Shown: piece after piece, positions 1-64,000 of the stretch | How the letters are laid out: each line of letters opens with the position of its first letter | Position numbering within the stretch: the first letter of the stretch is position 1 | Assembly: GCA_964022195.1 (NCBI GenBank) | Contig: CAXIAS010000003.1 | Span: 13,574 to 77,573 of the forward strand | Source of the DNA: an uncultured Roseobacteraceae bacterium | Lineage (GTDB): Bacteria; Pseudomonadota; Alphaproteobacteria; Rhodobacterales; Rhodobacteraceae | Length of the DNA: 64,000 nucleotides | Direction: 5' to 3' | Notes under the pieces: model-generated | Seen by the model: the letters and a program-made list of their open reading frames with translations, nothing else | Told to the model about the DNA's origin: nothing | Database searches by the model: none | Translations under genes and position numbers: made by a program

Positions 1-360
1 GTCAGCCCCGATGTGCAATGCCTCGAGCGCGGCATATAGGCTAAGCGAATAGCCGATCGCGCCAAGAACCGCGTAGGTGTCACGGGGTCCGACGCCGAAA
101 CTGTCTTTTGAAATCTCAAAACTTTTGATCCAAGATGCCGGCCTGCGACGGATCGTCTTTGGGATGCCGGTGGAGCCTGAGGTCTGGCATTCCAACCACT
201 GGGCGCGCGACGTGATCCGCGTAATCGGGGCCCCGGGCGACTGGCGGGCGACTATGGTGTCGCGTTGGGCAATAGCCTGAACAATCTGCACAAGCCCCGC
301 CGCTTCCGGCGTCAAAAGGGTGCTGTCTGGGTGGCACTGGAACTGCGTCGGATCGGTCAT
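1..360 (-). CDS. AMP-dependent synthetase/ligase family protein, N-terminal 120 codons only (gene runs off the left edge)
   Basis: Own translation of the minus strand from ATG 360..358: MTDPTQFQCHPDSTLL...ECQTSGSTGIPKTIRR... carries the AMP-binding signature TSGSTGxPK. It stays open to position 1, so it is absent from the ORF track. Confidence 0.65.
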   Translation of the reverse strand, partial: MTDPTQFQCHPDSTLLTPEAAGLVQIVQAIAQRDTIVARQSPGAPITRITSRAQWLECQTSGSTGIPKTIRRRPASWIKSFEISKDSFGVGPRDTYAVLGAIGYSLSLYAALEALHIGAD

Positions 361-468
361 GGGGCATTCATAATCTTTGGCTGCGGCAATGCCAATCGCA
401 CCTTTTGTCGGATATTGGCGAGAGCGATGCCCCTTGTTCGGCTCGTGACCTTATGTAACATCGATAGA

Positions 469-1269
469 ATGAAGACTGTTATTATCATTCCCGCACGTTT
501 TGCATCCCAACGGTTCGAGGGCAAACCCCTCGCCATGTTGACCGGTCCCGACGGCGGGCACCAAACCCTGATCGAACGCAGCTGGCGCGCGGCGATGGCC
601 GTTCCCGATACCGTTGGCGTTTATGTGGCAACCGATGACGACCGTATCGCGGAGGCGGCGCGTGCGTTCGGGGCCGACGTGATCATGACAGACACGAGCT
701 GCGAAAACGGGACCGAACGGGTCGCACAAGCGATGAACGTCGCGGCCATTGACGCAGACGTGGTGATCAACTTGCAAGGCGATGCGCCGCTGACACCGGA
801 CTGGTTTGTCACCGCGCTGATGGATGCAATGGCTGCCGACCAGTCCATTCAGATGGCCACACCGGTTGTGCGCTGCGACGCTACGACCCTTGCGTATTTT
901 TATGCAGACCGCAAAAACGACAAAGTGGGCGGCACCACTGCTGTGATGGATGTGTCGGGACGCGCGCTGTATTTCAGCAAAGAAGTCATTCCCTACATCG
1001 TTCCGGGGCAAGTGCCTGACCCTGTTCCTGTATTCCACCATGTTGGCGTCTACGCGTATCGGCCCAAGGCGCTGGCGGCCTACGGCAGTTGGCCTGTCGG
1101 TCCGCTAGAAGCGCTGGAGGGGTTGGAACAGCTGCGGTTCCTTGAAAACGGCACGCCGATTTCATGTGTCGAGGTGCAAACCCGCGGGCGCCTATTCTGG
1201 GAGTTGAACAACCCCCCCGATGTCGCCCGCATCGAGGCGGCCATGATCGAGAATGCCCAGAATGGATAA
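469..1269 (+). CDS. kdsB: 3-deoxy-manno-octulosonate cytidylyltransferase (CMP-KDO synthetase)
   Basis: ORF 265..1269 trimmed to ATG 469 ([21 protein letters not shown]...). This is the typical KdsB N-terminus, and the gene is followed by kdsA. Confidence 0.9.
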
Positions 1270-2113
1270 CGCCCCTCACATCACGACAACGCGGACGGTC
1301 ACCATCGGCGACATCGCGATCGGAGGGTCCAATCCGATGTGTCTGTTTTCCGGTCCCTGCCAAATCGAAAGCCTCGATCATGCGTTGATGATGGCGGACC
1401 GTATTGCGCAGGCCTGCGCGCCAACTGGCACAGGATTTGTGTTCAAGGCAAGTTATGACAAGGCGAACCGGTCGTCTGGCGCTAGCCAGCGCGGGGTCGG
1501 TCTGGAAAGAGGTCTGGAAATCCTGATGCGGGTGCGCGAAGCGTTCGACTGTCCGGTCCTTACGGATGTGCATGAACCTGCTCATTGTGCCCTTGCCGCT
1601 GGTGCGGTGGATATCCTGCAAATCCCTGCGTTTTTGTGTCGCCAGACGGACTTGTTGCTGGCAGCGGGCGAAACCGGTCGTGCGATTAATGTCAAAAAGG
1701 GGCAGTTCCTTGCGCCTTGGGACATGGAACACGTCGCGGCGAAGATTGCGTCAACTGGCAATATCAACATCTTGCTATGTGATCGCGGAACCAGCTTTGG
1801 GTACAACACACTGGTCAGCGACTTTCGCGGACTGCCAGTGATGGCAGCCACGGGATATCCTGTCGTGTTTGACGCCACACATTCGGTGCAGCAGCCCGGT
1901 GGATTGGGCGTTGCGTCCGGCGGTCAACGGCAATTTGCGCCTGTTCTGGCGCGGGCCGCCTGCGCTGTTGGTGTCTCGGCTGTTTTTATCGAGACGCACC
2001 AAGACCCCGATGCCGCGCCGTCCGACGGCCCCAATATGATCCCCGTTGATCAATTGGCTGATCTGGTCACCCAGCTTCGGCAATTTGATGAATTGGCCAA
2101 ACAAAGAACCTAA
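1262..2113 (+). CDS. kdsA: 2-dehydro-3-deoxyphosphooctonate aldolase (KDO-8-phosphate synthase)
   Basis: ORF 1253..2113 has KdsA motifs ([22 protein letters not shown]). The start is ATG 1253 or 1262; both overlap the kdsB stop. Confidence 0.9.
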
Positions 2114-2199
2114 TCCAAAGCACCCGCGGCGCAATCGGGCCCTGCAAGGAATTGACCCGCGCGGTTTGGAATTTTGGCTTTGGCGTTCGGACACAACAG

Positions 2200-3213
2200 T
2201 CAGGGGCGCGCGCTGGATAGGCGAACGATCAAACGTGGCGCGCAATCGCCCGATATCTCGGTCGCATCCTCGCGCAGGATTGCAGCCATAATGGCGTTTC
2301 CGGTTTCGTGGCCGATTGTAACCGCAGGGATGCGCACGGTCGTCAGCGCGGGTTCGATTTCGGACGATCCTTTGAAGTCACCAATGCCGACAATCGACAA
2401 ATCCTCGGGCACGCGAACGCCCATCGACATCGCCCCATAGATCGCGCCAGTGGCAAGGATGTCATTGCCGCAAATTAGACAACTTGGCCGCTTGCCCGAC
2501 GCCAGCAGGGTCCGGGTGTCCCGTTTTGAGGCCGAGATGCTATAGACAGTGTTCAACATCCAATGATCCGGAATCGATAGGCCTGCGGCCTCGACCGTCT
2601 TGATCACGGCGTCGCGCCGCCCTTGGGCACGATCATTGCCCGAGGTCGGCGGCAACATGCAGGCAATATCGCGATGCCCCATATCCAAAACATGCTGTGC
2701 GATCAAACGTCCGGCCTCTAGGTTGTCGGACCCGATGGACGGGTATCGCGATTTCGCGGCGTAATTCCACATCAACACGCAAGGGATATTCTGGCTGTCG
2801 ATCAGCTGGAACACGGCGTCGTCATGATCCAACCCTGTCAGAACCACGCCATCGACCCGATGTTCCAGAAATTTGCGCAAGATCGCGTATTCCTTTTGCT
2901 GGTCATATCCGTGAGATGCCAACAGAATGGTAAAGCCTCTCTCGGCGACCTTGTCCGAAAACGCCTGCACGACTTCGGCAAAAATCGCGTGGTCGAGCGT
3001 AGGCACCAAAACCCCGATAGTGCCCGACCTGATCCCGTGGATCGTTTGGGCCGCTCGATTGCGGATGTATCCGGTTCGTTTGACCGCGGCTTCGATCCGC
3101 TTACGAGTCGCGGGTTTCAGCAGTTGCGGATGGTTGAAATAGCGAGATACCGTCGAAGCCGAGGTTTTTGCCGACTTAGCAACATCGATGATATCGGCCC
3201 TTTTGCTAGACAT
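2200..3213 (-). CDS. LacI family transcriptional regulator
   Basis: N-terminal HTH (IIDVAKSAKTSASTVSRYFN) plus a periplasmic-binding-protein-like sugar-binding fold pattern. It is divergent from the TTT transporter genes. Confidence 0.9.
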   Translation of the reverse strand: MSSKRADIIDVAKSAKTSASTVSRYFNHPQLLKPATRKRIEAAVKRTGYIRNRAAQTIHGIRSGTIGVLVPTLDHAIFAEVVQAFSDKVAERGFTILLASHGYDQQKEYAILRKFLEHRVDGVVLTGLDHDDAVFQLIDSQNIPCVLMWNYAAKSRYPSIGSDNLEAGRLIAQHVLDMGHRDIACMLPPTSGNDRAQGRRDAVIKTVEAAGLSIPDHWMLNTVYSISASKRDTRTLLASGKRPSCLICGNDILATGAIYGAMSMGVRVPEDLSIVGIGDFKGSSEIEPALTTVRIPAVTIGHETGNAIMAAILREDATEISGDCAPRLIVRLSSARP

Positions 3214-3244
3214 TTTAGTTGGTTACCTCATATTTATGAAAACA

Positions 3245-3252
3245 TTTGCAAA
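3245..3252. promoter_or_regulatory. 8-bp palindrome TTTGCAAA in the AT-rich lacI/tctA divergent region (candidate operator core)
   Basis: Read directly from the sequence. It lies between the divergent starts at 3213 and 3311. Confidence 0.2.
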
Positions 3253-3310
3253 ACTATTTTCATCACTTAGCCTGACAGGTCAAGATTGGTATTACGGGGT
3301 CAAACCAACG

Positions 3311-4822
3311 ATGGAATTTCTGTTCTATATGGGCGATGTGTTCACGCCTGTGAACTTTGGTCTGCTGCTGCTGGGCACAATAGGCGGCCTGATTTTGGGT
3401 GCTACCCCCGGTCTGTCACCGACGATGGCAGTTGCGTTGTTGATTCCGTTTACGTTCAAGCTGGAACCGCAGCAGGGTCTGATCCTGCTTGGGGCCGCTT
3501 ATACATCGACCGTTGCAGGGGGCGCGGTTAGTGCGATCTTGCTCAAGATTCCGGGCGCTCCGGCGAATATTGCGACCACGCTGGACGGCCATACTATGGC
3601 GAAAAAGGGTGAAGGCGCCAAAGCCTTGCAGTTGTCGTTTATTGCCTCTGCCGTGGGCGGGCTGTTCGGGGTGTTCTTGTTGATCTTCCTGACGCCGGTT
3701 CTGGCCCAATGGGCACTGGCATTTGGCCCATCTCACCTGTTCTGGCTGGCGATCCTCGGCGTGACCGTCATCGGCACGCTGGACAGCAGTTCGGTGGTCA
3801 AGGGGCTGCTGTCAGGCTGCATCGGGCTTTGGCTTGCCACCATCGGGTTCGACGACATCATGGGCGCGCAGCGGTTCATCTTTCATCCAGCGGTCAGCGG
3901 CGGGATCAACGTGATCCCTGCATTGATCGGGTTGTTTGCAATCCCGCAGGTGATCACCATGTTCACCAAGGGACGCAAAGCATCCGAGGCCGAGGTCATA
4001 ACCGTGCAGAAACACCCCATCGGGGCCGCGTTTCGCGAAGTATTCGCGCGCAAAACCGCCCTTGCCATTGGGACAGCGGTCGGGTCGATCATTGGTTTGA
4101 TCCCCGGCGTTGGTGGCCAGATTGCGGGCCTTGTTGCCTATGACCAGTCCAAGAAATTCAGCAAGGAATCCCATAAGTTCGGTACAGGCCATTCCGAAGG
4201 CGTGATCGCCGCGGAAAGCGCGAACAACGCGATGGTAGGACCGTCATTGGTGCCGCTATTGACCCTGTCGATCCCCGGGTCGCCCACCGCAGCTGTGTTG
4301 CTGGGCGGTTTGCTGATCCACGGTATTTTCCCTGGACCGGACCTGTTCATCAATTACCCGCAAGTTGCGTGGACATTCATTGACAGCATGTTGATCGGGC
4401 AATTGCTGATGTGCATCTTCGGTCTGTATATCGCAGGGCTTGCAGCCAGCGTTGCGCGGGTTCCCCACGCGGTTATGGCCGCTGTAGTATTGGGGCTGGC
4501 GTTGTTCGGGAGCTATTCGGTCCAGAACTCGATGGGTGACGTCTATGTCATGGCGACGCTCGGCATCGCGATGTATTTTCTGGAACGTTTCGGCTTTTCT
4601 GCGGCGCCACTGGTGCTGGGCCTGATCTTGGGTCCAATCGCTGAGGCGAACTTTATCCAAGGATCGATGATCGCCAATGCCACTGTTGGCACTGGCACAT
4701 ACTTCTTTACCGGTTGGTTGAACTGGCTGCTGATCGCGATCGTCGTCGCTTCTGTCGCCTATTCCGTCTGGATGGAAGTCGCCAGCCGCCGCTACACCAC
4801 AAAAGAGGAGGCATCCGAATGA
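3311..4822 (+). CDS. tctA: tripartite tricarboxylate transporter (TTT) large permease, TctA family
   Basis: ORF 3188..4822 trimmed to ATG 3311 (MEFLFYMGDVF...). It is a polytopic protein of about 500 aa. A small TctB-like ORF and a TctC-like receptor follow it. Confidence 0.88.
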   Translation: MEFLFYMGDVFTPVNFGLLLLGTIGGLILGATPGLSPTMAVALLIPFTFKLEPQQGLILLGAAYTSTVAGGAVSAILLKIPGAPANIATTLDGHTMAKKGEGAKALQLSFIASAVGGLFGVFLLIFLTPVLAQWALAFGPSHLFWLAILGVTVIGTLDSSSVVKGLLSGCIGLWLATIGFDDIMGAQRFIFHPAVSGGINVIPALIGLFAIPQVITMFTKGRKASEAEVITVQKHPIGAAFREVFARKTALAIGTAVGSIIGLIPGVGGQIAGLVAYDQSKKFSKESHKFGTGHSEGVIAAESANNAMVGPSLVPLLTLSIPGSPTAAVLLGGLLIHGIFPGPDLFINYPQVAWTFIDSMLIGQLLMCIFGLYIAGLAASVARVPHAVMAAVVLGLALFGSYSVQNSMGDVYVMATLGIAMYFLERFGFSAAPLVLGLILGPIAEANFIQGSMIANATVGTGTYFFTGWLNWLLIAIVVASVAYSVWMEVASRRYTTKEEASE

Positions 4823-5283
4823 CCAGCCTGCCCCGCACCCAGCACATCGTTGCCTCAGGCGTGATCGCGCTGATCGGTGTCACTGTTGCCTACGTCAGCT
4901 TTACCCAAGAACCGGCTGACGCATTCATCTTTCCAAGGCTGATATCGTCAGTGTTCGCCGTGCTGGCTGTCTGGACGTTCGGCAAGGCGATACTGGGCCG
5001 CACCAAAGTAGGCCCCGGCCTGTCGGGCGAGGCAGTGCGCAACATGCTGCCCGGTTTGATCGTCACGCTGGTCTATGTCTATTGGGCCGCCAAAGGGTTG
5101 GGGTTTTATACCGCGACCACCATCGCGTTTTTCATCTTACTATCGCTCTATGATCCGGCACCGCACAGTGCACCTAAGACGTGGATCAAACGGGCGCTCA
5201 TCACCGCTGGTTTTATGGCGGTAATTTACGGTCTGTTTGCGCAACTACTCTATGTATTTACACCGCGAGAGATCTTTTTCTGA
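4819..5283 (+). CDS. tctB: TTT small permease, TctB family
   Basis: ATG 4819 overlaps the tctA stop (ATGA). It is a 154-aa 4-TM protein (MTSLPRTQHIVASGVIALIGV...). Confidence 0.8.
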   Translation: MTSLPRTQHIVASGVIALIGVTVAYVSFTQEPADAFIFPRLISSVFAVLAVWTFGKAILGRTKVGPGLSGEAVRNMLPGLIVTLVYVYWAAKGLGFYTATTIAFFILLSLYDPAPHSAPKTWIKRALITAGFMAVIYGLFAQLLYVFTPREIFF

Positions 5284-5323
5284 ACCGCAAAAGCGGCGGA
5301 CCAACCAACTAGGGAGAACGACA

Positions 5324-6295
5324 ATGAAAAAATGGATTGCAGGGGCGGCGATTGCCCTTACAGCACTGGCAACCACCGCAACAGCGGACGGGCACGCCAA
5401 TTATCCTGACCGACCGGTTATGATGATGGTGAGCTATGGCGCTGGTGGTGCGACCGACTTTCAGGCGCGCATCGTGACAATGACCGCCGGAAACGAGGAC
5501 GCGCTGGGTATGCCAATCGCGATCGTCAACAAATCCGGTGCGGGCGGTCGCGTCGGCTGGAACTGGTTCGCCACACAGGCCGAGGCCGATGGCTATACGC
5601 TGGGGGCCTATAACATCCCGCACTTTATCGCCCAGTCGATCGAGGGCGGCGTGGAATATTCAGCCGAAAGCTTTGAACCGATTGCAAACTGGGGCGCAGA
5701 CCCTGCCGTGTTCGTCGTTGGCGCGGATTCCGACTTCAACTCGATGGCGGATGTTGTCGAATTCGCCAAGGCAAACCCGGGCGGTTTGACTTTCTCTGGT
5801 GCGGGTCTGTTTGTGGGTCACCACATCGCGGCCTTGCAGCTTGAAAAAGCAGCTGGCGTCGAGCTGGCCTATATTCCGAACAACGCCGGTGGCGCAGGTG
5901 CGATGCGTGCTGTGATCTCGGGCGAAGTTATGGGCGGGGTAAACAACCTGTCTGATGCGTTCCGCGCACAGGCCGCTGGCAACGTCAAAATCCTAGGTGT
6001 GTTCGATCTGGAGCGTAACGCAGAATTCCTTCCAGACGTGCCTACACTGATGGAACAGGGCTTTGACATCGACAATGCCTCCGTCAACTTTCGCGGTGTG
6101 ATGGTGCCTGCTGGGACACCACAGGCGATCATCGACAAACTGGCAGCAACTGTGCCCGCTATGTTTGAAAACGGCCGCGTCGCAAGCCGGATGAAGGCCG
6201 GCGGCTCGCCGATGCACATCATGACCCGCGAAGAGGTTCAGGCAATGTGGGCCGCTCGTCAGGCGACACTAGAGGAATTGCTCTCAGGTCTTTAA
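5324..6295 (+). CDS. tctC: TTT periplasmic substrate-binding receptor, TctC (Bug) family
   Basis: ATG 5324 is preceded by AGGGAGA. The protein has a signal peptide (MKKWIAGAAIALTALATTATA) and a Bug/TctC-like sequence (YGAGGATDFQARI). Confidence 0.88.
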   Translation: MKKWIAGAAIALTALATTATADGHANYPDRPVMMMVSYGAGGATDFQARIVTMTAGNEDALGMPIAIVNKSGAGGRVGWNWFATQAEADGYTLGAYNIPHFIAQSIEGGVEYSAESFEPIANWGADPAVFVVGADSDFNSMADVVEFAKANPGGLTFSGAGLFVGHHIAALQLEKAAGVELAYIPNNAGGAGAMRAVISGEVMGGVNNLSDAFRAQAAGNVKILGVFDLERNAEFLPDVPTLMEQGFDIDNASVNFRGVMVPAGTPQAIIDKLAATVPAMFENGRVASRMKAGGSPMHIMTREEVQAMWAARQATLEELLSGL

Positions 6296-6358
6296 TCAAC
6301 AACAGGCAGGGCGCCTATATCGGTGCCCTGCCATCCCATACTTTGGGAGTGTCCAACC

Positions 6359-7762
6359 ATGTCCGACCGTGATCCAATCGCAGAAGTCGAAGCCATCGTC
6401 GCCCGCGCCCGCGCGGCGCAACGGGCATATGAGGCGACCGGATCGCAGGATTTGTATGACACGGCAGCCGCTGCGGTCGCTTGGGCCATTATGGAGCCCG
6501 CCCGTAACAAACATCTTGCCGAACTGGCGGTCGAGACAACCGGCCTAGGCAACGTTCCCGACAAGATCACCAAGAACCACCGCAAGACATTGGGTCTGAT
6601 GCGTGACATTAAACAGGCCGTGACTTTTGGTGTGATCAGCGATGATCCGGCCACAGGTATCACTGAAATCGCACGGCCAATCGGCGTAATCGGTGCGGTG
6701 GTCCCGTCCACAAATCCAGGCGCTACCCCCGCCAACAACATTATCAATGCCGTCAAATGCGGCAACGCCATCGTTGTGTCCCCGTCCCCCAAGGGCGTGC
6801 CAACTTGCGAGGCCCTGATAGGGTATATCTATGCCGAATTTGACAAAGCCGGGATCGACCGCGACTTGGTCCAGATGATCCCGGGACGCGGGTCCAAAGA
6901 AAAGACCCAACGCTTGTTGGAAATCTCGGACTTGATCGTCGTCACAGGCAGCCAGAACAACGTGCGTCGCGCCTATACCTCGGGCACACCAGCGCTGGCT
7001 GTGGGGGCAGGCAACGTGGCCGTGATCATCGACGAGACCGCCGATCTGGCTGCAGCTGCGGACAAGGTGTTGGCGTCCAAGACGTTCGATAACGCGACGT
7101 CGTGTTCGTCCGAGAATTCGATCGTTGTTGTTGACGCAATCTACGACGCTTTCGTGGCCGAAATGGCCCGCACGGGTGGGGCGCTGATAACGGATGATAA
7201 GGCCATTACAGGGTCGCTATGGGTCAAGGGCCACCTGAACCCCGCCGCCATCGCCCAAGACGCCGACAAGATGATCGAGGCGCTGGGCCTCACCGAACAA
7301 GTCCCCGCCGACACAAAATACATCGCGGTCGAAACCAAGGGCATCGGCCCTGATCACCCGTTGTCGGGGGAAAAGCTGTCCCGCGTTCTTAGCGTCTATC
7401 GCGCCGCCGATTTCGACGACGCTGTGGCCATCACCCGCCGGATTGAACTGCACCAAGGGGCGGGCCATTCGGTCGGCATTCACACCACCGTTGATAGCCG
7501 GCCAATGGTGCTGGCCACCGCAATTCCCACCAGCCGCGTGATTGTGAATCAAGCCCATACCTTTGCGACCGGCGGGGCGTTTACCAATGGCATGCCGTTC
7601 TCGCTGTCGATGGGCTGCGGGTCTTGGGGTGGGAATTCGATTGATACGAACCTGCATTGGCGACATTTCCTGCAATCGACCAAAATTGTGCGTGAAATAC
7701 CGGCCAACGAGCCGTCCCTGGACCAGATATTTGGCGATTATTGGGGCGCTGTCGGTCAATGA
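6359..7762 (+). CDS. CoA-acylating aldehyde dehydrogenase (EutE/PduP/AdhE-N-like)
   Basis: ORF trimmed to ATG 6359 (MSDRDPIAEVEAIV...). It has the ALDH fold with the catalytic Cys context TSCSSENSIVV, plus VPSTNP and GAGN. Confidence 0.8.
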   Translation: MSDRDPIAEVEAIVARARAAQRAYEATGSQDLYDTAAAAVAWAIMEPARNKHLAELAVETTGLGNVPDKITKNHRKTLGLMRDIKQAVTFGVISDDPATGITEIARPIGVIGAVVPSTNPGATPANNIINAVKCGNAIVVSPSPKGVPTCEALIGYIYAEFDKAGIDRDLVQMIPGRGSKEKTQRLLEISDLIVVTGSQNNVRRAYTSGTPALAVGAGNVAVIIDETADLAAAADKVLASKTFDNATSCSSENSIVVVDAIYDAFVAEMARTGGALITDDKAITGSLWVKGHLNPAAIAQDADKMIEALGLTEQVPADTKYIAVETKGIGPDHPLSGEKLSRVLSVYRAADFDDAVAITRRIELHQGAGHSVGIHTTVDSRPMVLATAIPTSRVIVNQAHTFATGGAFTNGMPFSLSMGCGSWGGNSIDTNLHWRHFLQSTKIVREIPANEPSLDQIFGDYWGAVGQ

Positions 7763-9261
7763 TTTATGAACCGACTTTACCACCTGTTGGCACCGTGCGC
7801 GACTGGCTGGACGCCCGCGCGGCATCCGGTGGCGTGGGGTTTGTGTTTCCTGAAACCGGGGGAACGCTGGACTGGCGCGATCTGCGTGACCAAGCACGTG
7901 ACATAGCGCGGGGTCTTGCTGCACTTGGCGTGGCCAAGGGCGAAAGCATTGCGATCATCCAGCCGAACGGACCGCAAGGCGTCCTGTCCTTGTTCGCGGC
8001 ATTGTATGGCGGCTATCGCGCGACGATGATCAACCTTGCCGCAGGTCCGGTGGCAACGGGGTATGCGTTGGAACATTGCGATGCGCAGTTCGCCATTGTC
8101 CACGACGACCAGCTAGACCTGTTTGCAGCCGTATCCCCCGTAGGTATGCGGGCCGTGGATTTGGGCGCGCTGGAACCTACAGGCCAACTGCCTGATATTG
8201 TTGCCTCGGACCACGCTCTGTTGATGTATACATCCGGCACCACTGGCCGCCCCAAGGGCGTCGTTCACACGCATAGCAGCCTGCTGGCCGGCGGATGGAC
8301 ATCGGCGCTTGCTCATGAATTGACGGACCAAGATCGCGGTTTCTGCGTTTTGCCAATCTACCACATCAACGGCCTGTGTGTGACGGTGATGGGCGCGCTT
8401 GTCTCTGGTGGATCTTTGGCAATGGTACCACGGTTTTCCGCCAGCAGGTTCTGGGACTATGCCGCGAACGCACAGGTCACCTGGTTCTCGGTTGTGCCAA
8501 CGATCATCAGCCACTTGTTGCACGGAAAACCCTCGCCCGACGAGGCGACCCGCGCGCGCATCCGCTTTGGCCGTTCGGCGTCATCTGCCTTGGCGGTTGA
8601 AACCCAATCCGCGTTCGAGGATCGGTTTGGCATTCCGATCGTTGAAACAATGGGCCTTACCGAAACGGCCGCGCAAATCCTGTCCAACCCGCTGCCACCG
8701 GGGGTGCGCAAAATCGGGTCGCCGGGCAAATGTTTTGGTAATGACGTCTGTATCCTTGGACCCGATCTATCGCTGTTACCGCCAGACGTTGAAGGCGAAA
8801 TTGCGATCCGTGGCCCAAATGTTATGTTGGAATACCTAAAAAACCCGCAAGCCACGACCGATACATTTTCCGGCGATTGGCTGCGCACGGGCGATTTGGG
8901 GCGGATCGACGCCGACGGTTATGTGTTTGTGACAGGTCGCCTAAAAGAGCTGATCATCAAGGGTGGGGAAAACGTAGCCCCCCGCGAAATCGACGAAGTG
9001 CTGTATTCGCATCCCGCCATTGTCGAGGCCGCGGCATTTGCCCGACCTTGCAAGCGCTACGGCGAAACGATCGAGGCCGCGGTCGCAATCGACGAAGGTT
9101 TTGATGTCACCGCTGACGAACTTATGACGCTTTGCCGTGACCGATTGGGGGCCTTCAAGTCCCCTGACCAAATTCACATCACGACGGAGCTGCCCAAAGG
9201 CCCGTCTGGTAAAATCCAGCGGTTGAAACTGGCAGAATTATTGCCGGTTGCCAGCCCCTAG
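7759..9261 (+). CDS. AMP-forming acyl-CoA synthetase/ligase
   Basis: ATG 7759 overlaps the upstream stop (ATGA). AMP-binding motifs are present: LLMYTSGTTGRPKGVVHTH, TGDLGRIDADGY, PKGPSGKIQR. Confidence 0.9.
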   Translation: MIYEPTLPPVGTVRDWLDARAASGGVGFVFPETGGTLDWRDLRDQARDIARGLAALGVAKGESIAIIQPNGPQGVLSLFAALYGGYRATMINLAAGPVATGYALEHCDAQFAIVHDDQLDLFAAVSPVGMRAVDLGALEPTGQLPDIVASDHALLMYTSGTTGRPKGVVHTHSSLLAGGWTSALAHELTDQDRGFCVLPIYHINGLCVTVMGALVSGGSLAMVPRFSASRFWDYAANAQVTWFSVVPTIISHLLHGKPSPDEATRARIRFGRSASSALAVETQSAFEDRFGIPIVETMGLTETAAQILSNPLPPGVRKIGSPGKCFGNDVCILGPDLSLLPPDVEGEIAIRGPNVMLEYLKNPQATTDTFSGDWLRTGDLGRIDADGYVFVTGRLKELIIKGGENVAPREIDEVLYSHPAIVEAAAFARPCKRYGETIEAAVAIDEGFDVTADELMTLCRDRLGAFKSPDQIHITTELPKGPSGKIQRLKLAELLPVASP

Positions 9262-9340
9262 GTGCCGCTTCTGATCTGGTCGCGTCTGGTCTGGTTTGGT
9301 ATCACGCTGTCAGATCCATTTTCTACGAAAGGCTGATCAG

Positions 9341-9682
9341 ATGATCGAACGAATTGATGCCGGTGTACGGTCGTCCAAAATCGTAAAATACAATGGTGTT
9401 GCGTATATCACCGGTCAAGTCGCTGAGGGCGAGACAATTCAAGAGCAAGTGCAAGGCTGTCTGGATAAAATCGACGCGCTGCTGGTGCAGGCAGGTTCGA
9501 ACCGTGAGAAGATGCTGCGCGTCACCATCTGGTTGGCAGATATGTCGGATTTTGCGGGCCTTAACGAGGTATGGAATGCTTGGGTGCCAGAAGGCCACGC
9601 GCCCGCACGTGCCTGCGGCGAGGCCAAGCTGGCCCGTGCCGAGCTCAAGGTCGAGTTCATTGTCGATGCTGCCTGCGACTGA
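9341..9682 (+). CDS. RidA/YjgF/TdcF-family (endoribonuclease L-PSP fold) protein
   Basis: ORF trimmed to ATG 9341. The 113-aa product (MIERIDAGVRSSKIVKYNGVAYITGQVAEG...) matches the family in size and pattern. Confidence 0.8.
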   Translation: MIERIDAGVRSSKIVKYNGVAYITGQVAEGETIQEQVQGCLDKIDALLVQAGSNREKMLRVTIWLADMSDFAGLNEVWNAWVPEGHAPARACGEAKLARAELKVEFIVDAACD

Positions 9683-9748
9683 TTTCCCCAAGGCGTTTTT
9701 GGCAACAAGAACGGGCTGGCGCGTCGGGCGCGGCAGTTTTAGGGTTGG

Positions 9749-10756
9749 GTGATGGAACCATCCAAGACCATATCGATCGGGTTCTTGATTTTCCCGGGCT
9801 TTCCGATGGCCTGCTTGACGTCGATGATCGAACCATTGCGGGCTGCCAATGAAATAACCGGCAAGTCGTTGTTCGTTTGGTCGTTGATCTCAGAGGACGG
9901 CGGCAAGGTCGAGGCGAGCGCCAATGTGTCGTTCGAACCGGATCTGGCGCTGGAAAACTCTGACAAACTGGATCAGATTTTTGTGCTGTCGGGCCCCTCT
10001 TCGAACTTTGCGAACCGGACGTCATCCGAGGGCCGGTTGCGCAAATTGGCCCGCCACGGGATGGTTGTCGGGGCCATCAGTGGTGGCATTTTTCCTCTGG
10101 CCCGTGCGGGATTGTTAGAAGGGCACTCAGTATCCGTGCATTGGTGCTATGAGGCGGCGTTCAAGGCAGAGTTTCCCAAACTGCGGGCCGTCGAAGACGT
10201 GATCGTATTGGATCGCCGCAGGATCACCGCATCGGGGGCCGCTGCGGCGTTCGACCTCTCGCTGCATTTGATTGATCAGGCTCATGGTCCGGATGTGGCG
10301 ACCGAAGTGGCCTGTTGGTTCCAGCACCCGTTGGTCCGCGGCGAAGGGGTGTTGCAGCGGCGCCCGACCTTTGCGTCGACCAGCACGGATGACATGTTGC
10401 CCGACGCGGTGGCCAAGGCGGTTCAGGTGTTCTCTGATCACCTAGAAGACCCGCTAAACATTGCCGACGTCGCCGAACAGGTTGGTGTATCGGTGCGCCA
10501 GTTGGAACGCGCCTTTCAAAAGGCGACAGGCAACACACCTTTGGGGTATTACCGGACATTGCGAATGCACAAAGCCCGCCAACTGTTGCTATATGGCAAG
10601 GGGTCGTTGTCCCAGATTGCGCAGGCCGTCGGATATTCGTCATCCAGTGTGCTGAGCAAAAACTACGTCGAAGTTTTTGGTATCCACCCCAAGGAAGATC
10701 GCCAAAAGGTCAACATGTTCCGCGTGCGGGATAATTCGATCGTGCCGCCCGCTTAG
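9749..10756 (+). CDS. GlxA-family transcriptional regulator (DJ-1/PfpI-like domain + AraC HTH)
   Basis: N-terminal GATase1-like domain (IGFLIFPGFPMACLTSMIEPLRAAN) and C-terminal AraC HTH (VGVSVRQLERAFQKATGNTPLGYYRTLRMHKARQLL). This is the same architecture as the GbdR/SouR-type regulators of betaine/sarcosine catabolism. Confidence 0.85.
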   Translation: MMEPSKTISIGFLIFPGFPMACLTSMIEPLRAANEITGKSLFVWSLISEDGGKVEASANVSFEPDLALENSDKLDQIFVLSGPSSNFANRTSSEGRLRKLARHGMVVGAISGGIFPLARAGLLEGHSVSVHWCYEAAFKAEFPKLRAVEDVIVLDRRRITASGAAAAFDLSLHLIDQAHGPDVATEVACWFQHPLVRGEGVLQRRPTFASTSTDDMLPDAVAKAVQVFSDHLEDPLNIADVAEQVGVSVRQLERAFQKATGNTPLGYYRTLRMHKARQLLLYGKGSLSQIAQAVGYSSSSVLSKNYVEVFGIHPKEDRQKVNMFRVRDNSIVPPA

Positions 10757-11358
10757 GCGACAGAATGGGCCGCGCCGGCCAATGCGTGGTGTAGCGATCC
10801 GGCTGATGCGCGTGGGCCGATGACCCGCACATGATCATCCGCGTCGCGGCGAATGACAAAGCAGCTAAGGTGGTGGATCGTGGTCCGCTGTGCATCGCCC
10901 GCGACCATGCGCCGAATGGGCGCGGGACAGATCCGTTCCATCGCGTCGATCATATTTGGGCCGACAACATCAAAAACGACCCATCCGCCAGATTGCTCTG
11001 TTACCGATGCGGCGTCCCCGAGGCTGTCCTTTAGCTGATCAGCCAACAATTCATGGGTAACCATGGGCGCGCCGATCATCCATTGGTTTGGGCCCATCCA
11101 GAACCCTGCTTCTGGGTCGTGCAATTGCGCCCGCCCGGGTCCGGGCACATCGCCGAGCAGTTTTTTCAACACTTGCGCAGTTTTCTTTTCGCCGTTCAGA
11201 CGGGCGGCAACGGACGCTAATGCAACGCCAATATTTTCCGTAATTGTCAACGCGCCGATGGTGTCGACGCGCGGTTTGGCCCCGCCCAATGCAGTGGTTG
11301 GTTTTAGATCATGCACGAAGCCGTTCCCCCTCTGGGTCGATGAAATGGGCGCTGACAA
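10753..11358 (-). CDS. soxG: sarcosine oxidase subunit gamma
   Basis: It is the last gene of the soxBDAG order and has the right size. The start is TTG 11358 or GTG 11316; both overlap the soxA stop. Confidence 0.8.
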   Translation of the reverse strand: MSAPISSTQRGNGFVHDLKPTTALGGAKPRVDTIGALTITENIGVALASVAARLNGEKKTAQVLKKLLGDVPGPGRAQLHDPEAGFWMGPNQWMIGAPMVTHELLADQLKDSLGDAASVTEQSGGWVVFDVVGPNMIDAMERICPAPIRRMVAGDAQRTTIHHLSCFVIRRDADDHVRVIGPRASAGSLHHALAGAAHSVA

Positions 11359-14245
11359 TTTCGACGTCGACCTCGACGTTGGTCAGGGGCGAAACGAGGC
11401 GCATTTTTTCACCGTAGCGGTTGTTGCCGCTTTTGACGAACCCAAGCGCCACCTGATGCCCCAAGCTGGGGGAATAGGCGGATGATGTCACATAGCCTTG
11501 GTCGTGGGTCGCGTCGACAGGGCCGGTGGCATTCATCAGATGACCACCCGCTGGTGCGGGATCGGCGGGGTTCACAGGTTTGATCCCCACAAGCCGCAGG
11601 TCGTCGGTGCCGTTCAAGCCGACCCGTTCGGACAAGGTGGACCCGATGCTGTCTTTTTTCTTGCTGACCATGCGACCCATGCCAAGGTTTTGCGCCGTGG
11701 TCGTGCCGTTCAGTTCATTGGCGACCGCGTGGCCTTTTTCGATCCGCATAACGCCAAGCGCCTCGGTGCCGTAAGGGGTCACGTCAAATTCGGCCCCGGC
11801 CTCCATGATTTTGCGGATCATCGCGTCACCGTATTGGGATGGGACGGCGATTTCATAGGCCAGTTCGCCCGAGAACGAGATGCGGAACAGGCGTGCGCGC
11901 AAGCCCCCGCAAACGGTGATATTGGCGCAGGCCATGAATGGGAACGCGTCGTTGCTGATGTCTTGATCGACGATTTTCTCTAGCAGTTTTCGGCTGTTGG
12001 GGCCCGCAACGGCGTATTGTGCCCATGCTTCGGTGGTCGAGATCATTTGCACATCCATGTCGGGGAACAGGCATTGGTGCACAAATTCCATGTGGCGGTA
12101 GACAGGCAGGGCGTTGGCGGTGGTGGTCGTGACGACAAAGTGGTCCTCGGCTAGCCGTGCGGCGGTGCCATCGTCCATGGCAATGCCGTCTTCGCGCAGC
12201 ATGACGCCATAGCGGACCTTGCCCACGGCCAATTTGGCAAAGCCATTGCAATAGACTTTGTTCAAGAACGCGGCGGCATCAGGGCCTTGCACGTCAACCT
12301 TGCCCAGTGTGGTCACATCACACACACCGACGGAATTACGGGTCGCGATGACTTCGCGGTCGACGCTCTCGCGCCAGTGTGTTTCGCCCTCAATCGGGAA
12401 CCATTGCGCCCGCATCCAGTTGCCGGTTTCCACAAACACCGCGCCGCGTTCTTCGGCAAAACGGTGCGATGGCGTCAGGCGGGTCGGGTGGAATTCCATG
12501 CCCACGGACCGGCCCGCCAGCGCACCCATCGCCACAGGTGTATAGGGCGGGCGGAAAATGGTGGTGCCGGTTTCGGGGATCGTTTTACCCGTCAGTTCCG
12601 CCATAATCGCAAGGCCGCCCATGTTGGACGTTTTGCCCTGATCGGTAGCCATGCCCAGCGTGGTGTAGCGTTTCAGGTGCTCGACCGAACGGAACCCTTC
12701 TTGGTGGGAAAGTTTCACGTCTTTGACAGTCACGTCGTTTTGTTGGTCGAGCCAGCCGCGCGTGGTGCCGTCCACATACCAGAACGGTTTTAGGGCCACG
12801 GGCGCGTCTTCGGCCTGTGGCATCTTGGGCAGGCGCCCTTTGATACCCAACGCGGATTTCGCGGCTTGTGCACCGCTGCGCAACGCACCGGCAGTCGAGA
12901 AATCCCCCATCGCGGCGCCAGCGACGACCATGCCTTGCGGCAGCTCGGCTGCTGGAACAAAGGCCGCGATGTCGTCGCGCCAATCGGGGCGGCCACGGTG
13001 ATGGCTGGTCAAATGCACATTCGGGTTCCATCCACCCGACACACCCATCGCGCCGCATTCCAATGTGCGGGTTGATCCATCCGCCAGCCTGACGTCGGCA
13101 AACGTCAGGCCAATGCGGCCCTTGGTGTTGATGACCTCGCCTTGGATGACTTCGTAATCCAGAGAGCGCGGGGCATCCGGCCGCACATCTACCACGGCGG
13201 CGATTTTGACGCCTTTGGCGTGCAGGTCAGCGGCGGTGCGGTGGCCATCGTCATTGTTGGTAAAGACCGCGACACGGCGGTCGGCGGTCACACCAAAACG
13301 GTTGGCGTAGGTGCGCAGCGCGCTGGCCATCATGATGCCCGGACGGTCGTTGTTGTCGAATGCGATGGGGCGTTCAGTCGCGCCAGCCGCAAGGATCGAG
13401 TGTTTGGTATAGATGCGCCACAGGACTTGGCGAGGTTTGCCAGCGGCAGGCACAGCGACGTGATCGGCGGTGCGTTCCAGCGCGCCAAAGATACCGTGGT
13501 CGAACGCCCCAAGGATCGTGGTGCGGGGCATTATCCGCACATTGGGCAGGGAGGCCAGTTCCGCAACAGTCGCAGCGACCCAGTCAGCACCAGATTGGTC
13601 GTTGACGCTGTGGGTTTCACTATTCAGGCGACCGCCTAGCAGGAAATCTTCGTCAGCGATGATCACGTCAGAACCTGCGCGACCTGCCGTCAGAGCGGCC
13701 ATCAGGCCTGAGGGACCAGAGCCGATCACCAGCAGATCGCAGTGCAAGAACCCTTTGTCGTAGATGTCGGGATCGTCCTGTTTTGACAGCGACCCTAGGC
13801 CTGCCGCGTTCCGGATGATCGGCTCGTAAATCTTTTCCCAGAATGCGGCGGGCCACATGAAGGTCTTGTAGTAGAAACCAGCGGTCAGAAAGTTCGAGAA
13901 CCGGTCGTTAATCGCCATGAGGTCGAATTTCAGGCTGCCGATGCGGTTCTGGCTGCGGGCCGTTAGCCCATCAAAGAGTTCTGCTGTCGTCGCGCGCGTG
14001 TTGGGTTCTTGGCGCGCGCCTGTGCGCAGTTCGACCAATGCGTTTGGTTCCTCGGATCCTGCGGTCAGCGGACCACGCGGGCGGTGATATTTGAACGACC
14101 GCCCCATAAGCCGTACGCCGTTGGCCAGCAACGCAGAGGCGAGGGTGTCGCCGTCGTGCCCCGTATACGACTTGCCGTCGAAGGTGAATTTCAACGCTGA
14201 TTTACGGTCGATCTGACCGCCTGCGATCCGGTTGATCTGGGTCAT
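11309..14245 (-). CDS. soxA: sarcosine oxidase subunit alpha
   Basis: The 978-aa product has a 2Fe-2S-like N-terminus, an FAD/NAD motif (LLVIGSGPSGLMAAL) and a C-terminal aminomethyltransferase (GcvT-like) fold. Confidence 0.95.
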   Translation of the reverse strand: MTQINRIAGGQIDRKSALKFTFDGKSYTGHDGDTLASALLANGVRLMGRSFKYHRPRGPLTAGSEEPNALVELRTGARQEPNTRATTAELFDGLTARSQNRIGSLKFDLMAINDRFSNFLTAGFYYKTFMWPAAFWEKIYEPIIRNAAGLGSLSKQDDPDIYDKGFLHCDLLVIGSGPSGLMAALTAGRAGSDVIIADEDFLLGGRLNSETHSVNDQSGADWVAATVAELASLPNVRIMPRTTILGAFDHGIFGALERTADHVAVPAAGKPRQVLWRIYTKHSILAAGATERPIAFDNNDRPGIMMASALRTYANRFGVTADRRVAVFTNNDDGHRTAADLHAKGVKIAAVVDVRPDAPRSLDYEVIQGEVINTKGRIGLTFADVRLADGSTRTLECGAMGVSGGWNPNVHLTSHHRGRPDWRDDIAAFVPAAELPQGMVVAGAAMGDFSTAGALRSGAQAAKSALGIKGRLPKMPQAEDAPVALKPFWYVDGTTRGWLDQQNDVTVKDVKLSHQEGFRSVEHLKRYTTLGMATDQGKTSNMGGLAIMAELTGKTIPETGTTIFRPPYTPVAMGALAGRSVGMEFHPTRLTPSHRFAEERGAVFVETGNWMRAQWFPIEGETHWRESVDREVIATRNSVGVCDVTTLGKVDVQGPDAAAFLNKVYCNGFAKLAVGKVRYGVMLREDGIAMDDGTAARLAEDHFVVTTTTANALPVYRHMEFVHQCLFPDMDVQMISTTEAWAQYAVAGPNSRKLLEKIVDQDISNDAFPFMACANITVCGGLRARLFRISFSGELAYEIAVPSQYGDAMIRKIMEAGAEFDVTPYGTEALGVMRIEKGHAVANELNGTTTAQNLGMGRMVSKKKDSIGSTLSERVGLNGTDDLRLVGIKPVNPADPAPAGGHLMNATGPVDATHDQGYVTSSAYSPSLGHQVALGFVKSGNNRYGEKMRLVSPLTNVEVDVEIVSAHFIDPEGERLRA

Positions 14246-14529
14246 TTGCTACGCCCCCTCTGGCGGGCCACATCGCGGGCCAGTTCCACCGATTTGATTT
14301 CATGTGTCAGCGTGTTGCGTGTCACCACCAACCAAGAGCGGTCGCCGCCTTCGTGGAACCACAGTTCTTGGTGCCAGCCTGCGGGGTTGTCGCGCAAATA
14401 GCCGTATTCATAAAAGTCCTGCGCGGCAGTGTCCGACTGCCAATCGGGGCGGTCAATCAGGCTAGCGTCGCCCAGATAGGTAAATTCTGCCGCGTCGCGG
14501 GGGCCCAGAAGGGGGTGGTCAATGATCAT
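14242..14529 (-). CDS. soxD: sarcosine oxidase subunit delta
   Basis: ORF trimmed to ATG 14529 (MIIDHPLLGPRDAAEFTYLGD...). The product is about 95 aa, and its stop overlaps the soxA start (ATGA). Confidence 0.88.
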   Translation of the reverse strand: MIIDHPLLGPRDAAEFTYLGDASLIDRPDWQSDTAAQDFYEYGYLRDNPAGWHQELWFHEGGDRSWLVVTRNTLTHEIKSVELARDVARQRGRSK

Positions 14530-14596
14530 CGCAGACCCCCTTTGGCCTGCGGTGTAATGTGAGTATTTGGAACAAAGCGAGGCATAGGTGCGGTCC

Positions 14597-15856
14597 TCAA
14601 TGCAGGTTGGGCTGGTTGCCCATGCCCTTTTCATCGATCATCAAGCCGCGGCTGAAACGATCAAAGCGGTAGGCTTTGGCGGTGTCGTGTGGTGTGTCTG
14701 TGGCCAGCAAATGCGCAAAGCTATAGCCCGAGGCAGGCGTAGCCTTGAACCCGCCGTAGCACCAGCCACCGTTAAAATAGAGCCCGTCAATATGGGTGCG
14801 GTCGATGATCGGCGAGCCGTCCATCGACATGTCCATCACGCCGCCCCACATACGCAAGAGCCGCGCACGTCCAAGGGCTGGCATCAAGGAGATGCCACCT
14901 TCGCAGACGTCTTCGACCACGGGCAGGTTGCCGCGTTGGGCGTAGCTGTTGTAGCCGTCCAGATCGCCGCCAAACACGAGGCCGCCTTTGTCCGATTGGC
15001 TGCAATAGAAGTGGCCCGCGCCATAAGTGATGACGCCGGGCAGGATCGGTTTCAGGCCTTCCGAGACGAAAGCTTGGAGGACGTGGCTTTCGATGGGCAG
15101 GCGCATGCCGGCTTTGGCCATGAGCCTGCCGGACGAGCCTGCGACCGCGCAGCCAACCTTGGACGCGCCGATAAAGCCGCGTGTTGTTTCAACTCCGAGG
15201 CATTTGCCGCCCTCGATTTTGAAGCCTGTGACTTCGCAGTTTTGGATGATGTCTACTCCGCGGCTGTCGGCCCCGCGCGCATAGCCCCATGCAACAGCGT
15301 CGTGGCGCACTGTGCCGCCGCGGTGTTGGGCCAAGCCGCCCTTGATCGGGAAGCGGGCGTCGTTGACGTTGAGAAACGGATACTTCTCTAGGATCTGCTC
15401 GGTCGACATGAATTCAGCGTCGGCCCCGTTCAGGATCATGGCATTGCCACGCCGGATCGCCGCGTCGCGTTGGGCGTCCGAATGAACAAGGTTCAGGATG
15501 CCGCGTTGGCTGATCATGGCGTTGTAGTTAAAGTCTTGTTCCAAACCTTCCCACAGCTTTAGCGAAAATTCGTAAAACGGCTCGTTCCCATCTAGCAGAT
15601 AGTTGGATCGCACAATTGTGGTGTTGCGGCCAACGTTGCCGCCGCCGATCCAGCCCTTTTCCAAAACGGCGATCCGCTTTTGCTGGAATTTCTTGGCGAG
15701 GTAATAGGCCGTCGCCAGCCCGTGCCCGCCGCCGCCAATGATTACGATATCATAAGCAGGCTGCGGTTCCGGATTTCGCCACGCGGGCGTCCAGCCTTTG
15801 TGCCCTGTTAGGGCCTCTTTGATCACCTTGAATCCGGAATAGCGCATTTTCGACAT
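14597..15856 (-). CDS. soxB: sarcosine oxidase subunit beta
   Basis: ORF trimmed to ATG 15856 or 15847 (MSKMRYSGFKVIKEAL...). It carries the FAD motif DIVIIGGGGHGLATAYYL. Confidence 0.93.
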   Translation of the reverse strand: MSKMRYSGFKVIKEALTGHKGWTPAWRNPEPQPAYDIVIIGGGGHGLATAYYLAKKFQQKRIAVLEKGWIGGGNVGRNTTIVRSNYLLDGNEPFYEFSLKLWEGLEQDFNYNAMISQRGILNLVHSDAQRDAAIRRGNAMILNGADAEFMSTEQILEKYPFLNVNDARFPIKGGLAQHRGGTVRHDAVAWGYARGADSRGVDIIQNCEVTGFKIEGGKCLGVETTRGFIGASKVGCAVAGSSGRLMAKAGMRLPIESHVLQAFVSEGLKPILPGVITYGAGHFYCSQSDKGGLVFGGDLDGYNSYAQRGNLPVVEDVCEGGISLMPALGRARLLRMWGGVMDMSMDGSPIIDRTHIDGLYFNGGWCYGGFKATPASGYSFAHLLATDTPHDTAKAYRFDRFSRGLMIDEKGMGNQPNLH

Positions 15857-16004
15857 CCTTATTGGGTTAAACCTAGCAATGAGGGGGGCAATGTCACGAT
15901 GAGATTGGACAACAACCTGTTCAAACACGACACCGCCTGCATGTGGTGGCAAATGCCATGCGCCTCAGCCAAACTGATCGCGAAGAGTTAAGAGAGGTGA
16001 TTCT

Positions 16005-16400
16005 GTGATGGCTGACACATTTGACGAAGATTTGTTCCTAAAGGGGCTAGAGCAACGTCGCGCCACACTGGGGGCCGAGTATGTGGACAAAAATCTAGCT
16101 GCCGCTGACGATTTCACCCGCCCGTTCCAAGAGGCGATGACCGCGTGGTGCTGGGGCTTTGGCTGGGGCGACGAGGTGATTGATCCCAAGACGCGGTCGA
16201 TGATGAACCTGTCGATGATCGGGGCTTTGGGCAAGATGCAAGAGTGGGAACTGCATTGCCGCGGTGCGTTAAACAACGGCGTCACAAAAGAGGAAATCCG
16301 CGCAATCATCCATGTTATCGCGATTTACTGTGGGGTTCCGCAAAGCTTGGAATGTTTTCGCGCGGCACGCAAAGTTTTGGAAGAGGCCGGAGAGTTATGA
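16005..16400 (+). CDS. carboxymuconolactone decarboxylase (CMD/AhpD-like) family protein
   Basis: The 131-aa product has a CMD-family pattern (DPKTRSMMNLSMIGALGKMQEWELHCRGALNNGVTKEEIRAIIHVIAIYCGVP). The start is GTG 16005 or ATG 16008, after AGAGAGG. Confidence 0.82.
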   Translation: MMADTFDEDLFLKGLEQRRATLGAEYVDKNLAAADDFTRPFQEAMTAWCWGFGWGDEVIDPKTRSMMNLSMIGALGKMQEWELHCRGALNNGVTKEEIRAIIHVIAIYCGVPQSLECFRAARKVLEEAGEL

Positions 16401-17368
16401 CCCGTATCTTTATTAATGGTTTTGGCCGGATTGGGCGGACAGTGCTTCGGGCTTGGGCGCGGGGCGATTGGCCGATGTTGGACGTGGTCGGGATCAACGA
16501 TATCGCCGCCCCGGATCTTTGTGCACATCTGTTCGAATACGACAGCGTCTTTGGCCCGTTCCAAGGGGATGTTCGGTTGGACGGTGATATCTTGCACATC
16601 AACGGCCAAGCGATCCCGATGTATCGGACCGCGGACGCCAGCACATTGGATCTGTCCAACGTCGACCTGTTCTTGGAATGCACGGGCAAGGCCAACACCC
16701 GCGACGTTGCAGAGCGGGCTTTGCGCGCGGGGGCGGAGCGTGTGTTAATCTCGGGGCCGTCGGAGGCTGCGGATGCCACCATCGTGTTGGGGGCCAACGA
16801 CGCGGAACTGGCCGACCAAGTGATTGTGTCCAATGCGTCTTGCACGACCAATGCGCTCGCGCCGTTGGTCCGTCTGTTGGACGACGAATGGGGCGTGAAA
16901 ACGGGGTGGATGACCACGATCCATTGTTACACCGGCAGCCAGCCATCCATCGACGCACCGCGCGGGGATATGATGCGCAGCAGGGCTGCCGCCATGTCGA
17001 TGGTGCCCACCACAACCAGTGCGATGACTTTGATGGACCGCGTCCTGCCCGACATCGCAGGACGGATCGAAGGGGCGGCGGTGCGCGTGCCGGTTGCGTC
17101 CGTGTCAGCTGTTGATCTGACCGTGACATTGAACCAAGCGATTTCTCGAGACGAGGTCATCGCCCGCCTGTCGCAAACATCCGCGATCATCGGGGCCACA
17201 GACAAACCCTTGGTGTCCTCAGACCTGCGCGCGCGCCCCGAAAGCCTGATCGTGTCGCTACCCGAAACCCGCGTCACAGCCCAAGGGCTACTGCGTGTGT
17301 TCGGTTGGTATGACAACGAATGGGGCTTTTCGTGCCGCATGTTGGATATGGCCGTGCGGATGGCCTAG
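16397..17368 (+). CDS. glyceraldehyde-3-phosphate dehydrogenase family paralog (divergent type I)
   Basis: ATG 16397 overlaps the CMD stop (ATGA). It has the NAD motif INGFGRIGR, the catalytic SNASCTTNALAP, and WYDNEWGF at the C-terminus. Confidence 0.85.
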   Translation: MTRIFINGFGRIGRTVLRAWARGDWPMLDVVGINDIAAPDLCAHLFEYDSVFGPFQGDVRLDGDILHINGQAIPMYRTADASTLDLSNVDLFLECTGKANTRDVAERALRAGAERVLISGPSEAADATIVLGANDAELADQVIVSNASCTTNALAPLVRLLDDEWGVKTGWMTTIHCYTGSQPSIDAPRGDMMRSRAAAMSMVPTTTSAMTLMDRVLPDIAGRIEGAAVRVPVASVSAVDLTVTLNQAISRDEVIARLSQTSAIIGATDKPLVSSDLRARPESLIVSLPETRVTAQGLLRVFGWYDNEWGFSCRMLDMAVRMA

Positions 17369-17799
17369 GTTTTTTGTGACGCGAAAGGCAGGATCTGCGC
17401 GACACCTGCTGTTTCGATGTGAGTCATTCCGGCCCGACACGCGACAGTCAACGGCGCAGCAACTCCGGCAACAAAGACAAAAGCGAGGAAACAAGTGTCG
17501 ACATTGGGTTGCGGCCGGGTGCCTCGTTTGGTCGAACATATCGGCGGGCAATGCGTCGAAAAATTCGGGTCTACGTCATGTCCACGCGAACATTTCAAAC
17601 CATGCAATATAGATGTGAAATAGGTCAATCAGTGCAACAAGGGCGGGCGCAACTTTTCTCTTGATGCGTTCCAATCGTTTTGGCAGGGAATGACCGACAG
17701 GGTCGCCGTTGAGGCAGGACATAGATAGCGATTTCCGACTTCCGCTTTTACTTCCGTAGCGAAGGGACTAAGTTCTACCGAAGAATAAAAGGACATCCC

Positions 17800-18726
17800 A
17801 TGACATCTGTGGTTTCGGTAAGCGATTTGCGCAAGGCCTATGCGGGCGGGTTTGAAGCGCTCAAGCGCGTTAACCTAGAGATTGAAGACGGTGAGATACT
17901 TGCGCTGCTTGGCCCTAACGGTGCGGGCAAAACGACGCTTATTTCCACAATTTGCGGGATAACGGTGCCCACATCGGGATCGGTCACAGTTGGTGGGCAT
18001 GACATCGCCACAGATTTTCGCGCCGCGCGCGGTATGATCGGTTTGGTGCCCCAAGAGATCAGCCTTGAACCGTTCGAAACCGTTTGGAACACAGTGCGGT
18101 TCTCGCGTGGCTTGTTTGGGAAATCTCGCAATGATGCATTGCTCGAGGACATCCTGAAAAAGCTGTCGCTGTGGGACAAGAAAGACAGCAAGGTCATGAT
18201 GCTGTCGGGCGGTATGAAACGCCGTGTCCTGATCGCCAAAGCCCTGTCCCATGAGCCCCGCGTGCTGTTCCTAGACGAGCCGACCGCTGGTGTGGACGTG
18301 GAATTGCGCAAAGACATGTGGGATGTGGTCGCCGAGCTCAAGGCGGACGGGGTGACAATCATCCTGACCACCCACTACATTGAAGAAGCCGAGGCTATCG
18401 CCGACCGTATCGGGGTCATTTCCAAGGGCGAAATCCTGTTGGTGCAGGACAAGGCATCCTTGATGGCCCAGATGGGGCAAAAACAGTTGCAGGTGGACCT
18501 TGCGGCGCCGGTCTCCGAGGTTCCCAAAACGCTGGCGGCATATGCATTAGATATCGGCGACGATGGGCAAAGCCTGATCTACACCTACGACACCAACGGC
18601 GACCGCACCGGCATCACGACCTTGCTGAACGACATTCAAAAAGCGGGGCTACAGATGACCGATATGCAAACCCGTCAAAGCAGCCTCGAAGACATCTTTG
18701 TTGGCCTTGTAAAGGAAACGACATGA
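17800..18726 (+). CDS. ABC transporter ATP-binding protein (ABC-2 exporter type)
   Basis: Walker [10 protein letters not shown], signature LSGGMKRR and Walker [12 protein letters not shown] are all present. Confidence 0.9.
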
Positions 18727-19484
18727 ACCTGACTGCTGTCGCCTCAATCTACCGTTTTGAAATGGCGCGGTTTTTCCGCACAATTACCCAGTCGCTTGTG
18801 TCGCCTGTTCTATCCACGTCGCTGTATTTCGTAGTGTTCGGCACAGCCATCGGCAGCCGCATCCAAGAGGTCGAGGGCGTCAGTTATGGCGCATTCATCG
18901 TGCCCGGTCTGATCATGTTATCGGTCATGACCCAAGCCACCAGCAACGCGTCGTTCGGCATCTATTTCCCGAAATTCATCGGCACGATCTATGAATTGCT
19001 ATCGGCACCTGTGAACTTTCTCGAGATCACATTAGGCTATGTTGGGGCCGCCGCGACCAAGGCGTTGTTCATCGGCTTGATAATCCTTGCGACGTCGTTC
19101 TTCTTTGTCGACATTTCAATCGCGCACCCGTTTGCGATGCTCGCGTTTCTTGTGCTGACCTGCATCAGCTTCTCACTGCTCGGCTTTATTATTGGCATTT
19201 GGGCCGGCAATTTTGAGCAGCTCCAGCTTATCCCGCTCTTGATCATCACGCCGCTCGTGTTCTTGGGTGGCTCGTTTTACTCGGTGACCATGCTGCCGCC
19301 GATCTGGCAGACAATCACGATGTTCAACCCCGTCGTCTATCTGATCAGCGGGTTCCGTTGGGCGTTTTTCGGGGCGGCTGATGTTCCAATTGGCCTGTCG
19401 TTGCTGGCAATCGGCGCATTTACTGGGGCGTGCCTGCTCGCGATCTGGTGGATTTTCCGCACAGGTTGGCGGATCCGGCAGTAA
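18723..19484 (+). CDS. ABC-2 type transporter permease
   Basis: The start overlaps the ATPase stop (ATGA). It is a 6-TM ABC-2 permease-like protein. Confidence 0.88.
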
Positions 19485-19513
19485 CCCTTGTTGTCGGGGG
19501 CGCATACCCATAA

Positions 19514-20314
19514 ATGAATGATATGAAAAAATTCATCCCCTTTATGAAATCCGACCCCTATGTCGCCGTGATCCGCCTGCAAGGCGCGATCAGCAATGGC
19601 GGCCGTGGTTTGGATAATCCGTCGCTTGCCCCCGTCATAGAAAAAGCTTTTGCAAAAAAGCCCGCAGCCGTGGCGCTGGAAATCAACTGCCCCGGTGGCA
19701 GCCCGGTGCAATCGTCACTGATTGCGGCGCGCATACGGCGGCTTGCGGACGAAAAATCCGTGCCCGTCTTTGCCTTTGTCGAAGACGTCGCGGCGTCGGG
19801 CGGTTATTGGCTGGCGTGTGCCGCTGACGAAATTTTCGTCGACGACTGTTCGATCACCGGATCGATCGGCGTGATCAGCGCAGGTTTTGGCCTGCAGGAT
19901 GCGATCGACCGGTTTGGTGTTGAACGTCGCGTGCATACTGCCGGTAAGTCGAAATCAATGATGGACCCGTTCAAGGCCGAAAAACCCGCCGATGTAAAAC
20001 GGCTCAAGGGGTGGTTGGGCGAGATTCACGAGACGTTTATCTCTTATGTGAAATCACGCCGCGGGGCGAAACTGGCTGATAATCCCGACCTGTTCACCGG
20101 CGAGGTGTTTATCGGACAAAAAGGCGTGGATCAGGGGCTGGTCGACGGCATCGCCCATCTGATCCCCGAGATGAAGCGCCGCTTTGGTGATACTGTAAAA
20201 TTCAAACGCTATGGCGTGAAAAAATCGCTGCTGACACGGTTCGGAGCGCAGATTGTCGGAGACACACTGGCCGAAGTCGAAGACCGAGCCGCTTTCGCGA
20301 GGTTCGGCCTTTAA
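19514..20314 (+). CDS. S49 family peptidase (SppA/SohB-like)
   Basis: S49 pattern is present (AVALEINCPGGSPVQS, AASGGYWLACAADEIF). Confidence 0.82.
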   Translation: MNDMKKFIPFMKSDPYVAVIRLQGAISNGGRGLDNPSLAPVIEKAFAKKPAAVALEINCPGGSPVQSSLIAARIRRLADEKSVPVFAFVEDVAASGGYWLACAADEIFVDDCSITGSIGVISAGFGLQDAIDRFGVERRVHTAGKSKSMMDPFKAEKPADVKRLKGWLGEIHETFISYVKSRRGAKLADNPDLFTGEVFIGQKGVDQGLVDGIAHLIPEMKRRFGDTVKFKRYGVKKSLLTRFGAQIVGDTLAEVEDRAAFARFGL

Positions 20315-20482
20315 ATGATCATCAAGGTCGTCATGCTATTTCTGGTGTTCATGGCCGTTTTGGCCATGTTCGGAAAATGGCGATTTCCGGGTGCGGCAAA
20401 ACTTGATGCGGCCAAATGTAAAAACTGCGGACGGTTCCGGATCGGCAACGGCCCGTGCCCCTGCACCAAAGGACGACCATAG
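20315..20482 (+). CDS. 55-aa small membrane protein with C-terminal Cys cluster (not in ORF track)
   Basis: Own translation: MIIKVVMLFLVFMAVLAMFGKWRFPGAAKLDAAKCKNCGRFRIGNGPCPCTKGRP. Its ATG directly follows the peptidase TAA, and its TAG directly precedes the antiporter ATG. Confidence 0.5.
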   Translation: MIIKVVMLFLVFMAVLAMFGKWRFPGAAKLDAAKCKNCGRFRIGNGPCPCTKGRP

Positions 20483-21421
20483 ATGGATTGGCTCTATACA
20501 GCTGTGGGTCTGGTGATCCTTTTGTTGGCGGGTGACAGCCTTGTAAAAGGGGCGGTGAACATGTCGCTGCGCCTTGGGGTGCCCGCACTGATCGTGTCGC
20601 TGACGATTGTAGCCTTTGGCACCTCAGCGCCCGAGCTATTGATCTCGGTTCAGGCGATTTGGGACGGTGTGCCGGGGCTGGCGCTGGGCAATGTTGTCGG
20701 GTCAAACACTGCGAATGTATTGCTGGTGCTAGGGGTTCCTGCATTGCTGGCCACTCTCCACACCAGTGACTGCGACACCCGTGGCAGTTACTTGCAGATG
20801 CTGGCAGGCACGGCCCTATTCATTGTTTTGTGTTGGAACGGCTTCTTGACGTGGTCGAGCGGCATTATCCTGCTGGCGGCCCTTGCCGCGATGCTGGTGT
20901 GGGCGGCGATGGCCGCAAACAAGCATCGCAAGGCCTCTGCCGAAGACGACGAAATCGAAGGCGCGGATCCGACCTTGGGATGGGACAAGATTAGCTTGTT
21001 CCTTGTGCTTGGGTTGATCGGCTTGCCTTTGGGGGCCAATTTATTGGTCTCCGGGGCGACGAATATCGCGCGCGACTTCGGGATATCTGAAACTGTGATC
21101 GGCCTGACGCTGGTGGCGATCGGCACCTCCTTGCCTGAACTGGCAACCACCGTTATGGCCGCCTTGCGCAATCAGGCGGATGTGGCGTTGGGCAATGTCA
21201 TCGGGTCAAACATGTTCAATCTGTTGGGAATCATGGGCGTTGCCAGCATTGTAGGCACCATCCCCGTCAGCGACGAAATTCTGGATTTTGACATTTGGAT
21301 CATGCTCGCAGCGACGCTTATTCTGATCCCGTTTGTTTTCCTTCGGATCAACATCACGCGGATGTGGGGGGTGTTTCTGACTGGCCTGTATGGGGCGTAT
21401 TTGCTGATGGTTTTGGTATGA
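20483..21421 (+). CDS. Ca2+/Na+ antiporter (CaCA family, YrbG-like)
   Basis: Two alpha-repeats are present (GTSAPEL and GTSLPEL) in a polytopic protein. Confidence 0.88.
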   Translation: MDWLYTAVGLVILLLAGDSLVKGAVNMSLRLGVPALIVSLTIVAFGTSAPELLISVQAIWDGVPGLALGNVVGSNTANVLLVLGVPALLATLHTSDCDTRGSYLQMLAGTALFIVLCWNGFLTWSSGIILLAALAAMLVWAAMAANKHRKASAEDDEIEGADPTLGWDKISLFLVLGLIGLPLGANLLVSGATNIARDFGISETVIGLTLVAIGTSLPELATTVMAALRNQADVALGNVIGSNMFNLLGIMGVASIVGTIPVSDEILDFDIWIMLAATLILIPFVFLRINITRMWGVFLTGLYGAYLLMVLV

Positions 21422-22197
21422 CTTGCGCGCTGGTCACAGGGGGCGGCGCACGGCTGGGTCGCGCGATGGCGTTGCATCTGGCCGGTCAGGGCTATGATGT
21501 CGCAGTGCATTACGCCAGCTCCAAGGATGGTGCGGATGAAGTCGTGCACCTGATCCGCGACATGGGCCGAAACGCGGTTGCCCTACAGGCGGATCTACTG
21601 GACGAGGCCGCAACGCAGTCGCTGCTGCCTAGGGCCATCGACGCGCTCGGCGGGCCGTTCACCTGCCTGATCAACAACGCGTCTGTTTTTGAGTATGACA
21701 ACCTACAGACGGCGACCCGCGACAGCTGGGATCGGCATCTAGGATCAAATCTGCGCGCGCCATTTGTGCTGACCCAAGCTTTGGCCGCCCAAGCACCCGA
21801 GGCCGCGACTGATAGCGCGGGTGAACCCGTCGCAACGTCGCTGGTGGTCAATATGCTGGACCAGCGCGTACACAAACTGACGCCCGAATTCATGACCTAT
21901 ACAATTGCCAAAATGGGGCTGTGGGCGTTCACCCAAACCGCGGCCCAAGCGCTGGCGCCCCGTGTGCGGGTAAACGGAATCGGTCCGGGTCCGACATTGC
22001 AGGGCCACCGTCAATCGAAAGATCATTTCGACAGACAACGCGCTGCGACTATTTTGGGACGCGGCGCGAACTCGGGTGATATCGTGCGTGCGCTGGATTT
22101 CTTTTTGAAATCACCCGCCGTGACAGGGCAAATGATCGCTGTAGACGGGGGGCAACATCTGAACTGGCGGACCCCTGACGTTTTGGGCATAGAATAG
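21418..22197 (+). CDS. SDR family oxidoreductase
   Basis: ATG 21418 overlaps the antiporter stop (ATGA). It has the cofactor motif TGGGARLG, NNAS and a YxxxK context. Confidence 0.85.
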   Translation: MTCALVTGGGARLGRAMALHLAGQGYDVAVHYASSKDGADEVVHLIRDMGRNAVALQADLLDEAATQSLLPRAIDALGGPFTCLINNASVFEYDNLQTATRDSWDRHLGSNLRAPFVLTQALAAQAPEAATDSAGEPVATSLVVNMLDQRVHKLTPEFMTYTIAKMGLWAFTQTAAQALAPRVRVNGIGPGPTLQGHRQSKDHFDRQRAATILGRGANSGDIVRALDFFLKSPAVTGQMIAVDGGQHLNWRTPDVLGIE

Positions 22198-22244
22198 CCC
22201 CCCTCGCAAAGTTGTGCACGTCAGTGCGCAAGCGCCCGAATCTC

Positions 22245-22259
22245 TTAATGAATCATTAA
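22245..22259. promoter_or_regulatory. perfect 15-bp palindrome TTAATGAATCATTAA = full CtrA-type box (TTAA-N7-TTAA)
   Basis: Read directly. It lies in the AT-rich intergenic island, 13 nt upstream of a TTGACT -35-like hexamer. Confidence 0.35.
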
Positions 22260-22272
22260 TGTTTTCAATACC

Positions 22273-22300
22273 TTGACTATAGGCAAATATTTTATACAAT
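22273..22300 (+). promoter_or_regulatory. sigma70-like promoter candidate TTGACT-16 nt-TACAAT facing uvrC
   Basis: Hexamers are at 22273..22278 and 22295..22300. This is a prediction from sequence only. Confidence 0.35.
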
Positions 22301-22479
22301 AAAAACAATCGGTTAGCTTAGTGCCCAAAAAACAGGCACATTGGTGAAGGCAGTTAAAAACAACGATTTTTTCGGGATCAGGTAGAATTGCCCACCAAGT
22401 TATCCACAGAAACCGTGGATGCCTTTTCACTTGCCCGATACCGTCTACCATGCACAGGCCCGCAGAATCAGAGCAGATC

Positions 22480-24348
22480 ATGACCAAACCGGATACCACA
22501 CCGCCAAAAACTGGATATGACGTTATCAAAGGGTACCTGCGGACGATTGACGGCTCGCCTGGTGTGTACCGGATGTTGGACGCTGACAGCCGCGTTTTGT
22601 ATGTCGGCAAAGCCCGCAATCTAAAGGCGCGGGTCAGCAACTATTCCCGCCCTGGTGATCATTCTGCGCGCATCACCCGCATGATCCGCGAGACAGCGTC
22701 GATGATGTTCCTGACCACGCGAACCGAGACCGAAGCGCTGTTGCTGGAACAGAACCTGATCAAACAGCTCAAGCCGCGCTATAACGTGCTGCTGCGTGAC
22801 GATAAATCGTTCCCCAATATCCTTGTGACCAAGGATCACGAATTCCCGCAGATCAAAAAACACCGCGGCGCAAAAAAGGAAAAGGGCAGCTATTTCGGAC
22901 CCTTCGCTAGTGCGGGTGCCGTGAACCGGACATTGAACCAGTTGCAGCGCGTGTTTTTGCTGCGCAATTGTTCCAACAGCGATTTTGAAACCCGCACACG
23001 GCCTTGTTTGCAGTATCAGATCAAGCGCTGTTCGGGCCCTTGCGTGGGCAAGATCAGCGCGCAGGACTATGCGAAATCAGTGTCCGACGCAGGGGACTTT
23101 TTGTCCGGTCGCACCAAACATATTCAACAGTCGCTGGCTGCTGAAATGTCCGCCGCGTCCGAGGAATTGGAATTCGAACGTGCCGCCGCCTTGCGGGACC
23201 GGATTACGGCGTTGACCCAAGTGCAAACCGCCCAAGGTATCAATCCGCAATCCACCCCCGAGGCCGATGTCATCGGCCTGCATATCGACGGTGGTCAGGC
23301 CTGCGTGCAGGTGTTTTTCATCCGCGCCAATCAAAACTGGGGCAACCACGATTATTATCCCCGCATCAGCGGAGAAGAGGACGCGTCCGAGGTCATGGAA
23401 GCCTTTGTCGGGCAATTCTATTCCAACCGCGAGCCGCCCCGTGCCGTGATCCTGTCGCATGGGTTGGACAACGAGGATCTGATGGCCGCTGCTCTGGCAG
23501 AAAAAGCCGAACGCCGCGTCGAGGTGATTATCCCACAACGCGGAGAAAAGGCCGAACTGGTCCAAGGCGCACTGCGCAATGCACGCGAAAGCCTTGCGCG
23601 CAAAATGTCCGAAACCGCGACCCAAGCGAAGCTTCTCAAAGGGTTGACCGAGGCGTTCGATTTGCCCCGTGTTCCTGCGCGGATCGAGGTCTATGACAAC
23701 AGTCACATTCAAGGCGCTCATGCGGTCGGTGCAATGGTTGTTGCGGGCCCCGAAGGGTTCGACAAAAACCAGTATCGCAAATTCAATATCCGCGGCGACG
23801 ACCTGACGCCGGGCGATGACTTTGGCATGATGAAAGAAGTAATGACCCGCCGCTTTCAGCGCTTGCTAAAGGAAGACCCCGACCGTAAATCCGGCATGTG
23901 GCCCGACCTGTTGTTGATCGACGGGGGCGCAGGGCAGGTCAGTTCCGTGCGTGAGATCATGGATGATTTGGGTGTCAGCGACGTGCCTATGGTTGGTGTT
24001 GCCAAAGGCGAAGACCGCGACGCTGGCAAAGAGGTTTTCTACCGCACAGGCAAACCGGTGATGGCCCTGCGCCACAATGATCCGGTCCTTTATTTCATCC
24101 AGCGGATGCGCGACGAGGTCCACCGCTTTGCCATCGGCACCCACCGCGCGAAACGGTCCAAGGCGATAGGGGCCACACCCTTGGATGACGTGCCGGGCGT
24201 GGGGGCGGGCCGCAAACGCGCGCTTCTTGCGCATTTCGGATCGGCCAAGGCCGTCGGGCGCGCAAATCTGGCGGATCTCAAGGCGGTGTCGGGGGTGTCC
24301 GATAATCTGGCTCAAACGATCTATGATTACTTTCACGAGAATGGTTAA
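22480..24348 (+). CDS. uvrC: excinuclease ABC subunit C
   Basis: GIY-YIG motif ([26 protein letters not shown]) and C-terminal (HhH)2. The start is ATG 22480, with ATG 22450 as an alternative. Confidence 0.95.
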
Positions 24349-24382
24349 CGCTATGGCGGTCGGACAGAAGGCGCGGTAGGTT

Positions 24383-25054
24383 GTGGCCATGACTTGGAAT
24401 ATCCCGAATATCCTGACGGTTATCCGTCTGATCGCAGCACCCGCAGTTGCGATCTTGTTTTTGTATTTCCACCGACCGCTGGCCGATTGGTTTGCATTGA
24501 TCTTGTTTATGGGGGCTGCGGCTACGGATTTCGTCGACGGCTATCTGGCCCGCGCGTGGAAACAAGAAAGCAAACTGGGCGCGATGCTGGATCCAATTGC
24601 GGACAAGGCGATGGTTGTGATTGCTTTGGTTGTGATTACCGGGTTCTCGGGCATGAACCCTTGGATTTTGCTTCCCGCAACATTGATAATCTTTCGCGAA
24701 GTATTCGTTTCAGGACTGCGAGAATTTCTGGGCGACACGGCTGGACTGCTAAAGGTCACGGTCTTGGCCAAATGGAAAACAACAGTGCAAATGGTTGCCA
24801 TCTCGGTTTTGTTCGCCAAGGGTGCGTTTGAACACTATCTGATCGAACGCAGCGTAGGCATGAATGATGCTGTGTTTGATGCGATTGTAAACGGCGACGC
24901 AGACGACCCGCTTGGCCTGCGCACATTGGCGCTGGGCTGGGACATCTGCTGGTTTGGCGGGATTGGCCTGCTATGGATCGCGATGGTGCTGACGGTGTTG
25001 TCAGGCGTCGACTATTTCCTCAAGGCGCGACCGTATTTGCGGGATGAAGTGTAA
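24383..25054 (+). CDS. pgsA: CDP-diacylglycerol--glycerol-3-phosphate 3-phosphatidyltransferase
   Basis: CDP-alcohol phosphatidyltransferase motif is present (DFVDGYLARAWKQESKLGAMLDPIADK). Confidence 0.9.
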   Translation: MAMTWNIPNILTVIRLIAAPAVAILFLYFHRPLADWFALILFMGAAATDFVDGYLARAWKQESKLGAMLDPIADKAMVVIALVVITGFSGMNPWILLPATLIIFREVFVSGLREFLGDTAGLLKVTVLAKWKTTVQMVAISVLFAKGAFEHYLIERSVGMNDAVFDAIVNGDADDPLGLRTLALGWDICWFGGIGLLWIAMVLTVLSGVDYFLKARPYLRDEV

Positions 25055-25299
25055 TGGATGTCTTGTATTTTGCTTGGGTGCGTGAACGCATTGGCGAACC
25101 GCGCGAAGTGATAGAAACCAATGCCGAAACTGTGAACGATCTCGTGGCCGAACTGTCCGCTCGCGATGACCGCTATGCCGCGGCTTTTGCCGATACCACC
25201 GCCCTGCGCGTGGCGCTCGACCAAGAGCTGGCCGAATTTGACGCCCCGCTTTCGGGTGTGCGCGAGGTGGCGTTCTTTCCACCGATGACGGGCGGTTAA
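25054..25299 (+). CDS. moaD: molybdopterin synthase sulfur carrier subunit
   Basis: The 81-aa product ends in GG, and moaE follows immediately. Confidence 0.88.
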   Translation: MDVLYFAWVRERIGEPREVIETNAETVNDLVAELSARDDRYAAAFADTTALRVALDQELAEFDAPLSGVREVAFFPPMTGG

Positions 25300-25740
25300 A
25301 TGACTGTCCGCGTTCAGTCCGATCTGTTTGACGCAGGCGCCGAACTGAATGCGTTCACCGCTGGCCGCACCGATGCGGGCGCCATCGTCAGCTTTACCGG
25401 CGTTGTGCGTGATACCGCTGGCGACCTGCACCAGATGGAAATCGAACACTATCCCGCCATGACAAAACCCGCGATTGATACGATTGTCGCTGAGGCGCGC
25501 GCGCGGTGGGATCTGGCGGATGCGCTGGTCATCCACCGCCACGGGGTATTGAAAGCGGGCGAGGTGATCATGATGGTCGCGACAGCGTCTGCGCACCGCA
25601 AATCCGCATTCGAAGCGGCTGATTTTCTCATGGATTATCTGAAATCCCGCGCCCCGTTCTGGAAGAAAGAAACAACCGACGGCGGGGCGACGTGGGTCGA
25701 GGCCAAGGATGCCGACGAAGACGCGCTATCGCGTTGGTGA
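25300..25740 (+). CDS. moaE: molybdopterin synthase catalytic subunit
   Basis: MoaE pattern is present (HRKSAFEAADFLMDYLKSRAPFWKKE). Confidence 0.9.
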   Translation: MTVRVQSDLFDAGAELNAFTAGRTDAGAIVSFTGVVRDTAGDLHQMEIEHYPAMTKPAIDTIVAEARARWDLADALVIHRHGVLKAGEVIMMVATASAHRKSAFEAADFLMDYLKSRAPFWKKETTDGGATWVEAKDADEDALSRW

Positions 25741-26310
25741 CCGCGCCAAATCGCGGCATGGCACATGGCGCGGACAATTGGTCGTGTGATTGTTGATCAG
25801 ACCGCAGGCTTCCATAAAGGCATAGACAATCGTTGGGCCACAAAATTTGAACCCGCGCTTTTTCAAGTCTTTGGATATCTGAACCGACAATTCTGACTGG
25901 GTAGGCATCGCGCTGCGATCATCAATGGTGGTTTGCAGTGGATACCCGTCGACATAGTCCCACAGGAACTTGTCAAAACCGCCGTCGGCCTCGATGTTTT
26001 GCCAGACACGAGCGTTGCTGATCGTGGCCTCGATCTTGCCTCGGTGGCGAATGATGCCGGAATTTTGCAGCAGGATTTCGACCTCTGCGTCGCCCCATGT
26101 GGCAATCACATCAGGGTCGAAACTGGCAAAAGCGGCGCGGAAATTGTCGCGCTTTTTCAAGATCGTAATCCACGACAGGCCCGCCTGAAACCCGTCTAGG
26201 ATCAGCTTTTCCCATAGCGCGCGGCTATCATATTCAGGGACGCCCCATTCGGTGTCGTGGTAGTCGATGTAAATCTGTTCGGGCCCAGCCCATCCGCAAC
26301 GTTTTTCCAT
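25726..26310 (-). CDS. tag: DNA-3-methyladenine glycosylase I
   Basis: Tag pattern is present (YHDTEWGVPEYDSRALWEKLILDGFQAGLSWITILKKR). ORF trimmed to ATG 26310. Confidence 0.9.
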   Translation of the reverse strand: MEKRCGWAGPEQIYIDYHDTEWGVPEYDSRALWEKLILDGFQAGLSWITILKKRDNFRAAFASFDPDVIATWGDAEVEILLQNSGIIRHRGKIEATISNARVWQNIEADGGFDKFLWDYVDGYPLQTTIDDRSAMPTQSELSVQISKDLKKRGFKFCGPTIVYAFMEACGLINNHTTNCPRHVPCRDLARSPTR

Positions 26311-26401
26311 ACCAGCCAAATTGCGTTGGATTTTCGGAAATTGCCAGATGTTAACCCGCCGTTATCGCCAATCGGGGCAAGATATCGGGCGAAAGGGCTT
26401 C

Positions 26402-27208
26402 ATGATGCAATCTCCCAAGCTCAAATCTGCCAATGACGATCAGGCGTTGTTTGATCCGCTTAGCGCGGCCATGGCCAGTCGCGATGGCGATGTCCTGTCG
26501 ATGGTGCGAACCGCCTTGGCAGGCAATCAGGCGCGTCTGGCGTTCCAACCAATTGTGACCGCTGGTCCACAGGGGCGCATCGCATTTCATGAGGGGTTGA
26601 TCCGTGTGTTTGACGACGCTGGCCGCACGATCCCCGCAGCACAGTTTATGCCAGTGGTTGAGGAAATGGACCTCGGGCGAGAGGTGGACTGCGTCACGCT
26701 TCACCTTGTTCTTCGAACCTTGCGCGAAAATCCAAATGCCCGTTTGTCCGTCAACTTGTCCGCCCGGTCGCTTGCCGACGGGAAATGGCGGAAAATCCTA
26801 TACGACGGCCTCAACTCGGCTGGTGCGCTTGGCGATCGCCTGATTTTTGAAATCAGTGAAAAATCCGCGATGTTGCTGCCGGAATCCGTGACCCGGTTTA
26901 TGGAAGAAATGCAAGATTTCGGCGTCGCATTTGCGCTTGATGGATTTGGGGCCGGTTTCACATCCTTCAGCCATCTCAAGGATTTCTACTTTGATCTCGT
27001 GAAAGTGGACAAAGGGTTCGTACGTGGAATCGACAAGAATCCCGACAATCAAGTTGTGGCCAAGGCGCTGATGGCGGTAGCCCATCAGTTCGAAATGCTT
27101 GTTATCGCCGACGGTGTCGAGACGGGCAAAGAAGCCGCGGCTTTCACGCAACTGGGCGCAGACTGTTTGCAAGGATACTTCTACGGGGTTCCCAAATTCG
27201 GCTTCTGA
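26402..27208 (+). CDS. EAL domain protein (stand-alone; several catalytic-site substitutions)
   Basis: EAL-domain blocks are present: FQPIV, HEGLIR, SVNLS, FEISE, LDGFGAG, KVDK, ADGVET, LQGYFYG. ORF trimmed to ATG 26402. Confidence 0.85.
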   Translation: MMQSPKLKSANDDQALFDPLSAAMASRDGDVLSMVRTALAGNQARLAFQPIVTAGPQGRIAFHEGLIRVFDDAGRTIPAAQFMPVVEEMDLGREVDCVTLHLVLRTLRENPNARLSVNLSARSLADGKWRKILYDGLNSAGALGDRLIFEISEKSAMLLPESVTRFMEEMQDFGVAFALDGFGAGFTSFSHLKDFYFDLVKVDKGFVRGIDKNPDNQVVAKALMAVAHQFEMLVIADGVETGKEAAAFTQLGADCLQGYFYGVPKFGF

Positions 27209-27347
27209 CCCGCTATTGTGCAGGTGCAGAAAAATCCGTTGAATGATGGGATTGTGGTCTCTAGGATAAATTTGAACGGCAGCGCTGGGGGCTGCATGAC
27301 CTGCCATCTCCGGCCGTGCCACGGAAACGTGATCATAGGGGATATTC

Positions 27348-28520
27348 ATGACAAACGTAGTAATCGCATCCGCCGCCCGTACCGCGGTCGGCAGCTTTGG
27401 CGGATCATTTGCCAATACGCCGGCCCACGACTTAGGCGCCGCTGTGCTAGAAGCGGTGGTTGAGCGCGCGGGCGTCGACAAAGCTGACGTGTCCGAGACA
27501 ATCCTCGGTCAGGTCTTGACCGCCGCCCAAGGCCAGAACCCAGCGCGTCAGGCGCATATCAATGCGGGCCTGCCAATTGAATCCGCGGCCTGGGGGATCA
27601 ATCAGGTGTGTGGTTCGGGCTTGCGTGCTGTGGCGCTGGGCGCGCAACACATCCAGTTGGGGGATGCGTCCATCGTGGCAGCTGGCGGTCAGGAAAACAT
27701 GACGCTGTCGCCTCATGCGGCACATTTGCGTGTGGGCCACAAAATGGGCGATGTGAAATACATCGATACGATGATCCGCGACGGTTTGTGGGATGCATTC
27801 AACGGGTACCACATGGGCCAGACGGCTGAAAACGTCGCCAACAAATGGCAGATCAGCCGCGACATGCAGGACGAATTCGCAGTCGCGTCGCAAAACAAGG
27901 CCGAGGCCGCCCAAAACGCGGGCAGGTTCGACGACGAGATCGCAGCCTTTACGGTCAAGACCCGTAAGGGCGACATCATCGTAGATAAAGACGAGTACAT
28001 TCGCCATGGCGCCAACCTAGAGGCAATGGCCAAAATGCGCCCCGCATTCGCCAAGGACGGATCCGTCACCGCCGCAAACGCATCGGGCTTGAATGACGGT
28101 GCAGCAGCAACGCTCTTGATGTCCGTGGAAGAGGCGGAAAAGCGCGGGATCGAACCGCTGGCGCGTATCGCGTCCTTTGCCACAGCTGGCTTGGACCCTG
28201 CGATCATGGGGGTCGGACCGGTCAATGCCAGTCGCAAGGCGCTGGAAAAGGCGGGCTGGTCGGTGGGTGACCTCGATCTTGTCGAAGCCAACGAAGCCTT
28301 TGCCGCCCAAGCCTGTGCTGTGAACAAGGAAATGGGCTGGGACCCGGCAATCGTAAACGTCAACGGCGGCGCAATTGCCATCGGTCACCCGATCGGTGCC
28401 TCCGGTTGCCGCGTTCTGAACACGCTGTTGTTCGAAATGAAACGCCGAGACGCCAAAAAAGGTATCGCCACGTTGTGTATCGGCGGCGGCATGGGCGTCG
28501 CCCTATGCGTTGAGCGCTAA
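27348..28520 (+). CDS. phaA: acetyl-CoA acetyltransferase (beta-ketothiolase)
   Basis: Thiolase motifs are present (NQVCGSGLRAV, NGGAIAIGHPIGASG, CIGGGMG). The reductase gene phaB follows it. Confidence 0.92.
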   Translation: MTNVVIASAARTAVGSFGGSFANTPAHDLGAAVLEAVVERAGVDKADVSETILGQVLTAAQGQNPARQAHINAGLPIESAAWGINQVCGSGLRAVALGAQHIQLGDASIVAAGGQENMTLSPHAAHLRVGHKMGDVKYIDTMIRDGLWDAFNGYHMGQTAENVANKWQISRDMQDEFAVASQNKAEAAQNAGRFDDEIAAFTVKTRKGDIIVDKDEYIRHGANLEAMAKMRPAFAKDGSVTAANASGLNDGAAATLLMSVEEAEKRGIEPLARIASFATAGLDPAIMGVGPVNASRKALEKAGWSVGDLDLVEANEAFAAQACAVNKEMGWDPAIVNVNGGAIAIGHPIGASGCRVLNTLLFEMKRRDAKKGIATLCIGGGMGVALCVER

Positions 28521-28528
28521 AAAATGCT

Positions 28529-28556
28529 GGGGCGCGACATTTTGCGCCCCAATTTT
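28529..28556 (+). terminator. GC-rich hairpin + T-run after phaA (terminator/attenuator candidate)
   Basis: GGGGCGC-8 nt-GCGCCCC followed by AATTTT, read directly. Confidence 0.45.
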
Positions 28557-28633
28557 GGCACGCAATTATATTGCGCCTCTCTGCGAGTGAAGGTAATAAG
28601 ATTACTAGAGAAGCATGATATAGGAAGAAAACA

Positions 28634-29356
28634 ATGGGACGTGTAGCACTAGTTACCGGCGGATCGCGCGGCATCGGCGAGGCCATATCGAAACAGCTAC
28701 AGGCGGATGGGATGACAGTCGCCGCGACCTACGCAGGCAACGATGAAGCGGCCGCAAAGTTCACCAAAGCGACGGGTATCAAAACCTACAAATGGAATGT
28801 TGCGGATTACGATAGCTCCAAGGCAGGTATCGCACAGGTCGAGGCGGATTTGGGTCCGATCGACGTTGTGGTGGCCAACGCCGGAATTACCCGCGACGCG
28901 CCTTTCCATAAAATGACACCAGAGCAATGGCACCAAGTCGTGGACACCAATCTGACGGGCGTTTTCAACACAGTGCACCCCATCTGGCCTGGCATGCGCG
29001 AGCGCAAATTCGGACGTGTTATTGTTATCAGCTCGATCAACGGTCAAAAAGGCCAGTTCGCCCAAGTCAATTATGCCGCAACCAAAGCCGGTGATCTGGG
29101 CATCGTCAAATCACTAGCTCAAGAAGGCGCCCGCGCGGGCATTACAGCCAACGCTATCTGCCCGGGCTACATCGCGACCGAAATGGTCATGGCCGTGCCG
29201 GAAAAGGTACGCGACTCGATCATCGGTCAAATCCCCACAGGCCGCCTGGGCGAGCCTGAAGAGATCGCACGCTGCGTGTCGTTCCTTGCCTCTGATGACA
29301 GCGGCTTTATCAACGGGTCGACAATTTCTGCCAACGGCGCCCAGTTCTTTGCCTGA
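28634..29356 (+). CDS. phaB: acetoacetyl-CoA reductase
   Basis: SDR with TGGSRGIG, NAG and a YxxxK context. The 240-aa product is paired with phaA. Confidence 0.9.
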   Translation: MGRVALVTGGSRGIGEAISKQLQADGMTVAATYAGNDEAAAKFTKATGIKTYKWNVADYDSSKAGIAQVEADLGPIDVVVANAGITRDAPFHKMTPEQWHQVVDTNLTGVFNTVHPIWPGMRERKFGRVIVISSINGQKGQFAQVNYAATKAGDLGIVKSLAQEGARAGITANAICPGYIATEMVMAVPEKVRDSIIGQIPTGRLGEPEEIARCVSFLASDDSGFINGSTISANGAQFFA

Positions 29357-29374
29357 TTAGCAGGCTTGTTAACG

Positions 29375-29408
29375 AAAAAGGGCCGCACCCGATGGTGCGG
29401 CCCTTTTT
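29375..29408. terminator. bidirectional rho-independent terminator
   Basis: AAAAA-GGGCCGCACC-CGAT-GGTGCGGCCC-TTTTT lies between the convergent phaB and the DUF465-like gene. Confidence 0.75.
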
Positions 29409-29424
29409 GTGACGTCTGATGCGC

Positions 29425-29592
29425 TTAATGCGCGTTCAGCTTGGCGATCTCTTGTTTGAGGGCCAGCTTTTTCTTTTTCATTGCAGAAATTTCAAGATCA
29501 TTGGATCCGGGGGCGCGTTGCAGCCCTTCCACTGAATCCGAGAGGTGTTGGTGTTTCTTCTTCAGTTCCTGCACATGCGAACTCAAGCTCAT
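29425..29592 (-). CDS. DUF465 (YdcH-like) small coiled-coil protein
   Basis: ORF 29425..29742 trimmed to ATG 29592, which is preceded by GGAGGA. The 55-aa product is MSLSSHVQELKKKHQHLSDSVEGLQRAPGSNDLEISAMKKKKLALKQEIAKLNAH. Confidence 0.7.
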   Translation of the reverse strand: MSLSSHVQELKKKHQHLSDSVEGLQRAPGSNDLEISAMKKKKLALKQEIAKLNAH

Positions 29593-29710
29593 AGTCGTCC
29601 TCCTCTGGTGTGTATAGACGTTTAGTGCACCACATATTCGACCTTCTGTCACGCTGCGTGGCAGCATTTGATGCGTACTCAACGATAGACGGCCATTTCT
29701 TGCCAAACGG

Positions 29711-30439
29711 TTAATTTGTAATCGGCAAAGCGTCCCCGTCACGCAATATCGCGCGTAGCTGGGGGGTGTAACTCTCGCGGTCGCCGTCGTGCGTATCGCC
29801 TTCGTGCATGATTAACGATGGCAGTAACCTGAACGGCGCACGACCGCTGTGGCGTGCTTGCAAGATGAACAAATGCGGTGGCCGACCCGTACGGGCCGCA
29901 ACCGGCAAAACAATCACCGACCCCAAAACAGCGGGCATCTGTCCCAATGCCTCGGGTAGACGCTCGATCCGGTTGATCATCGACAGATGGCCTTTGGGGG
30001 CCAGTCGTTTGGCCGCAATCGCAAGCCAATCGGCCAGCGGCGTGCAGCCCCCCATGGCCACGTCGCGACCGGCGTTCGGGGACGCAGACCCCGATGACCG
30101 GTCAAAATAGGGCGGGTTCATGATGACGTGCTGGTATTGCGTGTTGCGGACGGTGTCAGGCAGGGCGCGCAGGTCGGCTGTCACAACGTCCAGCCCGTTT
30201 CGGCGCGCCAAATCGGCGTAACCGTCTTGGACCTCGACCCCTGTTATCGACACAGGCACACGCGCCTGAAGGCATAGCGACGCAACCCCAACGCCACAGC
30301 CCAATTCCAGCACCCGCGCACCGGGCATAGCTGGCACGCTGGCCGCCAGTAAAACCGCGTCAACACCGGCGCGATATCCTTTGGCGGGCTGCAGCGCGCG
30401 GACCTTGCCGCTAAGAAAATCGTCGCAGGTGGTGTCCAT
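29711..30439 (-). CDS. SAM-dependent N6-adenine methyltransferase (YfiC/TrmN6-like)
   Basis: SAM motif VLELGCGVG and catalytic NPPY (VIMNPPYF) are both present. Confidence 0.82.
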   Translation of the reverse strand: MDTTCDDFLSGKVRALQPAKGYRAGVDAVLLAASVPAMPGARVLELGCGVGVASLCLQARVPVSITGVEVQDGYADLARRNGLDVVTADLRALPDTVRNTQYQHVIMNPPYFDRSSGSASPNAGRDVAMGGCTPLADWLAIAAKRLAPKGHLSMINRIERLPEALGQMPAVLGSVIVLPVAARTGRPPHLFILQARHSGRAPFRLLPSLIMHEGDTHDGDRESYTPQLRAILRDGDALPITN

Positions 30440-30690
30440 CAGCGGCCCAAATCGATGTCGTTGTCACGCATGATCGCCTCGGCCATGAACAGATCACGGT
30501 CTATGACCATCAAGCGGCGCGGCAAAATGCCTATGCTGCCTTCCAGGGCACTCATATGGACGTCGAATTGAAACACAGCTATATCACTGTCCTCAAGGAG
30601 GGCAGTCGCATAAGCGATGACCGTCGGGTCATTTGTGCGCAAAAGCTCTTTCATAATCCTGACGTAAGATGCATCAACGTCTTTGTCCAT
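30439..30690 (-). CDS. small hypothetical protein (DUF2007-like putative signal-transducing fold)
   Basis: The 83-aa ORF has a stop that overlaps the methyltransferase start by 1 nt (TGATG). The family assignment is from memory only. Confidence 0.55.
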   Translation of the reverse strand: MDKDVDASYVRIMKELLRTNDPTVIAYATALLEDSDIAVFQFDVHMSALEGSIGILPRRLMVIDRDLFMAEAIMRDNDIDLGR

Positions 30691-30711
30691 TCACGCTTAC
30701 GGAACACGCGC

Positions 30712-31710
30712 ATGAGCCTTGATATCGCCGCCACCAAGCCACACGAGCAACTGGCCTCAGCCTTGGCCGCCGATCTGGATGCCGTGAATGAAACGATCCG
30801 GACACGTATGGCGTCCGAACACGCCCCCCGCATCCCCGAGGTAACGGCCCATCTGGTCGAAGCAGGCGGCAAGCGGCTGCGCCCGATGCTGACATTGGCT
30901 GCAGCGCGGATGTGCGGGTATGACGGACCCTATCATGTGCATCTGGCCGCGACGGTCGAATTCATTCACACGGCAACCTTGCTACACGACGACGTTGTCG
31001 ACGAAAGCGATCAGCGCCGCGGCCGTCCGACAGCCAATTTGCTGTGGGATAACACGTCGTCGGTATTGGTGGGCGACTATCTGTTCGCGCGTTCGTTCCA
31101 GCTGATGGTTGAAACTGGGTCCATGCGGGTGTTGGATATTCTGGCGAATGCCTCGGCCACAATTGCCGAGGGCGAAGTATTGCAACTGACCGCGGCTGCA
31201 GATCTGGCTACAACAGAAGACATCTACTTCAAGGTCGTACGCGGCAAAACCGCGGCCTTGTTTTCTGCGGCTATGGAAGTCGGCGGTGTGATCGCTGCGG
31301 CTGACGAGCCGCTGGTCAAAGCGCTGTTCGACTATGGTGACGCGCTGGGTATTTCATTCCAGATTGTGGACGATTTGCTGGATTACGGTGGCACGGAGGC
31401 CACGGGAAAAAACGTCGGCGACGATTTTCGCGAACGCAAGCTGACCCTGCCGGTGATCCGCGCGGTTGCCGCAGCCGACGCCGATGAACGGGCGTTTTGG
31501 GATCGCACCATTGCCAAGGGCAAACAGTCCGACGGTGATCTGGAACACGCCCTCGAGCTATTGACCAAACATGGCACCATGCACAGCACACGTGACACGG
31601 CCGTTGAATGGGCCGAGCGGGCCAAATCGGCACTGGACCCGATCCCCGATCATGCATTGAAATCCATGTTGGTCGATCTGGCCGATTATGTTGTCGCACG
31701 GATCACTTGA
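30712..31710 (+). CDS. ispB: polyprenyl (octaprenyl/decaprenyl) diphosphate synthase
   Basis: ORF trimmed to ATG 30712. Both DDxxD motifs are present (LLHDDVVDESDQRRG and QIVDDLLDY). Confidence 0.9.
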   Translation: MSLDIAATKPHEQLASALAADLDAVNETIRTRMASEHAPRIPEVTAHLVEAGGKRLRPMLTLAAARMCGYDGPYHVHLAATVEFIHTATLLHDDVVDESDQRRGRPTANLLWDNTSSVLVGDYLFARSFQLMVETGSMRVLDILANASATIAEGEVLQLTAAADLATTEDIYFKVVRGKTAALFSAAMEVGGVIAAADEPLVKALFDYGDALGISFQIVDDLLDYGGTEATGKNVGDDFRERKLTLPVIRAVAAADADERAFWDRTIAKGKQSDGDLEHALELLTKHGTMHSTRDTAVEWAERAKSALDPIPDHALKSMLVDLADYVVARIT

Positions 31711-31721
31711 ATTCAGACGAA

Positions 31722-31744
31722 GGGCCATGGGCTAAAGCCCATGG
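31722..31744 (+). terminator. weak hairpin after ispB (CCATGGGC-TAAA-GCCCATGG), no T-run
   Basis: Read directly. The missing U-tract makes its function uncertain. Confidence 0.25.
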
Positions 31745-31780
31745 TGACGGTCCCGCAGGCCGGTCGCCAGATAACAGACG

Positions 31781-32638
31781 CTACAACAGTGGTGCCGGCG
31801 CAACCCACCAACCCATATTGGCCACCTGAATGGCCCTCGCGACCTGACGGGCGTCGGCCATGTTGCGCACGATACCATAACAGGTCGCTCCGCTGCCCGA
31901 CATCCCCGCATGCCCAACCAAAGGCATCCGTCTTAGCGCCAAGATCGCATCGCTGATCTGCGGTGCGACAGACAATGCAGGGGCCATCAGGTCGTTGCGT
32001 TGCTTTTGCAGCCACGCACAAAGCCCGTCATAGGTCAGCCCGTTCGGGACCACATCCATAGACGGGTTCCGCTTGGTCGCGAGCCCGTCAAAGATCCCTG
32101 CAGTCGGGACCGGCACTTGCGGATTGACCAAGACAATGGCGCAATCGGGCAGGGACGGGCAGGGAATCAATGTCTCGCCGATGCCGGTCATCCGGATGGG
32201 ATCAGGTGCATGAAGACAAACCGGAACATCTGCGCCCAGTGCCAGAACCTCGGGGGCATTGGGGGCCAACGGTTCTACGTTCCATAAGTTGGCCAACATC
32301 GCCAAGGTCAGCGCCGCATCAGAGCTGCCGCTGCCGATGCCTGCCGCATGGGGTAGGTTCTTGTCCAAGGTGATAGTGGCGCCCAGTTCGACACCCCGCG
32401 CGCGCTGCAACGCCACAGCTGCCCGCATCACGATGTTAGCGTCGTCCGTGGGAACACCATGCGAAAAGGGGCCGGAAACGGACAGCCGCAGCCGCGGCGC
32501 GGCCGTCGCCGTAATTTCGTCATAGACGCCGGCAAACGCGACCAAGCTGTCCAGCAGATGGTAGCCGTCGGTCCGTTGTCCTGTGACATGAAGCGTCAGG
32601 TTGATCTTGGCAGGTGCGCTGCCCCTAATCGTCGCCAT
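31781..32638 (-). CDS. ispE: 4-diphosphocytidyl-2-C-methyl-D-erythritol kinase
   Basis: ORF trimmed to ATG 32638 (MATIRGSAPAKINLTLHVTGQRTDGYHLLDS). It has the GHMP kinase motif GIGSGSSDA. Confidence 0.9.
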   Translation of the reverse strand: MATIRGSAPAKINLTLHVTGQRTDGYHLLDSLVAFAGVYDEITATAAPRLRLSVSGPFSHGVPTDDANIVMRAAVALQRARGVELGATITLDKNLPHAAGIGSGSSDAALTLAMLANLWNVEPLAPNAPEVLALGADVPVCLHAPDPIRMTGIGETLIPCPSLPDCAIVLVNPQVPVPTAGIFDGLATKRNPSMDVVPNGLTYDGLCAWLQKQRNDLMAPALSVAPQISDAILALRRMPLVGHAGMSGSGATCYGIVRNMADARQVARAIQVANMGWWVAPAPLL

Positions 32639-34322
32639 TGGCGCTGCGCAGCGGCTCTGCACCCTCTTGGTCAAGCACAGCATCCAATCCGATCAGCAAT
32701 TTATTGCGGATGCGGGCCGCGTCCACGTCGGTCGGTTCAAATGACAACGCACGGTTCCACTGGAAATGCGCCTCGATGGTGCGCCCGACAGCCCAATATG
32801 CATCCCCGAGGTGATCGTTGATTATGGGGTCAACCGGCATCAAGGATGCGGCCGTTTCCAGATGGCCAACGGCTTCTTGGTATTTGGCGAACTGGAACAA
32901 AACCCACCCCAGACTGTCGACGATCGCCCCGTTTTGCGGCTGTGCGGCGACCGCGCGCTCGATCATGTCCAACGCTTCGTCCAGATTGATGTTTCGCTCG
33001 ACCATGGAATAGCCAAGGTAGTTCAACACGCCGGGCTGGTTGGGATTCAGGGCCAGTGCAGCGCGAAAATCAGCCTCGGCGGCGGTCCAGTCGTCCGACA
33101 AATGATGAGCAATCCCGCGGGTATAATAAACGAGCCATTTGACAGGATCTTCATCAGAATAGATCGTCAACGCACGGGTATATGCCGCGATCGCGTCGCC
33201 ATGACGTTCTGCTGCGCGCAACGTATCCCCCAGCGTTGCATGCCCCCGCGCATAATCTGGATTGTCGGCCTGCAAGGCCTCGAGAACTTCGATCGCCGCG
33301 TCGGTTTTACCAGCGCGCCGCAAGGCACCCGCACGCCCAAGTTCGGCAACCTGCGCGGCAAAACTATCGTCAGGAACGCTGCGGTAGGCGGCGTTGGCCA
33401 GATCGAATTGGTCCAATCTTTCCAGCACAGTTCCGGCCATCAAAATGGCGTCGGTGTTGGCCGGGTCCAGATAGGCGGCGGCGCGTGCATACAGCAAGGT
33501 ATAGGTATCCAATGCCTCGCCATCGACGGCCTGGCCAACAGCCAGATACAGCTCGGCCATGCCCGCGCGGGCGGACGGCGTATACGAAAACGGGATGGCC
33601 TCGCCGGCCTCTAGACGGGTGCGTAGGTCGGCGATCAACGGGTCTTGGGTCTGGCCGAAAACAACGTCGATCACTGCAATAGCGGCCGCAAAATCGTCTA
33701 GCTGGCTAAGGATTTGGGCATGGGCAACTGCACTGCGCGCCGTATACCGCAACCCACCACCGGGGCCTGTCGAAAACAGATCGTGCGCGCCCTCAAAGTC
33801 GCCCACAGATGCCAGCGCATAGGCCTTGTGAAGAGATCCAAAACTGCCCAGTCCGGCCTCTTCGATGACGGTATCAAATGATGCCAAGCTTTCGGTCATC
33901 TGGCCCAAGCCTACCTTGGCCCAAGCCTGCGACAACGCGTCGATCAGGGGGCCAATTTCGCGACCTGTTTCCAGATCAGACAGGATGCGATCCCAGTTGC
34001 CTGTCTTGGCGGCCTGAACGTTGCGCACCAGATGGGCCAGCTGACTGGTCAACCCGCTGTCCACCATCTGATCGGCGATGACAGCGGCACGTTCAAATTC
34101 CCCCAACCCCGCAAACGACAGGACCGCGTTTTCCAACAAATACGGATTTGTGGGGTCTGCCATCAGGCTTTGGGTGAAATACCGCGTCGAGGCGGTAAAA
34201 TCATTAGCCATATCGGCCTGACGTGCGGCCAGATAGGCGCCAACATCTGCATCCGCCACAACCGGCGCAGATGGCAGAGCGATGGCAAGAACAGTGGTTG
34301 TCAAAAAGGAGCGTAGTTTCAC
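32625..34322 (-). CDS. secreted tetratricopeptide-repeat (TPR) protein
   Basis: It has a signal peptide (MKLRSFLTTTVLAIALPSAPVVA) and many TPR-like A/Y/L repeats. Its 3' end overlaps the ispE start by 14 nt. Confidence 0.82.
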   Translation of the reverse strand: MKLRSFLTTTVLAIALPSAPVVADADVGAYLAARQADMANDFTASTRYFTQSLMADPTNPYLLENAVLSFAGLGEFERAAVIADQMVDSGLTSQLAHLVRNVQAAKTGNWDRILSDLETGREIGPLIDALSQAWAKVGLGQMTESLASFDTVIEEAGLGSFGSLHKAYALASVGDFEGAHDLFSTGPGGGLRYTARSAVAHAQILSQLDDFAAAIAVIDVVFGQTQDPLIADLRTRLEAGEAIPFSYTPSARAGMAELYLAVGQAVDGEALDTYTLLYARAAAYLDPANTDAILMAGTVLERLDQFDLANAAYRSVPDDSFAAQVAELGRAGALRRAGKTDAAIEVLEALQADNPDYARGHATLGDTLRAAERHGDAIAAYTRALTIYSDEDPVKWLVYYTRGIAHHLSDDWTAAEADFRAALALNPNQPGVLNYLGYSMVERNINLDEALDMIERAVAAQPQNGAIVDSLGWVLFQFAKYQEAVGHLETAASLMPVDPIINDHLGDAYWAVGRTIEAHFQWNRALSFEPTDVDAARIRNKLLIGLDAVLDQEGAEPLRSANGDD

Positions 34323-34416
34323 AAGAGCGGACCTGTCTAGAATGCGTCTGCTATACCCTATGCGCGGGGTGCAGTTACCGCAACGCCAAGCCGGTCACGT
34401 GCGCGAGATGTCGCAA

Positions 34417-34444
34417 GAAAAAGGGCCAGAGGATATCCGGCCCT
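34417..34444 (-). terminator. rho-independent terminator candidate after ETF-QO
   Basis: The minus strand reads AAGGGCC-11 nt-GGCCCTT followed by TTTC; the stem and T-run share bases. Confidence 0.45.
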
Positions 34445-34451
34445 TGATCGT

Positions 34452-36101
34452 TTACATGTTTGGATAGTTCGGCCCGTCGCCGCCTTGGGGGACCGTCCAG
34501 TTGATGTTCTGGCTCGGGTCCTTGATGTCGCAGGTTTTGCAATGCACGCAGTTCTGGAAATTGATGACGAACTGCTGTTCACCGTCCTTTTCCACCACCT
34601 CATAGACACCGGCAGGGCAATAGCGCTGCGCGGGCTCGTCATACAGGGGCAGGTTGGTGCCGATCGGCACGGCGCTGTCGTTTAGGTGCAAGTGCGCAGG
34701 CTGGCTTTCTTCGTGATTGGTAAAGCTGAATGCCACGTTGGTCAGCCTGTCAAACGACAGCTTGCCATCGGGTTTTGGGTAATCGATGGGTTTGTGGTTT
34801 GCCGCAGGTTCGGTCGACTGGGCGTCGTTTTTGCCGTGCTTAAGCGTGCCAAACAGCGAGAATTTGAAGATCGTCTGGAACCACATATCAAATCCGCCAA
34901 ACGCCATGCCGCCCAATGGGCCAAACCGCGCGTTCAATGGGGCCACATTGCGGACCCGCTTGAGGTCTTGACCAACAACACCTGATTTCAGGGCGTCGTT
35001 ATAGGCCGTCAATGTATCGCCCGTGCGGCCATCGGTGATCGCCGCATAGGCCGCCTCGGCGGCCTCGATGCCAGAATGCATCGCGTTATGGTTGCCTTTG
35101 ATACGTGGCAGGTTCACCAGACCGGCAGAGCAACCCAGCAACGCGCCGCCCGGAAACGCGACCTCGGGGATCGACTGGAACCCGCCCTTGGTCACAGCGC
35201 GCGCGCCATAGGACACGCGTTTGCCGCCCTCCAATAGGGCCGCGACCTTGGGGTGGTGCTTGAATTTCTGGAATTCCATATAGGGGAACATGTAGGGGTT
35301 TTTGTAGTTTAGGTCGATGATGTATCCGACATAGACCTGATTGTTATCAAGGTGGTAGATGAATGATCCGCCGCCGTTTTTGAACCCGACGGGCCAGCCT
35401 AATGTGTGCGTGACCTCGCCTTCATTGTGCTTGGCAGGGTCGACTTCCCAGATTTCCTTCATGCCGATGCCGAATTTTGGCACGTCGCAATCGGCGTCCA
35501 GATCGTATTTCGCGATGACCTCTTTGGACAGGGAACCACGCACACCTTCGGACAAGAACACGTATTTACCGTTCAGGATCATGCCCGGCTCGGTGTTGGG
35601 GCCGATTGTGCCGTCTGCCTCTAGGCCGAATACACCCGCCACGACGCCCTTCAGCTCGCCATTGTCGCCATAGACCAGTTCCGAACAGGCCATGCCGGGA
35701 AAGATCTCGACGCCCAGCTCTTCGGCTTGTTCGGCCATCCAACGGCAAACGTTGCCCATCGACACGATATAGTTGCCGTGGTTGTTCATCAGCGGCGGCA
35801 GAATAGCGTTCGGAATGCGCAGCTTGCCTGCCTCTCCAAGCATATAGAAATTGTCTTCTTTGACAGGCACGTTCAACGGGGCGCCTTTGGCTTTCCAGTC
35901 GGGGATCAGGCGATCCAGGCCTGATGGGTCAAGAACCGCACCCGACAGGATATGCGCGCCGACTTCCGATCCTTTTTCCAAAACGACGACATCCAGGTCG
36001 GCGTTCAACTGCTTGAGGCGGATCGCCGCCGACAAACCGGCTGGGCCGGCACCCACGATGACAACGTCATAGTCCATTTCTTCGCGTTCGATCTGCGACA
36101 T
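34452..36101 (-). CDS. electron-transfer flavoprotein:ubiquinone oxidoreductase
   Basis: ORF 34452..36455 trimmed to ATG 36101 ([29 protein letters not shown]). The C-terminal 4Fe-4S region is NCVHCKTCDIKDP. Confidence 0.93.
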   Translation of the reverse strand: MSQIEREEMDYDVVIVGAGPAGLSAAIRLKQLNADLDVVVLEKGSEVGAHILSGAVLDPSGLDRLIPDWKAKGAPLNVPVKEDNFYMLGEAGKLRIPNAILPPLMNNHGNYIVSMGNVCRWMAEQAEELGVEIFPGMACSELVYGDNGELKGVVAGVFGLEADGTIGPNTEPGMILNGKYVFLSEGVRGSLSKEVIAKYDLDADCDVPKFGIGMKEIWEVDPAKHNEGEVTHTLGWPVGFKNGGGSFIYHLDNNQVYVGYIIDLNYKNPYMFPYMEFQKFKHHPKVAALLEGGKRVSYGARAVTKGGFQSIPEVAFPGGALLGCSAGLVNLPRIKGNHNAMHSGIEAAEAAYAAITDGRTGDTLTAYNDALKSGVVGQDLKRVRNVAPLNARFGPLGGMAFGGFDMWFQTIFKFSLFGTLKHGKNDAQSTEPAANHKPIDYPKPDGKLSFDRLTNVAFSFTNHEESQPAHLHLNDSAVPIGTNLPLYDEPAQRYCPAGVYEVVEKDGEQQFVINFQNCVHCKTCDIKDPSQNINWTVPQGGDGPNYPNM

Positions 36102-36308
36102 ATCTGTCCCTTTATACCAAAGAGGGCGGCGCCCCCGACATATTGTTGCGTATCGGATTATCGTAACCCGCCGCGCTCGGCAATCGCGACGCGACGAAAA
36201 AACACTATTCCGCGACCTCGAAACGCGGGTTGCACTTGACTTTGATCTGCCTGAATAGGGTAGAAACGTTCGATTACTGTTTCTCGCCTCGCAAGGAGGG
36301 CCGCACCT

Positions 36309-36779
36309 ATGGAAAAGATACCCCTGACCCGTGAGGGATTCGATAAACTGGACGCCGAGCTTAAGCATCTTAAGACGGTGGAACGTCCGGCTATCATTCG
36401 CGCCATCGCCGAAGCCCGCGAGCACGGCGACCTGTCCGAAAACGCCGAATACCATTCTGCCAAGGAAAAGCAGTCCTTTATCGAAGGTCGCGTCAAAGAA
36501 TTGGAAAGCGTGATCGGCCTGGCCGATGTGATCGATCCGTCGAAACTGTCAGGCACGATCAAATTCGGCGCACAGGTCGAATTGGTAGACGAGGACACCG
36601 ATGAAGAGAAAACCTATCAAGTCGTTGGCGAATACGAGGCCGACATCGAAGCGGGCCGCCTGAACATCAAATCGCCTTTGGCCCGTGCTTTGATTGGCAA
36701 GGACGAAGGTGATAGTGTCGAGGTGCGCACGCCTGGCGGTGTGCGGTCGTATGAAATCCTTTCGATCAAATACGCGTAG
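36309..36779 (+). CDS. greA: transcription elongation factor GreA
   Basis: [22 protein letters not shown]...[17 protein letters not shown] is a classical GreA sequence. Confidence 0.95.
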
Positions 36780-36787
36780 GACCCCCT

Positions 36788-37765
36788 ATGGCACCCAAGC
36801 CCAACACAAATCCAACTGGCCGTTCAACCGGTGAGCTGATCGCGATTGCGCTGTCGCTTGTCTGGATCGTGATGGTCGGGCTGTTCTTTTGGCTGTTGCC
36901 GCCCGCGTCCAGCGCGGCTGACCGGTTTGACAGTTTGCGGTTCGTGCTAATGTTGATCGCGATCTTTATGCCTGTGGCGATGATCTGGGTGGCGGCGGCG
37001 GCCAGCAATTCCGCCCGCGTCATGCGTGACGAAAGCCAGCGTTTGCAAGCCGCGATTGACGGCATGCGTCAGACATACATCGACAGCAAAGCTATTCAGC
37101 AATCAGGTGTCCAACCCACGGTCGAGAAAAAGCTGAACGAAATCGCCCAAGCAACCCGCAAAACGGAATCGACGCTGGCGACATTTGCGTCCTCGCGCCC
37201 CGAACAAAAACTGCAAATCACCTCTGTGCGCGCGGTGACGGCTGATGATCAGCCCGCACTGGCCTTGGGCACCAGCGCAGAAGACATCAACCCGCCGTTG
37301 CCGCATGTGGATATGATCCGCGCGTTGAATTTCCCTGACAACGATCAGGACACATCAGGATTTGCCGCATTGCGTCGGGCGCTTAAGGACCGCACTGCGC
37401 GGGCTTTGGTGCAGGCGGCCCAAGACGTGCTGACGCTGATGTCCCAAGACGGGATCTACATGGATGACCTGCGCCCCGATCGCGCCCGACCAGAAATCTG
37501 GCGTCGCTTTGCCACAGGTGAACGTGGGCGCGCGATGGCGGCCCTTGGCGGGGTGCGCGACCGGTCGTCATTGGCTCTGACATCCGGCCGGATGCGCGAA
37601 GACACGATTTTCCGCGATGCAGCGCACCATTTCCTGCGAAATTTCGACAAGGTGCTGATTGAATTTGAAAAAACCGCCACGGACGAAGAAATCAATGCGC
37701 TATCCGAAACCCGCACCGCGCGCGCATTCATGCTATTGGGGCGCGTGACCGGCGCGTTCGACTAA
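36788..37765 (+). CDS. hypothetical membrane protein (2 N-terminal TM helices + soluble domain)
   Basis: The ORF starts 8 nt after the greA stop. It has two hydrophobic helices followed by a charged, coiled-coil-like domain. I recognise no family. Confidence 0.65.
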   Translation: MAPKPNTNPTGRSTGELIAIALSLVWIVMVGLFFWLLPPASSAADRFDSLRFVLMLIAIFMPVAMIWVAAAASNSARVMRDESQRLQAAIDGMRQTYIDSKAIQQSGVQPTVEKKLNEIAQATRKTESTLATFASSRPEQKLQITSVRAVTADDQPALALGTSAEDINPPLPHVDMIRALNFPDNDQDTSGFAALRRALKDRTARALVQAAQDVLTLMSQDGIYMDDLRPDRARPEIWRRFATGERGRAMAALGGVRDRSSLALTSGRMREDTIFRDAAHHFLRNFDKVLIEFEKTATDEEINALSETRTARAFMLLGRVTGAFD

Positions 37766-37786
37766 CCGCAAGACAGGATCAAACCG

Positions 37787-38614
37787 ATGCAAACTGTTTC
37801 CGAAAACCGCTGCTTTGGCGGCACCCAAGGCGTCTATTCCCATCGGTCGGATACGTGCAATTGCGATATGACCTTTGCTGTTTTCCTGCCGGAGGAAGCG
37901 CGGCACGGTCCCGTGCCGGTTCTGTGGTTCCTGTCCGGTTTGACCTGCACCCACGAAAACGCAATGACCAAGGCAGGCGCTCAGGCGTGGGCCGCCGAGC
38001 AGGGCATCGCCCTAGTGTTTCCCGACACATCGCCGCGCGGGGACGATGTGCCAAATGACGACGCCTATGATCTGGGTCAAGGGGCGGGGTTCTACGTTGA
38101 CGCAACGCAGGCGCCATGGGCCGAACATTTCAAAATGTGGTCCTATGTGGCCAATGAGCTGCCGGCGTTGCTGGCCGATCAATTCCCATTGGATATGGAT
38201 CGGCAATCCATCACCGGCCATTCCATGGGCGGGCACGGCGCATTGACCTTGGCGATGGCGCTGCCCGGTCGGTTCAAATCCGTGTCCGCATTCGCACCGA
38301 TCTGTAATCCGACGCAGTCCGATTGGGGTCGCAAACAATTCGCTGCCTATTGGGGGGACGAGGCAAACTGGGGCCCCCATGACGCAACCCTGCTGATGCA
38401 AGGCGGCGGCTTTGACGGCCCGATGCTGATCGACACCGGAACGGATGACCAGTTTGGCGACCTGTTGGGCACCGAAGCCTTGGCCGCGGCCGCAGCGTCC
38501 AAGCGGCAGGACTGCACGATCCGTCTGCAAAAAGGCTATGATCATTCGTATTTCTTTATCTCGACCTTCATGGAAGACCACGTCGCGTTCCACGCCGAGG
38601 CGCTGTATTCGTGA
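37787..38614 (+). CDS. fghA: S-formylglutathione hydrolase (esterase D family)
   Basis: It has the typical N-terminus ([15 protein letters not shown]) and the nucleophile elbow [10 protein letters not shown]. Confidence 0.9.
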
Positions 38615-39057
38615 TCTACGTTGATGCCGATGCCTGCCCCGTCAAGGCCGAAGTCGAACGCGTCGGCACACGGCACAAAATGCGCATGTTTATCGTGTCC
38701 AACGGCGGGTTGCGCCCATCGCAAAACCCGCTGGTGGAAACCGTCATCGTGCCCGACGGTCCCGACGTGGCCGACATGTGGATCGCAGACCGCGCGGGCC
38801 GCGGCGATGTTGTGGTGACGGGCGACATCCCTTTGGCCGCACGCTGTGTCGAAAACGGCGCGCAAGTGATCAAACACAACGGCGAACCGTTGACGCAGGC
38901 CAATATCGGCAATGTCCTTGCGACCCGTGACCTAATGGCAGACGTGCGGGCCGCCGACCCGTTTGCGCAAGGCGGCGGGCGACCGTTTTCCAAGGCCGAC
39001 CGGTCCCGTTTTCTGGATGGATTGGAACGCGCCGTGCGCGCGTCGCAAAAGAGCTAG
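38611..39057 (+). CDS. YaiI/YqxD family protein (UPF0178)
   Basis: [12 protein letters not shown]... is the family N-terminus. The start overlaps the fghA stop. Confidence 0.82.
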
Positions 39058-39089
39058 ACGATCCGACCGCGCCCTGTCACCGATGGCGC

Positions 39090-40055
39090 ATGAATATCTT
39101 TGCAAACCTTCGCCCCGGCCAGATGGGCGCCATATCCGCCATGATCGCGGTTGTGTTTTTCTCGGTCAACGACACCGCGATCAAATTCCTGTCGGGTGGC
39201 TATGCCCTGCACGAAGTGGTCCTGATCCGGTCGGTGATCGGGGTGGTGATCCTGCTCGCCCTTATCGCCCCGTTAACAGACGGATGGGCGATTGTGCGGA
39301 CCAAACGTATGGGGATGCACCTGATCCGCGGGGTCTGTGTTGTCACTGCAAATATGACGTTCTTCTTGGGGCTGGCCGCGATGCCACTGGCGGATGCGGT
39401 GGCGATTTTCTTTGTCAGCCCATTGATCATTACTGTGTTTTCAGTCGTGTTTTTGCGCGAACAAGTAGGCCCTCGGCGCTGGGCGGCGATTGCTGTGGGA
39501 TTTGCCGGAGTCGTGATCATGTTACGCCCGGGCACGGCGTCGTTTCACTATGCGTCGTTGCTGCCCTTGCTGGCGGCTGTGGCCTACGCAGGGTTGCACA
39601 TGCTAACCCGCCTGATCGGCCGCACCGAGAGCGCCGCGACGATGGCGTTCTACATCCAGATCGTCTTTATCGCTGTATGTCTGATCATTGGCATCGCCGT
39701 CGGCGATGGACGTTTCGGTGATCAGAACGATCCATCCTTGCGGTTCTTGCTGCGGGCTTGGGAAATGCCTGCGACATCCGATTGGCCTGTCTTTGTGCTT
39801 GTCGGCTTTGGGGTTGCGGTCGGCGGGTATTTCATCTCTCAGGCGTATCGTGTGGCCGAAGCGGCGGTCGTCGCGCCGTTCGAGTATTTGGCGTTGCCGT
39901 TGTCGGTCCTGTGGGGGATTATCGTTTTTGACGAATGGCCCGATGCTGTCGCCTATTTGGGAATGTTGTTGATTTTCGGGGCAGGTCTGTTCATCGTCTG
40001 GCGCGAAGCAGCCGTTGCGAAAAAGATGGTGCAAACCCCGCGCGTTCGCCGCTAA
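39090..40055 (+). CDS. DMT superfamily transporter (EamA-like)
   Basis: It is a 10-TM protein with two EamA-like halves. Confidence 0.82.
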   Translation: MNIFANLRPGQMGAISAMIAVVFFSVNDTAIKFLSGGYALHEVVLIRSVIGVVILLALIAPLTDGWAIVRTKRMGMHLIRGVCVVTANMTFFLGLAAMPLADAVAIFFVSPLIITVFSVVFLREQVGPRRWAAIAVGFAGVVIMLRPGTASFHYASLLPLLAAVAYAGLHMLTRLIGRTESAATMAFYIQIVFIAVCLIIGIAVGDGRFGDQNDPSLRFLLRAWEMPATSDWPVFVLVGFGVAVGGYFISQAYRVAEAAVVAPFEYLALPLSVLWGIIVFDEWPDAVAYLGMLLIFGAGLFIVWREAAVAKKMVQTPRVRR

Positions 40056-40079
40056 GTTGGACCGGTAAACGGGGGCAGT

Positions 40080-40700
40080 ATGACAATTCAGGCAGTGATT
40101 TTTGACATCGGCAACGTGCTGATCGAATGGCAACCCGAGCGGTTCTTTGACAGTGTTATGGGCAAAGAGCGGCGGTGCGAAATGTTTGCCGCCGTTGACC
40201 TGCATGCCGTGAACGATGAGGTCGACCGCGGTGGTGATTTCAAGGGGCTGATCTATGACGCCGCCGATACCTATCCCGAATGGCGCGATGAAATCCGGCT
40301 TTGGCACGATCGCTGGATCGATATCGCGGCCCCCGCAATCCCCCATTCGGTGCGCCTGCTACGGGCGCTGCGGGCCAAAGGTGTGCCAGTCTTTGCGCTG
40401 ACCAATTTTGGCAAGCAGACCTTTGATATCGCCGAACCCGTCTATCCATTCTTGGGCGATTTTGACCGGCGCTATGTCTCTGGACATATGGGGGTGATCA
40501 AACCGGATGCGACGATCTATCAGATGGTCGAAGACGACTGCGGATTGGCGCCGGGGTCTCTCTTGTTTGCGGATGACCGGATCGATAACATCACCGCCGC
40601 CCAAGACCGCGGCTGGAAAACCCATCTGTTCGAGGGCCCCCAAGGCTGGGCTGATTGTTTGGTGGCACACGGCGTCTTGGACCCTAAGGAGGCACTATGA
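40080..40700 (+). CDS. HAD family hydrolase
   Basis: Motif I-like AVIFDIGNVL and downstream HAD blocks (ALTNFG, LFADDRIDN) are present. Confidence 0.8.
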   Translation: MTIQAVIFDIGNVLIEWQPERFFDSVMGKERRCEMFAAVDLHAVNDEVDRGGDFKGLIYDAADTYPEWRDEIRLWHDRWIDIAAPAIPHSVRLLRALRAKGVPVFALTNFGKQTFDIAEPVYPFLGDFDRRYVSGHMGVIKPDATIYQMVEDDCGLAPGSLLFADDRIDNITAAQDRGWKTHLFEGPQGWADCLVAHGVLDPKEAL

Positions 40701-41617
40701 CCCATATGATCACGTTTGACGGTGCCGACCCGTTATTGGACTGGCTGGACCTGACGGACGCATTGGCGGCAGGGCACGCACTGGCCAAGGCCGAGGTCGA
40801 AGATGTGTTTTTGTATCAAGGTGATAACACCTTGCTAAACCGGTCTGCGTGGATCGCGGGCATGGGGTTGGCTGTCAAATGCGCCACTGTGTTTCCGGCC
40901 AACCGCGCAGCGGGCAAGCCCATGGTCGGCGGGGCGGTCAACCTGTTTTCCGATACCGATGGCGCGCTCGAGGCGATCTTGGATTTCCATCTGGTGACCA
41001 AGTGGAAAACGGCAGGCGACAGCCTGTTGGCGGCGCGCCGCTTGATCCGGCCTGACGCACGTCGGGTGTTGATTGTCGGGGCAGGGACAGTGGGCCGGTC
41101 GCTCTATCACGCTTACAAATCGCTGATTCCGGATGCGGAATTCACAGTCTGGAACCGCACAGCCGCTGGTGCAGCGGCATTTCAGGCTGATCTGCCTGAC
41201 GTGGCGATAGCAAGCGATCTGGAACAGGCCGTCCGACAGGCCGAAATCATCACCTCTGCCACCATGTCCACTGATCCGTTGATCAAAGGTGACTGGCTGC
41301 AAGCAGGCCAACACATCGACCTGATCGGCGCCTACCGCCCCGACATGCGCGAAGTTGACGATACCGCATTGCTGCGGTCGCGGGTGTTTGTGGATAATTT
41401 GCACACCACAGCAGGCCACATAGGCGAGCTGAAGACCCCCATCGCACAGGGCGTAATTAAGCCTGATCATATCCTTGCCGATTACTACACGCTTGATGCG
41501 TTCCAGCGTCGGTCAAAGGACGAGATTACATTGTTCAAGAACGGCGGTGGTGCCCATCTGGATCTAATGACCGCGCGCTATATTCTGGATGTCTGGGCGA
41601 ACCGAACCGGTAGCTAA
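40697..41617 (+). CDS. ornithine cyclodeaminase/mu-crystallin family protein
   Basis: The start overlaps the HAD stop. It has the Rossmann motif VGAGTVGRS and the right size for the family. Confidence 0.8.
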   Translation: MTHMITFDGADPLLDWLDLTDALAAGHALAKAEVEDVFLYQGDNTLLNRSAWIAGMGLAVKCATVFPANRAAGKPMVGGAVNLFSDTDGALEAILDFHLVTKWKTAGDSLLAARRLIRPDARRVLIVGAGTVGRSLYHAYKSLIPDAEFTVWNRTAAGAAAFQADLPDVAIASDLEQAVRQAEIITSATMSTDPLIKGDWLQAGQHIDLIGAYRPDMREVDDTALLRSRVFVDNLHTTAGHIGELKTPIAQGVIKPDHILADYYTLDAFQRRSKDEITLFKNGGGAHLDLMTARYILDVWANRTGS

Positions 41618-42747
41618 GCTGCGCTATGTTGCAATTCCGGTGACCGGATGCCGCGATCAGTGCCGAATGTGAACACAGAACAATTGCGGCCCGAGGATTT
41701 GGCACGGTACAGCGCCGCGTCAGCCCCGTCGCGCATGACGACAAAGTCTTTGGCTGTTGCCGACCAGACCGTGCCCGTGCTGATCGACACCTGCAAGTTT
41801 TTGTTTTCGTGCTCAATAGGTGCGCAGGATACAGATCGGCGGCATCTTTCGGCGATTTGCTGAGCCTCGTCGCTGGAGACATCTGCAAGCACGATCAAGA
41901 ATTCATCACCGCTCATTCGGGCGAAAATGTCGCGACTACGCAAGCACGATGTGATGCGGCGCGATACTTCGATCAAGACCGTGTCCCCCGCCAAATGGCC
42001 GGATGTGTCATTCACTTCTTTGAACCGGTCCAGATCGATACAGACCATCGCCACGCCACGCGCCATTTTCTTGGCGGTGATCAACCGGTCAAAAGTCTGC
42101 ACGGCGCTGTTTCGGTTCAGGGCCTGTGTCAGCGGGTCTATCGTGGCCGCCGACATCAACGCTTGATTTTCGTGACCCAGCATCTGTTCGCGTTGGATCA
42201 TTGTTCCCAACAAAAGGGTGCCCAAGATATTCAACATGATCATTTGGGGCCCCAAGTCGATCAACAACATCACCGCGATATTGGCGGGCAAGATGACGAG
42301 ACCAAACAGATGCAGGGACATCATGCACGACAGTCCCAACAGGTTTAACCCGTTTGACCTGATCCGGTGGGATACAAACCGGGCCCATGTCAATCCCATG
42401 CTGGCGGCAATCGCCATGCCCAATAGGCCAGAAACGGCCCCGGCCCCACCGATGCCCAGCCGCGTTAGACCTGCCATTCCAAGCGCGATGAGCGCCCCGC
42501 GCCACCCAAAAAACGCCGCGGCGATGCCGACAAACAGGTTGCGTAAATCGACGATCGTGCCCTCGGTCACGACAATCGACGACGCCATACCAAACGAGGC
42601 CGCAATGCCAAAGGCAAGTCCCATCCAGAGTTGGTTCTGGACATCGCCGACACCGCGCCGTTGGGTCACACCGTATAGGTAGACCAACGTCACAGCGATG
42701 CCGATAGGTTCAACTAGTGAAAACAGAGTGGATAGGAAAACAGACAT
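41614..42747 (-). CDS. diguanylate cyclase with polytopic N-terminal membrane sensor domain (SGDEF variant)
   Basis: ORF trimmed to ATG 42747. About 6 TM helices are followed by a GGDEF domain (DPLTQALNR, IDLDRFKEVND, RSRD-x5-SGDEF). Confidence 0.85.
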   Translation of the reverse strand: MSVFLSTLFSLVEPIGIAVTLVYLYGVTQRRGVGDVQNQLWMGLAFGIAASFGMASSIVVTEGTIVDLRNLFVGIAAAFFGWRGALIALGMAGLTRLGIGGAGAVSGLLGMAIAASMGLTWARFVSHRIRSNGLNLLGLSCMMSLHLFGLVILPANIAVMLLIDLGPQMIMLNILGTLLLGTMIQREQMLGHENQALMSAATIDPLTQALNRNSAVQTFDRLITAKKMARGVAMVCIDLDRFKEVNDTSGHLAGDTVLIEVSRRITSCLRSRDIFARMSGDEFLIVLADVSSDEAQQIAERCRRSVSCAPIEHENKNLQVSISTGTVWSATAKDFVVMRDGADAALYRAKSSGRNCSVFTFGTDRGIRSPELQHSAA

Positions 42748-42884
42748 AAAAGAGCACCTTTGCAAGTGTCTTTTTCTTAGACTGCCGTTGGTAAACAGCG
42801 TCTCAATTAACCGTAACAAGAACGATTTTTTTAAAAAGAAGACGAGCGAAATCTAATCAAATTTTAGTCAAACTTCGCAACATG

Positions 42885-44123
42885 CTAGGCAGGAACAGGG
42901 CGTTGCGGGGTTTCCTTGATTGGCAAATGAACCAAGGCGCTGAATGCACCGACACCGACGCCGACCCACCAGACGTGGGTGTATGTGCCGTAGATATCAA
43001 ACAAGGCGCCGCCCAGCCAAACCCCCAGAAATGATCCCAACTGGTGCGAGAAAAAGACGATCCCATAGAGGGTCCCCATATAGCGCAACCCGTATAGATG
43101 CGCGACCAAACCGGATGTGAGCGGAACAGTCGCCAGCCACAGGCTGCCCATGCCAACGGAAAACAGGATCACTGTCGTTGGGGTCATCGGGATCATGATA
43201 AAGGCAGCAGCAATAATCGTGCGACCAGTATAGATGGCTGCCAGCAGGTATTTCTTGGAATACCGGTTACCCAGATACCCTGCGATCAATGTGCCCGCGA
43301 TATTGGCCAGCCCAATCAAAGAGATGGCCAAGGCCCCCAATGCGCTTGTGGTGTTCACGCCAATGGACGACAACACGCTGCCTGCCGCGATCGGCCCGCA
43401 CATCTGGGCCACCAAAGCTGGAAAATGCGCTGTGACAAACGCGAGTTGATAACCGCAGGAAAAGAAACCCAAAAAGATCAGCGTAAAGGACGGATCGCGA
43501 AAAGCCCGCTTTAGGGTAGCGCCCATCGCTTCTTGCAGTTCGGCCTTGCTGGCAGGGGCAGGGCTGCGCATCATGGGTAAAACTGCCAGCACTGCGATAA
43601 TTGCGGCCGCAAAGACAACGAACGTCTGTTGCCAGCTTAGAAACCCTAACATGTATTCGGCCAGCGGCGCGCCGAACACTTGGCCTGCTGACCCCGCCGC
43701 GGTCGCAATCGCCAGTGCCATGGATCGGTTGGCATCGCTCGCCGCACGGCCAACCACCGCAAGGATGACACCAAAACCAGTGCCAGCAATTCCGAACCCG
43801 ACTAGGATCTCATAGACCTGATGGGCCAAGGGTGTCGTGGCCCCCGCCGACAAAAGCAACCCCGCCGCGTATAGCAATGCGCCGGCAATGATCGCTTTGC
43901 GGTCGCCGATCTTTTCTGCAACAGCACCGAAAATTGGCTGCCCGATCCCCCAAGCAAGGTTCTGGATCGCGATAGCGAGGCTGAAATCGGCACGTCCCCA
44001 CCCGAATTCTGTCGCGATTGGAATCTGGAAAACACCAAATGACGCGCGGATTGCAAAGCCGGTCATGATAATCACGCAACCGGCAATCAGGACAGGGTTC
44101 ATTAAGGAGGTGTGTTTTAACAT
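42885..44123 (-). CDS. MFS transporter
   Basis: ORF 42885..44495 trimmed to ATG 44123 (alternative ATG 44102). It is a 12-TM MFS-like protein. Confidence 0.82.
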   Translation of the reverse strand: MLKHTSLMNPVLIAGCVIIMTGFAIRASFGVFQIPIATEFGWGRADFSLAIAIQNLAWGIGQPIFGAVAEKIGDRKAIIAGALLYAAGLLLSAGATTPLAHQVYEILVGFGIAGTGFGVILAVVGRAASDANRSMALAIATAAGSAGQVFGAPLAEYMLGFLSWQQTFVVFAAAIIAVLAVLPMMRSPAPASKAELQEAMGATLKRAFRDPSFTLIFLGFFSCGYQLAFVTAHFPALVAQMCGPIAAGSVLSSIGVNTTSALGALAISLIGLANIAGTLIAGYLGNRYSKKYLLAAIYTGRTIIAAAFIMIPMTPTTVILFSVGMGSLWLATVPLTSGLVAHLYGLRYMGTLYGIVFFSHQLGSFLGVWLGGALFDIYGTYTHVWWVGVGVGAFSALVHLPIKETPQRPVPA

Positions 44124-44216
44124 GCCGGCAGTTGAGGCGCGGGCGCGATAGTTGTCAATGACATTGGGCTTGTGAAAACGGGTTTTCAAAACCTTGGCAG
44201 CGCGGTAACCGAAGGG

Positions 44217-45269
44217 ATGACCATGCTTGATCAATATGCACAGGCCGTCGCCAACGGCCAACTGACCCGGGACGCGGCCCAATTGCACGCGTTGCCACAG
44301 CTGGAACGGGTGCGGGCTGAATTGGCCGCTCCGGTCAAGTCGGGGTTCTTTCGCCGCGCCCCTGAACCGGTCATAGGGGTGTATATGTGGGGCGGCGTCG
44401 GGCGCGGCAAATCCATGCTGATGGATATGTTGTTCGACGCAGTTGATGTTCCCAAACAGCGCAGCCACTTTCATGCGTTTATGCAATGGGTCCACACACG
44501 GATGGACGCGGCCCGCAAAACCGGAGTAGATGACGCAATCGCGCCTGTTGCGGCGGAACTGGCGGCAGACGTTCGGCTTCTGGCCTTTGATGAAATGCAG
44601 ATCAGCGACATCGCAGATGCGATGATCGTCGGACGCCTGTTCGAGGCGCTTTTTGCGGCGGGAGTCACTGTGGTGACCACATCCAACCGTCCCCCGGCAG
44701 ACCTATACAAAGACGGGCTGAACCGTGCGTTGTTCCTGCCGTTCATTGATTTGCTATCGGATCGAATGGTTATTCATGAACTGGTTAGTGACCAAGATTA
44801 CCGTCAGGGGCGGCTTGCCGGATCGCCCAGCTACTTTACTCCCAACGACGCAGCCGCGCGCGGCCAGATCGATACGGTGTGGCAGGGGCTGACTGAGGGG
44901 CAGGACGCGCCGCTGACTTTGACCGTCAAAGGCCGGCAGGTCGTTTTGCCGCGGTTCTACAACGGGGCCGCGCGTGTGCCATTCTTTGACCTGTGCGGCA
45001 AGCCGCTGGGGGCCGCCGACTATCTGGCGCTGGCTCGCACAGTACGGGTTCTGGTGCTAGAGGACATCCCGCGCCTGTCGCGCAGTAATTTCAACGAAGC
45101 CAAACGCTTTGTCACACTGATCGACGCCCTGTATGAGGCCAAGGTCCAGCTGATCTGCTCTGCAGCCGCGGCGCCTGAAATGCTATACCTCGAAGGCGAG
45201 GGCACGTTCGAATTCGAACGCACGGCCAGCCGTTTGCGGGAAATGCAGTCGGATGGCTGGGGCCGTTGA
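44217..45269 (+). CDS. zapE: AFG1-like ATPase / cell division protein ZapE
   Basis: ORF trimmed to ATG 44217. It has the Walker A GGVGRGKSMLMD and AFG1-family blocks. Confidence 0.88.
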   Translation: MTMLDQYAQAVANGQLTRDAAQLHALPQLERVRAELAAPVKSGFFRRAPEPVIGVYMWGGVGRGKSMLMDMLFDAVDVPKQRSHFHAFMQWVHTRMDAARKTGVDDAIAPVAAELAADVRLLAFDEMQISDIADAMIVGRLFEALFAAGVTVVTTSNRPPADLYKDGLNRALFLPFIDLLSDRMVIHELVSDQDYRQGRLAGSPSYFTPNDAAARGQIDTVWQGLTEGQDAPLTLTVKGRQVVLPRFYNGAARVPFFDLCGKPLGAADYLALARTVRVLVLEDIPRLSRSNFNEAKRFVTLIDALYEAKVQLICSAAAAPEMLYLEGEGTFEFERTASRLREMQSDGWGR

Positions 45270-46133
45270 CTAGATCGTAGGGATCGACAAACGCTGACCG
45301 ACGCGGATGGTGTCGGGGCTGGACAGGAATTGACGGTTCGCCTGATAGATCAGGTCGTATTTGTTGACGTCGCCATAGAATTTCACTGCAATTGCCCCAA
45401 GGCTGTCACCGCGACTGACGGTGTAGAACCTGTATTGCTCGGTTTCGGTGGCGCGTTGAACCACGCGGACCTCTACGCCAGTGCCATCCCCGGTCGGGAC
45501 GTCGGGCACCGCAGGGGCAGCCCCACCTGCCGCAATTGTGGCTTGGGTTACGATTGATGACAGCAACACGGCCGTATCCACCCGCCCGTCAGAGGTCACC
45601 AGCAAACGCGGCACCGAGATGTCGCCTGCACTGGCGGCTTCGTTGATGATCGTGTCGATATAGGCGTCGGATTTGCCCTCTTTCAACGCACGCACCACCA
45701 ACAGCTCAAGCGGGCTTTCGGCGGCAGGAGTAGCCCCCGCCCCATTGATGCGTTCGCCCGTGATTGCGCCGATATTGGACAAAACACCCGTGGTCATCTG
45801 GCGCATCGGGTCGTCTTTGATCGCATTGGGGTTGGGTTCAACTGTCAGCCCCAAACCCGCCAGCACGTTGGCCGCTGTCTGATCCATCGTGCTGTCATCG
45901 GTTTGCACGGCCGTGGCAGGGGCGGTGTTGCGTTCAGGGGCCTGCACGACACCGGCGACCGCTTGGGTGATTTCTTGCGCAGCTGTCGGCGCAAGGATGC
46001 TATCAGTCTGGGCACGGGTGACCGCCACCTGCTCGGGGATCGGGACAACCTGCGATGGCGCAGGACGCAGCACAATATACCCGCACAAAACAACGGCAAA
46101 AACGAACAAGGCAGCAACAGAGCGGATCATCAA
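45270..46133 (-). CDS. membrane-anchored LysM peptidoglycan-binding protein (module copy 1)
   Basis: It has an N-terminal TM helix (VAALFVFAVVLCGYIVL), a long Ala/Thr-rich linker and a C-terminal LysM (FYTVSRGDSLGAIAVKFYGDVNKYDLIYQANRQFLSSPDTIRVGQRLSIP). Confidence 0.8.
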   Translation of the reverse strand: MMIRSVAALFVFAVVLCGYIVLRPAPSQVVPIPEQVAVTRAQTDSILAPTAAQEITQAVAGVVQAPERNTAPATAVQTDDSTMDQTAANVLAGLGLTVEPNPNAIKDDPMRQMTTGVLSNIGAITGERINGAGATPAAESPLELLVVRALKEGKSDAYIDTIINEAASAGDISVPRLLVTSDGRVDTAVLLSSIVTQATIAAGGAAPAVPDVPTGDGTGVEVRVVQRATETEQYRFYTVSRGDSLGAIAVKFYGDVNKYDLIYQANRQFLSSPDTIRVGQRLSIPTI

Positions 46134-46143
46134 TAGGGTCCTT

Positions 46144-46776
46144 TTAGGGGGCAGGTTGGGTCAATGTCAGGCCAAGGTGCGCCCAAGCCTGCACCCCGCC
46201 GCGATAATTGTGGATCTTGGACGGCGGATAGCCTGCGGCGATCAAATGTTTGATTGCGCGGGTGCCTTGCTCGTCCCAAGGGCCGTTGGCGTAAACAACA
46301 AGCGCGCGGGCGGCCGAGAAATCCAGCGTCCCCCCATCGCCACTGGCGCCCAAGGCGCGCAGGATGTCGGTTTGATATGGATTGTCAGCAGCAAGTGCCG
46401 CAAAGGGCACGTTGACCGCCGCGGGCAACGTGCCCTTGGCAAACCAATCGGGCAGTCGGGCGTCGATTAGCAGACCGTTACCTGCCGCCACCGGACCGGC
46501 AAGAAAGTCCAACAGCTCAAGCTCGGCCACTGGGGTCACGCCTTCTGCGACGATCATCGGCTGGATGCAAAAGTCCGGACAAGGGCGGCTGGTACGTGCT
46601 AATTCGCCCGTTAGGACGGCGGCCGTGTCCTGATCCCTTTGCACGGTAAAGCTTTGACCATTTACGGCAAATGTCATCTGGGACTGATCAGGGCGTAAGG
46701 CGACGTCTTGGGCGTGAACTACGGGGCCAAAAAGACCGACCACGACGGCCGCCGATATTCCCAACTTTTGTGTCAT
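46144..46776 (-). CDS. periplasmic rhodanese-homology domain protein lacking the catalytic Cys (module copy 1)
   Basis: It has a signal peptide ending VHA-QD, a CPDFC pair and a rhodanese-like pattern (LLIDARLPDWFAKGTLPAAVNVP ... VVYANGPWDEQG ... YRGGVQAW). Confidence 0.72.
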   Translation of the reverse strand: MTQKLGISAAVVVGLFGPVVHAQDVALRPDQSQMTFAVNGQSFTVQRDQDTAAVLTGELARTSRPCPDFCIQPMIVAEGVTPVAELELLDFLAGPVAAGNGLLIDARLPDWFAKGTLPAAVNVPFAALAADNPYQTDILRALGASGDGGTLDFSAARALVVYANGPWDEQGTRAIKHLIAAGYPPSKIHNYRGGVQAWAHLGLTLTQPAP

Positions 46777-46853
46777 TCCGTTATCCCCAGCGCCGGATCA
46801 GCAATCGTAGGTGCACACACATCCTAAAGCGGTTGCCGATCTGATTGGATCTA

Positions 46854-46883
46854 GATGTAGTTGAAAACGAATCACCTTGTCAA
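46854..46883 (-). promoter_or_regulatory. promoter-like element TTGACA-18 nt-TACATC with embedded GGTGATTCGTTT motif (upstream of module copy 1)
   Basis: Read on the minus strand: TTGACA aGGTGATTCGTTTtcaac TACATC TAG. It closely parallels the element at 49152..49181. Confidence 0.4.
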
Positions 46884-47032
46884 AGAAGTTATGCATTCCG
46901 CAACACATACCCCCAAAAACAAGAAGACAGGCCTACCGCCTGCCCCCTCGCCCTGCCAAGACGGGCGCAATCCGCCCTTTTTGTCAGGGCGTGATGCTGT
47001 TGGGGGGACTGTGGCGGATTAGTGATTCGGCG

Positions 47033-47671
47033 TCAACGTCTATGATTCGTTTTGCGGCGAACAGGGGCGAATTGCTTGCTAACGGCGGCTGTATTCCGGC
47101 AATCGGGTGTTACCGCATCAAAGGTGGCCACCAGCGGTGTGTCCGGCTCGATCGAACTGTCCTCGATAAACGCGCCATTCAGGCACAAATCCTGCCCGTA
47201 GTCGCCGGTGTTGAACCCGAACCCCGGTGTGCCGCAATTGCTGGCCGACCCATCCGCGTTCCAGCCTTGGCTGGCGGTGCCCGCAAAGCGTGCTCCGGTC
47301 GGGAAACTTAGGCCCGCAGGGTCGAACCGCAAATGCCATGTTGTATCCGCCGCCCGCGCGGAGGCGTCCCATGTGCCTAACAAGGTGCCCTTGTGATAGC
47401 CTGAAATCTTGAAACGGGTTACATCGTCTTGTGTGACGATGGTTTTAAACATTGCGTCGTCCGGCAGGCTCAACCTGCCGGTCATCGTGTAACCGTTGGC
47501 CCCAACCCAGCAAAAATTCAGCTCGGCGGCCTGCACAGGGCCACATAGCGTGAATAGGATGGCAAAGACGCCGACCCTAGACTTCGGGGATAACCAGCCG
47601 CTGACCGATCTGGATTTTATCCGGAGAAGCGACAGTAGACCGATTGGCCTGGAAAATATGTTCAAACGCAT
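47033..47671 (-). CDS. hypothetical Cys-rich secreted protein
   Basis: It has a hydrophobic signal-like core (VGVFAILFTLCGPVQA-AE). The only in-frame starts (ATG 47683/47671, TTG 47665) overlap the last ~30 codons of the upstream LysM gene, so the start is uncertain. Confidence 0.5.
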   Translation of the reverse strand: MRLNIFSRPIGLLSLLRIKSRSVSGWLSPKSRVGVFAILFTLCGPVQAAELNFCWVGANGYTMTGRLSLPDDAMFKTIVTQDDVTRFKISGYHKGTLLGTWDASARAADTTWHLRFDPAGLSFPTGARFAGTASQGWNADGSASNCGTPGFGFNTGDYGQDLCLNGAFIEDSSIEPDTPLVATFDAVTPDCRNTAAVSKQFAPVRRKTNHRR

Positions 47672-48464
47672 TGGTCGAGCCATAGAACTGAAGTGCAATA
47701 TAGGCAAGGCTGTCTCCCGCCTCGACGGTGTAAAAGCGCTGACCGCCAACCAGCTGTGTTTTGGCCGCTGATGCCTCAAATGCGCGACGCCGCATTTCTT
47801 GGGCTGCGGCGATCTCGGCCTCATCACCGTTTTCCAGCGACCGTTGCACCAGATCAAACAATAATGTCTGGCTGTCGATTTCACCGTTCACGGTGGCGAC
47901 GCTGTCAGGCAGGTCAATGGTGCCGTTCGCCGCCGCTTGGGTCAGCAGGTTTTCGATGGATTCCGCAGCACTGGCCGCGTTGTGCGAATTCAATGCAATC
48001 CGTGTGCCATTTCCATCAACCTGCTCGGTGGTCACCGAATAGAGGCCCGCGACAACGCCTTCGGTCAGCATCCGCATTTTGTTGCGGTTTACGATCGCAA
48101 TGGCCTCGGCGATTTTTTCGTCCTGGGTGCGGGTGTCCGCGGTTGCGGCAGGCGCGCGGGCCGCCAGCACAGCGCTGGCCGAAGGGATTCCGCTAGGGGT
48201 CGGGGTAGCGGGTGCTTGGGCAACCGCTGCGATAGCGGGCGCTGTGATTGCCAACAGATCTGGCGTCTGGTTGCGTGTCACTTGCTGCATTTCGGCCAAT
48301 TGCGCAGTCAGGGCGGCAATCGCCTGTGCTTGGCTGTTTTGCTGGCTTTGGGCAAACATAAATGCGCCAACGGCCCCGACCGCAAAGGTCACCGCGCCAA
48401 CCGCAATGATCCAAGGGGCAGCAGAGCCGCGTGATTTTCTGGGCTGAAACGTCTGCTGTGTCAT
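47577..48464 (-). CDS. membrane-anchored LysM peptidoglycan-binding protein (module copy 2)
   Basis: It has an N-terminal TM helix (PWIIAVGAVTFAVGAVGAFMFA), an Ala/Gln-rich linker and a C-terminal LysM (FYTVEAGDSLAYIALQFYGSTNAFEHIFQANRSTVASPDKIQIGQRLVIP). Confidence 0.8.
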   Translation of the reverse strand: MTQQTFQPRKSRGSAAPWIIAVGAVTFAVGAVGAFMFAQSQQNSQAQAIAALTAQLAEMQQVTRNQTPDLLAITAPAIAAVAQAPATPTPSGIPSASAVLAARAPAATADTRTQDEKIAEAIAIVNRNKMRMLTEGVVAGLYSVTTEQVDGNGTRIALNSHNAASAAESIENLLTQAAANGTIDLPDSVATVNGEIDSQTLLFDLVQRSLENGDEAEIAAAQEMRRRAFEASAAKTQLVGGQRFYTVEAGDSLAYIALQFYGSTNAFEHIFQANRSTVASPDKIQIGQRLVIPEV

Positions 48465-49084
48465 GATTTTGCGTCCTCGGTGTTTAGGCCTAGCGCGGTC
48501 CAGACAAGCATGCCGCCGCGGTAATAACTGATTTTCTCGCTCGGGTATCCGGCGGCGAGTAGCGCTGTGATCATCTGGGGCGCGTCCAGCGTGCTGGGGC
48601 CGTCGTCGAATACGACCAAAGGCAGGGCGTCGGTGAAATTCAGCATCCCGTCAAACGACCGTGCGCCAAAGGCCTGCATGATGTCAGGCATATACGGGTT
48701 GTCCGGCCCAACCAGCGCATGTGGCACGTTGACCGAACCTGCGATGAACCCACGGGCGCGGTCGTCGGGCGTTCGCGCATCAATCAATAGCCCGTCGCCC
48801 GACGCGACAGCACTGCCAAGGAAATTGATGACGTCTTGTTCGCCGACTGTGGGTATTGCCCCCGAATACCGAACCGGTGTCAGGCACAAGGGTGCGCAGT
48901 CTTGGGTCGGGTTCAGGAATGCCGCAATGCGGCTTGCGTCCGGTGTGGTTGCCTGTTGGATGTTCTTTTGGATGCCGTTGAACAAAAAGCTGGCGTTTTT
49001 GGCCAGCTCTGTGGATTGAGCGTAGACAGATGTGCCTAGTCCTATAGCGACAGTCAAAACTGCCGCGCTTTTGCGCGATAACAT
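48461..49084 (-). CDS. periplasmic rhodanese-homology domain protein lacking the catalytic Cys (module copy 2)
   Basis: ORF trimmed to ATG 49084. It has a signal peptide ending VYA-QS, a CAPLC pair, LLIDARTPD, VNVP, VVFDDGPS and YRGGMLVW. Its stop overlaps the LysM-2 start by 4 nt. Confidence 0.72.
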   Translation of the reverse strand: MLSRKSAAVLTVAIGLGTSVYAQSTELAKNASFLFNGIQKNIQQATTPDASRIAAFLNPTQDCAPLCLTPVRYSGAIPTVGEQDVINFLGSAVASGDGLLIDARTPDDRARGFIAGSVNVPHALVGPDNPYMPDIMQAFGARSFDGMLNFTDALPLVVFDDGPSTLDAPQMITALLAAGYPSEKISYYRGGMLVWTALGLNTEDAKS

Positions 49085-49151
49085 GCCGATCCCCCAATCG
49101 TATGGCACCATATATTGACAGATATGCTGGTGCTCTTGTTGTCGTGCCCTA

Positions 49152-49181
49152 GATATAGGCAAGAAACGAATCACCCGTAAA
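49152..49181 (-). promoter_or_regulatory. promoter-like element TTTACG-18 nt-TATATC with embedded GGTGATTCGTTT motif (upstream of module copy 2)
   Basis: Read on the minus strand: TTTACG GGTGATTCGTTTcttgcc TATATC TAG. A second motif copy lies 22 nt further upstream (49185..49197). Confidence 0.4.
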
Positions 49182-49211
49182 GCAAAAACGAATCATCGGG
49201 TCGGGAAAGTT

Positions 49212-50486
49212 TTAGGCCGCGTTTTCGCGCAAGACGTGTCCGGCCAAATACAGCGAGCCACAAATCAGGATACGCGCCTGAGTTGATTGGCTTTTTATGG
49301 CATTGATCGCATCGGCAACGTTTTCCGCCACGTTGACTTGCATGCCGACGTCGCGGGCCTCGGCTGCGGTCTGTTTGGCGGGGATTGTGTTGATTTCGTC
49401 AGGGATTGATACCGCGGTCAGGCTGCTGGCGACCTCAGCCAAAGGGGTCAGATATCCGCTGATGTCCTTTGTGTTCAGCATTCCACAGATCAGATGGGTC
49501 GGTTTTTGGGGCTGCTGGCGCAGCGTGTCTGCCAGCGCGCGACCCGCCGCAGGGTTGTGTCCGCCGTCCAGCCACAGTTCGCAGGGGGCGGCCAGATCAA
49601 CCAGTTTTCCGGTCGTCAATTTTTCCATACGGGCGGACCACGTGGCGTTTGTCATGGCCGTTTCGCAGGCGGCGTCGTCTTTGCCCAGCAGGCGCAAAGT
49701 CGCAATAGCCGCGCCTGCATTCATCACCTGATGCGGTCCGCGCAATGCGGGCATTGGCAGGTCCAGCAAGCCGTTTTCATCCTGATAAACAAGTCGGTCA
49801 CGTTCTGTGCTGACGTGCCAATGCTGGCCATAGGCCATCAAGGGCGCGCCAAGGCGGGAGGCGACGGTTTCGATGACGTCCAACGCTTCGTCGTGTTGCG
49901 GGCCAACCACGCAGGGCACACCGCGTTTCATAATGCCCGCCTTTTCACCTGCAATCGCGGCCAATGTGTCCCCGAGGAACTGCTGGTGGTCCAGATCAAT
50001 CGGCGTGATCACAGTCGCGGCAGGTTGGGCCACGACGTTGGTTGCATCCAAACGCCCGCCTAGCCCCGTTTCGAGCAGCGTGTAATCGGCAGGCGTTTCG
50101 GAAAAGGCCAGAATGCCCGCGATCGTTGTAATTTCGAAATAGGTCATCGGGTCCGCGCCATTGGTGACATAGCAACGGTCCAACACTTCGGTCAGCGCGT
50201 CCTCAGTGATCAGATCACCCGCCAGCCGGATACGTTCGTGGAATCGTGCCAAATGCGGGGAGGTATAGGCGTGGACCCTATCGCCAGCGCCCTCTAGGCC
50301 CGCGCGGATCATGGCTTGGGTTGATCCCTTGCCGTTTGTGCCCGCCAGATGAATGACCGGCGGCAGCTTGTCTTGGGGGTTGCCCAGTTTGGCGAGCAGG
50401 GCCCATGTGCGGTCCAGAGTCAGGTCAATGATCTTGGGGTGCAGCGCCATCATACGGGCGAGAATCGCGTCAGAATTTTGGGTCAT
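49212..50486 (-). CDS. folC: bifunctional folylpolyglutamate synthase/dihydrofolate synthase
   Basis: It has a Mur-ligase-type P-loop (HLAGTNGKGST) and FolC blocks. Confidence 0.9.
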   Translation of the reverse strand: MTQNSDAILARMMALHPKIIDLTLDRTWALLAKLGNPQDKLPPVIHLAGTNGKGSTQAMIRAGLEGAGDRVHAYTSPHLARFHERIRLAGDLITEDALTEVLDRCYVTNGADPMTYFEITTIAGILAFSETPADYTLLETGLGGRLDATNVVAQPAATVITPIDLDHQQFLGDTLAAIAGEKAGIMKRGVPCVVGPQHDEALDVIETVASRLGAPLMAYGQHWHVSTERDRLVYQDENGLLDLPMPALRGPHQVMNAGAAIATLRLLGKDDAACETAMTNATWSARMEKLTTGKLVDLAAPCELWLDGGHNPAAGRALADTLRQQPQKPTHLICGMLNTKDISGYLTPLAEVASSLTAVSIPDEINTIPAKQTAAEARDVGMQVNVAENVADAINAIKSQSTQARILICGSLYLAGHVLRENAA

Positions 50487-50875
50487 GTCGGTACGTTTCC
50501 AGTTTTAATGAGGCGCATTAAAATGACGCCGGCGACAATGTCGATCCCTGCACAAAAGGCGGGCCACCATTGTGGACCGGGCGCGCCGAGCCAGATAAGG
50601 CCGGCGTCAAACACGCCATGAGCGATCAGGCCACCTGCGATGATATAGGCGCCTCGCTGAAATCCGGCGACGGCCACAGCGCAAAAGCCCGCAAAGATTG
50701 CGAAATGCACAGTCGCTCCGACGGCATCGCCGTTTTGGGCCGCAAAAACAGGGTAAAAGAACGCAATCGCGGCAAGCAGGACAGCTATGCCGGATCGTTC
50801 GTGCAGCATGCCGCTGCGCCATAGCGCGAACATCGTCCCCGCTCCGGCGGCAGCGCCGATCAGCGCTGCGATCAC
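50483..50875 (-). CDS. hypothetical multi-pass membrane protein
   Basis: The 130-aa product has 4-5 hydrophobic helices. Its GTG start overlaps the accD stop (GTGA), and its stop overlaps the folC start (ATGA). Confidence 0.65.
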
Positions 50876-51798
50876 TTTTGTGGATCCTCTGGCGCCTCAA
50901 CCCCGTCAGAGGCCGCCTCGGGGGCAGGCAGGTCGCCTTTGATCGGGGCGGATTGACCCGTCAGCATGCGAATAATCGTCACCAGCTCGTCCTTGAGGTC
51001 GGTGCGTTTGGTCACGCGGTCCAACATGCCGTGGTCCAGCAGGTATTCGGCGCGCTGGAACCCTTCTGGCAGTTTTTCACCGATGGTTTGTTCGATGACG
51101 CGCGCTCCGGCAAAGCCGATCAGCGCATTGGGTTCTGCGATCTGCACATCACCCAGCATTGCATAAGATGCAGTCACACCCCCAGTGGTGGGGTGGGTCA
51201 GAACGACAATATATGGCAGACCAGCCTCGCGCAGCATTTGCACAGCAATCGTCGTGCGCGGCATTTGCATCAGGCCCAGAATGCCCTCTTGCATTCGTGC
51301 GCCACCAGCCGCCGAAAACAGGATCAGCGGTCGGCCCAGTTCAATCGCGCGTTCAGCGGCGGCGACGATTGCGTTGCCGACATACATCGACATTGATCCA
51401 CCCATAAATGAGAAATCCTGCACCGCGACAACAACGCCTGTGCGACCCATGTCGCCCTCAGCTACCAGCATTGCGTCTTTTTCGCCGGTCTTCTTGCGGG
51501 CGTCTTTGATCCGGTCGGTGTATTTCTTTTGATCGCGGAAATGCAGCGGGTCGGCGACCGGTTCGGGCACGTCGACTTCAATGAAAACACCACCATCGAA
51601 CAGCGATGTCAAACGGTCGCGCGCACCGATCGCCATGTGATGTCCGCAATTGGTGCAGACGTTCAGGTTGTCGGACAATTCGCGGTGAAACAGCATCGTG
51701 CCGCAGTCGGTGCATTTGGTCCACAGGTTCTCGGGCACTTCGCGGCGCGAAAACAGCGAATTGATCGTCGGGCGGACGTAGTTTGTGATCCAGTTCAT
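50872..51798 (-). CDS. accD: acetyl-CoA carboxylase carboxyltransferase subunit beta
   Basis: ORF trimmed to ATG 51798 ([12 protein letters not shown]...). It has the zinc ribbon [26 protein letters not shown]. Confidence 0.92.
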
Positions 51799-51857
51799 GG
51801 GCGCGGCCTCTAGCGTTTGATTGGTTCTGAAATATGACGCTGCGGCAGGAATTGCAA

Positions 51858-52769
51858 TCAGCGTCGAATAGCAACCCGCGCGGCCAGCCACATCACCGCG
51901 ATCATCATCAAAGACACGACCAGTTCAATCATCGTCGGCAGGGTGAAAAACGACGCGAGCGAATAGTCATAGGCATAGGGGTCTTGGTAGGGATACAAGA
52001 ACAGCATCAGGCCGGTCGCGGGCCAGTCTTGGATCCCGACATAGGTTAGGGCAAACAGGTTATTGGACACATGCAGGCCCACTGCCGCCCCGATTGTTCC
52101 GGTGCGGGCGGTCAAATCCGCACAGGCCAGCCCAAGGCACGTGGCCCAAATCGTATAAAACATCCCGTCGGACGGCCCCCAGCCGTTGAAAAAATGGCAC
52201 GCGCCAAACAGGGCAGATGGCTAGACAAGCCAGACCCATCTGCTCTTGGATATGGCGCCCAGTTGTTGCTGTAGATATCCGCGAAACAGCAGCTCTTCGG
52301 TTCCGGCTTGGATCACGATGACAACGACCGCAAATGGCAGACCAATCAGCCAAACGGGTAGGGGGGCGATATAGGCCAGCTCTGCGACATTGACCCACGG
52401 CGGTAAAACCACTTGGACCAGTAAAACCAGCGCCACCGCCTTGGCGCAGAGCCAAGCATCGACAACCGCTGTGGCTGGCGACACCCCGACGAGCGACCAG
52501 AACCCGCGCCCGTGGACCCGTTTGATTACCAAAACCATACCGATTGCCGATATGCCGAAACTGGCGAATTGCGCCAACACCGACATCGGGGTCGTGCCTT
52601 GAAAAAACGCCTCGACCATTGCTTTGTTCGGGATCAGGCCGACCATCAGCAGCGGGCCGAATATGATCAGCGCTTCGCAGATTGCAAATACCCAAATCAC
52701 CTGCCCTAGGGTGTGGCCCCCCCGCGCAGGTCTGGTGAATTCCTGCATCGGTGCATAAGGGTCAGACAT
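51858..52769 (-). pseudogene. CPBP-family (CAAX/Abi-like) intramembrane metalloprotease gene interrupted by one in-frame TAG (52223..52221)
   Basis: ORFs 52221..52838 and 51858..52163 are in the same frame (both start coordinates are 2 mod 3). Read through, the sequence is ...SKSRWVWLV*PSALFGACHFFNGWGPSDGMFYTIW.... Motifs lie on both sides of the stop: TEELLFRGY upstream, FGACH and HVSNN downstream. Confidence 0.7.
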
Positions 52770-52779
52770 GCGACGATTT

Positions 52780-52799
52780 ATGCACCCTGATGCACCCTG
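52780..52799 (+). repeat. perfect 10-bp tandem direct repeat (ATGCACCCTG)x2 in the CPBP/ilvD divergent region
   Basis: Read directly. Further ATGCACC cores lie at 52870..52876 (same strand) and 52750..52756 (opposite strand). Confidence 0.85.
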
Positions 52800-52876
52800 C
52801 GCAAGTGACAACACACTTGTGTCGGGGCCTTGGCGCAACTAGACCTCATTCAACGCTATTTTTCAGGGGATGCACC

Positions 52877-54640
52877 ATGCTCAAAGGCAAAAACGACAAG
52901 TCAAACCTACCCAGCCGCCACGTCAGCGTCGGACCTGCCCGCGCGCCGCATCGGTCTTACTACTACGCTATGGGCATGGACCAAGAGGCGATCGAACAAC
53001 CCTTCGTCGGCGTCGCCACCTGCTGGAACGAGGCCGCGCCTTGTAACATCTCGCTAAACCGTCAGGCACAGGCCGTAAAGCTGGGCGTCAAATCCGCCTA
53101 TGGCACGCCGCGCGAATTCACCACGATCACTGTGACCGACGGCATCGCCATGGGCCACGAAGGCATGCGGTCGTCACTGGCATCACGCGAGGCAATCGCC
53201 GACACTGTCGAACTGACAATGCGCGGACACTGCTATGACGCGCTGGTGGGGCTTGCCGGTTGCGACAAATCCTTGCCCGGTATGATGATGGCCATGGTGC
53301 GCCTGAACACACCGTCGGTGTTCATCTATGGGGGCTCGATCCTGCCGGGACGTGCCCCTGCTGGGGCTGATGTGCCAGCCGAATACGCCAACCGCGACTT
53401 AACCGTGCAAGATATGTTCGAAGCCGTCGGTCGCCACCAAGCGGGCGACATGACCGATACAGCCCTCGAAGTGCTAGAGCGCGTTGCCTGCCCGTCCGCG
53501 GGCGCTTGTGGTGGCCAGTTTACCGCCAACACCATGGCTTGTGTGTCCGAGGCGATTGGCCTCGCGCTGCCGCAATCGTCTGGCGCGCCTGCCCCTTACG
53601 AATCCCGCGATCAGTATTCTATCGCCTCAGGCTCGGCCGTGATGAACCTGCTGGAAAAGAACATCCGCGCACGCGACGTCGTGACCCTGCAATCCCTGCA
53701 AAACGCCGCTCGCGTTGTGGCCTGCACCGGTGGGTCGACCAACGCGGGTTTGCACTTGCCCGCGATTGCCCATGAGGCTGGTATCGACTTCACCTTGCAA
53801 GACGTTTGCGACATCTTCCGCGACACGCCGTATTTCGTCGACCTGAAACCGGGTGGGCAATATGTCGCCAAGGACCTGTATGAAGCAGGCGGCGTCATGG
53901 TCGTGATGAAAGAGCTGCGCAAAGCGGGCCTTGTCCACGAGGACTGCATGACCGCAACCGGCTATTCCATAGGTGAAGAGCTGGATAAAATCCAAGGCGA
54001 GGCCGACGGTCGCGTGATCTATCCGATTGAGGCACCTTTGACCAAAACCGGCGGCGTTGTTGGCCTATCCGGTAACTTGGCCCCAGAAGGCGCGATTGTA
54101 AAAGTCGCGGGCATGGCGACCCAAGAACAATATTTCCAAGGCCCCGCCCGCGTGTTCGAATGTGAAGAAGACGCGTTCGAAGCGGTGAAAAAGCGCGAAT
54201 ACGAAGAAGGTGAAGTCATCGTCATCCGCAACGAAGGCCCCGCAGGCGGCCCTGGCATGCGCGAAATGCTGGCGACCACCGCTGCCCTGTCTGGTCAGGG
54301 CATGGGCAAAAAGGTGGCCCTGATCACCGATGGCCGTTTTTCGGGTGCTACCCGTGGTTTCTGCGTCGGTCACGTTGGCCCAGAGGCCGCTCACGGTGGC
54401 CCGATCGCCCTGATCGAGAACGGCGACATCATTACGCTGGACGCGGTCAAAGGGGCACTGACGATTGACCTGACGGACGACGAGCTGGCGACACGCAAGC
54501 AAAACTGGAAAGGCCCGCGCGAGACGATTTATGCCTCTGGTGCGCTGTGGAAATACAGCCAGCTAGTCGGCGGCGCGCAGCTGGGGGCGGTGACGCATCC
54601 CGGTGCCAAAAAGGAACGCCACATCTACATGGACCTGTAA
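52877..54640 (+). CDS. ilvD: dihydroxy-acid dehydratase
   Basis: ORF trimmed to ATG 52877 ([33 protein letters not shown]). IlvD/Edd blocks CDKSLPG and TDGRFSG are present. Confidence 0.93.
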
Positions 54641-54645
54641 GGGGC

Positions 54646-55308
54646 ATGTGGGGATACGCACGACAATCCGGCGGCCTTGCGGCCCTCGTTTTGATGGCAG
54701 GGTGCGGCGGGGCCATCCTGCCGTCCCTCCCGTCGTCAGATAGCGACCCAACACCTGCTGTGCCCCGCATTGCACTGCTAAATGGCAAGGTGATCGCAGC
54801 GGGGCCAAATGGCTATTGTGCAGATCCCAACGCCAGCAATCCGCGTGATGGCTTTGCGATTTTTGCGACATGCGCGGCATTGGACGCGGACTCGGACGAA
54901 TTCGGATTTGCCGGTGTGGCAACAGTGCAGGTCGGCCCCAAAGGCAGCGCAATCGTCGCCGGTCAAGAAGCCGCCTTTGTGGCCTATCTTGAATCCGAAG
55001 ATGGTGCGCGCACCCTAAGCCGTGCTGGCGATGCGCAAACCGTCACCGTGCAATCTACCAAAGAAGACAACGGCGCCGTTTCAGTCCGGTTCACGGACAG
55101 TGCGCCATCTGGGGTAGCTGGCGAACAGGCGCTGCAATGGCGTGCTTTTGTGGATATCAACGGATACCTTGTGACCATATCGGTGCGTGGCCTCAAAGAG
55201 GCGCCACTCGCGCGCGCGGTGGGGTCGGCTATGCTGCGACAGGCGATCGAGGCGCTGTTCAACGCAAATGCCACAGACAGCGGCGCAACTGGGCCGACCG
55301 ACGCCTGA
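54646..55308 (+). CDS. hypothetical lipoprotein
   Basis: ORF trimmed to ATG 54646. It has the lipobox LMAGC (MWGYARQSGGLAALVLMAGCGG). I recognise no family. Confidence 0.65.
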   Translation: MWGYARQSGGLAALVLMAGCGGAILPSLPSSDSDPTPAVPRIALLNGKVIAAGPNGYCADPNASNPRDGFAIFATCAALDADSDEFGFAGVATVQVGPKGSAIVAGQEAAFVAYLESEDGARTLSRAGDAQTVTVQSTKEDNGAVSVRFTDSAPSGVAGEQALQWRAFVDINGYLVTISVRGLKEAPLARAVGSAMLRQAIEALFNANATDSGATGPTDA

Positions 55309-55393
55309 CAACTGTTTCCTTTTGCGAAACAATTTGGCAAGTATAAGGGCAGTGCGGGTCGCTCCCGACGACCTTGAATATGAAAGTCACTCT

Positions 55394-56167
55394 ATGGCCT
55401 CGTTCGGCAATCGCTTCCTTGATGTCTTTAGCCATGCGCGCACTGTGCGCCGGTGGGCGGATCTGGCCCGCCGTGCAAAGGTCGAAGACTTGGGCGTGCT
55501 TCGGTCAGAACGGCAAAAGGCGCGGCAGCTTCGGTCGCATCTGGATGAATTGATGCATATCGCCGATAACCGGCTGGCGCTGCCCCGGATCGGCTCGAAT
55601 GCATTTTTCCGACCCGGTGGAACGGAATGGTCATGGCGCCCGCAATTGTGGCGTGGCCCGTTGGGCGAACGTGGCCGCGCAGCTCTGCCTAGCAAGGCGG
55701 CGCTGGGCGAAGAAATCACAGTGTTCCACGATTGCAAAATCTCGGAGCTGACAGTCCGGCAGGTGCGCAACAGCCGAGAAGAGGACCTCGCGCCGTTTGG
55801 CCTGCGCATGGATGTGTTCCGCTTTGATGGCAGCTTTTTGTCTTTGGTGATTGACCTGCCGCCCTCGGCGGCCGAGGGGTTAAAGCGGCGGCATATCATT
55901 CGGGCTGATATGATCGTCGAGACCGAAAAACCGATCGAGATATTCGCCCGATTGAACATCAAAAACGGACCCAACACCGAACAGATCCTGCGCGAATTGC
56001 CCAGTGACAAAAAAGAGGTCAACGTCGAATTCGACCTCGGTTATTCTGAAATCAATGAAAAACGGATCGAACGGCTGTGGCTGGACCTGATCCTTGAAGG
56101 GCCGGAAATGAATCAGGTCACATTCCGCGATCTGACCCTGTGCCGGTTCCCGCGCGCTGAAATCTGA
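55394..56167 (+). CDS. hypothetical protein
   Basis: ORF trimmed to ATG 55394 (MASFGNRFLDVFSHARTVRRW...). The 257-aa product looks soluble. I recognise no family. Confidence 0.65.
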   Translation: MASFGNRFLDVFSHARTVRRWADLARRAKVEDLGVLRSERQKARQLRSHLDELMHIADNRLALPRIGSNAFFRPGGTEWSWRPQLWRGPLGERGRAALPSKAALGEEITVFHDCKISELTVRQVRNSREEDLAPFGLRMDVFRFDGSFLSLVIDLPPSAAEGLKRRHIIRADMIVETEKPIEIFARLNIKNGPNTEQILRELPSDKKEVNVEFDLGYSEINEKRIERLWLDLILEGPEMNQVTFRDLTLCRFPRAEI

Positions 56168-56193
56168 TCCGCAGTTAGAACGAAAGACACCCA

Positions 56194-56565
56194 ATGGCCG
56201 GACCTAAACTGATTAAAACACGGATGATTGCAGGTGTCTGGGAAGGCGTCCTGACAGCCCAAGGCGACACGCCGCCCGATTTGGTCGTCACCCATATGGA
56301 CAGGCTGATTGACGGGACGACGGTGACGGCGTCCGATGCTGTCGGCGGCTGGTTGGTGCGCGTGCCCATTCCCGCCGAGCATTTGTCAGATGGTATTGTG
56401 ACCTTTGTTATCCGTGACGCAAATACGGATGAAACTCTTAACAGCTTTTCACTGCTGGCAGGCGACGCCTTGTCCGAGGACATCCGCGCCGAGATGGACC
56501 TGCTGCGCGAAGAACTGGATATGCTCAAACGCGCGTTTCGCCGCCACTGTGTCGAAACGATGTAG
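56194..56565 (+). CDS. hypothetical protein with C-terminal coiled-coil-like segment
   Basis: The 123-aa ORF starts 26 nt after the previous gene and ends ...EDIRAEMDLLREELDMLKRAFRRHCVETM. Confidence 0.55.
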   Translation: MAGPKLIKTRMIAGVWEGVLTAQGDTPPDLVVTHMDRLIDGTTVTASDAVGGWLVRVPIPAEHLSDGIVTFVIRDANTDETLNSFSLLAGDALSEDIRAEMDLLREELDMLKRAFRRHCVETM

Positions 56566-56617
56566 ACGCGCCTCCGATTTGGGGCGCGATTTGCAGGTGA
56601 CGTGGCGTTGTGGGTGA

Positions 56618-58693
<2,076 letters not shown>

Positions 58694-58758
58694 TACGGGC
58701 TTGCATGCCATCTGGTGCGGGGGTCTAAGATGGAAATCAACCTAGGTCAGGTCGTTTC

Positions 58759-59670
58759 ATGGTTTTTCTAACTATTCTCTTGGGGCTATTGCCCAGCTTT
58801 TTGATGGTCGGTCTTGGCGGGCTGATCCGGAGCAGGCTGTCCGTCAATGCATGGCAAGGGCTGGACAAGCTGAATTTTGAAATCCTGTTTCCCGCGCTGC
58901 TGTTTGTCTCAGCCGCCGGACGGCCCATCCAGTTCGGGGACGTGTTCCGGATGGCACCGGCGGTCTGGGGCATTTTGACCCTCGGGCTGGTCATGGGGTA
59001 TGGTGTGCGCCGGTTCGGGCCGGACAGGTTTTTGGACTTTGCAGGCGGATGGCAAACCGCCTGGCGGTTTAATTCGGCGATTGCGATCATCGCGATCACA
59101 ACACTGGCCGATGGCAATGCGGCGCAAATGGCTGTCGCGATCGGCTTGGCCGTGCCTGTCGCGAATATCTTTGCTGTGTCCGTGCTATCACGCGGGGGCA
59201 GTTTAGGGGCTCTGGATGGAGCCAAGAAAATTTTGTTAAACTCGTTCTTGCTGGCCTCGGTTGCGGGTGTTGTTGTCGGGCTGTCGGGGATATCCATTCC
59301 CAAACCTGTGATGGCACCACTGCAAATGCTGTCGGCAGCAGCGATCCCAATCGCGTTGATTTCGGTCGGGGCTACGATGAACTGGCGCGCGCTGGGCCAG
59401 CTAACCAAATTCAGCGCCGCGATTAATGCAGTCAAACTGATTGCCTTGCCCGCGCTTGCAATGGCGGGTTGTTGGCTGTTTGGGGTCCGGTCTGATCTAT
59501 CCGCTGTGCTTGTCACCTTTGCCGCATTGCCCACCGCTTCGGCGGCGCATGTTCTGGCCGCAGGCTTTGGGGCGGATCGGGAACTGGTGGCCACTTTGGT
59601 GGCGCAATCCACACTATTGGCTGCTGTTACCCTGCCGTTTTGGATCACAATGGTCGCCGTCTATTTGTGA
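58759..59670 (+). CDS. AEC (auxin efflux carrier) family transporter
   Basis: It is a polytopic 303-aa protein with an AEC-like N-terminus (MVFLTILLGLLPSFLMVGLGGLIR). Confidence 0.82.
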   Translation: MVFLTILLGLLPSFLMVGLGGLIRSRLSVNAWQGLDKLNFEILFPALLFVSAAGRPIQFGDVFRMAPAVWGILTLGLVMGYGVRRFGPDRFLDFAGGWQTAWRFNSAIAIIAITTLADGNAAQMAVAIGLAVPVANIFAVSVLSRGGSLGALDGAKKILLNSFLLASVAGVVVGLSGISIPKPVMAPLQMLSAAAIPIALISVGATMNWRALGQLTKFSAAINAVKLIALPALAMAGCWLFGVRSDLSAVLVTFAALPTASAAHVLAAGFGADRELVATLVAQSTLLAAVTLPFWITMVAVYL

Positions 59671-59809
59671 TTCCCGCGGGGTTCGTTTGTTTCCATGCCT
59701 TCACCAAAACCTATGATTACCCCTCAATTGTCAGGCGAGTGTCCCATTCTTGCCTGATTTCAGGGTCAAACCTGCCTTAACGAATTATTGAGCTGAGACA
59801 GGAGCGAGC

Positions 59810-60715
59810 ATGGATCGCCTGACCGAAATGGAAGCCTTTGCCACAGTCGTGGACCAAGGTGGATTTACCGACGCGGCCAAAAAGATGGGGATTTCGAAAT
59901 CCGCTGTCTCTAAACATGTCTCTTCGCTAGAGGCACGTCTGGGCGCACGTCTGCTAAACCGGACAACCCGCCGCGTTAGCCCTACCGAAATCGGGCTGGC
60001 CTATTACGACCGTGCCCGCCGCGTTCTGAATGACGCAGGTGAAGCGGATGCGCTGGTGACATCAATGCAATCAGCGCCATCCGGCCTGTTGCGGATCAGT
60101 GTAGCCACGGATTTCGGGGTCAACCACCTGTCCCCGATCCTTGGTGACTTTCTGAACGAATTTCCTGACATTACGGTCAACATGGTGCTGAACAACCGCT
60201 ATGTTGAGCTGATTTCCGAAGGGTTCGATATGGCCGTGCGGATTGGCGAGCTGGAAGACAGCACCCTGCGCGCCCGCAAGCTGACCGAAACATCCAAGAA
60301 GATGATCGCCAGCCCCGCTTACTTCGAACAATACGGCCGCCCCGAAAAGATCGACGATCTGAACGAACACAAGCTGCTGCACTATTCCAACCAGTCGAAT
60401 TCCGCTGTGTGGAAACTGACGGCACCCTCTGGCGAAAAACGTCAGGTGCGCACAGCGGGCTGGCTAACAGTCAACGACGGGCAATCCTTGCTGAACGCCT
60501 GTATCGGCGGGCTTGGCATCGCCTACCTGCCTAGTTTCCTCTATGCGGACGCCCTGAAACAAGGTCTGGTGGAAGAAGCGATCCCCGATCTTCCGGGTGA
60601 AACCCAAGGCATCTACGCGGTCTACCCGCCCGGCCGCTTTACGCAGCCCAAGGTCCGCGCATTCATTGATTACCTCGTGCACGAGCTGGCCGACAAAGGC
60701 CCGAACGAATGGTAA
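59810..60715 (+). CDS. LysR family transcriptional regulator
   Basis: It has an N-terminal wHTH (MEAFATVVDQGGFTDAAKKMGISKSAVSKHVSSLEARLG) plus a LysR substrate-binding domain. Confidence 0.9.
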   Translation: MDRLTEMEAFATVVDQGGFTDAAKKMGISKSAVSKHVSSLEARLGARLLNRTTRRVSPTEIGLAYYDRARRVLNDAGEADALVTSMQSAPSGLLRISVATDFGVNHLSPILGDFLNEFPDITVNMVLNNRYVELISEGFDMAVRIGELEDSTLRARKLTETSKKMIASPAYFEQYGRPEKIDDLNEHKLLHYSNQSNSAVWKLTAPSGEKRQVRTAGWLTVNDGQSLLNACIGGLGIAYLPSFLYADALKQGLVEEAIPDLPGETQGIYAVYPPGRFTQPKVRAFIDYLVHELADKGPNEW

Positions 60716-60754
60716 TCTAAGATTTCCCAACGGTGTAGTAAACACGCCCAACTG

Positions 60755-60792
60755 GCGCGGCCCCTGTATAGGTGGCCGCGCTTTTCTATTTT
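60755..60792 (+). terminator. rho-independent terminator candidate after the LysR gene
   Basis: GCGCGGCC...GGCCGCGC stem followed by TTTTCTATTTT, read directly. Confidence 0.55.
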
Positions 60793-60851
60793 CGGCATCG
60801 TTAAACTCACCTCAACTACTGCGCGTTATCGTCCCCGTCAAAGGATATGCG

Positions 60852-61607
60852 ATGGCCCGATTTTACGACTTTCTTGCGCCTAGGAACTGGATTGCTGTCC
60901 TATATCGGACGGCATTCACAATTCTACTGGCCTTTGGCGGTTTGGTCGCGTTTGCGCATTTCAGCGGTGGTGTCCGTCAGTCCCTGACCTACCATTTCTT
61001 CGAGGCGCTTTTTGTTGGCGGTCCGCTTATTTTCGGGGGTTTTGCATCGGGAATGTATCAATACCGGTTGCAAAAACGGCTGTCACTTTTGTCGCGCAAG
61101 GACGGGCTGACGGGGCTAAACAACCGGCGGACGTTCATGGATCTTGCCAATCAGCGGCTTGAACATGTTGGTCGCGGCGTACTGTTCTTGCTGGACGCCG
61201 ACCATTTCAAACGAATCAATGACAACTATGGACACAGCGTCGGGGATGTCTGCCTCGAGGAAATCGCGCATCGTCTGAAATGGAACATGCGCACCAATGA
61301 TGTCGCGGGCCGGATCGGCGGCGAGGAATTTGCAATCTATTTTGCAGGCGCGACCATCGAACAGGCCCGTGTGATTGCAGGTCGTATCGGACAGCCGATC
61401 ACCTACCAGACGGGCAACATGGATGAATGCAAAACGCTGACCCTGTCGATGGGCGCGGTGCAGGTATCATCAGACATTTCTTTGCATGAATTGCTGATCA
61501 GGGCCGATGACGCCCTTTACAAGGCCAAGCGCACGGGGCGCGCAAAACTGGTCATCTGGGAAGAGGGACTGGAATCAATGGTCGAGGTCGATCAGTCCGT
61601 TGCCTAA
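60852..61607 (+). CDS. diguanylate cyclase (GGEEF) with small N-terminal membrane domain
   Basis: ORF trimmed to ATG 60852. It has 2-3 TM helices, then DGLTGLNNRR, DADHFKRINDNYGH, and the I-site RTND five residues before GGEEF. Confidence 0.85.
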   Translation: MARFYDFLAPRNWIAVLYRTAFTILLAFGGLVAFAHFSGGVRQSLTYHFFEALFVGGPLIFGGFASGMYQYRLQKRLSLLSRKDGLTGLNNRRTFMDLANQRLEHVGRGVLFLLDADHFKRINDNYGHSVGDVCLEEIAHRLKWNMRTNDVAGRIGGEEFAIYFAGATIEQARVIAGRIGQPITYQTGNMDECKTLTLSMGAVQVSSDISLHELLIRADDALYKAKRTGRAKLVIWEEGLESMVEVDQSVA

Positions 61608-61608
61608 A

Positions 61609-62526
61609 TCACTGGGACGACGTGATGATAACCTCGACCCTGCGATTGGCCTCGCGTCCTTGGGGGGTCAGGTTCGGGGCGATGGGTGATAGATACCCCA
61701 TACCCTGCGCGTCCAGTTGGCGGCGCGGCACACCGTAGTCGGTGACCAACCGTTCTAACACCGACGCGGCCCGCCGTTTTGACAGGGCGATGTTTCCCTC
61801 TAGCGATCCTTGGTTGTCGGTGTGCCCGACCAGCGCTACCGTCAGGTCGGGAACGCCTGCCAGATAATCGGTCAGCTGCCCCAAAGCATCAAATGGTCCT
61901 TCGCCCAGCCGTGCTGATCCTGTCTCGAACCGCAGCCCGTCCAAAACGGCCCGCCCAGAACGACCGAGGCCGGCCGCGATACCATCATTGGTTTCGGCAT
62001 CGGTATCACTGCGCAGCGCAGGGGCGCTGGTGGATGCCAATGTCTCGTCGTTTTGGCTGACCCGCGTGACCTGCACGTAGCCTTCGGTCGGGGTTGGGCT
62101 GGCCAGAATGCTGACCGTCGTCTCGCCTAGGCGGGCGGCCAGATAGCGAAAATCGCCCAAGGACACGAACATATCGGGCGGTGGCAGGATGGCTTGCGCA
62201 AAACGAAAGTCGAACCCCCCGCAATCGCGGTCAGCACACTCATAGACGACGCGGTATCCGTCATTGCGCAGCTGTTCTCTTAGGGGGCGGATCAATTGCA
62301 AACTGGTCAGTCCCGTGGCCTCGATCCGCCATGCCTGACGGGTCAGGCGGCCTTCGGATATGTGGGTTTCGACATAGCCGTCGGTCCATGGGCCAACCGC
62401 CATGGCGTAGCTGTCCAGTGCGGACACCTCTTGGGATGTCATCCGCGCGTTGGACGGAAACGACAGGGTCTGCGCCGCAGCTGGTCCGGCAAATACCGCC
62501 GCAAAAAGGGCCGCTGCGCGGATCAT
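61609..62526 (-). CDS. OmpA-family (OmpA_C-like peptidoglycan-associated) protein with unassigned N-terminal domain
   Basis: ORF 61609..63012 trimmed to ATG 62526. It has a signal peptide (MIRAAALFAAVFAGPAAA-QT) and a C-terminal OmpA-like block (VGHTDNQGSLEGNIALSKRRAASV...ANRRVEV). Confidence 0.82.
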   Translation of the reverse strand: MIRAAALFAAVFAGPAAAQTLSFPSNARMTSQEVSALDSYAMAVGPWTDGYVETHISEGRLTRQAWRIEATGLTSLQLIRPLREQLRNDGYRVVYECADRDCGGFDFRFAQAILPPPDMFVSLGDFRYLAARLGETTVSILASPTPTEGYVQVTRVSQNDETLASTSAPALRSDTDAETNDGIAAGLGRSGRAVLDGLRFETGSARLGEGPFDALGQLTDYLAGVPDLTVALVGHTDNQGSLEGNIALSKRRAASVLERLVTDYGVPRRQLDAQGMGYLSPIAPNLTPQGREANRRVEVIITSSQ

Positions 62527-63089
62527 CTGTTTTGGCTGTGATATTCCGGATTGGGCCGCATATCCGTGGCCGAGGCGATCCGGTTCGTCATGTTGTAAAA
62601 ACCCGCCGTTGCAGCAATGTCCCAAATATCGCGGTCGCTGAACCCGACACGGCGCAGCAGATCGCGATCCGCCTCTTGGATCTTGGCGCTGGACACTGTC
62701 ATCAGTTCGGCGAATTCCAGCATCGCCTTTTGCCGCGCATCCAGATCGGCGACCCGCCAGTTCATCACCAGCATCTCGCCCAGCTCTGGATTGCCCGACA
62801 ATGCCCGCACCGCTTGGCCGTGGGCTGTCAGACAATAATAGCATTTGTTGATCGACGACACCGCAACGGCGATCATTTCGCGGTCCAGTTTCGACAGGCC
62901 CGAATCCGCCAGCATCACGTCGTTGTAAAGGGCGGTGAACGCGTTCAGCTTGTCGATATCGAACGCATAGGCCTGCAGGACATTCGGGATCAGCCCCAGT
63001 TTTTCCTGACAAATGTCGAAATACTTTTGCGTGGCCTCTGGCAGCGGGTCAACCATCGGCAGGTCTAGGGCGGTCGGTTTATCGGTCAC
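62523..63089 (-). CDS. AhpD-like/CMD-family peroxidase-related protein
   Basis: GTG 63089 overlaps the upstream stop (GTGA), and its stop overlaps the OmpA-like start (ATGA). It has a CxxC in the CMD context (SINKCYYCLTAHG). Confidence 0.78.
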   Translation of the reverse strand: MTDKPTALDLPMVDPLPEATQKYFDICQEKLGLIPNVLQAYAFDIDKLNAFTALYNDVMLADSGLSKLDREMIAVAVSSINKCYYCLTAHGQAVRALSGNPELGEMLVMNWRVADLDARQKAMLEFAELMTVSSAKIQEADRDLLRRVGFSDRDIWDIAATAGFYNMTNRIASATDMRPNPEYHSQNR

Positions 63090-63817
63090 GTCAGAGGCTC
63101 CGGTTTGATACGATAGTGATAGTGTCCCACAACCGTCATCCCGAGGGAAGCATATAGGGCATTGGCTGCGGCATTGGCCTGCGTAGTGATCAGGCTTAGG
63201 TGCGTGGCCCCATTGTCTCGGGCCCAGTTGGCACAGCCGATAGTCAACCCGCGGGCCAGACCGCGCCGCCTGTAATCGGCGCTGATTTCTAGCGCGTGCA
63301 GCATTGCAATCGGCCCGTCGAGCGCCACAAAAACGGTGCCCGCCGGACAATCATTCGTCCGTCCAAGGATCGCGGTTTTGGGCTCTGATGCCCGCGCCAT
63401 CACATCCAGACGCCTTGGCCCGACGCCACCTGCGGCCCATATTTCGCGTTGGGCTGCCAGCGGGGGCCACGCGGGAAAGGCGGTTTTGGGTGGTAGCACG
63501 GCACACAGGTCATCCACCGCGCAGACGTAAAACGAAACAGGGTCCATGATGGTGTATCCCGCAGCGTCCAGTTGGCTGTCCAGCGCTTCGTCGCCTGCGC
63601 GGATCATGAACAATGGGTCTTGGCCCATCGCGATCATTGCCTGTGCGGCCGCGTCGACGTCCGCGTCGGTCGCCGCGCTGTTTGCCGTCGCGGCACTGAC
63701 CCTACTGCCGCCACCCTCCCCTTGGCGCAGCGTAAACGGGCCGTTGTTCGTGAGCTTGGCCGCCGGCCACGTGGCGTCCACCACGCCGTAGAGGGTTTGA
63801 ATATCCGGCAGGCTCAT
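63086..63817 (-). CDS. GNAT family N-acetyltransferase
   Basis: It has a C-terminal acetyl-CoA-binding pattern (ISADYRRRGLARGL ... ANALYASLGM). Confidence 0.78.
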   Translation of the reverse strand: MSLPDIQTLYGVVDATWPAAKLTNNGPFTLRQGEGGGSRVSAATANSAATDADVDAAAQAMIAMGQDPLFMIRAGDEALDSQLDAAGYTIMDPVSFYVCAVDDLCAVLPPKTAFPAWPPLAAQREIWAAGGVGPRRLDVMARASEPKTAILGRTNDCPAGTVFVALDGPIAMLHALEISADYRRRGLARGLTIGCANWARDNGATHLSLITTQANAAANALYASLGMTVVGHYHYRIKPEPLT

Positions 63818-64000
63818 TCGGCGAACACCTGCGCCAACGCGTCCATCGCGACGTTCAAAGCCGCCGCGTCGTCCCCGCGCACCACCAGATTGGCGCCGTA
63901 AATGCCGTTTTCCTGAAACGGATAGGACCCGACCGACAGGTCGGGATGGGCGGCTGCGAACTGACCCAGTGGTCCGGCGATGTCTCCTTCGCCGCGCACC
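63814..64000 (-). CDS. C-terminal end of a CinA-like/molybdopterin-binding-domain protein (gene continues past the right edge)
   Basis: The reading frame is open to position 64000, and its stop overlaps the GNAT start (ATGA). The family guess rests on the tail ...SVGSYPFQENGIYGANLVVRGDD... only. Confidence 0.4.
   Translation of the reverse strand, partial: VRGEGDIAGPLGQFAAAHPDLSVGSYPFQENGIYGANLVVRGDDAAALNVAMDALAQVFAE

What the first reader, a model, noticed from the sequence alone, without database searches (positions are those of the whole stretch)
45270..49084. Two diverged tandem copies of an uncharacterised envelope module: Cys-less periplasmic rhodanese-homology protein + membrane-anchored LysM protein
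Minus-strand order is as follows: rhodanese-like 2 (49084-48461), LysM 2 (48464-47577, 4-nt overlap), a Cys-rich secreted ORF (47671-47033), rhodanese-like 1 (46776-46144), then LysM 1 (46133-45270, 10-nt gap).

Both rhodanese-like proteins have a signal peptide (VHA-QD / VYA-QS) and a conserved C-x3-C pair (CPDFC / CAPLC). They also share the blocks GLLIDAR-PD, VNVP, DNPY, AAGYP and YRGG. My by-eye ungapped alignment of the last ~125 residues gives roughly 45% identity, so the duplication is old and both copies have been kept. At the position where catalytic rhodaneses carry the active-site Cys, copy 1 has Ala (VVYANGPW) and copy 2 has Asp (VVFDDGPS). Neither should therefore be a sulfurtransferase.

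Both partners share one architecture: an N-terminal TM anchor, a long low-complexity linker and a single C-terminal LysM. I cannot name a characterised system with this pairing.

There is also a positional analogy. In E. coli the gene after accD-folC is dedD, a bitopic division protein with a C-terminal peptidoglycan-binding SPOR domain. Here folC is followed by a bitopic protein with a C-terminal peptidoglycan-binding LysM domain, plus a periplasmic partner.
Basis: partly seen in the sequence, partly recalled or inferred. Interest (0 to 1): 0.75.

Follow-up and report, generated by a model that had tools for sequence, protein, structure and literature searches.

The report
Duplicated periplasmic rhodanese-like plus LysM cassette
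Two old tandem copies of a conserved, uncharacterised gene pair (an exported rhodanese-like protein without its catalytic cysteine, plus a membrane-anchored LysM cell-wall-binding protein) follow folC, and their promoters carry the DNA-methylation sites typical of cell-cycle-controlled genes in this bacterial group.

Summary
On the minus strand, folC is followed by Rhd2, LysM2, a secreted four-Cys ORF, Rhd1 and LysM1. Pfam Rhodanese and LysM hits pass their cutoffs. The paralogues are 37% and 33% identical.

The Rhd-then-LysM pair is a real module. In 81 species loci, 72 of 92 untruncated Rhd genes have a C-terminal-LysM gene directly downstream. This holds in Rhodobacterales after folC, and in Gammaproteobacteria, Limnohabitans and Nitratifractor without folC.

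Four corrections apply:
- The missing catalytic Cys is lineage-specific. Of 95 family ORFs, 55 carry a C-x4-C active-site loop. Only the N-terminal C-x3-C is universal (94/94).
- The LysM partner is not mainly linker. Residues ~77-287 are confidently folded, and only the Kbp-type LysM matches any solved structure.
- DedD shows no homology, and the folC link is confined to Rhodobacterales.
- LysM1 probably starts at 46130.

Two new features emerged:
- The promoters carry clusters of TGATTCG, the GcrA/CcrM consensus, in a window about five-fold depleted of GANTC.
- The leader of the first Rhd gene has a hairpin with an invariant CUG(C/U)CA loop and covarying stem.

No named family or paper covers the pair. 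The biochemical function remains unknown.

The parts
49164..49195 (-). Two direct TGATTCGTTT boxes (49186-49195 and 49164-49173), 22 bp apart, upstream of Rhd2. Each contains a GANTC CcrM site in the exact GcrA consensus TGATTCG. The second box lies in the spacer of a promoter-like pair, TTTACG (49176-49181) N18 TATATC (49152-49157).
   Evidence: The consensus was read from PMC4647560. The layout is conserved in 27 of 30 related promoters. The hexamers were found by eye and conservation; the strict sigma-70 scan found none.
49105..49133 (-). 5' leader hairpin of the Rhd2 unit: outer stem GCACCA/TGGTGC, inner stem AUAU/AUAU, loop CUGUCA (49116-49121). It lies about 20 nt upstream of the UUGGGGGA Shine-Dalgarno-like stretch.
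   Evidence: The MFE fold is. Across 28 genera/species the loop is invariant and the five closing pairs covary: score 0.612 against 0.223 for shuffles (0/500 reach it) and at most 0.238 for slid registers. There are 19 such hairpins at -110..-20 of Rhd starts against 0.45 expected. Rfam gives no match.
48461..49084 (-). Rhd2: an exported rhodanese-homology protein of 207 aa. It has a signal peptide ending VYA-QS, the C-x3-C motif CAPLC, and Asp at the catalytic-Cys position.
   Evidence: It belongs to a monophyletic 'copy 2' clade shared with Loktanella, Yoonia and Octadecabacter (NJ tree).
47577..48464 (-). LysM2: a bitopic membrane protein of 295 aa. It has a positively charged N-tail, one TM helix, and a periplasmic part ending in a LysM domain. 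Its start overlaps the Rhd2 stop (ATGA).
47033..47671 (-). Conserved secreted four-Cys protein ('CysORF'; mature part about 150 aa, begins AELNFCW). It has no Pfam or NCBIfam family. Its start codon is uncertain, and the stated ORF overlaps the 3' end of LysM2.
   Evidence: It sits between folC and the Rhd gene even in genomes with a single Rhd-LysM pair, so it is a syntenic neighbour rather than a core part of the pair.
47023..47052 (+). Two further TGATTCG sites (47023-47029 and 47043-47049, the latter within the 10-mer 47043-47052), in the opposite orientation. They straddle the CysORF stop codon.
46925..46941 (-). Terminator-like stem-loop with a T-run after CysORF. It separates the Rhd2-LysM2-CysORF unit from the Rhd1-LysM1 unit.
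   Evidence: The same sequence is present in the Loktanella locus L002.
46854..46883 (-). Promoter-like region of Rhd1: TTGACA (46878-46883), spacer with TGATTCGTTT (46865-46874), then TACATC (46854-46859).
   Evidence: It has the same geometry as the Rhd2 promoter. No CUGYCA hairpin lies downstream.
46144..46776 (-). Rhd1: an exported rhodanese-homology protein of 210 aa. It has a signal peptide ending VHA-QD, the C-x3-C motif CPDFC, and Ala at the catalytic-Cys position.
   Evidence: The AF2 model has pLDDT 87.8. Foldseek matches only single rhodanese domains.
45270..46130 (-). LysM1: a bitopic membrane protein of 286 aa if it starts at ATG 46130. TM is at residues 2-22, a disordered stretch at 23-76, a folded conserved periplasmic region at 77-235, and a C-terminal Kbp-type LysM. 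Its stop abuts the stop of the convergent zapE gene (44172-45269, +).
   Evidence: The AF2 model has pLDDT 84.7. Foldseek matches only the last ~55 aa, to E. coli Kbp at 46-49% identity.

Best explanation
This is a conserved periplasmic two-gene cassette that was duplicated long ago.

Gene 1 encodes a Sec-exported protein of about 20 kDa. It consists of a short N-terminal beta-hairpin, an invariant S-R-P-C-P-x-F-C loop, and one rhodanese-homology domain. Gene 2 is adjacent or translationally coupled. It encodes an N-in bitopic inner-membrane protein whose folded periplasmic part ends in a Kbp-type LysM domain.

Most likely working model (inferred): the LysM protein sits between the inner membrane and the peptidoglycan and holds or positions the soluble rhodanese-like protein there. 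In most lineages the rhodanese loop carries a C-x4-C dithiol, which suggests thiol or persulfide chemistry. In this lineage both paralogues have lost it and keep only the C-x3-C. Here the rhodanese domain therefore cannot be a classical sulfurtransferase, and it acts as a binding or scaffolding (pseudo-enzyme) module.

In Rhodobacterales the cassette is transcribed from promoters packed with TGATTCG sites, which are CcrM methylation sites in the GcrA consensus. Its expression is therefore probably tied to the cell cycle. The first unit also has a structured leader hairpin, which implies post-transcriptional control.

Shown: the gene anatomy, domain content, conservation of the pair, Cys states, promoter sites and hairpin covariation. 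Inferred: export and topology, peptidoglycan binding, physical pairing, GcrA dependence, and any envelope or cell-cycle role.
For: - Domains and paralogy.
- Pair conservation: a LysM-ending ORF lies directly downstream of 72 of 92 untruncated family genes in 81 species loci. These include Gammaproteobacteria, Limnohabitans and Nitratifractor, where every other neighbour differs.
- Partner architecture: 64 of 72 partners have a strongly hydrophobic N-terminal segment, and the LysM is always at the extreme C-terminus.
- Coupling: a 4-nt overlap in pair 2 and a 13-nt gap in pair 1.
- Cys states: N-terminal C-x3-C in 94/94. Active-site states are CC 55, none 31, first Cys only 6, second Cys only 3.
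- Partner independence from Cys state: the partner is conserved whichever state Rhd has.
- Structure: AF2 and Foldseek results.
- Promoter: GANTC is 50 observed against 239±15 expected in the window, and 5 of the 11 YGAKTCK sites lie in this locus. There are 97 GATTCG hexamers against 4.8 expected upstream of first Rhd genes. Sites occur in 27 of 30 promoters. Both window promoters have a site in the -35/-10 spacer. This matches the published TGATTCG consensus and the peak of site positions around -20 in GcrA-activated promoters (PMC4647560).
- Hairpin.
Against: - No direct evidence of a physical complex exists. No Rhd-LysM fusion was seen among the best 150 of 3275 profile hits.
- About a fifth of family genes have no LysM gene directly downstream. 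Examples are the Thiodiazotropha and Sedimenticolaceae loci and Octadecabacter copy 2.
- The closest solved LysM is from Kbp, which I recall (not checked here) as a cytoplasmic potassium sensor. Peptidoglycan binding is therefore an assumption.
- GcrA dependence is transferred from Caulobacter. The presence of gcrA and ccrM in this genome was not checked, and another GANTC-reading factor could be responsible.
- The Gemmobacter/Tabrizicola relatives keep the hairpin but have no GANTC sites.
- At least one roseobacter (D. shibae) appears to lack the cassette at the folC locus, so it is not universally required there.
Confidence: 0.5

Rival explanations
1. The LysM proteins are functional analogues of E. 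coli DedD: bitopic septal peptidoglycan-binding division proteins kept next to folC. The rhodanese-like proteins would be their periplasmic partners at the septum.
For: - Gene order accD-folC-(bitopic protein with a C-terminal peptidoglycan-binding domain) occurs in both organisms.
- zapE is the convergent neighbour.
- The GcrA/CcrM-type promoter fits cell-cycle-timed expression.
Against: - There is no similarity to DedD (E 5.1), and Pfam finds no SPOR domain.
- The folC link exists only in Rhodobacterales. The pair is equally conserved elsewhere next to unrelated genes.
- In D. shibae the genes listed after accD-folC are not annotated as rhodanese or LysM proteins.
- The GcrA regulon in Caulobacter covers about 200 genes of many functions, so the promoter does not point specifically to division.
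Confidence: 0.15
2. The cassette is a periplasmic thiol, persulfide or metal-handling system. The invariant C-x3-C, together with the C-x4-C active-site loop in most lineages, would carry out redox, sulfur-relay or Cu(I)-type chemistry on an envelope substrate. The window copies would remain active through the C-x3-C alone.
For: - C-x3-C is present in 94/94 family ORFs, even where the active-site Cys are lost.
- The two active-site Cys are usually kept together or lost together: CC 55, none 31, one only 9.
- CC-type members show weak tail similarity to TIGR03865 (PQQ_CXXCW) and to the rhodanese/DsbD-like selenoprotein TsoB.
- Many hosts outside Rhodobacterales are assigned to groups I know as sulfur oxidisers, such as Chromatiales, Thiotrichales, Thiodiazotropha and Nitratifractor (organism names).
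Against: - All NCBIfam scores are far below their cutoffs.
- Campylobacterota-like fusion proteins of the family have lost the C-x3-C altogether (TSRPTPPFF).
- A C-x3-C in the oxidising periplasm may simply be a structural disulfide. That loop has low model confidence (pLDDT about 62-80).
- No redox partner gene is consistently linked.
Confidence: 0.2
3. The rhodanese-like protein is a periplasmic ligand or anion sensor whose signal is passed to a membrane or wall-bound partner.
For: - Family members are fused to PilJ-type periplasmic sensor repeats (P0285, P0336).
- In Nitratifractor the order is Rhd, then a 4xPilJ protein, then LysM, Rhd and an OmpA-like protein.
- Rhodanese active-site loops are anion-binding cradles, and Cys-less rhodanese domains are known as non-catalytic modules (general knowledge).
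Against: - The LysM partners have only a few cytoplasmic residues and no output domain.
- No kinase or regulator gene is consistently linked.
Confidence: 0.1
4. The adjacency is incidental. Two unrelated envelope genes happen to be neighbours and were duplicated together.
For: No fusion and no direct interaction data exist.
Against: - The same gene order recurs in four bacterial classes or phyla while all other neighbours change.
- Start and stop codons overlap.
- A shared conserved promoter and leader lies upstream of the first gene only.
- Both genes were retained after an old duplication.
Confidence: 0.03

Closest known systems
Single-domain rhodanese sulfurtransferases (E. coli PspE and GlpE, human TSTD1, YgaP rhodanese domain)
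   Same: They share the rhodanese fold (Foldseek E 4e-6 to 1e-4, target TM about 0.7) and pass the Pfam cutoff. They also share the D-x-R and Y-R-G-G-x-x-x-W framework motifs. By my recollection PspE is also periplasmic.
   Different: The window copies have no catalytic Cys (Ala, Asp). They have an extra N-terminal ~60 residues with an invariant C-x3-C, and an insertion with an invariant N-P-Y. Relatives that keep the Cys have an unusual C-N-G-P-W-C loop. NCBIfam PspE scores are about 12-22 bits against cutoffs of 102-126.
TIGR03865, PQQ-dependent catabolism-associated CXXCW motif protein (a rhodanese-like family with two Cys at the active-site loop)
   Same: It has two Cys in the active-site loop. 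Weak similarity covers the C-terminal third for CC-type relatives (11.9-44 bits). That it is secreted is my recollection, not checked here.
   Different: All scores are far below the 128-bit cutoff, and it is not detected for the window proteins. Cys spacing differs (C-x4-C against C-x2-C-W). The loci examined show no PQQ or alcohol-dehydrogenase genes. That family's function is, as far as I know, also not established.
E. coli Kbp/YgaU (BON + LysM potassium-binding protein, NF008399)
   Same: The LysM subtype matches: 46-49% identity and rmsd about 1 Å over 52-61 residues. It is the best NCBIfam hit (63 bits).
   Different: The score is below the 134-bit cutoff. Foldseek finds no BON domain match. 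The proteins here are membrane-anchored with a different folded domain of about 150 residues that has no PDB match. Kbp is cytoplasmic by my recollection.
E. coli DedD (bitopic division protein with a C-terminal SPOR domain, encoded after folC)
   Same: It shares the position after accD-folC, the N-terminal TM, and a C-terminal domain of a peptidoglycan-binding type.
   Different: It has SPOR rather than LysM, shows no sequence similarity and has no rhodanese partner. The positional link is not conserved outside Rhodobacterales.
GcrA/CcrM-dependent promoters of Caulobacter crescentus (e.g. mipZ, cckA, ctrA P1)
   Same: The promoters here carry the exact consensus TGATTCG (YGAKTCK). A site lies in the -35/-10 spacer, near where GcrA-regulon sites peak around -20. 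The genome shows strong GANTC avoidance.
   Different: There are up to six sites per promoter, whereas the mipZ promoter described in that paper has two high-ranked sites. GcrA control has not been tested in Rhodobacterales, and the downstream genes are not known GcrA targets.

Membership tests
Rhodanese homology domain (Pfam PF00581) | Profile match above the gathering score, and the rhodanese alpha/beta fold | tested here: met
   Scores are 37.5 and 33.8 bits against a 22.2 cutoff. The AF2 model matches solved rhodanese domains.
Catalytic rhodanese / thiosulfate sulfurtransferase | Active-site Cys at the start of the loop following the central beta-strand | tested here: not met
   The position is Ala163 in Rhd1 and Asp in Rhd2, by alignment to TSTD1 and to family members that carry Cys there. 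The only Cys in either protein are the N-terminal C-x3-C pair.
PspE (NF007627 / TIGR02981) | Whole-protein score above the NCBIfam cutoff | tested here: not met
   It is not listed for the window proteins. Relatives score 12-22 bits against cutoffs of 102-126.
TIGR03865 PQQ_CXXCW | Score of at least 128 bits, and the CXXCW motif | tested here: not met
   It is not listed for the window proteins. The best relative scores 44 bits. The motif in relatives is C-N-G-P-W-C.
LysM domain (Pfam PF01476) | Profile match above the gathering score, and the beta-alpha-alpha-beta fold | tested here: met
   Scores are 35.8 and 32.0 bits against a 20.9 cutoff. The model's last ~55 residues superpose on Kbp LysM at about 1 Å.
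LysM domain (function) | Binding to peptidoglycan glycan strands | not testable with these tools
   This is inferred only from domain family and predicted periplasmic location.
Kbp/YgaU (NF008399) | Score of at least 134 bits, and BON + LysM architecture | tested here: not met
   Scores are 63.5 and 62.7 bits. Foldseek aligns only the LysM part.
DedD / SPOR division proteins | C-terminal SPOR domain, and septal localisation | tested here: not met
   There is no SPOR hit in Pfam, and BLASTP against E. coli DedD gives E 5.1. Localisation is not testable here.
GcrA/CcrM-regulated promoter | High-ranked YGAKTCK methylation site within about 40 bp of the transcription start | tested here: met
   TGATTCG lies in the -35/-10 spacer of both promoter-like regions, and this is conserved in 27 of 30 related promoters. 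The transcription start is inferred from the hexamers, not measured.
GcrA/CcrM-regulated promoter | Transcription depends on GcrA and on adenine methylation | not testable with these tools
   This needs depletion or reporter experiments. The five-fold GANTC depletion shows only that GANTC is under selection in this genome.
Known RNA families (Rfam 15) | Covariance-model match to the leader | tested here: not met
   No match was found in 49085-49200 or 46777-46900 at E up to 10.

The most novel reading that the evidence does not exclude
The Rhd-LysM cassette is an undescribed, widely distributed periplasmic system. A membrane- and wall-anchored LysM protein would partner a rhodanese-family protein whose chemistry (C-x3-C, with or without C-x4-C) acts on the cell envelope. 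In roseobacters it would have become a cell-cycle-timed (GcrA/CcrM) function with pseudo-enzyme paralogues, controlled additionally by a new cis-regulatory RNA hairpin with an invariant CUG(C/U)CA loop.
Probability: 0.3. Interest if true: 0.7.

Novelty: new variant of a known kind. Interest (0 to 1): 0.55.

Why it matters
Roseobacter-group bacteria are abundant in the sea, and their envelope growth and division machinery is poorly mapped compared with Caulobacter or E. coli. This work yields three concrete, testable leads:
- A conserved gene pair of unknown function is retained across several bacterial classes. It shows a natural series in which the rhodanese active-site cysteines are present, half-present or absent while the partner stays. 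That makes it a good system for asking what Cys-less rhodanese domains do in the periplasm.
- Its promoter is one of the densest clusters of GcrA-consensus methylation sites I could find in these loci. It offers a handle on whether the GcrA/CcrM epigenetic circuit operates in Rhodobacterales.
- A small structured leader with covariation support is absent from Rfam.

If the module proves to be a cell-cycle-timed peptidoglycan-associated factor, it would add a new component to alphaproteobacterial envelope biology.

Tried and rejected
- **First genome scan:** It was repeated with closer sequences.
- **Source contig:** looking up the window's own Rhd1 contig found nothing on record.
- **D. shibae vesicle protein:** the most abundant vesicle protein in D. 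shibae is a LysM protein (PMC7901474). I rejected it as an orthologue. It is 42 kDa and sits next to the SurE-type 5'-nucleotidase and Pcm methyltransferase genes, which in my experience marks the NlpD/DipM type. The D. shibae accD-folC locus is followed by other genes.
- **R. sphaeroides envelope mutants:** the LysM protein in that paper is a LysM-peptidase, which is irrelevant here.
- **CenR as box reader:** the published CenR motif is TGA-N8-TGA (PMC9275681). It fits only loosely and the paper mentions no rhodanese or LysM target, so I dropped it in favour of the exact GcrA consensus.
- **Iron-Rhodo-box/IscR:** the papers give no text consensus and list no rhodanese, so I did not pursue this.
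- **RNAalifold:** it returned no structure on the MAFFT leader alignment because the 3' arms were misaligned. I replaced it with per-sequence folds and a register-defined pair count.
- **Other hairpin copies:** other CUGCCA hairpins in the window lie inside coding regions and look like chance.
- **tRNA mimic idea:** the loop equals the anticodon-loop sequence seen in a conserved hairpin 6 kb downstream in several loci, which I take to be a tRNA-Gly(GCC) gene but did not verify. The central base varies C/U in the leaders, so I do not build on it.
- **Foldseek on the LysM1 middle domain:** it found nothing.
- **Distant-lineage neighbours:** Pfam scans of flanking genes in distant lineages gave no common theme.
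- **Fifth TGATTCGTTT copy:** the copy at 61209 is inside a coding region.

Full report
**What is there**

On the minus strand the gene order is accD (50872-51891), a small membrane ORF (50483-50875) and folC (49212-50486). The finding follows: Rhd2 (48461-49084), LysM2 (47577-48464), a Cys-rich ORF (47033-~47671), Rhd1 (46144-46776) and LysM1 (45270-46130/46133). zapE converges on the plus strand (44172-45269).

Both Rhd proteins pass the Pfam Rhodanese cutoff and both partners pass the LysM cutoff. Rhd1 and Rhd2 are 37% identical over 204 residues (E 1e-41). LysM1 and LysM2 are 33% identical over 191 residues (E 2e-26).

The Rhd2 stop overlaps the LysM2 start (ATGA). LysM1 most likely starts at ATG 46130, 13 nt after Rhd1. 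Each Rhd protein contains only two Cys, the C-x3-C pair. The catalytic-Cys column is Ala in Rhd1 and Asp in Rhd2.

**Is the pairing real?**

A protein search found 239 relatives of Rhd1. The named ones come mostly from Rhodobacterales and carry only the labels 'rhodanese-like domain-containing protein' or 'rhodanese-related sulfurtransferase'.

A scan of one genome per species found 558 loci. I examined the best 80 plus one complete Octadecabacter locus. ORF calling, BLASTP and a LysM HMM gave the following:
- A gene ending in a LysM domain lies directly downstream of 72 of 92 untruncated family genes.
- In Rhodobacterales the context is accD-folC-(CysORF)-Rhd-LysM with zapE convergent.
- In Chromatiales, Thiotrichales, Methylococcales, Limnohabitans and Nitratifractor the pair is present while every other neighbour differs.
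- Sixty-four of 72 partners have a strongly hydrophobic N-terminal segment, and the LysM is always at the very C-terminus.
- Exceptions include the Thiodiazotropha and Sedimenticolaceae loci. In Octadecabacter, copy 2 is followed directly by copy 1 and a single LysM gene.

A profile search of 1.84 billion representative proteins found 204 clusters at E ≤ 1e-30. The best 150 include Rhd-Rhd, Sel1-Rhd and Rhd-PilJ-repeat fusions but no Rhd-LysM fusion. The pair is therefore a conserved operon-like unit, but a physical complex is inferred, not shown.

**The duplication**

A neighbour-joining tree places window Rhd2 with the second copies of Loktanella, Yoonia, Octadecabacter and Pseudooctadecabacter in one clade. 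This clade is separate from the Rhd1-type genes.

LysM2 survives only in the Loktanella/Yoonia group. Planktotalea also has two Rhd-LysM pairs; its extra Rhd copies sit beside the Rhd2 clade in the tree. Some relatives (L004, L007) seem to keep a remnant of the LysM2 3' end upstream of the Cys-rich ORF. The tree has no bootstrap support values.

Across 95 family ORFs the N-terminal motif (T-S-R-P-C-P-P-F-C-I-Q-P) is present in 94 of 94 readable sequences. The active-site loop is F-C-N-G-P-W-C-D-Q-S in 55. It has only the first Cys in 6, only the second in 3, and neither in 31.

The Cys-less state is thus a derived feature of the Loktanella/Yoonia/Octadecabacter lineage and of copy 2. The LysM partner is retained whatever the Cys state.

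CC-type members show faint similarity to TIGR03865 (PQQ-associated CXXCW protein) and to the rhodanese/DsbD-like selenoprotein TsoB. All scores are far below the cutoffs, and no NCBIfam model claims the family.

The AF2 model of Rhd1 (pLDDT 87.8) shows a beta-hairpin, a lower-confidence C-x3-C loop and one rhodanese domain. Foldseek finds only rhodanese domains.

**The LysM partner**

The alignment and AF2 model (pLDDT 84.7) show a TM helix at residues 2-22 and a disordered stretch at 23-76. A conserved, confidently folded region follows from about residue 77 to 287, with pLDDT above 90 from about residue 140.

Only the last ~55 residues match any solved structure, namely the LysM of E. coli Kbp at 46-49% identity. 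The 'long low-complexity linker' therefore describes only part of the protein. The remainder is a domain without a known fold match. Peptidoglycan binding is an inference from domain type and predicted topology.

**The Cys-rich ORF**

It belongs to a real family restricted to Rhodobacterales. The family has a signal peptide and four conserved Cys, and no Pfam or NCBIfam family. It lies between folC and the Rhd gene even in genomes with one pair, so it is a syntenic neighbour rather than a core part of the pair.

In this genome no canonical start codon lies next to the signal peptide. The nearest in-frame starts lie 80-95 nt inside LysM2, and the public annotation starts at an internal Met (139 aa). 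A terminator-like hairpin follows it (46925-46941).

**Regulatory region (new)**

The 10-mer TGATTCGTTT occurs five times in the 64-kb window against 0.23 expected, and four of the five are in this locus. Its core, TGATTCG, contains a GANTC site. It is exactly the consensus reported for GcrA binding at CcrM-methylated sites in Caulobacter (YGAKTCK). In GcrA-activated promoters such sites cluster around -20 and between +2 and +30 (PMC4647560).

The supporting counts are:
- The window has 50 GANTC sites against 239±15 expected from a first-order Markov model.
- Five of its 11 YGAKTCK sites lie here.
- Both Rhd genes have a TGATTCG in the spacer of a promoter-like hexamer pair.
- Across the loci, 97 GATTCG hexamers fall in the 160 nt upstream of the first Rhd gene against 4.8 expected.
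- Twenty-seven of 30 promoters carry one to six GANTC sites, nearly all of the YGAKTCK type. The exceptions are the Gemmobacter/Tabrizicola group.

Comparative work reports ccrM/gcrA as a co-occurring gene pair and places Rhodobacterales in clusters that keep most Caulobacter cell-cycle factors (PMC2877005). I did not verify the two genes in this genome. I infer cell-cycle-timed, GcrA/CcrM-type transcription. This has not been tested in Rhodobacterales.

**Leader hairpin (new)**

Between the -10-like element and the UUGGGGGA ribosome-binding stretch of the first Rhd gene lies a hairpin whose six-base loop is CUGCCA (CUGUCA in the window, 49116-49121). Its stems differ between genera.

I counted the five positions on either side of the loop, so the register is fixed by the loop and not by any fold. 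On that count 72% of cells pair, against 47% in shuffles and 22-43% in slid registers. All five pairs show double-sided changes. The covariation score is 0.612 against 0.223 for shuffles (0 of 500 reach it) and at most 0.238 when slid.

Nineteen such hairpins lie at -110 to -20 of Rhd starts against 0.45 expected. Rfam has no match. An outer stem appears in most single-sequence folds but was not tested statistically. The Rhd1 leader in this lineage lacks the hairpin. What binds the loop is unknown.

**Comparison with known systems**

The proteins are members of the rhodanese-homology and LysM superfamilies. They fail every narrower family tested: catalytic rhodanese, PspE, TIGR03865, Kbp and DedD/SPOR.

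The E. coli order accD-folC-dedD is real. The resemblance stops at position and general topology. Four literature searches for the pairing found nothing relevant.

**Verdict**

This is a genuine, conserved and so far uncharacterised periplasmic gene pair, duplicated here, with pseudo-enzyme-like rhodanese copies. The most likely working model is a wall- and membrane-anchored LysM protein that positions a soluble rhodanese-family partner. In roseobacters the pair would be expressed under GcrA/CcrM-type cell-cycle control with an added RNA leader. The biochemical activity is unknown. The DedD analogy is not supported, although a cell-cycle link is now plausible on independent grounds.

Noticed in passing
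window 49152-49197, 46854-46883, 47023-47052; loci L001-L059 upstream of the first Rhd gene: Clusters of TGATTCG / CGAATCA sites overlap the promoter-like hexamers of the Rhd genes. These are GANTC in the exact GcrA consensus YGAKTCK. There are up to six per promoter, in direct or inverted arrangement with 11- or 22-bp phasing. GANTC is about five-fold depleted in the window as a whole.
   Followed up: yes
window 49105-49133 (-); equivalent positions in 28 loci (alignments A7, A8): A leader hairpin has an invariant CUG(C/U)CA loop and covarying stems, and is not in Rfam. The loop sequence equals the loop of a conserved hairpin seen 6 kb downstream in several loci (e.g. L040 12388), which I take to be the anticodon loop of a tRNA-Gly(GCC) gene but did not verify. 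The meaning is unknown.
   Followed up: partly
window 47563-47671: The Cys-rich ORF has no canonical start codon next to its signal peptide. The only in-frame ATG or TTG candidates lie 80-95 nt inside LysM2, and the public annotation uses an internal Met that removes the signal peptide and the first conserved Cys. This could reflect a non-canonical start, translational coupling or decay.
   Followed up: partly
L068 5072-10904 (Nitratifractor MAG); proteins P0285, P0336: In Campylobacterota the family sits in a different cluster: Rhd, a 4xPilJ-domain protein, LysM, a second Rhd, then an OmpA-family protein with TSP3 repeats, with a divergently oriented CAP-domain gene upstream. Single proteins also fuse Rhd to PilJ-type repeats and have lost the C-x3-C.
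   Followed up: partly
L049 3572-5839, and L051, L053, L057 (Chromatiales and related Gammaproteobacteria): A 630-755-aa protein with an N-terminal AAA ATPase domain, a TM segment, a bacterial SH3 domain and TPR repeats lies directly upstream of the Rhd-LysM pair in four gammaproteobacterial loci.
   Followed up: no
window 50483-50875 (-): A 130-aa hydrophobic ORF is wedged between accD and folC with 4-nt overlaps at both ends. It has no family hit but is conserved in several relatives (L003, L005, L007, L047, L048, L059).
   Followed up: no
window 45269/45270: The convergent zapE and LysM1 genes end on adjacent bases, leaving no intergenic space. In Octadecabacter temperatus the two ends overlap by 4 nt (L001 9532-9535).
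   Followed up: no
L004 ~4942-5100 and L007 ~4950-5100: Relatives with only one Rhd-LysM pair seem to keep, upstream of the Cys-rich ORF, sequence resembling the 3' end of LysM2. This suggests secondary loss of the second pair by deletion.
   Followed up: no
window 50046-50098 (-): There is a weak Rfam hit to DUF3800-IX RNA inside folC (24.4 bits against a gathering score of 36.8, E 0.13). It is most likely chance.
   Followed up: no
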